From the NCBI RefSeq assembly GCF_001465295.1, contig NZ_CP011034.1, positions 1,110,001-1,142,000 of the forward strand: 32,000 nucleotides of DNA, read 5' to 3'. The translations under genes were made by a program, and so were the position numbers. The notes beneath the pieces were generated by a model that saw only the letters and a list, made by a program, of their open reading frames with translations, made no database searches and was not told the origin of the DNA. Positions 1 through 32,000 of the stretch are shown here, piece after piece (position 1 is the stretch's first letter; each line of letters starts with the position of its first letter). The stretch comes from Pseudoalteromonas translucida KMM 520. GTDB lineage: Bacteria; Pseudomonadota; Gammaproteobacteria; Enterobacterales; Alteromonadaceae.

Positions 1-1143
1 CTGTACTACACCATAGGTGAGTACGACGAAGAATTTGCTGAGCTGTTTAGAATATTAGCCGACTTTGACTACTACTTACCAAGTAGCGATAAATTACAGT
101 ACCAATTTATTACCAAAGTAACTGACTATTGCGAGCACGTTTTAAAATGCACCACTACCGAAGCAGCAATGGTGCGCTTGCTCAAATTTAGTTACCGCCA
201 AGCAGAGCATCATAATAAACTCTCTGCCCGTTTTGCCGATGTGTTAGAGCTAGTAGCCGAAGCAAGCTATTATGCCAAGCAAGATAAGCTAACGGTTATA
301 GACGCTCATCATATTGACGAAGCCATTGAAGGTAAACAGTATCGTACTGGGCAAATTAGCGAAAACATGCTCAGCGATATTAAAGAAGGGCACACCCTTA
401 TTGCCACGCAAGGCCAAGCCATAGGCAAAGTAAATGGTTTAACTGTACTGCATATTGGCGATACCTCATTTGGTACACCTGCGCGTATTACGGCAACGGT
501 TTATGCCGGTGCCGATGGCGTTTTAGATGTAGAGCGCGAAGCCGAGCTAGGTAAAGCAATTCACTCTAAAGGGGTAATGCTACTTACCGGCTATTTAGGC
601 AATAAATACGCGCAACATTTTAGCTTAACGCTCAGTGCAAATATTGCAATTGAACAAAGCTATGGCTACATAGATGGCGATAGCGCGTCACTTGCCGAGT
701 TATGTGCATTAATTTCGGCTATTACTAGTTTACCACTGAGTCAATCAATTGCGCTTACTGGCTCAATTAACCAACATGGCGATGTACAAGCTATTGGTGG
801 CGTAAATGAAAAAATAGAAGGCTTTTTTAAACTGTGTAAAATGCGCGGTTTAACTGGCGAAGAGGGCGTGATCATTCCTAAATCTAACCAAGTTAACTTA
901 GTGTTAGATGAGGAAATACTTAATGCAGTTGAACTTGGTAAATTTAATATTTACGCAGTAGAGACTGTAGATCAGGCACTTAACTTACTGATGGATTTAG
1001 AAGCTGGCGATTTAGTCAACGGGCACTACCCTGAAAACTCAGTAAACGGCCTAGCCTTAGCACGACTTAAAGATATTGCAGACATTGTAAACGGCGATAG
1101 CGAAGATGAAAAAGACGCAGAACCAGAAGAGGAAAAAAATTAA
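1..1143 (+). CDS. Lon-like (YcbZ/LonH-type) protease, C-terminal part; 5' end lies outside the window
   Basis: Frame 1 is open from base 1 (LYYTIGEYDEEF...) into the ORF-track Met at 169, so the gene is truncated by the window edge. Lon S16 proteolytic-domain motifs are present: GKVNGLTV, YIDGDSASLAE (Ser nucleophile context), GGVNEKIEGFF (Lys). It ends in an acidic tail. Confidence 0.8.
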   Translation: MYYTIGEYDEEFAELFRILADFDYYLPSSDKLQYQFITKVTDYCEHVLKCTTTEAAMVRLLKFSYRQAEHHNKLSARFADVLELVAEASYYAKQDKLTVIDAHHIDEAIEGKQYRTGQISENMLSDIKEGHTLIATQGQAIGKVNGLTVLHIGDTSFGTPARITATVYAGADGVLDVEREAELGKAIHSKGVMLLTGYLGNKYAQHFSLTLSANIAIEQSYGYIDGDSASLAELCALISAITSLPLSQSIALTGSINQHGDVQAIGGVNEKIEGFFKLCKMRGLTGEEGVIIPKSNQVNLVLDEEILNAVELGKFNIYAVETVDQALNLLMDLEAGDLVNGHYPENSVNGLALARLKDIADIVNGDSEDEKDAEPEEEKN

Positions 1144-1145
1144 CT

Positions 1146-1622
1146 ATGCTTAATATAATATTAGCGGTAATTATCGCCATATTTTGCTTTTTAATATTTA
1201 AAAACAGCAAAAAAGCCAAACAGCAAGTGGGTATTAACGCGCAAATAGAAGCTGATTTTTTGGCGGCTAATGCAAAAGTAGATGGCGTACAAGAGACCGC
1301 TTCAGGCTTGCAGTACAAAGTATTGCACCAAGGGCAAAGCGATGACAAGCCTAACCCCAAAAGCATGGTTAATGTGCACTACCACGGTACGTTAATAGAC
1401 GGCACAGTATTTGACAGCTCGGTAGAGCGTAAAGCCCCTATTAGCTTTGGTTTACATCAAGTTATTAAAGGGTGGACCGAAGGTCTGCAACTTATGAGCC
1501 CCGGCGATAAGTACCTACTTTATGTACCGCATCAATTGGCCTACGGTGAAAAGCGGGTGGGTAGCATTCCACCGGCATCGCTGCTTATATTTGAAGTTGA
1601 GTTATTGGCTATTGAGTCGTAA
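1146..1622 (+). CDS. FKBP-type peptidyl-prolyl cis-trans isomerase with N-terminal membrane anchor
   Basis: N-terminal hydrophobic helix (LNIILAVIIAIFCFLIF) followed by a canonical FKBP domain (VHYHGTLIDGTVFDSS, VIKGWTEGLQLM, YGEKRVGSIPPASLLIFEVELL). The ATG lies 2 nt after the upstream stop. Confidence 0.85.
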   Translation: MLNIILAVIIAIFCFLIFKNSKKAKQQVGINAQIEADFLAANAKVDGVQETASGLQYKVLHQGQSDDKPNPKSMVNVHYHGTLIDGTVFDSSVERKAPISFGLHQVIKGWTEGLQLMSPGDKYLLYVPHQLAYGEKRVGSIPPASLLIFEVELLAIES

Positions 1623-1647
1623 TTTTATTTAAAATAATAAATTACTT

Positions 1648-1683
1648 AAGCCCTACTTTTATAAAGTGGGGCTTTTTGCTTTT
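1648..1683 (+). terminator. Rho-independent terminator after the FKBP gene
   Basis: AAGCCCTACTTT-TATA-AAGTGGGGCTT stem-loop followed by TTTTGCTTTT. Confidence 0.6.
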
Positions 1684-1817
1684 AGCCAGCCTGTAAAGGT
1701 TACTCAAGAATTTTAATCTTAGGTCGATACCTATAATAGTGACAAAGCTATTTTAGGGATAAAATAAGGAAGATTTCACCAACACCCACTGTACACCATA
1801 CATACAGCCTTAATACT

Positions 1818-1846
1818 CAGCCTTTAACACAGCCTTTAACACAGCC
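1818..1846 (+). repeat. 12-bp tandem repeat CAGCCTTTAACA, about 2.4 copies
   Basis: Direct reading: cagcctttaaca cagcctttaaca cagcc. In frame 3 it encodes QPLT-QPLT-QP. Confidence 0.85.
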
Positions 1847-2012
1847 AGGTGAGCAACTTGCTGAAGGCGAGAAAGAAGAAGAGCCAAAATATGTTTTATC
1901 AAAGTTTTTAGACACTAAAGCACAAAAGTACAGTGAAGATAACGCAACGTTTGGCAATCAATATAAAAATCTAGAAAAAGAGTATAAGCACTTTTCAGGG
2001 TGGGTTATTGCA

Positions 2013-2294
2013 TTGCAAGAGCAAATTAACAAACTCAAACAAAGTCCAATACAACGCAGCTTAACCATAAATAGCACCGCAAATGAGCCAAATATAAGTG
2101 ATGCTAGTTTAGCCATTGATGTTGAGCATTTAGGGTCTAAAAAATATAAAAACTCACAACAACAAGAGCAAATAGATATACTAGAGCTGCAATTAGGGGA
2201 GTTAAAAACAGAGCAAACAGCAATAAAACAACAAATGATTGAGCTGGTTATAAGCGAAATGAAAAGACGAGGCGATCACGACTATAATGTTTAG
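2013..2294 (+). CDS. Hypothetical coiled-coil protein; start uncertain, possibly a start-less pseudogene
   Basis: The ORF track begins at a TTG, and the same frame is open back to 1743 with no ATG/GTG/TTG. The protein is Q/E/K-rich and heptad-like with no recognisable family. A weak hairpin (2296-2326) follows the stop. Confidence 0.3.
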   Translation: MQEQINKLKQSPIQRSLTINSTANEPNISDASLAIDVEHLGSKKYKNSQQQEQIDILELQLGELKTEQTAIKQQMIELVISEMKRRGDHDYNV

Positions 2295-2435
2295 CGTTAA
2301 GGCACATTGGTGAATTAGCCCTTAACTTAATATTACTTACTTCCTGTTTAAATTTACCGTATTTTTAAAGTATAGCTTTGTTGAGTACGCTTTAAAAAAT
2401 ACACCCAAATAATGGCCAGTGGAATTTACTAAATT

Positions 2436-3224
2436 ATGTTCGAAGATGAATTACTTTATGGATACAGCAGTGTATTAATTGCAGTTACATTGTTTATAGC
2501 GATCGTTATTTTTAACGAAATAGGCTTTAGAGCAGGGCGCTTTATTCAAGGCAGAACCGACAGTGAAGTTAAGACGCTAACGGGTTCTATTCAGGGCAGT
2601 ATATTAGGTTTGTTAGCATTACTACTGGGTTTTACATTTAGCATGTCGATGCAACGGTATGATAACCGCAGCATGGCGTTAATAGATGAAGCAAACACGA
2701 TAGGCACAGCCATATTACGGGTTGAATTACTGCCACAAGAATACAAAAAACAAGCAAATGAATTATTTAAAGAGTATGTAGACTTACGAGTTGCTATAGG
2801 GCAATTAGATTTAACTAAACACGCGCAGCGTAACGACTACAATAATAAAATAGCCAACTTACAGCGTCAGTTATGGTCATTGGCTATCGCAGCCACAAAT
2901 GTTGATCCAAGGCCAGTCACCACAGGAGCGTTTGTAAAATCGCTTAATGATGTAATAGACAGCCAAGGAAAGCGAAATGCTTTATTACAAATGCATGTAC
3001 CTGAGGTGGTATTAATACTGCTCTTTATTGTGTTTATTTCGTCTGGCGGCATTATGGGTTATTCCGCAGGACTAAGTGGTAAGCGAATGATTGTGCCCAT
3101 TGTATTGGTTTCATTATTAATTACTTTAATTGTGTTTATTATTATTGATTTAGATCGGCCAAAACGCGGACTTATACAAGTAGATCAAACGGTAATGATT
3201 GAGGTTTCAGAAAGTATTAAATAG
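2436..3224 (+). CDS. DUF4239-like integral membrane protein
   Basis: Hydrophobic helices sit at the N- and C-termini around a helical middle. The GSILGLLALLLGFTFSMSMQRYDNR motif resembles DUF4239 family members as I recall them. The family assignment is from memory only. Confidence 0.55.
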   Translation: MFEDELLYGYSSVLIAVTLFIAIVIFNEIGFRAGRFIQGRTDSEVKTLTGSIQGSILGLLALLLGFTFSMSMQRYDNRSMALIDEANTIGTAILRVELLPQEYKKQANELFKEYVDLRVAIGQLDLTKHAQRNDYNNKIANLQRQLWSLAIAATNVDPRPVTTGAFVKSLNDVIDSQGKRNALLQMHVPEVVLILLFIVFISSGGIMGYSAGLSGKRMIVPIVLVSLLITLIVFIIIDLDRPKRGLIQVDQTVMIEVSESIK

Positions 3225-3280
3225 TATTAAAGAAGGGGTTTAATCTAAGCGCGTAAATAACAGTTATATTGTTTGCTGCT

Positions 3281-3312
3281 TTGGCGAACTAAATAATTAT
3301 TTAGTTCGCCAA
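3281..3312. repeat. Perfect 32-bp palindrome between convergent genes
   Basis: TTGGCGAACTAAATAA|TTATTTAGTTCGCCAA; the second half is the exact reverse complement of the first. No flanking T-tract on either strand. Confidence 0.9.
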
Positions 3313-3336
3313 TAAAAATGTTCGCGTAGTTTTAAA

Positions 3337-3933
3337 TTACAGTAACGCTTTAACCTCAGGATCTGCAAACGCTAATTCAAAGCGCTCTTTATAAAGCATT
3401 TGTAAGTCGTTGGTATGCATACTTGGAATGTCTTGCTCGCCAGTAAAGTTTTTATTTATAAGCGTAGCACCAGTGCGATCTTTAATTATTAGATCAAAGT
3501 TATACCATGAATTATCGGTAAAAGCGTGGTGATCATACTTCCATTCGTTAAGTACAATTATAATAGTCGCAGTATCGCTATCTGCTTTAATGTCATTAAT
3601 ATCGACCTGTGGTGTGGTAGCTATTAGCTTAGCGTTAATACCAGAGCGAATAAAACCAGCAGCAAGGCGTTTACCTAAATGTTGTGGCATAGTTTCGCCA
3701 GTAATGATGTTTTGTGTATAAGGTATACCAAAACCAGAGCGACTTAATCCTTCAAAACCAGAGAGTTTGTCACCATTTACAACATATGGGCGATGATCTA
3801 CCACTGCAATTTGTATTTCATCAACTTGGGGCTTATTTAATGTAGGAGCTGCTTGTTCTGCAGTCATAATGGCCGTACAGCCGGTAGTTAAAAGTAGGGT
3901 AACAGCGATAAAGATTGAAGCTATTTTGTTCAC
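3337..3933 (-). CDS. Putative lipoprotein
   Basis: Signal peptide with lipobox (MNKIASIFIAVTLLLTTGC). No family recognised. Confidence 0.7.
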   Translation of the reverse strand: MNKIASIFIAVTLLLTTGCTAIMTAEQAAPTLNKPQVDEIQIAVVDHRPYVVNGDKLSGFEGLSRSGFGIPYTQNIITGETMPQHLGKRLAAGFIRSGINAKLIATTPQVDINDIKADSDTATIIIVLNEWKYDHHAFTDNSWYNFDLIIKDRTGATLINKNFTGEQDIPSMHTNDLQMLYKERFELAFADPEVKALL

Positions 3934-4271
3934 ATTATATTCCTTTTATGTGTATTTATGATTAAATAAAACCAAATTACAGACCATTAGGTAATGCCAT
4001 GAAAGTAATAGATTTTATTGGGCAGGATAATATTAACAAAAGCTGAATAAATCAAGATGGTATTAACTTTTATTTTTTTAATGGGCTTAAAGTACTGCTT
4101 TTAGCTAGAGTAGGTATTTAAGATATTAAAATGTGAGTGAAATATATTACCAATTATTAAGCTTTTACAATGGCTGTATTTACACCTCGTTACAGTAATT
4201 TGTCGCACAAAGCTGCAAACTGTCTTTTTATTGTTATTATGAAATGAAATAACATTGTAAGGACGATAACC

Positions 4272-7200
4272 TTGAAACTACGCACTTTATTAACAGCAAT
4301 AGCAATTGCAGTTGCACCGGCAATATCGCCGATGGTTGCGGCTTATCAAACACAAGATACCCGCTTATTACGCTTTCCCGATATTCATAAAGAATCAGTC
4401 ACCTTTGTATATGCGGGCGATATTTATATAGCAAACATTAAAACAGGTAAAAGCACGCGCTTAACTGATCATATTGGCTTTGAAACCTTTCCTAAATTTT
4501 CGCCAGATGGCAGCCAAATCGCTTTTTCAGCCCAATATAATGGCAGCCGCCAAGTGTATGTAATGAACCGCGATGGCTCTGACTTAAAGCAACTGACCTA
4601 TTATAACGACGTAGGTGTAATGCCGCCGCGCGGTGGCTTTGATTATCGCGTACTTGATTGGACCCCAGACGGTAAGCATATTGTGTTTAGAGCTAACCGC
4701 ACCCCTTATAGTCAGCGTGTTGGCCGACCTTATATAGTGCCTGCTGCTGGTGGCCTAGAGCAACCATTAGCCATACCAGAAACTGGCGGTGGCATGTTGT
4801 CGCCCGATGGCAAACAGTATGTGTATACACCCATTGATCGCGAATTTCGTACTTGGAAACGCACCCGTGGCGGGCGCGCACAAGATGTGTGGGTTTACGA
4901 TTTAGAAAATAACAAATCAAAGCAATTAACAACCGACAGAGCAACCGACCAACAACCTACTTGGGTTAACAATAATATTTACTACGTGTCGGACAGAGAA
5001 TACACGCTAAATTTATACAAACATCAAGATGGCAAAAAACCGATAAAAGTAACGAACCACAGCGACTTTGATGTGCTTTGGCCCTCGGCTGGGCCCAGCG
5101 CCATAGTGTACGAAAATGGTGGCTATTTGTATCGCTTTGATGATGCTACGCAGCAATCTGAAAAGCTGAGTATAAATGTTCAAGGTAACCGTGAACATAC
5201 AATGGCCTACAGTAAAAATGTTAGTGACTTTATTGATTCAATGGACGTATCGCACGATGGAAAAAGAGTACTATTTACAGCCCGCGGCGAGCTGTTTTCT
5301 GTACCGGTTAAAAATGGCCCAACCCGAAACTTAAGCCATACGCCAAAAGGGCGTGAAATATCGGCTACATGGTCGCCCAATGGGCGCTATATTGCTTACA
5401 TGAGTGATGAAACGGGCGAGTACGAAATTTACCTAAAAGACAGAGCTAACAACAACCAAGTTAAGCAACTGACCAGTAATGGCAGTATTTGGCGTTTTGA
5501 GCCAGTTTGGTCACCAGATAATAAAAAGTTATTGTTTAGCGATCAAAATCATACCCTGTGGTGGCTCGATATTAACACCGGTAAGCAGCGTAAAATAGAT
5601 ACCGCAAAATATAATGAAGATGGTTTAACTAGCTATATTTGGTCGCCTAATAGCGAAGATATAGTGTTTGTTAAAAATAATGAAAACCGCTACGCCTCAT
5701 TATGGCATTACAATTTAAAAGACAAACGCGTTACTCGCTTAACAGACGACATGAGCAGTGAAACAAACCCAGCGTTTTCTCCCGACGGGCAGCAATTGTA
5801 TTTCACATCAGAGCGCGACTTTAATTTAACTTTTAGTAGCTACGAGTTTGACTACATGTTTAACAATGCAACCCGACTGTATTCGGTTGCAGTAAACAGT
5901 AAAATAAAACCACTTAATACACCGCTGAGTGACGAAATAAGCATTGTTGACTCAAAAGCAGATAAAGACGATGAAAAGTCAGCTAAAACACCCAGCAACT
6001 ATATAGAAAGTAACGGCTTTATGAACCGCGTTGTGGCGCTAAATGTACCGGCAGGAAATTACGGCGCACTAAGTGGCGTAAAAGACGGCGTATTAACACT
6101 CTCGGCAGGTGAGCTTAAGTTAGTGCCTAATGCCGTTGATGGTGAAGTCGCCACAATAGCAGCAGGAGTGAGTAATTATAAAGTGTCGGCTAATGCTGAG
6201 CATATTATTGCTCGTGCAGGAAAAAACATTAGCGTAATAAAGCCAGAAGCTAAACAAGACTTAAAAGCTACGCAACTTAACTTGCAAGACATGGTATTAA
6301 AAATTGACCCGCAAATCGAGTGGGCACAAATGTATCGTGAAGGCTGGCGCACCCTGCGTGACTGGTTTTATGACGAGAACCATCATGGCCAAGATTGGGA
6401 TGCTATTTTAGCGCGTTACCAACCTATGGCCGACGCTATTGCACATCGAGCCGACCTAGATTATGTACTAAGTGAAATAGCAGGCGAAATAAACTCAGGG
6501 CATATTTATGTTAACTCGGGCGATATGCCAATATCTCCTCGTTTACAGCATGGCTTATTGGGCGCTGAAATTAGCGCGCATAAATCAGGCTTTGTAAAAA
6601 TAGAGACTATTTTTAAAGGTGAAAACTGGCACGAGAACTTTCGCTCACCGCTAAACGAAACCGGCATTAACGCCAATGTAGGCGATTACATAATTGCAGT
6701 AAATGGCCGCTCAGTAAAAAGCGTAGTCAACTTTTACGAACTACTAGAAAACACCCAAGGTAAATCGGTTGAATTACTACTAAGTAAATCACCAAGCCTA
6801 AAAAACAGCTGGAAAGTAATGGTAACGCCTATTGCCAGCGAAACCGGATTGCGTTACTTACAGTGGGCACAATCGCGCGCTGAGTATGTTAATAAGCTTT
6901 CAGACGGGCGTATTGGCTACGTGCATTTACCTAACACCCATTACGAAGGTAACCGTTCGTTATTTAAAAACTTTTTACCGCAAACCAATAAAGAAGCGAT
7001 GATCATAGACGATCGTTACAATGGCGGCGGTTTTATACCTGAGCATATGATCACTTGGTTAGCACGTAAACCGCTAAATTACTGGAAACGCCGTGGTGTA
7101 GAGCCAACTAAAACCCCGCAGTTTGCACACGATGGCCCTAAAGCTATGCTGATCAACGGCTACTCTAGTTCAGGCGGCGACGCACTACCGTATTACTTTC

Positions 7201-7514
7201 GCCAAGCAGGTTTAGGCAAATTAATTGGTACGCGTACTTGGGGTGGTTTAATTGGTATTTCGGGCAACCCTGGGCTTGTAGATGGCGGCTCAGTTATTGC
7301 CGCTACTTTTAGAATTTTAGATAACGAAGGCAACTGGATCATTGAAAATGAAGGCGTAAGCCCAGACATAGAAGTGATTGATCGCCCAGAGCTTATTCAA
7401 GCCGGACAAGATCCGTCGATTGAACGCGCTGTAAAAGAGTTATTAAAAGAGCTTAAAGCAAATCCGAAAAAACCATTGGTAGTGCCAGCAGCACCGAGTG
7501 AGTTTGGTCGCTAA
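4272..7514 (+). CDS. Tricorn-protease-like S41 family peptidase (beta-propeller + PDZ + S41 domain), secreted
   Basis: 1080 aa. It has an N-terminal signal peptide and repeated TolB/WD40-like 'SPDG' blades (FSPDGSQIAF, WTPDGKHIVF, LSPDGKQYVY, WSPNGRYIAY, WSPDNKKLLF, FSPDGQQLYF). The C-terminal S41 region contains DDRYNGGG and GYSSSGGD. TTG start with AAGGA 8 nt upstream. Confidence 0.85.
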   Translation: MKLRTLLTAIAIAVAPAISPMVAAYQTQDTRLLRFPDIHKESVTFVYAGDIYIANIKTGKSTRLTDHIGFETFPKFSPDGSQIAFSAQYNGSRQVYVMNRDGSDLKQLTYYNDVGVMPPRGGFDYRVLDWTPDGKHIVFRANRTPYSQRVGRPYIVPAAGGLEQPLAIPETGGGMLSPDGKQYVYTPIDREFRTWKRTRGGRAQDVWVYDLENNKSKQLTTDRATDQQPTWVNNNIYYVSDREYTLNLYKHQDGKKPIKVTNHSDFDVLWPSAGPSAIVYENGGYLYRFDDATQQSEKLSINVQGNREHTMAYSKNVSDFIDSMDVSHDGKRVLFTARGELFSVPVKNGPTRNLSHTPKGREISATWSPNGRYIAYMSDETGEYEIYLKDRANNNQVKQLTSNGSIWRFEPVWSPDNKKLLFSDQNHTLWWLDINTGKQRKIDTAKYNEDGLTSYIWSPNSEDIVFVKNNENRYASLWHYNLKDKRVTRLTDDMSSETNPAFSPDGQQLYFTSERDFNLTFSSYEFDYMFNNATRLYSVAVNSKIKPLNTPLSDEISIVDSKADKDDEKSAKTPSNYIESNGFMNRVVALNVPAGNYGALSGVKDGVLTLSAGELKLVPNAVDGEVATIAAGVSNYKVSANAEHIIARAGKNISVIKPEAKQDLKATQLNLQDMVLKIDPQIEWAQMYREGWRTLRDWFYDENHHGQDWDAILARYQPMADAIAHRADLDYVLSEIAGEINSGHIYVNSGDMPISPRLQHGLLGAEISAHKSGFVKIETIFKGENWHENFRSPLNETGINANVGDYIIAVNGRSVKSVVNFYELLENTQGKSVELLLSKSPSLKNSWKVMVTPIASETGLRYLQWAQSRAEYVNKLSDGRIGYVHLPNTHYEGNRSLFKNFLPQTNKEAMIIDDRYNGGGFIPEHMITWLARKPLNYWKRRGVEPTKTPQFAHDGPKAMLINGYSSSGGDALPYYFRQAGLGKLIGTRTWGGLIGISGNPGLVDGGSVIAATFRILDNEGNWIIENEGVSPDIEVIDRPELIQAGQDPSIERAVKELLKELKANPKKPLVVPAAPSEFGR

Positions 7515-7544
7515 TAGCAATAAATTAAGCTGCTAGGTTACTCA

Positions 7545-7584
7545 ACTTGTTAGCTACTTTGCGTGTGCTTGGTAGCTAACAAGT
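7545..7584 (+). terminator. Stem-loop terminator after the tricorn-like gene
   Basis: Perfect 13-bp arms ACTTGTTAGCTAC / GTAGCTAACAAGT with a 14-nt loop, followed by TTTATT. Confidence 0.55.
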
Positions 7585-7640
7585 TTATTAGAGTATTATT
7601 AAAAGCGTGATACCGCGCTTTAGTTATAAGAGAGCTTATA

Positions 7641-7952
7641 GTGAAAAAATTATTACAGGTAGACTTTGATTTTGCAGGCCCGTTTGGGGAGCAAATGTCT
7701 GCAGCATTAAAAGATTTAGCCGAATCAATTAACCATGAACCCGGTGTTATTTGGAAAATTTGGACCGAAAACCAACAAGGTCAACTTGCTGGTGGTATTT
7801 ACCTATTTGAAGATGAAGCATCAGCTAATATGTATTTAACTATGCACACAGCACGCTTAAAGGCTATGGGGGTTGCCCAAGTTCGTGGCCAATTATTCGA
7901 TGTAAATCTGCCATTATCAGCGATTAATAACGCACCGCTTACTGTTAAATAG
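7641..7952 (+). CDS. ydhR: YdhR-like putative monooxygenase (dimeric alpha-beta barrel)
   Basis: Collinear similarity to E. coli YdhR as recalled (LLQ..F.F.GPFG, LAESIN.EPG..WK.WTE, AGGIYLF.DE.SA..YL..HTARLK). GTG start. Confidence 0.8.
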
Positions 7953-8138
7953 ATAAGGTTTTTGTTGGGCTGCTGTTTACGTTACCTTCGTTACATTAGC
8001 GCGGCCAAAAGTCGGGTTAAAAAGTATAATATCCATGTTGTAGCAAGCAACGAGTATTAGAATGTTTTGGCCGTTACGGAGTTGTTTTACCTAGGGATTA
8101 TTGGGCTTTCTAAAGGTCTGTTGGGATCCAAACAGATA

Positions 8139-8180
8139 AGCCACCTTTAATATCAACCACGGTAGTTATTAAAGGTGGCT
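8139..8180 (-). terminator. Hairpin downstream of the HNH gene; possible terminator of the ATPase-HNH cassette
   Basis: 13-bp perfect arms AGCCACCTTTAAT / ATTAAAGGTGGCT with a 16-nt loop. On the minus strand it is followed by a moderately T-rich stretch (TCTGTTTGG). It lies about 70 nt past the HNH stop. Confidence 0.35.
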
Positions 8181-8248
8181 GAATCAAGTAGTGGATGTTG
8201 AAACAGAGAAAGAAACGGTTAAGAGTTAATACCGGTAGCGATGTATTA

Positions 8249-8845
8249 TCATATAGAGTCAATCAGCAACTTTTTTAATACAATTAGCTTTTTAGTATCT
8301 TTCTTGAATTTTGCGTCTATTATCTGAGCCATTAGTTCCATGTCGCTAAGAATATCTTCTGAATCAAAATATCCCATATCTGCTAATCCTTTATTTAATT
8401 TACACACAGAATAAGTACAGCTTCCTTTTTCTGTTAGTGAGAAATAAAATCTCTCTCCAAATTTTATTAAGTGTTCATCGTAGGTATCAAAATGAGGATG
8501 AATAATTAAGAATTGAGATGATGGGGGGTATTTAGTTCTCTCTTTTTTTAATGGTAAGGGTTTAACTACATCAATATCTCGTTTGGCATTATTACAGTCA
8601 ACGCAAACAACACAAAGATTCTTGGGCGTAAAAATAAAATTTTTATACTTAGACTTAGGAGCTATGTGCTCAACTTGGCAGTTTGCCGCATTTCTTATGC
8701 TTGATCTTAAGTTTTCTAAGCTATCACTAGACCAATCAATATGATTAAATTCAGGAGTATCTACCACTTCTTTTATTAGGGCTTTTTGCTCCTTGGTAAA
8801 TTCTATTGCTCGTAACTCATTATCCATAAATTTTAAGTACCTCAT
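8249..8845 (-). CDS. HNH endonuclease (PtuB-like), downstream gene of the two-gene cassette
   Basis: HNH core VEHIAPKS...NLCVVCVDCNNAKRD (His60, Asn76, CxxCxxC-N). An alternative start at 8827 (MDNELR) gives ATGGATAA overlapping the ATPase stop. AT-rich relative to the flanks. Confidence 0.7.
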   Translation of the reverse strand: MRYLKFMDNELRAIEFTKEQKALIKEVVDTPEFNHIDWSSDSLENLRSSIRNAANCQVEHIAPKSKYKNFIFTPKNLCVVCVDCNNAKRDIDVVKPLPLKKERTKYPPSSQFLIIHPHFDTYDEHLIKFGERFYFSLTEKGSCTYSVCKLNKGLADMGYFDSEDILSDMELMAQIIDAKFKKDTKKLIVLKKLLIDSI

Positions 8846-10241
8846 TCAAAGAGTCAATGAGCTCCAATATAGGGTCATCTTTACTTATTTTTTGTTTCAT
8901 ACGATTGAGCATTTCTAGGTGTTTAATATCTAGTTCGTCAAAAGATTTGTATGTTTTTACTTTTGAATAAATCTGCATAGAAATTTTCAGAAGGTATTCA
9001 TTGCTGTGGCCTGGTGATTCAAAAACATTTACAAGCTGATAATCTGAAGAGCGTAAATAATGCTCTGATGCATCTAATAAAATATTTTTTTGAATATTTA
9101 AAATTTCACAGTTTGTTGTCGATATATTTGAAACTATAAGTGGTGAGTGCGTAGCAATAATAAAATGGCAACCAGAGTAAGTATTCAGAGATTGATTTAA
9201 AATATCTACAAAGCGTTCTTGCCATGATGGGTGCAAACTTATTTCTGGCTCATCAATTAACACAAGTGAGTTATCTTCGATTGAAGCAACAATTCCTAGA
9301 AATAGTAAGAAAAGACATTGCTCACCAGAGCTTCGAGCTGATAAAGATCTTACTTTGGCATTTGGTGATAAGTAACTTGCTTTTAAAGGTTGATCTTTGA
9401 GCGTTTCAATATCTGCTACAACAACTAAACCTGAACGTAATAAATCAGATAACTCTCTTTTATCAAATTCAATATCGTAAATTGAACTGGACGGTATTAA
9501 CTTTAAAGATTGATTGCTAAGGCTTAATAAAACTTCGGGTGAAGTATAAATAGTTTCAATTTTTGAAAGCAGATTTAACAGCTCACTTTTTTCAAAGTGG
9601 TAGGCTGCAGTTTGAAGTTTTAATTGAGCATCTAAAGATATTTTTTGATCCTTTATATCACCGGAGGCAATTATGAGAAGGTCTTGTTCTGTTATAGTTG
9701 GAGTTAACTTTATTTTTAATACACTATTAAATCCAAATTCATCTAGGAATGCTTTTAAAGCATTAACTTTGCGAAGATCAAAGGTTTGTTGTATCAGTAA
9801 CTGCTTTATTGCATTTGATGCGATACGGACTGACGGGCTCAAATCTTGTATGTATGGCTTAGAGCCAATATATGAATAAACCTTAGATAACCACGGATAT
9901 TCATCAGCCTTAAAATCATTTTGAAAACGTTCAAATTGACTCGTCGATGCACAGATTAGCTTTCGTGGTAAGTTAGCCCCAAGTAAACCTGTAATAGCTT
10001 CGTATTCATTTTTGTTATTGATAGCCCAGCGTAGCCTATCTTTACCAGTTTGTGTTTTGGGTTTGTATAGCTCAGCATATTTTGAGTAGTACTTTCTGAA
10101 TATATCCAATAACAATTCTGTTTTACCACTACCGTTATCACCTACGACTACAGTAAAAGCATGTTTATCATTATCAATTCCTGTGAAAAGTTTAGTATTA
10201 CCTATATTACGTGATCGAAATCCCATTTCTACACATTTCAT
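8820..10241 (-). CDS. ABC-type (AAA_21/AAA_15-like) ATPase (PtuA-like), upstream gene of the two-gene cassette
   Basis: Walker A GDNGSGKT (aa 34-41), ABC-signature-like SSGEQ (aa 304-308), Walker B LVLIDEPE (aa 326-333) and H-loop ATHSP (aa 363-367). A helical insertion of about 200 aa separates Walker A from the signature motif. The start is 15 nt after the lnt stop. Confidence 0.7.
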   Translation of the reverse strand: MKCVEMGFRSRNIGNTKLFTGIDNDKHAFTVVVGDNGSGKTELLLDIFRKYYSKYAELYKPKTQTGKDRLRWAINNKNEYEAITGLLGANLPRKLICASTSQFERFQNDFKADEYPWLSKVYSYIGSKPYIQDLSPSVRIASNAIKQLLIQQTFDLRKVNALKAFLDEFGFNSVLKIKLTPTITEQDLLIIASGDIKDQKISLDAQLKLQTAAYHFEKSELLNLLSKIETIYTSPEVLLSLSNQSLKLIPSSSIYDIEFDKRELSDLLRSGLVVVADIETLKDQPLKASYLSPNAKVRSLSARSSGEQCLFLLFLGIVASIEDNSLVLIDEPEISLHPSWQERFVDILNQSLNTYSGCHFIIATHSPLIVSNISTTNCEILNIQKNILLDASEHYLRSSDYQLVNVFESPGHSNEYLLKISMQIYSKVKTYKSFDELDIKHLEMLNRMKQKISKDDPILELIDSLNEVLKIYG

Positions 10242-10256
10242 TTTTCAATATATTAT

Positions 10257-11834
10257 TTAGTTCTTTATTGAGCCTACTTTAAATCTACTGGCAAACCCGC
10301 CAACACCTAGCAACAACACAAATCCCCACACAAACATATTGCCGTATTGGCTGTACACGCTGTCGCCTTGTATTAACTTAACGTCGGCTTTCATGGTGGT
10401 GGCTTCAAACTGTGGCATGCTTTGTTGCGTGTGGCTTATTGGGTCGTATACGCCGCTTACGCCGTTGTTAGTAACACGTATTAGTGGCCGCTGTAGCTCT
10501 AGAGCGCGCATGCGGGCTATTTGCATATGCTGGTGAGGGCCAATTGAGTCGCCAAACCAGGCATCGTTACTTACGGTAAAGAGTAAATCTGAGCTGTGCT
10601 GATAATTACCACGCACTAGGTCGGCAAATACTATTTCGTAGCATATCGCGGGCAGTATATTAAAGCCGTTAGCACGTAGGTTATTTTGTACTTTGTCGCC
10701 ACGAGTGAACGACGACATAGGTAAATCAAATAACGGTGCGATAGGGCGCAGTAAATCTTCAAATGGTACAAATTCGCCAATAGGGAGTAATTGGTGTTTT
10801 TGATAGCGGTTTTTATCTAGGTAGCGGTAGTGGCCGTGTTCATCTTCTTTATTTTTATTACCTACTACTATGAGGGTATTAAAAATAGTTTTAGTATCGA
10901 GTTGGTAGTCAACAACACCGGTAATTAGCGCGGTTTTATTAAATGAAGCGGCACTGTCTAAGCCTGCTAGATATGAGTCAGCAAGCGCTTCTATTTCGGG
11001 TACTGCGGCTTCGGGCCATACTATTAAGTCGGCGTCCCAATGCGTGCGGGTTAGGTCTTGGTATTTACTCATAGTGGTCCAAAACTGGCTGGGATCAAAG
11101 CGCAGACTTTGTTTTATATTACCTTGTACAAGTAATGTCGACATGCTTTTGCCTGAGTACTGTGCTGTGCCTGTGGTGTATGCACCGGCAAAAAGTAGTG
11201 CTAAAGCACTGCTGGTTATGGCCAATGTTTTAAAATCTTTTTGGCTTAGGCGATATAATGCAAAACCAATGGCAATACATACTAAGGTTAAACCAAATTC
11301 GCCAATATAAGGGGCAAGCAGTCTAAGTGGGCTGTCGGTTTGCGTATAACCAAAACTTAACCACGGAAAGCCGGTTAGTAAGTGTGCGCGTAAGTATTCG
11401 CTTATGGCAAAACTTACAATTAATAATGCGCCATAACTTTTAGGGCCGCTGGCAAAGCGAGTTGTTGCCCAAAAGGCAAGTGCAGGAAATAACGCTAAGT
11501 ATGAGCACAATAAGGCCATAAGCGCTAAAGAAGCGATTAATGGCATGCCGCCAAAAGTGGCTATAGATACATGTACCCAGCTAATACCAGCACCAAACCA
11601 ACCTAAACCAAATATAAAGCCATATTTAGCGGCTGTTTTTGCGTGTTTTTTACCGGTGTTTTTTGGATTAATACAAAAAATGATGGCAGCAAGGCTAAAA
11701 AACGCAATGGGCCAAATTTCAAAGGGGGCATAGGCAAAAGTTAAAACAAGGCCCGCAATTAATGCGAGCCATGCTTTTTTATCTTTTGCTAATAAGGTGA
11801 ACTTAGTTAGCAGAATCTTCACTGTAGTTATCAT
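10257..11834 (-). CDS. lnt: Apolipoprotein N-acyltransferase
   Basis: Multi-pass N-terminal membrane domain plus a C-terminal CN-hydrolase domain (LIVWPEAA, ICYE), in the conserved position after corC. ATG at 11834 (the ORF track uses the TTG at 11837). It overlaps the corC 3' end by about 32 nt. Confidence 0.9.
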   Translation of the reverse strand: MITTVKILLTKFTLLAKDKKAWLALIAGLVLTFAYAPFEIWPIAFFSLAAIIFCINPKNTGKKHAKTAAKYGFIFGLGWFGAGISWVHVSIATFGGMPLIASLALMALLCSYLALFPALAFWATTRFASGPKSYGALLIVSFAISEYLRAHLLTGFPWLSFGYTQTDSPLRLLAPYIGEFGLTLVCIAIGFALYRLSQKDFKTLAITSSALALLFAGAYTTGTAQYSGKSMSTLLVQGNIKQSLRFDPSQFWTTMSKYQDLTRTHWDADLIVWPEAAVPEIEALADSYLAGLDSAASFNKTALITGVVDYQLDTKTIFNTLIVVGNKNKEDEHGHYRYLDKNRYQKHQLLPIGEFVPFEDLLRPIAPLFDLPMSSFTRGDKVQNNLRANGFNILPAICYEIVFADLVRGNYQHSSDLLFTVSNDAWFGDSIGPHQHMQIARMRALELQRPLIRVTNNGVSGVYDPISHTQQSMPQFEATTMKADVKLIQGDSVYSQYGNMFVWGFVLLLGVGGFASRFKVGSIKN

Positions 11835-12687
11835 CAACCTTAGGAACGGTGACTTGCAGTTGCAAGATGCGACGATTGTCAGAGTTGGTTACTTTAAATT
11901 GGTAACCTTCTATATCAATGGTTTCGCCACGGCTTGGCATGTGGCCAAAGGCATGTAATACAGTGCCACCAATAGTATCGGCGTCATCTGTGCTGTAACC
12001 TGTTTTAAAATGCTCGTTAAAGTCATCAACAGGGGTTAGCGCTTGTACTACGTAAACATGCTTAGCAAGTTGGCGAATATCTTGTTGCTCTTCTTCTTCG
12101 TCGTGTTCGTCTTCTATTTCGCCCACGATTATTTCAAGAATATCTTCAATAGTGACTAAGCCCGATACACCGCCGTATTCATCAATAACAATAGCCATAT
12201 GGTAGCGTTGCTGACGAAATTCGTTAAGCAGGGTATCGACACGTTTACTTTCGGGTACTACCATTGCTGGGCGTAAATAATCGCGCAGTGAGGGCAGTAA
12301 GTCGTCCTTGTTTAAGATTAGGGGTAATAAATCTTTAGCGAGTAAAATCCCTTCTACATGGTCTTTATCTTCACACACCACCGGAAAGCGTGAGTGCGTA
12401 GAGTGAACCATCATAGGTATGAGCTCTTCAAGCGGGCTGTCGATCTCAAGGGTGATCATTTGTGAGCGCGGCACCATAATGTCTCGCACTTTAAGCTTAG
12501 ACACGCCAAGCACACCTTCAATCATCTCTTTGGTTTCTGGATCGATTACATCCCGCTCTTGCGCATCGGCAATTACTTCAACCAGCTCTTCTCTGTTCTG
12601 GGGTTCCCCTTGAAACTTTTGGGCTATTCGGCCCAGCCAGCTTTTTCCAGAAGAACCCTGGCTAGAATGCGAGTTACCGTCGCTCAT
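11803..12687 (-). CDS. corC: Magnesium/cobalt efflux protein CorC (CBS-pair + CorC_HlyC domains)
   Basis: Collinear similarity to E. coli CorC/YbeX ([66 protein letters not shown]). Confidence 0.9.
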
Positions 12688-12709
12688 TATATCTAATTAC
12701 TCCGTTTAT

Positions 12710-13168
12710 TTAAATTTCGTCCCGATATGGGTCTGCTATGTTTAGCTCAGCAAGTAATTGCTTTTCTATACTTTCCATCTCAAAAGCATCTTCACTCTTT
12801 ATATGGTCAAATCCAAGCAAATGCAAGCATCCATGAATAACCATATGAGCAAAGTGGTCATGAAATGACTTTTCTTGCTCAATTGCTTCAGCCAATACAA
12901 TTGCTGGGCAAATAACTAAATCACCTACTAAAGGAATATCTATTCCCGGTGGTGCTTCAAACTCAAACGACAGTACATTGGTAGGCTTGTTTTTACCACG
13001 GTAGTCGTTGTTAAGTTGTTGCGACTGCGCTTCGTCACTAATTACAATAGTGAGTTCAGATTCGTCGCGGTATTGGCTAAGGGCTTTGTCGGCCCAAAGC
13101 GCAAATTGTGCCTCGCTTGGTAAGTTGTCAAACTCACAGGCTATTTGTAAATCAAGTTCAGTGTTCAC
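12710..13168 (-). CDS. ybeY: Endoribonuclease YbeY (rRNA maturation)
   Basis: Zinc motif HGCLHLLGFDH plus KPTNVLSF and GDLVICP. I place the start at the GTG at 13168 (VNTELDLQIACE, matching the E. coli N-terminus), 4 nt after the ybeZ stop. The ORF-track start at 13207 would overlap ybeZ. Confidence 0.9.
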   Translation of the reverse strand: MNTELDLQIACEFDNLPSEAQFALWADKALSQYRDESELTIVISDEAQSQQLNNDYRGKNKPTNVLSFEFEAPPGIDIPLVGDLVICPAIVLAEAIEQEKSFHDHFAHMVIHGCLHLLGFDHIKSEDAFEMESIEKQLLAELNIADPYRDEI

Positions 13169-13172
13169 GGTA

Positions 13173-14231
13173 TTACTCTTTAGTAGCAGGCGGTTGTTGA
13201 GCGGCAAGCTGCTCTCGGGCTTTTTGCTTTTCTAGGCGCATAAGTCGCTCGCTTTCATCGTTGCGCTCGTAGGCTTCAACAATACGCGCAACCACTGGGT
13301 GGCGAACTATGTCTTGGGCTTTAAAGTGGTTAAAGCTTATTTCGTCTACGCCATCGAGTACTTCCATTGCATGGCGTAAGCCTGAGCGCACACCACGTGG
13401 TAAATCTACTTGTGTTATGTCGCCAGTAATAACCGCTTTTGAGTTAAACCCAATACGGGTTAAAAACATTTTCATTTGCTCTGCGGTGGTATTTTGGCTT
13501 TCATCTAAAATAATAAAGGCATCATTAAGCGTACGCCCACGCATATAAGCAAGTGGGGCAATTTCAATAACGTTTTTTTCGATTAGTTTTTCTACTTTTT
13601 CAAAGCCAAGCATTTCAAATAGCGCATCGTAAAGCGGGCGCAAGTATGGGTCGACCTTTTGGCTTAAATCGCCAGGTAAAAAACCGAGCTTTTCACCGGC
13701 TTCTACCGCTGGGCGGGTAAGCAATATACGGCGAATTTCTTGGCGCTCTAGGGCATCAACTGCAGTTGCCACAGCCAAGTACGTTTTGCCTGTACCAGCA
13801 GGGCCAATGCCAAAGGTAATATCGTGATGCAAAATATTAGAAACGTATATACCTTGGTTTTCGTTACGTGGCTTTATAACACCACGGCGCGTTTTAATCA
13901 CCATTTCTTTGGTGTAAGTGCTGGTTGTGGCGTCTTGTTCTAGGGCGTTTGATTCGGTAATGGCTAAGTGCACGTTGTCGGGTTCTATTTCGCCAATTTC
14001 GCCGCGCACAGGTTGAGTATCAATATAAAGGTTTTTTAAAATTTCGACAGCGCTGGCGCTACTGTAAGTTTTGCCTGTGACTTTAAAAAAGTTATCGCGG
14101 TGGATAATTTCAACACCAAGTCGGCGTTCAATTTGTTTGATGTTTTCGTCAAACGGGCCACATAAAGAAGAAAGGCGTTTGTTATCGGCAGGTTCTAAAT
14201 AAATCTCTAATGTTTTTAACTGATTACTCAA
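13173..14231 (-). CDS. ybeZ: PhoH-like ATPase YbeZ
   Basis: Walker A GPAGTGKTYLA, Walker B FIILDESQN, and the conserved miaB-ybeZ-ybeY context. Confidence 0.9.
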   Translation of the reverse strand: MSNQLKTLEIYLEPADNKRLSSLCGPFDENIKQIERRLGVEIIHRDNFFKVTGKTYSSASAVEILKNLYIDTQPVRGEIGEIEPDNVHLAITESNALEQDATTSTYTKEMVIKTRRGVIKPRNENQGIYVSNILHHDITFGIGPAGTGKTYLAVATAVDALERQEIRRILLTRPAVEAGEKLGFLPGDLSQKVDPYLRPLYDALFEMLGFEKVEKLIEKNVIEIAPLAYMRGRTLNDAFIILDESQNTTAEQMKMFLTRIGFNSKAVITGDITQVDLPRGVRSGLRHAMEVLDGVDEISFNHFKAQDIVRHPVVARIVEAYERNDESERLMRLEKQKAREQLAAQQPPATKE

Positions 14232-14281
14232 AATTACTTCCTATAGCATGGCGCCAGTGTTAACTGGCGCTAAAATTTCCA

Positions 14282-15730
14282 CTAAGGGACGAAAGTAGCA
14301 ACGCCAATTTCGTTCATAGTGTCAGGTTTAGGCTCAAGGCTTGCAGCTTTGGTTAAAATAGCTGAAGGAGCGATTTCACGGCGTAAGTTCATTTCTGATT
14401 CTGTACGAATTAAGTCACCACGTAAAGAGTTAGGTAGTGCCTCGGTAATACGTACGTCAACAAACTGACCGATCACTGTGTGTGGGCCAACAAAGTTAAC
14501 TACACGGTTGTTTTCGGTACGGCCACGTAATTCCATTGGGTTCTTTTTAGAAGGACCTTCAACGAGTATACGCTGCTCTGTATCGAACATTTGACGGCTA
14601 ATTTGTTGCGCCATTTGTGTAATACGATTTTGCAGTAAGTATAAACGCTCTTTTTTCTCTTGCTCGGTTACGTCATCTGGCAAGTCGGCCGCTGGTGTAC
14701 CTGGGCGAGCACTGTAAATAAAGCTAAAGCTCATATCAAAACCAACGTCGCTAATTAGCTTCATGGTTGCTTCAAAGTCATCTTGGGTTTCACCCGGAAA
14801 ACCAATAATAAAATCTGACGACATGCTTAAGTTAGGGCGAATTTTGCGTAACTTACGAATTGTCGACTTATATTCAATAGCTGTATGGCCGCGTTTCATT
14901 AGGTTTAAAATACGGTCTGAACCACTTTGTACTGGTAGATGTAAATGATCTACAAGCTCTGGTACATCGGCGTATACGTCAACTATATCTTGGGTAAACT
15001 CCACAGGATGCGATGTGGTGTAACGAATACGGTCAATACCATCAATGGCGGCAATAAGACGAATTAAATCCGAAAAATAACATATTTCGCCATCGTGTGT
15101 GTCGCCGCGGTACGCGTTTACGTTTTGGCCAAGTAGGTTTACTTCACGTACGTTTTGCTCAGCAAGCTGGGCAATTTCTAATAGTACGTCATCTACTGGG
15201 CGGCTAACTTCTTCGCCGCGAGTGTAAGGCACAACACAAAAAGTACAGTACTTAGAGCAGCCTTCCATAATAGATACAAATGCAGATGGGCCATCGGCTT
15301 TTGGCTCTGGCAAACGGTCAAATTTTTCAATCTCTGGGAATGAAATATCAACAACCGATGAGCCTTTGTTACCTTGCACTTGTTTAATCATTTCTGGTAA
15401 ACGGTGCAGCGTTTGTGGGCCAAAAATAACGTCTACAAACGGCGCACGCTGGCGAATAGAGTCACCTTCTTGTGAGGCAACACAACCACCTACACCAATA
15501 ATTAAGTCTGGCTTGTCGTCTTTTAACAACTTCCAACGACCTAATTGGTGGAACACTTTTTCTTGTGCTTTTTCACGAATTGAACAGGTGTTAAGTAAAA
15601 TTACGTCGGCATCTGTTGCATCATCAGTTAGCTGATAGCCGTTGGTGGCATCTAAAAGTTCAGCCATTTTCTGAGAGTCGTATTCGTTCATCTGACAACC
15701 CCAGGTTTTAATATGCAGCTTTTTGCTCAT
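14282..15730 (-). CDS. miaB: tRNA-2-methylthio-N6-dimethylallyladenosine synthase (radical SAM)
   Basis: N-terminal [12 protein letters not shown], radical-SAM [11 protein letters not shown] and a C-terminal TRAM domain. Confidence 0.95.
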
Positions 15731-15994
15731 TGAAATATTGCCTCGTGTTCAATTCGATAGTGGCACAAAAATGTGCTAGAAACAGGATTAAGTGAAATGC
15801 ATTACTGCGCTATACCCACTTAAAGGACGCGTATTTTAGCTGGATACACACGTAAATCCAAGTATAGTTTTCATGTTTGTGATTTCAAATCAATGCAGCT
15901 TTAGTTTTATCCACAGTTGAGCGTATCCTTTGGCACATAACAAGCTAATTACGATACAATTAAAATAGTTTTAAGAAATTAAAAAGATGAGAAC

Positions 15995-17164
15995 ATGACA
16001 AAAAATAAAGTAATTGTTGTGGGTGCTGGCATGGTGGGCGCTGCTATGGCAATTAAACTTGCCCAGCAAGGCAAAGCAGTGCGCATAATAGAAAAAAAAC
16101 TAATAAATCCGCAGCAAGTTTTAAGCAGTGATCAGGTTGATATTCGCGTATCGGCAATAAATCGTTTTTCAGAAAAGCTGCTAGACGAATTGGGCGCAAT
16201 GGCACTTTTAAAACAAAGTAGGTTGGCGCCGTATCAACAATTAGAAGCGTTTGAGCGCGGTGGCGATAATTTATTATTTGATTGCGCCGATATAAACACC
16301 ACGCATTTAGGCCACTTAATTGAAAATAACTTAATTCAAGCCAGTTTATGGCAGCAATTTGAGCAATACAACATTGAAGTTATTGAGCAAGCAGCGCCTA
16401 TTACGAGTATTGAGCAAACCTCAGATGCAATTACGCTAGTGTATGGGGATCAAACCTATACAGCCGATTTAGTAATTGCAGCCGATGGCGGGCAATCGCA
16501 ATTACGGACTAAAGCAAACATAGGTATAACCGGTTGGCAGTATCAGCAGCATTGTATGGGCGTACTTATAAAACTTGATGCGCCGCAACAAGTAAAAACG
16601 TGGCAGCAATTTACTCCCACCGGCCCTTTGGCCTTTTTACCTATGCAGGCTCCTTACGCTAATTTAATTTGGTATGACGATGCCAATACACTGCAAAGCT
16701 TTAAAGGTTTAAACCCGCTGCAACTTAAAACACATATTGTTAAAAAGTTTCCTGAGCTTGCCGGTGATTTTACCGTGTTAAAGCACGCAGTGTTTCCACT
16801 GGCTCGCCAGCACGCAAACAAATATTCGCAAGGGCGACTAGTGCTTGTAGGTGACGCTGCACATACTATTAACCCATTGGCCGGGCAGGGCGTAAATTTA
16901 GGCTTTCAAGACGTTGTAGCGCTTGCACAGGTGCTATTAAGTGCTGATGACATAGGTTGCCCATTAAAACTAAATGAGTATGAAAAATCGCGCCGCAAAG
17001 CAAACTTATTAATGATGAGCATGATGGACGCCTGCTATTTTGGGTTTTCTAACCAAATTACGCCATTAAAATGGGCGCGTAGCCAATTTTTAAAAATAGC
17101 GAACAATGCCGGACCGGTAAAAAACTGGGTTTTAAAATACGCTATTAGCGGCGAGTTAAATTAA
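15995..17164 (+). CDS. ubiF: UbiH/UbiF-family FAD-dependent ubiquinone biosynthesis hydroxylase, most like UbiF
   Basis: GAGMVGAA dinucleotide fold, TWQQFTPTGPLAFLP and VGDAAHTINPLAGQGVNLGFQD. It sits between miaB and the Gln/Leu/Met tRNA operon as in E. coli. Confidence 0.8.
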   Translation: MTKNKVIVVGAGMVGAAMAIKLAQQGKAVRIIEKKLINPQQVLSSDQVDIRVSAINRFSEKLLDELGAMALLKQSRLAPYQQLEAFERGGDNLLFDCADINTTHLGHLIENNLIQASLWQQFEQYNIEVIEQAAPITSIEQTSDAITLVYGDQTYTADLVIAADGGQSQLRTKANIGITGWQYQQHCMGVLIKLDAPQQVKTWQQFTPTGPLAFLPMQAPYANLIWYDDANTLQSFKGLNPLQLKTHIVKKFPELAGDFTVLKHAVFPLARQHANKYSQGRLVLVGDAAHTINPLAGQGVNLGFQDVVALAQVLLSADDIGCPLKLNEYEKSRRKANLLMMSMMDACYFGFSNQITPLKWARSQFLKIANNAGPVKNWVLKYAISGELN

Positions 17165-17195
17165 TACTAATTGCTATAACGTTTGCGAACTATTG

Positions 17196-17221
17196 AAAGA
17201 CTCATTTATGGGTCTTTTTTT
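17196..17221 (+). terminator. Rho-independent terminator after ubiF
   Basis: AAAGAC...GTCTTT stem followed by a T7 run. Confidence 0.6.
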
Positions 17222-17426
17222 ATGTTTGTTTATTGAGTAAAAGTGCGGCGGCAGAGGGGGTGTTAATAAAATACAGCCACTAAAATACGGCTATTTAAGT
17301 GCAGTTATTAAAATAAGATTTTATAGATAGATTAAAATACATAAGTTTAAAATAAACGGATTTAGAATGAGTAGTTATGAGTAATACAAAAAGGAAGAGT
17401 AATTTAAGCAGGAAGTATAAACAAAT

Positions 17427-17501
17427 TGGCTGGGATACCAGGATTTGAACCTGGGAATGCCAGGATCAAAACCTGGTGCCTTACCGCTTGGCGATATCCC
17501 A
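17427..17501 (-). tRNA. tRNA-Gln(UUG), copy 1 (operon-distal)
   Basis: The reverse complement reads TGGGATATCGCCAAGCGGTAAGGCACCAGGTTTTGATCCTGGCATTCCCAGGTTCAAATCCTGGTATCCCAGCCA. 75 nt, anticodon loop TTTTGAT, encoded CCA. Close to E. coli tRNA-Gln(UUG). Confidence 0.95.
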
Positions 17502-17540
17502 ACTATAAATTTGTACAAGTTTTCGTTCTAGTTAAGAACA

Positions 17541-17625
<85 letters not shown>

Positions 17626-17695
17626 ATCACTAATTTGCTAATTTAAACTCTAAGCTAGAGCTATTCTTTAAGCAACTTTCCTTGGTAGAAGAAGT

Positions 17696-17770
17696 TGGCT
17701 GGGATACCAGGATTTGAACCTGGGAATGCCAGGATCAAAACCTGGTGCCTTACCGCTTGGCGATATCCCA
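17696..17770 (-). tRNA. tRNA-Gln(UUG), copy 2
   Basis: By eye identical to copy 1; 75 nt. Confidence 0.95.
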
Positions 17771-17808
17771 ACAAAGAATAATTGATAGTTTTATTTCTTA
17801 TCAAGAAA

Positions 17809-17893
<85 letters not shown>

Positions 17894-17977
17894 ATCGTTT
17901 GTGTAATAAAACACAGCTTGCAATTTTAAGCTCTTAGCTGAGCTATTCTTTAAACAACTTTCCTTGGTAGAAGAGGT

Positions 17978-18052
17978 TGGCTGGGATACCAGGATTTGAA
18001 CCTGGGAATGCCAGGATCAAAACCTGGTGCCTTACCGCTTGGCGATATCCCA
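17978..18052 (-). tRNA. tRNA-Gln(UUG), copy 3
   Basis: By eye identical to copy 1; 75 nt. Confidence 0.95.
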
Positions 18053-18090
18053 ACAAAGAATAATTGATAGTTTTATTTCTTATCAAGAAA

Positions 18091-18175
<85 letters not shown>

Positions 18176-18267
18176 ATTACTTTGTGTAATTAAACACTAG
18201 GTAGTTATTTTAAACTCTTCATTGAGCTGCAATTTAACTCTTGCAGAGCCATTTCTAAAAAAAGAAA

Positions 18268-18344
18268 TGGTGGCTAAGACGGGATTTGAACCTGTGACCC
18301 CATCATTATGAGTGATGTGCTCTAACCAGCTGAGCTACTTAGCC
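18268..18344 (-). tRNA. tRNA-Met(CAU), elongator, copy 1
   Basis: The reverse complement reads GGCTAAGTAGCTCAGCTGGTTAGAGCACATCACTCATAATGATGGGGTCACAGGTTCAAATCCCGTCTTAGCCACCA. 77 nt, anticodon loop CTCATAA. Close to E. coli metT/metU. Confidence 0.95.
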
Positions 18345-18349
18345 ATTGT

Positions 18350-18424
18350 TGGCTGGGATACCAGGATTTGAACCTGGGAATGCCAGGATCAAAACCTGGT
18401 GCCTTACCGCTTGGCGATATCCCA
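18350..18424 (-). tRNA. tRNA-Gln(UUG), copy 4
   Basis: By eye identical to copy 1. Only 5 nt separate it from the downstream tRNA-Met. Confidence 0.95.
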
Positions 18425-18460
18425 ACAAAAACAATTGATAGTTTTAATTCTTATCAAGAA

Positions 18461-18545
<85 letters not shown>

Positions 18546-18610
18546 ATTACTTTGTGTAATTAAACACTAGGTAGTTATTTTAAACTCTTCATTGAGTAAC
18601 AAAAAAATAA

Positions 18611-18687
18611 TGGTGGCTAAGACGGGATTTGAACCTGTGACCCCATCATTATGAGTGATGTGCTCTAACCAGCTGAGCTACTTAGCC
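18611..18687 (-). tRNA. tRNA-Met(CAU), elongator, copy 2 (operon-proximal)
   Basis: By eye identical to Met copy 1; 77 nt. Confidence 0.95.
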
Positions 18688-18727
18688 ATATTTTTTCGTT
18701 AGCACTTCATCGCTGAGTGCGGGGCGT

Positions 18728-18756
18728 ATTATGCTGATATGGCCCAAATTCGTCAA
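18728..18756 (-). promoter_or_regulatory. Sigma70 promoter of the tRNA operon with GC-rich discriminator
   Basis: The minus strand reads TTGACG (18756-18751), a 17-nt spacer, CATAAT (18733-18728), then ACGCCCCGC. It lies about 40 nt upstream of the first tRNA-Met. The layout is typical of stringently controlled stable-RNA promoters. Confidence 0.65.
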
Positions 18757-18940
18757 CACCTTTTTTGCAAAAAAACACTTAACTTGGTTTGTTTGCAGGA
18801 AAAGTAAGCTAAGCGGCTAAAATTTAGCATAAATGCTGTTTTTTTAGCTGCATTAAAAACACTAAACTTAAACTTATTCGCAGTTCTTTAATTTTTCTAA
18901 ACAAATGCAGTTTTTAAAAAACTACAGCAGGTATTTAAAA

Positions 18941-18970
18941 AATAAAAAAGGCTCGTAAAAACGAGCCTTT
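18941..18970 (-). terminator. Rho-independent terminator after ychF
   Basis: The minus strand reads AAAGGCTCGT-TTTT-ACGAGCCTTT followed by TTTATTTTTT. Confidence 0.8.
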
Positions 18971-19006
18971 AAAATCATCACCACACTAAATTTGGGTAAT
19001 GTATAT

Positions 19007-20098
19007 TTATACGTTGAACAAGAAGTTCATTACATCGCCGTCTTTTACAATGTACTCTTTACCTTCTTGGCGCATTTTACCGGCTTCTTTTGCGCCGCTC
19101 TCACCTTTAAAGGCAATAAAGTCGTCAAAAGCAATTGTTTGTGCGCGAATAAAGCCACGCTCAAAGTCGGTATGAATTTTACCTGCTGCTTGTGGCGCAG
19201 TTGCACCTACAGGAATAGTCCATGCGCGTACTTCTTTTACGCCTGCTGTAAAGTAGGTTTGTAATTGCAGTAATTCATAGCCACCACGAATAACAAGGTT
19301 AAGGCCAGGCTCTTCTAAACCAAGATCAGCCATAAACTCAAGCTTGTCTTCTTCATCTAGCTCAGAAAGCTCAGATTCAATAGCAGCGCATACAGGAACA
19401 ACAATCGCATCTTCTGCAGCGGCTATAGCGCGTACAACATCAAGGTATGGGTTGTTTTCAAAACCATCTTCAGCAACGTTAGCAATATACATTGTTGGTT
19501 TGATAGTTAAAAAGTTAATAGAGCTGATAGCTGCTTTTTCTTCTTTAGTTAACTCTAAAGAACGTAATGTTAAGCCTTCATCAAGGTGTGCTTTTACTTT
19601 TTCAAGTACTGCATTTTGCTCTTTTGCGTCTTTATCGCCACCTTTAGCTTTTTTAGCATTACGGAACGATGCTTTTTCAGCACTGTCCATATCGGCAAGC
19701 ACTAATTCAGTGTTTATAACGTCAATATCGTCAGCAGGGTCAATAGTTCCGGCTACGTGAATAATATTTTCATCTTTAAAACAGCGAACTACGTGACCAA
19801 TGGCGTCAGTTTCACGAATATTAGCTAAAAATTGGTTACCAAGGCCTTCACCTTTAGATGCGCCTTTTACTAAACCGGCAATATCTACAAACTCCATACT
19901 TGTTGTAAGAATGCGCTGTGGGTTTACAATTTTAGCAAGTGCGTCTAGGCGAGGATCTGGCACTGGTACCACACCTGTATTAGGCTCAATGGTACAAAAA
20001 GGAAAGTTAGCGGCTTCAATACCCGCTTTTGTTAATGCATTAAAAAGTGTCGATTTACCAACATTAGGCAAGCCAACAATGCCACATTTAAAACCCAT
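19007..20098 (-). CDS. ychF: Ribosome-binding ATPase YchF
   Basis: Near-collinear with E. coli YchF ([42 protein letters not shown] ... [12 protein letters not shown]). Confidence 0.97.
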
Positions 20099-20150
20099 AG
20101 TAAGATACCTTGTTTAGATTCGTTTAAACGGCGAACTTGTACCCAAGTTA

Positions 20151-20735
20151 CTAGGGTTTAAACGAATGTAGTCTGTTTTGTGCTTTTAACACACCATCTT
20201 TTGCAAGTATTTCCATGCAGCGTACCGCTTCATCAATGGCAGCATCCATTTTTTCTTGGTCTACTTTGGCCGCTTTTCCTAGCACCCAACCAGTTACCAT
20301 TTCACGATGCCCCGGATGACCTACACCAATGCGCAAGCGCATAAAGTCTTTTTGATTTGCCATTTTTGCAATAATGTCTTTTAAGCCATTATGACCGCCG
20401 TGTCCGCCGCCTTTCTTTAATTTGGCAACGCCAGGTTCTAAGTCTAATTCATCGTGGGCAACTAAAATGCTTTCCACAGGAATTTTGAAAAAATTAGCTA
20501 AACTACCGACCGCTTTACCACTTAAGTTCATATAAGTAGTGGGGATCAATAATTTGAATTCTTGATCTTGAATAATCACTTTGCCTGTAAGGCCGTGATA
20601 TTTAGGATCGTGTTTTAGAGTGCAGTTATAGCGTGCAGCGAGTTGCTCAATGAACCAAGCACCTGCATTGTGGCGTGTGTTTGCGTATTCGGGGCCTGGA
20701 TTAGCCAGGCCCACAAGCATTTGAATAGAATTCAA
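20151..20735 (-). CDS. pth: Peptidyl-tRNA hydrolase
   Basis: [21 protein letters not shown] and [11 protein letters not shown] motifs, upstream of ychF as in E. coli. Confidence 0.95.
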
Positions 20736-20753
20736 GGTGTTAAGCCTTAAATA

Positions 20754-21368
20754 TTATTCTGCAGCGTCTTCAGCTTCATCTTCAGTTGGAGCTGCTTTGT
20801 TAGCTTTAACAATTAGGATAGACTGATCGTGACCAGGACCTTTCGCTAAATCTATTGATGAAACGCCAGCTGGTAATGCAACATCAGAAATATGTAGAGA
20901 GTCGCCTGCAACTAATTTTGAAACATCTACTGTTACGAAATCAGGGATTGCTTTAGGGAAACAAGAAATTTCGATTTCAGTTAACTGACGAACAACAGTT
21001 GTACCAAGTTTTTCTACTACGTCTTCACCAACAAAGTGGATTGGAACAATAGTATGTAGCTTTTGGTTTGCATCGATACGTTGGAAATCAAGGTGTGTAA
21101 CTTTAGGCTTGAAAGGGTGACGTTGAATATCTTTTAGGATAGTTTCAACAGACTCACCGCCAATGTTAAGTGTAAGAATTTGCGTGTAAAAACCTTCGCT
21201 TTCTTGTGCTTTAATCACATCTTTATGTTCTAAAGTGATTGAAGTAGCTTCTTTGTTTGCGCCGTAAACGATAGCAGGCACTTTGTCTTCGCGACGTAGG
21301 CGGCGGCTCGCACCAGTACCAGTTTGCTCGCGAAGTTCTGCGTTATATAAATAAGTTTTGTTTGACAT
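20754..21368 (-). CDS. rplY: 50S ribosomal protein L25, long Ctc form
   Basis: L25/Ctc N-terminal domain (RRLRREDKVPAIVYG) plus a C-terminal extension and acidic tail. I place the start at the ATG at 21368 (MSNKT) rather than the ORF-track 21380. Confidence 0.9.
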   Translation of the reverse strand: MSNKTYLYNAELREQTGTGASRRLRREDKVPAIVYGANKEATSITLEHKDVIKAQESEGFYTQILTLNIGGESVETILKDIQRHPFKPKVTHLDFQRIDANQKLHTIVPIHFVGEDVVEKLGTTVVRQLTEIEISCFPKAIPDFVTVDVSKLVAGDSLHISDVALPAGVSSIDLAKGPGHDQSILIVKANKAAPTEDEAEDAAE

Positions 21369-21473
21369 AATAGTTTCCAATAATTAAAAGTATAGGGCCT
21401 TTGCGACCAAGGTCCCTAGCCAAAAGGCGCGCTATCATAACATCGCCCCCCAGCAAAATATATAACAGTTACG

Positions 21474-21499
21474 AAAAAAGCGCCAAAAGGCGCTTTTTA
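21474..21499 (-). terminator. Rho-independent terminator after prs (symmetric A/T tracts)
   Basis: AAAAAAGCGCC-AAAA-GGCGCTTTTT; the minus strand has a T-run after the stem. Confidence 0.75.
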
Positions 21500-21538
21500 A
21501 AATTAAAGTTACTTAGCTTCGCTAAAGTAGGTCTTTAA

Positions 21539-22477
21539 TTAATGCTCAAACATTGCTGAGATAGACTCTTCGTTACTAATACGACGAATAGTTTCTGCAA
21601 GCATGTCGGCAAGTGTAAGTACTTTAACAATATTAAGTGCTTTAAGCTCTGCAGACAGTGGAATAGAGTCAGTTACAATAACTTCGTCAATCACTGAATT
21701 ACGCAAGTTTTCAGCCGCTTTTCCCGAAAGAATAGCGTGAGTAGCATATGCAAATACGCGCTTAGCACCGTGTTCTTTAAGTGCTTCAGCGGCTTTACAT
21801 AATGTACCGCCGGTATCAATCATATCATCAACGATAATACAATCACGACCTTCAACGTCACCAATAATATGCATTACTTGAGAAACGTTTGCTTGTGGGC
21901 GACGTTTATCAATAATAGCTAAATCGGTATCGTTTAGTAGTTTTGCAATGGCACGCGCACGTACAACGCCACCAATATCTGGAGATACAACAACAACGTC
22001 GTCAAAATGACGTGCTTTCATATCTTCAAGTAAAACAGGGCTACCAAATACGTTATCTACAGGTACATCAAAGAAGCCTTGGATTTGCTCAGCGTGTAAA
22101 TCAACCGTAAGAACGCGGTCAACACCTACACTAGATAAGAAATCGGCAACGACTTTAGCGGTAATGGGTACACGGGCAGAACGTACACGACGATCTTGAC
22201 GAGCATAACCAAAATAAGGAATAACGGCAGTAATACGACCGGCAGATGCACGACGTAGAGCATCAACCATAACGATAAGTTCCATAAGGTTATCGTTTGT
22301 AGGGGCACAGGTTGATTGTAAGATGAAAACATCCGATCCACGAACATTCTCATTAATTTGAACACTGATCTCACCGTCGCTAAAACGGCCAACAACAGCA
22401 TCGCCTAATTCAATATATAAACGTTTTGCAACTTTTTGAGCTAACTCAGGTGTTGCGTTACCAGCGAAGAGCTTCAT
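21539..22477 (-). CDS. prs: Ribose-phosphate pyrophosphokinase
   Basis: Near-identical blocks to E. coli Prs ([52 protein letters not shown]). ATG at 22477. A GTG at 22486 (VPDM, as annotated in E. coli) is an alternative. The ORF-track start at 22528 is probably too long. Confidence 0.95.
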
Positions 22478-22573
22478 GTCAGGCACGGTAGGGTTCCTCA
22501 GGCACTGAATTTTTGGACTAACAGGCAATAATTAAACCACTGCGTGTTAACTTATGACTACTTGTACGTTACT

Positions 22574-23428
22574 TCAATCAAATATGGCGGCTAACTCCGT
22601 ATGAGCGGGAGAAGTATTAACGCTTGATGCGATAAACCCCTGCCAAGTATGGGGGAGATTAGCAAGTACATCTTGTGCTTGAACTTGCGTAGCAAATTCT
22701 ACAAAACAACATGAACCTGTTCCGGTCATCTTTGATGGAGCGTATTTTAGCAACCACTGCAGGGTTTTTTCAACCTCGGGACACAGCTTTTTCACTAAAG
22801 ATTCGCAATCGTTAGTTAAAATATGCTGTTGCCAGTCTCCTGAAATTTTTGGCGTGTCGCGTTTTAGTTCAGGATGAGTAAATATTTTAGCAGTACTTAC
22901 ATGTTGATTAGGGAAGACCACACAATACCACTTTCGCTCAAGCATTACTTGTTCTAATTGCTCACCAATCCCTTGCGCTATGGCGCTTTGACCATGTATA
23001 AATACGGGTACATCGGCACCTAGTTGTAAGCCTAAATGAGCTAATTCATCTAAACTGAGGGCTGTTTTCCACAACTTATTTAAGGCTAATAAGGTGCTGG
23101 CTGCGTCTGATGATCCACCGCCAACACCGCCGCCCATTGGCAAACGTTTAATTAAATTTATTTTCACGCCTTGCTTTATTTTGCACTGTGTTTGTAATAA
23201 TAAAGCTGCTTTATAGATAAGGTTGTCGGTTGTGGCTATGCCATTTGTGTCGCCGGTAACAATAATTGCAGGTAAATCGCTTAACTCAAAACTAAGTTCG
23301 TCGCCATAATTTAAAAACGTAAACAGGGTTTCTAGTTCGTGGTAACCGTCATCTCGGTGCCCATTAATGTGCAAAAAAAGATTGAGCTTTGCTGGCGCAA
23401 TAAGTGAAAATGAAGTGATATTATTCAT
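22574..23428 (-). CDS. ispE: 4-diphosphocytidyl-2-C-methyl-D-erythritol kinase
   Basis: GHMP kinase motif PMGGGVGGGSSDAA, N-terminal APAKLNLFLHI, and the lolB-ispE-prs context. Confidence 0.93.
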   Translation of the reverse strand: MNNITSFSLIAPAKLNLFLHINGHRDDGYHELETLFTFLNYGDELSFELSDLPAIIVTGDTNGIATTDNLIYKAALLLQTQCKIKQGVKINLIKRLPMGGGVGGGSSDAASTLLALNKLWKTALSLDELAHLGLQLGADVPVFIHGQSAIAQGIGEQLEQVMLERKWYCVVFPNQHVSTAKIFTHPELKRDTPKISGDWQQHILTNDCESLVKKLCPEVEKTLQWLLKYAPSKMTGTGSCCFVEFATQVQAQDVLANLPHTWQGFIASSVNTSPAHTELAAIFD

Positions 23429-23430
23429 GG

Positions 23431-24039
23431 TTAATTAAACTGCCAATCGTAGAGTTGAATTTTAATTTTAATTTTTTGATGGGTTAAGGTCAGTCTGCTA
23501 GGTAGCCAGTAACCGCTTTTTTGCACAAAACTAGCGTACTCAATTTGCCATTTTTTACCTGTACTATCAAACCACAATACGCTTTTAGCGCGGCCTAATT
23601 GATCAACCTTTAAAGTTTGGTCATCAATGGTGCCTTTTAACCAGCTGTCGGCGTTATTTACTGGTAAAGCAAAGCCGGTTAAACGTTTTAGTAATGCCGT
23701 TGCATTGGTGTCAAAATACTGCTCGCCATCATAGTTTAGCTCTGCCGTATTTGCAGTTTGTTTGAGTGACAATATACGTGTACCAATAAAAGTGGTGAGC
23801 ACTAAATTATTGTTATTTTGGCTCTGTTGCCAGTTTAAGTTTGCAGATTGGCGCTCATCGGGGCTAATAAAAGCAAGTTTACCTTCTACTTGCCAAATAC
23901 TTTGCTCGGCAAGATGTGTTTTCCAGTTTTCGTAAACCGTTGTTTCTAAATTGCTTTTTTGTGCACAACCAGCTAAAAACAAGAAAAACATAGCTAAAAT
24001 AAAATATTGTCGAATCAAATGTTGCTCCTTACTTTCCAT
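23431..24039 (-). CDS. lolB: Outer-membrane lipoprotein LolB
   Basis: Lipobox FLFLAGC and a position divergent from hemA. The start is set at the ATG at 24039 (MESKEQ...), because the ORF-track start at 24117 would overlap the hemA start. Confidence 0.85.
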   Translation of the reverse strand: MESKEQHLIRQYFILAMFFLFLAGCAQKSNLETTVYENWKTHLAEQSIWQVEGKLAFISPDERQSANLNWQQSQNNNNLVLTTFIGTRILSLKQTANTAELNYDGEQYFDTNATALLKRLTGFALPVNNADSWLKGTIDDQTLKVDQLGRAKSVLWFDSTGKKWQIEYASFVQKSGYWLPSRLTLTHQKIKIKIQLYDWQFN

Positions 24040-24101
24040 ATTCCTGAGATTTTTGATAAAATTGCGGCCTTTAAAGTAGGGCTCATCAATATTTGGCAAA
24101 T

Positions 24102-25358
24102 ATGACCATAATCGCACTTGGTATTAATCACAAAACCGCTCCCGTAGAATTACGTGAAAAAGTGGCTTTTTCCCCTGAGCAAATTTCAGAGGCGCTACAG
24201 CAATTAAGTGGCCACGCCCATTTTAATGAGGCAGTGATTGTATCCACCTGTAATCGAACCGAAGTGTATTGTAGCCTTGCACAGCAAAATTCCCAAACAC
24301 TGTTGCAGTGGTTATCTAGTTTCCATGGTTTGGATGAACATGAACTGAGTAAAAACATTTACTGCCATGAAGGTAGTGATGCTATAAATCACTTAATGCG
24401 CGTAGCCTGTGGCCTAGATTCACTCGTACTGGGCGAGCCGCAAATTTTGGGGCAAATAAAGCAAGCGTATAACAGTGCTAAAACCCATAATGCTGTGGGC
24501 GTGACGTTTGATAGATTATTTCAAAAAACGTTTTCTGTTGCTAAGCAAGTACGTACTGAAACCAACATAGGTGCTAGTGCAGTGTCGGTTGCTTATGCAG
24601 CGGTTAATTTAGCTAAACATATTTATGGCAAGCTCGATAAAACCAATGTGCTTCTCATTGGTGCCGGTGAAACAATTGAGCTAGTAGCCAGACATTTGTA
24701 CCAAAATGAGCCGCAAAATATTACGGTTGCGAACAGAACCCTTGAGCGTGCACGTAGTTTAGCGGATCAAGTATCGGGTGATGTAATTGCACTTGCTCAA
24801 CTACCTGAGCGTTTACATAAAGCCGATATTGTTATTAGTTCTACCGCCAGCACGTTGCCTATTATTGGTAAGGGTGTGGTGGAGCAAGCACTTAAACAGC
24901 GTCGTTATAAGCCTATGTTGTTTATTGATATTGCGGTTCCTCGCGATATTGAAAGCCAAGTAGGTGAACTTGACGATGCTTATTTATATTCTGTTGATGA
25001 CTTACAAACCATTGTTAGCGAGAATATGAGTGCCAGAGAAGAAGCCGCTGAGCAGGCTGAAGTTATTATTACCGAGCGCACTAAAGAGTTTTTAATGTGG
25101 ATACGCTCACTCGATTCGGTGGATTTAATTCGCCACTATCGAAACGATGTACAAACAATAAAGTCCGAACTTGTAGAGCGAGCTGTGAGTCAGCTAAATA
25201 CAGGTAAAGATGCCGAAAAAGTTATTTTAGAGCTGGCCAATAAGTTAACCAATCGCTTAATGCACGCGCCTACCCGTGCTATTCAAGATGCAGCGAAAAA
25301 AGGTGAAGTGGCTCAGTTAAACCAATTGAAAAAAATGTTAGGTATTGATCAGGAATAG
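24102..25358 (+). CDS. hemA: Glutamyl-tRNA reductase
   Basis: MTIIALGINHKTAPVELREKVAF, catalytic-Cys context STCNRTEVY, and the NADPH site GAGETIEL. ATG at 24102 (the ORF track used the TTG at 24093). Confidence 0.95.
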   Translation: MTIIALGINHKTAPVELREKVAFSPEQISEALQQLSGHAHFNEAVIVSTCNRTEVYCSLAQQNSQTLLQWLSSFHGLDEHELSKNIYCHEGSDAINHLMRVACGLDSLVLGEPQILGQIKQAYNSAKTHNAVGVTFDRLFQKTFSVAKQVRTETNIGASAVSVAYAAVNLAKHIYGKLDKTNVLLIGAGETIELVARHLYQNEPQNITVANRTLERARSLADQVSGDVIALAQLPERLHKADIVISSTASTLPIIGKGVVEQALKQRRYKPMLFIDIAVPRDIESQVGELDDAYLYSVDDLQTIVSENMSAREEAAEQAEVIITERTKEFLMWIRSLDSVDLIRHYRNDVQTIKSELVERAVSQLNTGKDAEKVILELANKLTNRLMHAPTRAIQDAAKKGEVAQLNQLKKMLGIDQE

Positions 25359-25364
25359 CAGTTA

Positions 25365-26450
25365 ATGAAAGAATCCGTTTATCATAAGTTAGAAATCTTA
25401 GTTGAGCGTTATGAAGAAGTACAAGCGCTACTAAGCGACCCATCGGTCATTCGTGATCAAAACCGCTTTCGTGCGCTTTCAAAGGAATACTCAGATTTAG
25501 AAGAGGTAGTAAAAACGTTTTTAAGCTACCAACAAGCGCAACAAGATGTAATAAGCGCAGAAGAAATGCTGAAAGATTCAGACCCAGATATACGTGAAAT
25601 GGCGCAAGAAGAATACAAAGAAGCTAAAGCACAAATACTGACCATAGAAGATGAAATTCAAGTATTAATGCTGCCAAAAGATCCTAAAGACAATAATAAC
25701 GTGTATTTAGAAGTGCGAGCCGGCACCGGTGGCGACGAAGCGGCTATATTTGCCGGCGACTTATTTAGAATGTACAGCCGTTATGCCGAAACTAAAAAAT
25801 GGAAAGTAGATGTGGTGACCACCAACGAAGGTGAGCACGGCGGCTATAAAGAAATAATTGCTAATATTAGTGGTGAAGGTGTTTTTGGTCAGCTGAAATT
25901 TGAATCTGGCGTGCATCGTGTACAACGTGTACCAGAAACCGAATCGCAAGGTCGAGTTCATACCTCGGCGTGTACGGTTGCGGTAATGGCTGAAGTACCA
26001 GAAGCTGAGGCAATTGAAATTAATTCGGCCGATCTTAAAGTTGATACATTTCGTGCATCAGGCGCGGGTGGTCAGCACGTAAATAAAACTGATTCTGCTA
26101 TTCGTATTACCCATATACCTACCGGTGTGGTTGTAGAGTGTCAGGATCAGCGCTCGCAACATAAAAACCGTGCTAAAGCTATGTCGGTACTTGCAGCGCG
26201 TTTGCAACAAGCTGAAGACGAAAAACGCGATGCAGCAGAAGCCTCTGAGCGTCGTAACTTAGTCGGCAGTGGCGATCGCTCTGAGCGTATTCGTACTTAT
26301 AACTATCCGCAAGGTCGTATTACCGATCACCGTATTAACTTAACCCTATATCGCTTAAACGAAGTGATAGCCGGTGATTTAAGCTGTATTGTAGAGCCAT
26401 TAATGCAAGAGCATCAGGCCGACTTACTAGCGGCTATGGGCGACGAGTAA
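25365..26450 (+). CDS. prfA: Peptide chain release factor 1
   Basis: GGQ motif ([19 protein letters not shown]) and the PxT-region context [10 protein letters not shown]. Collinear with E. coli RF1. Confidence 0.97.
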
Positions 26451-26455
26451 TAATA

Positions 26456-27295
26456 GTGACCCAAACCCTCGAACAAGCAATTGCTGCAGGCGCTAATTTA
26501 TTAGCACCTAGCAGCGAAAGCGCTAAATTAGACGCGCAAGTTTTACTACTGCATATATTGCAAAAACCTCACAGTTACCTTTTTACTTGGCCAGAAAGCA
26601 CGCTTAGTACAGAGCAACAGCAGCAATTTGATACATTTTGCCAAAGGCGTTTAAATGGCGAGCCAGTTGCACATATTACAGGGCAACGTGAGTTTTGGAG
26701 TTTATCGCTAGAGGTTAATGCCACCACTTTAATACCGCGTCCAGATACCGAAACCTTAGTAGAGCAAGCGCTTGAAATAGCGGTGCCAAGTAATGCAAAG
26801 GTACTCGATTTAGGCACAGGCACTGGCGCAATCGCGTTAGCACTGGGGAGCGAAATGCCCGCTTGGCAAATTACCGCAGTAGATAGAGTAAGCGATGCTG
26901 TTGCACTTGCTACACGTAACCAGCAGCGATTAGCCATTAATAATGTGCAAGTAAAGCAAAGTAATTGGTTTAGCGCGCTTAATGGCGAAAAGTTTCATTT
27001 AATTGTATCTAATCCGCCGTATATAGAAACAACCGATATACATCTTAAGCAAGGTGATGTGCGCTTTGAACCGCTCTCAGCACTTGTTGCAGATGATGAT
27101 GGACTGGCTGATATAAAACAAATAATTACCCAATCACGTGACTATCTTCACGCTAAAGGTTATCTTTTGATCGAACATGGTTTTGAGCAAAGTGGTGCGG
27201 TTAGCCAGTTTTTTGCACAAATGGGATTTATAAATATTAAAACAGTGAAAGACTTAGGCAATAACGATCGCGTTACACTTGCACAGTGCTCTTAA
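26456..27295 (+). CDS. prmC: Release factor glutamine N5-methyltransferase
   Basis: SAM site DLGTGTGAIALAL and catalytic NPPY (VSNPPYI), immediately after prfA. GTG start. Confidence 0.93.
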   Translation: MTQTLEQAIAAGANLLAPSSESAKLDAQVLLLHILQKPHSYLFTWPESTLSTEQQQQFDTFCQRRLNGEPVAHITGQREFWSLSLEVNATTLIPRPDTETLVEQALEIAVPSNAKVLDLGTGTGAIALALGSEMPAWQITAVDRVSDAVALATRNQQRLAINNVQVKQSNWFSALNGEKFHLIVSNPPYIETTDIHLKQGDVRFEPLSALVADDDGLADIKQIITQSRDYLHAKGYLLIEHGFEQSGAVSQFFAQMGFINIKTVKDLGNNDRVTLAQCS

Positions 27296-27378
27296 ACTAA
27301 ATTACAGCAGTGTAATATTTGCGCTGCTTATTCGTTTTTAAAAATAAAAACATTTAACTAAACAGAAGTATTAAAACT

Positions 27379-27753
27379 ATGGATTATTTAGCAGTTAAAC
27401 ATTCACACATGGCGATTGCGATGTTGAGTGTAATTTTATTTTATGTACGCTCATTTTCACGTATGGGTAGTGGTAAGTTGGCAAAAAATAAACTGGTGTT
27501 TATTGGCAGCCACGGCATAGACACTTTGTTACTTGTGTCAGCATTAATGCTAATGGGGATCGCTAAAATTAATCCGTTTGAGCAATATTGGTTACTAGAA
27601 AAAATAGTGCTTGTGGTTATTTATATTGCCGTTGGTATTGTTAGCTCAAAACAAACAAAAATAGCACCAAAAGTAGCTTATACCATTTTTAATACTTTGG
27701 TTATTTTAGCTATCGGTTATTTAGCAACCGCTAAATCGGCACTGCTTTTATAA
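27379..27753 (+). CDS. sirB2: SirB2/YchQ-family small membrane protein
   Basis: 124 aa with four hydrophobic helices, in the position after prmC as in E. coli (prmC-ychQ-ychA-kdsA). Confidence 0.75.
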   Translation: MDYLAVKHSHMAIAMLSVILFYVRSFSRMGSGKLAKNKLVFIGSHGIDTLLLVSALMLMGIAKINPFEQYWLLEKIVLVVIYIAVGIVSSKQTKIAPKVAYTIFNTLVILAIGYLATAKSALLL

Positions 27754-27769
27754 GTAATAAATAGTCCAA

Positions 27770-27801
27770 TTGAGCTTTGTATAATTGTGTACAAAGCTCA
27801 A
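27770..27801 (+). terminator. Stem-loop after sirB2
   Basis: Perfect 12-bp arms TTGAGCTTTGTA / TACAAAGCTCAA with an 8-nt loop, followed by CTATTTCT. Confidence 0.5.
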
Positions 27802-27902
27802 CTATTTCTAAACATAAGTTCACATTCAAGCCCCTCTATATTGGTATCTAGCTTAAAAAGTAGGTAAACTACGCCTTCGTTTTCTAAAATGTTGTAGTAT
27901 GA

Positions 27903-28733
27903 ATGACCACCCTCGGGTTTGATGAACACGATGATTCTTATTTTGATGAAGCTTATGATGATTTTTTGCCACCGGCGATTTATCGTTGTATTCAAGCCGA
28001 ATCTAAATGGGACCCTCAGATTGACTTAACGCCTAGCTATGAAATTTTAACTTCCTTTGAACAGGAAATAGATGCTTTGTGCCTGCAAACATCTGACGAA
28101 CATGTGCGTTTAGATAAGCTATTAGATCGTTTTTATAGTGAATGGCTATTTAGTGCTTCTAGCTTAAAAGTGCCAGAGTACAAATTAAATTGCATAAGCT
28201 ATACATTAACTATGCGCAGTGGTTCACCAACAACACTTGCTATTTTACTCAGCCACTTTTTACAACATGCCAAACTAGACGCTTGCGTAAGTATTACCCA
28301 AGGTGATATTGGTATACATGTAGCTATGAGTGATGAAGAAGGCTATACCATTGAGCCAAGCAGTGGCCAACAAAGCTGGTATATCATTCCTGAAAACGTT
28401 GATGAAGATAACGCCCAAGAGCAAGAGCCACTTGAGCTTATTTTTGACGACGAAGTATATAAATTATTTTTAGCCCAGCAAAAATGGTCATTTATTAGCG
28501 AAAATAAATTTGGTCATGCGTTAAACTGCGTCGAAATGCTGATGGATATAATTGGTGATGATCCTTATGAGCGACGTGACAGAGGGTATTTGCTCAATCA
28601 ATTAGGCTGCCCTAAAATGGCACGTGACGATTTACAGTTTTTTGTAGACGAATGCCCAGACGATCCTGCAATAGAGATTATTCAACACCAAATAGAAGAA
28701 CTAGAAGACAATAATAATAAAACTCACCATTAA
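27903..28733 (+). CDS. sirB1: SirB1/YchA-family protein (transglutaminase-like N-terminus, TPR-like C-terminus)
   Basis: The C-terminus DPYERRDRGYLLNQLGCPKMARDDLQFFVDECPDDPAIEII parallels E. coli YchA (DPYEIRDRGLIYAQLDC...DLSYFVEQCPEDP). Confidence 0.8.
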   Translation: MTTLGFDEHDDSYFDEAYDDFLPPAIYRCIQAESKWDPQIDLTPSYEILTSFEQEIDALCLQTSDEHVRLDKLLDRFYSEWLFSASSLKVPEYKLNCISYTLTMRSGSPTTLAILLSHFLQHAKLDACVSITQGDIGIHVAMSDEEGYTIEPSSGQQSWYIIPENVDEDNAQEQEPLELIFDDEVYKLFLAQQKWSFISENKFGHALNCVEMLMDIIGDDPYERRDRGYLLNQLGCPKMARDDLQFFVDECPDDPAIEIIQHQIEELEDNNNKTHH

Positions 28734-28748
28734 AAAATAGGAATAACT

Positions 28749-30002
28749 ATGGTTGAAGCCCAAACTGCATTAATTACTAACGATGCTGTGGTACTTGGTT
28801 TACTGGCTATTATTTTAGGGTTTGTGTTTAAAACCTCTAACAGCCAGCACCCAGGTTTTAAAGCATTTTATAAATATGTACCCGCTTTACTGTTGTGCTA
28901 CTTTTTGCCCTCATTACTTAATACCTTTGGTATTGTTGATGGCAATAAATCAAACGTATATTACGTAGCCTCACGCTATTTACTACCAGCGTGTTTAATA
29001 CTGCTGACTATAAGTATTGATTTAAAAGCCATTATAAACTTAGGCCCCAAAGCACTTATTATGTTTTTAACCGGTACTACTGGTATTGTTATTGGTGGCC
29101 CTTTAGCTATTTTGATTATGAGCGCAGTGTACCCAGAAGCAATTGGCGGACATGGCCCCGATGCCGTATGGCGCGGTATGACCACAGTAGCGGGTAGCTG
29201 GATTGGTGGCGGTGCTAACCAAGCATCAATGAAAGAAATGTTTGAAGTTGGCGGCGATATATTTTCGGCCATGGTGACGGTAGATGTCATTGTTGCTAAC
29301 TTATGGATGGCCGTTTTATTATTAATGGCAGCTAATCATAAAGCCATTGATGCAAGAACAGGTGCCGATACCAGCGCAATTGAAGACCTTAAAAACCGGG
29401 TTGAAAAGTATCATGCTGAGCATGCGCGCATGCCAACGCTAAACGATTATATGATGATTATTGCCATTGCCTTTGGTATTACCGGCTTGGCACACTTTTG
29501 TGCTGACTTTTTAGGCCCTTACTTTGGTGCTAATTTCCCATGGGCACAAGAGTACAGCTTAAACAGTAAGTTTTTTTGGTTAATCGTGATCTCAACCACT
29601 ATTGGTATTAGTTTATCGTTTACTAAAGTACGCCATATAGAATCGTTTGGCGCGTCGAAAGTTGCTTCTACATTTTTGTATATTTTGGTTGCATCAATCG
29701 GCTTACACATGAATATAACGGCGATTTTTGAAACACCAATGTATTTTGTAATTGGCATTATATGGATGCTTACCCATGCAAGCTTAATGTTAATTGTAGC
29801 TAAACTAATTAAAGCACCGTTATTTTATATGGCGGTAGGCTCACAAGCCAACGTAGGCGGCGCGGCATCTGCACCCGTTGTTGCTGCTGCGTTTCACCCG
29901 TCGCTTGCTCCTGTAGGTGTATTATTAGCGGTACTTGGCTATGGCGTAGGTACTTATATGGCTTATATTTGTGGATTAATGATGCAAGCAGTTGCACCAT
30001 AA
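28749..30002 (+). CDS. DUF819-like polytopic membrane protein
   Basis: 417 aa with about 10-12 hydrophobic helices. The GSWIGGGANQ motif resembles DUF819 as I recall it. Tightly packed, 15 nt after sirB1 and 9 nt before kdsA. Confidence 0.6.
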   Translation: MVEAQTALITNDAVVLGLLAIILGFVFKTSNSQHPGFKAFYKYVPALLLCYFLPSLLNTFGIVDGNKSNVYYVASRYLLPACLILLTISIDLKAIINLGPKALIMFLTGTTGIVIGGPLAILIMSAVYPEAIGGHGPDAVWRGMTTVAGSWIGGGANQASMKEMFEVGGDIFSAMVTVDVIVANLWMAVLLLMAANHKAIDARTGADTSAIEDLKNRVEKYHAEHARMPTLNDYMMIIAIAFGITGLAHFCADFLGPYFGANFPWAQEYSLNSKFFWLIVISTTIGISLSFTKVRHIESFGASKVASTFLYILVASIGLHMNITAIFETPMYFVIGIIWMLTHASLMLIVAKLIKAPLFYMAVGSQANVGGAASAPVVAAAFHPSLAPVGVLLAVLGYGVGTYMAYICGLMMQAVAP

Positions 30003-30866
<864 letters not shown>

Positions 30867-30892
30867 TTTATAACCTATATTAGGTAATATTT

Positions 30893-30918
30893 AAAAAGCG
30901 ACTAAGGTCGCTTTTTTT
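30893..30918 (+). terminator. Rho-independent terminator after kdsA
   Basis: AAAAAGCGAC-TAAG-GTCGCTTTTTTT. Confidence 0.85.
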
Positions 30919-30974
30919 ACACCTTAAATATATAATTCCATGCATAAGAAAAACTAATTCAAAGCGTGGTTATC

Positions 30975-31871
30975 ATGTCAAGACGGGTCCCTCCATTAAA
31001 CGCGCTTAAAGCCTTTGAAGCAGCAGCACGTCATTTAAGTTTTACCAAAGCTGCTGAAGAGCTATATGTAACGCAAGCCGCTGTAAGTCATCAAATAAAA
31101 ACATTAGAAGAACATTTAGGCTTAAAGCTATTTATACGCAGAAACCGCTCGCTATTATTAACCGAAGAAGGGCAGGGTTATTTTCTCGATATAAAAGAAA
31201 TATTTACCCAACTAATAGACGCTACCGAAAAATTACTAGCACGGGGTGCAAAAGGCTCTTTAACGGTAAGTTTAACGCCAAGTTTTGCGATTCAGTGGTT
31301 AGTACCCAGATTAAGTTTATTTAATGAGTTACACCCAGAAATAGACGTGCGAATAAAAGCGCAAGATCAAGACGAAAACTCTTTAACCGACGATGTCGAC
31401 GTCGCTATTTATTATGGCCGTGGGCATTGGAGTGGGGTGCAAACTTTTAAGTTACATACCGAGTATTTAGTGCCGCTATGTAGCCCGCTATTATTAAATG
31501 GCATTAAGCCACTTAATCAACCCAGTGATTTAGCGCACCATACCTTATTGCACGACACCACACGTAAAAATTGGAAAACATGGATGAAAACCGCCGGTGT
31601 ACGTAATGTGCAAGTTAACCAAGGGCCTATTTTTAGTCACTCATCTATGGTGTTACAAGCCGCAGTGCATGGCCAAGGTGTTGCTATAGGTAATAGTGTA
31701 CTCGCTAAGCCCGATATTGACGCCGGACGATTAGTGATCCCGTTTAATCATAGTTTAGAGAGTAAAAACGCTTATTATTTAGTGCTGCGCGAGTCGCAAA
31801 CAGAAATGGGTAAAATAGTGTCATTTAAAGAATGGATGCTGAGCTTAGTAGAGCAAGAACAAGAGTATTAA
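30975..31871 (+). CDS. gcvA: LysR-family transcriptional regulator, GcvA-like
   Basis: Strong collinear similarity to E. coli GcvA as recalled (PPLNAL..F.AAARHLSFT.AAEEL.VTQAAVSHQIK.LE..LGLKLF.RRNRSLLLTEEGQ.YFLDIKEIF; GPIFSHS.MVLQAA.HGQGVA). ATG at 30975 (the ORF track used the GTG at 30966). Confidence 0.85.
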   Translation: MSRRVPPLNALKAFEAAARHLSFTKAAEELYVTQAAVSHQIKTLEEHLGLKLFIRRNRSLLLTEEGQGYFLDIKEIFTQLIDATEKLLARGAKGSLTVSLTPSFAIQWLVPRLSLFNELHPEIDVRIKAQDQDENSLTDDVDVAIYYGRGHWSGVQTFKLHTEYLVPLCSPLLLNGIKPLNQPSDLAHHTLLHDTTRKNWKTWMKTAGVRNVQVNQGPIFSHSSMVLQAAVHGQGVAIGNSVLAKPDIDAGRLVIPFNHSLESKNAYYLVLRESQTEMGKIVSFKEWMLSLVEQEQEY

Positions 31872-31872
31872 T

Positions 31873-32000
31873 ATGATTAAATGGTTTAAAAGTACACAGC
31901 AGCCAGCTATAGCACAGTTTATTTTTGCCCATGGTGCAGGGGCAGGTAGCGACCATGAGTTTATGCAAAATATGGCACAACTCATTAGTGAGCAAGGGAT
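31873..32000 (+). CDS. Alpha/beta-hydrolase-fold protein, N-terminal fragment (3' end outside window)
   Basis: ATG at 31873, 2 nt after the gcvA stop. MIKWFKSTQQPAIAQFIFAHGAGAGSDHEFM resembles the HGAG(A/S)G..S.FM N-terminus of COG3571-type predicted hydrolases. Open to the window end. Confidence 0.5.
   Translation, partial: MIKWFKSTQQPAIAQFIFAHGAGAGSDHEFMQNMAQLISEQG

Follow-up and report, generated by a model that had tools for sequence, protein, structure and literature searches.

A Septu type I cassette with a probably crippled ptuB allele in the lnt/RDD slot of Pseudoalteromonas translucida KMM 520

Results

Genes and features of the locus

The window analysed here, which is the whole stretch of 32,000 nucleotides from Pseudoalteromonas translucida KMM 520, contains two adjoining genes on the minus strand, ptuA and then ptuB, with lnt on one side and the relic of an RDD-family gene on the other. 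The following features are needed for the description of the locus:

10257..10279, minus strand: left border of the cassette, within the final codons of lnt (junction sequences compared in the window, L081, L089, L010 and L004)
8820..10241, minus strand: ptuA, Septu ABC-type ATPase, 473 aa from the first ATG; motifs Walker A G34-T41 (K40), signature S304-Q308, Walker B D330/E331, H-loop H365
8249..8845, minus strand: ptuB, Septu HNH nuclease, deletion allele, 198 aa from the first ATG
8692..8693, minus strand: junction of the 63-nt in-frame deletion in ptuB, from the DNA alignment against L081
8139..8180, no strand: inverted repeat with 20-nt arms (90% complementary) and a 2-nt spacer, inside the RDD relic, 70-110 nt 3' of the ptuB stop
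7957..8226, plus strand: relic of an RDD-family membrane protein gene, 3' end (residues about 235-336), interrupted by stops and frameshifts

The two open reading frames reported in the first-pass annotation, of 473 and 198 aa, do exist on the minus strand, and all the motifs quoted there were recovered: the first protein carries GDNGSGKT, SSGEQ, LVLIDEPE and ATHSP, the second VEHIAPKS...NLCVVCVDCNNAKRD. As for the gene starts, the conserved start of ptuA is probably the ATGGGATTT at 10226, which gives a product of 468 aa; in relatives, the ATG that lies further upstream is not in frame or runs into a stop. For ptuB, the likely start is the ATG at 8827, leading to a product of 192 aa, and it coincides with the start chosen for P0121 (192 aa) in the public annotation. 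The overlap of the two genes noted earlier is real, with its length corrected to 8 nt (ATGGATAA) when counted from the start conserved in relatives, against 26 nt from the first ATG. The two genes are predicted to be translationally coupled, and no third cassette gene was found. The window PtuB is 100% identical to P0121, which is deposited as [quoted passage not shown]; an exact-sequence look-up returned no record for the window PtuA and none for P0121.

Assignment of the pair to Septu

The earlier classification of the pair as Septu (PtuA/PtuB) is borne out by profile searches. The PtuA model of PADLOC (PDLC00266) covers the ptuA product at full length (residues 1-472 on profile positions 1-482/483, E=2.2e-196, 651.8 bits), the PtuB model (PDLC00325) matches the ptuB product with E=3e-48 and 162 bits, and the Pfam families AAA_21 and AAA_15 lie above their cutoffs for the window PtuA. 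It had also been left open whether the pair is a divergent Septu or an undescribed relative. The Septu part stands; the undescribed relative fails, because PADLOC already has a Septu subfamily that takes in the pair, and cassettes almost identical to it are present in further public Pseudoalteromonas genomes, with a PtuA identity of 92%. Judged from sequence, the cassette is of a class already known.

In its alignment ptuA looks intact, and G34, N36, G37, G39, K40, S304, S305, G306, Q308, D330, E331 and H365 are invariant in 46 homologs including the window PtuA. The AF2 model of the protein has a pLDDT of 86.7 and a pTM of 0.87. When this model was compared with the PDB by Foldseek, the best 45 matches were all PtuA chains, followed by AriA; the PtuA matches have a probability of 1.0 and E-values down to 1e-9, with TM-scores of 0.2-0.36, which are low because a multidomain monomer model was set against complexed chains.

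Base composition and the lnt/RDD slot

The G+C content of the cassette is 0.324 (32.4%) against 0.408 (40.8%) for the rest of the window, which makes it the lowest-G+C 2-kb stretch of the window, about 4 SD below windows of the same size. Correspondingly, GC3 is 0.23-0.27 in the cassette genes versus about 0.27-0.43 in the neighbours. The first-pass annotation had described the pair as AT-richer than its flanks on the basis of five hand counts of G+C (19, 22, 20, 26 and 34); all of them were reproduced exactly, and the difference holds over the full interval.

The pair had further been described as standing alone between the core genes ydhR and lnt. The flanking genes are indeed ydhR (PF08803, E=3e-41) and lnt (LNT_N and CN_hydrolase); the word "alone" does not strictly hold, since the RDD relic lies in between. 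As a neighbour ydhR is not conserved, for just one of the 80 sister loci has it close to lnt. The cassette sits where lnt and the RDD-family gene converge with their 3' ends, and the slot junctions fall inside the last codons of both. In this way lnt ends with ...RFKVGSIK(N/S) where Septu is present and with ...RFR(S/K) in genomes without the cassette, and the distance from the lnt stop to the ptuA start is 15-30 nt. By blastn, the RDD relic shows 80% identity to L081-L088 and 68-70% to L001, L004, L005, L007 and L010, and by tblastn with the RDD protein of L081 the match is split across two frames with stops inside. From these alignments the relic is the original right-hand border of the slot, and the presence of a truncated and decayed RDD gene beside the cassette indicates that the locus is eroding. 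The 20-nt inverted repeat within the relic may end the transcripts of the convergent units; it was not called by the terminator scan because no T-run follows it, and its counterpart in L081 is not a perfect hairpin.

Comparison of the region downstream of lnt across sister genomes shows the cassette to be accessory. It is absent downstream of lnt in all 80 species-representative Pseudoalteromonas loci, and in L010, L013, L020 and L022 the slot is without cargo and about 190-310 nt long. In sister species the same slot holds other cargo, including RT-TIR_XII (type XII retron, E=2e-195), a KAP/PifA-like NTPase, a GmrSD_N/NsnA-like gene and ParE toxins, all of them AT-rich, while the Septu cassette recurs at identical junctions in two other lineages, L081-L088 and L089. 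Accessory distribution and foreign composition together uphold the earlier proposal of horizontal acquisition. For the cassette, dN/dS lies at 0.11-0.14, and its dS does not exceed that of the core genes on its flanks. An independent decay of ptuA in L089 was considered and rejected, as lnt of the same record is frameshifted too, pointing to sequencing errors.

As to mobility, no flanking direct repeats, integrase or transposase were found, and short repeats are at chance level. The tRNA genes of the region are 7 kb off and not adjacent. In plasmid and phage collections no donor element was identified; the relatives found there do not exceed about 31% full-length identity, and some of them lie on small plasmids beside an HNH gene and one on a Vibrio phage. 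A weak consensus scan gave no sigma-70-like site on the minus strand from ptuA to 11000, with promoter-like sites in total below the shuffle expectation. A promoter for the cassette would have no room outside lnt, and expression would probably come from read-through of the ybeZYX-lnt operon or from a site internal to lnt. A literature search for Pseudoalteromonas with Septu retrieved only matches to the word "septum", and the lnt/RDD slot did not surface in this search, which did not target the hotspot itself.

The 63-nt deletion in ptuB

Relative to its homologs, the window ptuB has lost 21 codons in frame, and the deletion is bounded by short TAAGA/TAAGG microhomologies. At this place relatives encode S/N-HYR-x-EQNFLCCYCKN-x-IS-x-R, that is, the first zinc-finger CxxC and 17 neighbouring residues. 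In the protein alignment the segment is kept in 86 of 86 other homologs and is missing only in the window PtuB and P0121, which implies strong constraint. The zinc-finger HNH, with its two Cys pairs around the catalytic His, is hence incomplete in the window PtuB, and the intact HNH core implied by the first-pass annotation cannot be maintained. What is retained are H60, N76, N85, the C78/C81/C84 cluster and C55, and the invariant columns of the PtuB family (E59, H60, N76, N85 and K88) are all kept.

The loss is visible in profile and model as well. The PADLOC PtuB alignment is broken into two stretches with 162 bits, against one stretch with 217-221 bits in intact relatives, a loss of about 58 bits, and the AF2 prediction, made for the deletion allele only, has a pLDDT below 50 in the HNH core (residues 52-93) and of 80-93 in the flanking domains. 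Searched alone against the PDB as a single sequence, the window PtuB gave nothing at E<=0.1, and a fold search with its low-confidence model gave a meaningless result. The PtuB family profile, in turn, matches solved retron PtuB chains, among them those of Ec78/Eco7. In the alignments to the solved PtuB chains of retron Ec83 and type I-A, their "CAYC" stands opposite the CxYC that the window PtuB has lost. The incomplete zinc finger is a defect of this allele and not the sign of another family. In Retron-Eco7, the PtuB zinc ligands C43/C46/C78/C90 are needed for defence, which is lost in the quadruple Cys-to-Ala mutant (PMC12673091).

Discussion

The window pair is almost certainly a stand-alone Septu type I cassette, consisting of ptuA and ptuB, in a chromosomal hotspot. 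In an intact Septu, PtuA forms oligomers to which PtuB is attached through C-terminal helical domains, and the nuclease is held in check by ATP binding. On infection the HNH activity is set free and nicks DNA, or cleaves tRNA-Tyr in the case of E. coli, so that phage replication is aborted (PMC12819146, PMC13096335). Phage resistance that depends on the ATPase and HNH residues has been shown for other Septu systems (PMC13096335). In the present cassette, the deleted YYRxxQ...CxxC segment is the one that provides two zinc ligands out of four, along with the strand that runs up to the catalytic His; its loss would leave PtuB most likely misfolded or inactive as a nuclease, and the Septu defence would be gone.

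We therefore regard the window ptuB allele as rather likely non-functional and the cassette as probably a recently crippled Septu that has lost its defence. A nuclease-based defence module, as had been supposed, is doubtful in this genome because the 21-aa segment with the first CxxC ligands is missing from a PtuB family that otherwise always keeps it. The combined statement, that a Septu type I cassette with a crippled ptuB allele occupies the lnt/RDD hotspot, is the one we favour on balance.

The strongest objection is that Septu works in spite of the deletion, the shortened PtuB folding by means of C55/C78/C81/C84 or free of zinc and remaining under the control of PtuA, possibly with an altered stability or specificity of PtuB. 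Many HNH domains, for example that of Cas9, do their work with no zinc finger. The reading frame is kept across the deletion and the remaining ORF is intact, the partner PtuA is fully intact, H60, N76 and N85 are retained together with the confidently modelled PtuA-binding C-terminal domain, and the published zinc-finger mutant changed all four Cys in a distant PtuB. Evolutionary rates go in the same direction, for pairwise dN/dS is 0.14 and the lineage-specific substitutions in the window ptuB are 9 synonymous and 4 non-synonymous, which gives no signal of relaxed selection, the counts being too small to decide. This lack of a sign of relaxed selection would mean that the deletion is either very recent or tolerated. 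However, one third of random deletions are in frame by chance, the segment persists in homologs that span about 30-90% identity, two zinc ligands are lost from a finger that is required in Eco7 PtuB, and the AF2 model of what remains of the HNH core is unconfident. We thus consider a working PtuB unlikely, though worth keeping in mind. A more specific form is harder to accept and seems to us rather improbable: C55, C78, C81 and C84 would rebuild a metal site, or none would be needed, and a PtuB with half a zinc finger would be functional with changed regulation or substrate and maintained by selection. In a weaker version of it, PtuA alone would still have some role to fill, and PtuB, catalytically dead, would act as scaffold.

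That the crippled allele is an assembly or cloning artefact of a single genome record, the real Septu of the strain being intact, we judge very improbable. Such a reading could draw on the facts that the deletion rests on a single assembly, that it is common to only one database protein (P0121, with one member and one contig), and that the public assembly L089 has evident frameshifts resembling sequencing errors in lnt and ptuA. Nevertheless, the window shows no difference from the independently annotated protein, and a clean in-frame loss of 63 nt at a microhomology is typical of replication slippage and not of homopolymer or consensus errors. Finally, a different ABC-ATPase/HNH module with a non-immune role, such as a toxin-antitoxin-like addiction system (AbiEii-type AAA_21) or a factor of DNA repair, is hardly tenable: ParE toxins also gather in the lnt/RDD slot, and AAA_21 bears the Pfam label "putative AbiEii toxin", but this label is generic, the full-length matches are specifically to PtuA/PtuB while for AriA, AbiL and others the match is confined to the C-terminal ATPase motifs, PtuA chains rank first among the fold matches, and defence by Septu members has been demonstrated experimentally (PMC13096335, PMC12819146).

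With respect to annotation, two "hypothetical/ATP-binding" Pseudoalteromonas genes can now be labelled Septu, which by itself means little beyond annotation. What is more, automated defence finders would score Septu as present here although PtuB has lost its zinc-binding segment, so HMM matches are no guarantee of an intact defence system. The natural ptuB deletion allele offers a ready test of whether the zinc finger is necessary in stand-alone Septu. The lnt/RDD slot, for its part, with two fixed core genes and no mobility genes, is a natural experiment in cargo turnover and could be mined for unknown defence genes of marine bacteria.

Comparison with known systems

Stand-alone Septu type I (E. 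coli PDB 8EE4/8EE7/8EEA; Septu Ec-B88) has the same ptuA-ptuB order with overlapping genes, a PtuA ABC ATPase of about 465-470 aa as in the window, and a PtuB of about 200-220 aa composed of an HNH and a helical C-terminal domain. The fold matches of the window PtuA include 8EEA and 8EE4, although the solved PtuA chains are only 12-16% identical to it in the Foldseek alignments and phmmer covers the signature/Walker B region only. A further difference lies in PtuB, as the window PtuB is without the first zinc-finger CxxC.

Retron type I-A (Retron-Eco7/Ec78, Ec83) possesses a homologous ATPase-nuclease pair, which provides the best PDB matches of the window pair in both sequence and fold, and the zinc-finger HNH of its PtuB is common to the family of the window PtuB. 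Its PtuA, in contrast, has 542-552 aa, whereas that of the window has 468-473 aa and is about 80 residues shorter. Stand-alone PtuA is devoid of the retron-binding N-terminal extension and the helical flap (PMC12819146), and the length of the window PtuA agrees with this. A retron-associated Septu was rejected: there is no RT ORF near the pair, no RNA family of Rfam is matched at the gathering threshold or at E<=1 in 7400-10700, and the Ec78 models are far below cutoff. Of these NCBIfam models, NF041760 (PtuA) reaches 61.8 bits where 500 are required, and NF041761 (PtuB) 16 bits where 150 are required.

PARIS AriA, Gabija GajA and the PD-T4/MADS ATPases share the C-terminal ABC ATPase motifs of the window PtuA. 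AriA is the best phmmer match in the PDB for residues 291-372, but the likeness to PARIS is limited to about 80 residues (AriA models on residues about 289-371), and the PADLOC AriA models reach about 70 bits against 652 bits for PtuA. PARIS was also rejected, with no full-length AriA match and with a partner that is an HNH protein in the window and the Toprim AriB in PARIS.

In regard to its site, chromosomal defence hotspots between conserved core genes have been described in Pseudomonas, E. coli and Vibrio. The lnt/RDD slot resembles them in its core flanks, its AT-rich swappable cargo, its empty alleles and the absence of an integrase.

Identification of a Septu cassette downstream of lnt

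The first-pass annotation proposed a Septu-like pair consisting of an ABC-ATPase and an HNH nuclease. Both ORFs are present as described, with all of the quoted motifs, and the locus is composed as follows:

8820-10241, minus strand: ptuA, ATPase gene, 473 aa
8249-8845, minus strand: ptuB, nuclease gene, 198 aa
7957-8226, plus strand: relic of a decayed RDD-family membrane protein gene (C-terminal ~100 codons, with stops and frameshifts)

The reported stop/start overlap exists, although its length depends on the ptuB start: it is 26 nt from the first ATG and 8 nt from the start conserved in relatives, which the publicly annotated identical protein (192 aa) also uses. For ptuA, the conserved start is probably ATGGGATTT at 10226; two related cassettes have the upstream ATG in another frame or with a stop after it. 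On either side lie a ydhR-family gene (PF08803, E=3e-41) and lnt (LNT_N and CN_hydrolase), as had been named; the pair does not stand alone between them, however, because the supposedly intergenic 7957-8226 is the RDD relic. The five hand counts of G+C were reproduced exactly, and the interval is indeed AT-richer than its surroundings (G+C 0.324 versus 0.408 for the remaining window), being the lowest-G+C 2-kb stretch of the window, ~4 SD under other windows of the same size, with GC3 of 0.23-0.27.

The family assignment was borne out by PADLOC, where PtuA matches PDLC00266 (PtuA) with E=2.2e-196 (residues 1-472 aligned to positions 1-482 of the 483 in the profile) and PtuB matches PDLC00325 (PtuB) with E=3e-48. 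The AriA, PDC-M01A and AbiL models of other defence ATPases aligned with PtuA at the C-terminal ABC motifs only. In Pfam, AAA_21 and AAA_15 exceed threshold on PtuA and HNH falls slightly under it on PtuB (19.5 vs 21.4 bits); most intact relatives also have no recorded HNH match, and the weak score is thus a family trait. PtuA retains every invariant column of its family, among them K40, the S304-Q308 signature, D330/E331 and H365.

At the sequence level, PtuA resembles solved PtuA chains in the signature/Walker B region only. The AlphaFold2 model of PtuA, built from a 46-homolog alignment, is confident (pLDDT 86.7, pTM 0.87), and PtuA chains (Retron-Eco7/Ec78, Ec83 and E. coli Septu 8EEA/8EE4) fill the first 45 places among its PDB fold matches, with AriA next. 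The TM-scores of 0.2-0.36 are low, which a flexible multidomain monomer model would lead one to expect, and the predicted fold thus supports the PtuA identity without deciding it. As for a type I-A retron, the NCBIfam retron-Ec78 PtuA and PtuB equivalogs score far under their cutoffs, and neither an RT gene nor an RNA family match was found around the cassette, which therefore is a stand-alone type I Septu.

A natural deletion in the nuclease gene

Alignment with relatives shows that 63 nt are missing from ptuB between 8692 and 8693, bordered by TAAGA/TAAGG microhomology. The 21 lost residues, S/N-HYRxEQNFLCCYCKNxISxR, form a segment, almost invariant at Y, R, Q and CxxC, that is kept in 86 of the 87 database homologs aligned (all those found, about 30-100% identity); the sole exception is the identical KMM 520 record itself, "hypothetical protein PTRA_a1195" (100% identity). 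The HNH core claimed previously is thus there in part: H60, N76 and N85 are present, but the CxxC segment is gone. The PtuB family profile matches solved retron PtuB chains (Ec83, Ec78/Eco7, the TIGR02646 family), and in the displayed alignments CxYC aligns with "CAYC" of type I-A TIGR02646 PtuB and of Ec83. In Retron-Eco7 PtuB, C43, C46, C78 and C90 form a zinc finger around the catalytic H57, and replacing these cysteines abolishes defence (PMC12673091). The window protein scores 162 bits in two stretches against the PtuB HMM, whereas intact relatives align in one stretch with 217-221 bits, and AlphaFold2 models its N- and C-terminal domains at pLDDT 80-93 and the HNH core (residues 52-93) at <50.

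Some observations count against the gene being dead. The deletion keeps the reading frame; H60, N76, N85 and three downstream Cys are retained; and the few lineage-specific changes (9 synonymous, 4 non-synonymous) give no sign of relaxed constraint. The deletion is therefore either recent or tolerated. On balance we lean, with moderate confidence, towards a recent inactivation of ptuB.

The lnt/RDD slot and the history of the locus

By the relatives of its lnt, the window belongs to Pseudoalteromonas. Comparison across sister genomes, as had been suggested, found ptuA/ptuB downstream of lnt in 0 of 80 species-representative Pseudoalteromonas loci. Eight other contigs (L081-L088, from three NCBI assemblies and metagenomes) carry a cassette with a 92%-identical PtuA directly after lnt, and one more cassette is placed likewise in a P. 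espejiana chromosome (L089, CP184638.1), in all of these followed by a convergent RDD-family gene. In L089 (3019-6008), lnt and ptuA are both frameshifted, the ptuA reading passing through three frames over residues ~245-309; since lnt is essential, errors of sequencing are a likelier cause than true pseudogenes.

The RDD gene is intact in L081 and in two loci without the cassette, L004 and L010. The relic beside the cassette implies the ancestral order lnt, ptuA, ptuB, convergent RDD gene, and the ydhR/tricorn-like peptidase segment came to lie beside it through a later rearrangement. The left junction falls within the last lnt codons (10257-10279), where carriers end in ...RFKVGSIK(N/S)* and non-carriers in ...RFR(S/K)*, and the right junction lies at the RDD stop codon. 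The insertion rewrote the C-terminus of an essential protein, ...RFKVGSIKN* (window; L081 9945-9969) versus ...RFRS* (L010 11500-11518).

Contents of the interval between the convergent 3' ends of lnt and RDD, tallied among species keeping the two genes convergent
Empty, about 190-310 nt: L010, L013, L020, L022
Type XII retron RT-TIR, single gene: L004 11574-13169, minus in locus (PADLOC RT-TIR_XII E=2e-195; Pfam RVT_1 and TIR_2)
Transmembrane KAP/PifA-like NTPase, 783 aa: L002 11649-14000, L007 11649-14000, L006 11610-13918 (PifA match weak)
GmrSD_N (DUF262)/NsnA-like gene and 96-aa ParE-family toxin: L005 12333-13394 and 13773-14063
ParE toxins: L014, L023, L079
Unassigned ORFs: remaining filled loci

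The cargo has a G+C of 31-37% throughout, and several of its ORFs gave no family match (L001 262 aa, L008 163 aa, L014 165 aa). In L004 (Pseudoalteromonas sp. FUC4), ~240 nt of non-coding DNA beside RT-TIR could hold an ncRNA. The KAP-family P-loop NTPase of three species has N-terminal transmembrane segments and is split into two ORFs in L006, and ParE toxins recur in four species. No integrase, transposase or flanking repeats were present at the cassette, and cargo in the slot has likely been exchanged by homologous recombination within the core genes on either side. Against the L081 type, the cassette dS (0.35-0.47) is no greater than that of the flanking corC (0.55) and lnt (0.94), and dN/dS is 0.11-0.14; purifying selection has therefore acted on the cassette, whether it was inherited or swapped among members of the clade. 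Taken together, this genomic setting supports the idea of a defence islet. This cargo-swap slot and the natural zinc-finger deletion allele are the two mildly interesting points of the locus.

Other features of the window

2436-7952: bestrophin-like gene, unassigned 198-aa gene, 1080-aa tricorn-type S41 peptidase and ydhR
7539-7590: 19-nt inverted repeat, 89% complementary, 14-nt loop, just past the peptidase stop codon
8139-8180: 20-nt inverted repeat within the RDD relic, 90% complementary, 2 nt between arms
17427-18687, minus strand: 10 closely packed tRNA genes, with near-identical copies, in a repeating order (Gln-Leu x3, Met, Gln-Leu, Met)

The order of the genes in the 2436-7952 block and their distance from lnt vary among sister species, and this side of lnt is generally prone to rearrangement. 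The repeat at 7539-7590 is probably the peptidase terminator; that at 8139-8180, whose homologous sequence in L081 makes a poor hairpin, may terminate transcription between ydhR and ptuB, which converge. The tRNA array, in which tRNA-Tyr is absent, is of a kind typical of fast-growing marine gammaproteobacteria.

Proposed mechanism and comparison with known systems

According to PMC12819146, stand-alone PtuA forms an inflammasome-like oligomer holding PtuB via helical C-terminal domains, and ATP lowers DNA nicking by the complex; phage cues free the activity. The window cassette would share this architecture. It is probably transcribed from the lnt operon, since ptuA follows the lnt stop by just 15-30 nt and no promoter-like site was found for it, and ptuB would be translationally coupled to ptuA. 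The HNH module likely cannot fold or bind zinc, which probably leaves the cassette inert in this strain.

The alternative of an undescribed relative falls away, for the cassette belongs to a catalogued Septu subfamily and its architecture is not new. Only Pseudoalteromonas has close relatives (PtuA identity of at least 85%), the next ones, at ~50% identity, occur in Shewanella and Vibrio, and those at ~30% are found on small plasmids and in one Vibrio phage, whereas the E. coli and retron PtuAs with structures are distant, at 12-16% identity over structural alignments.
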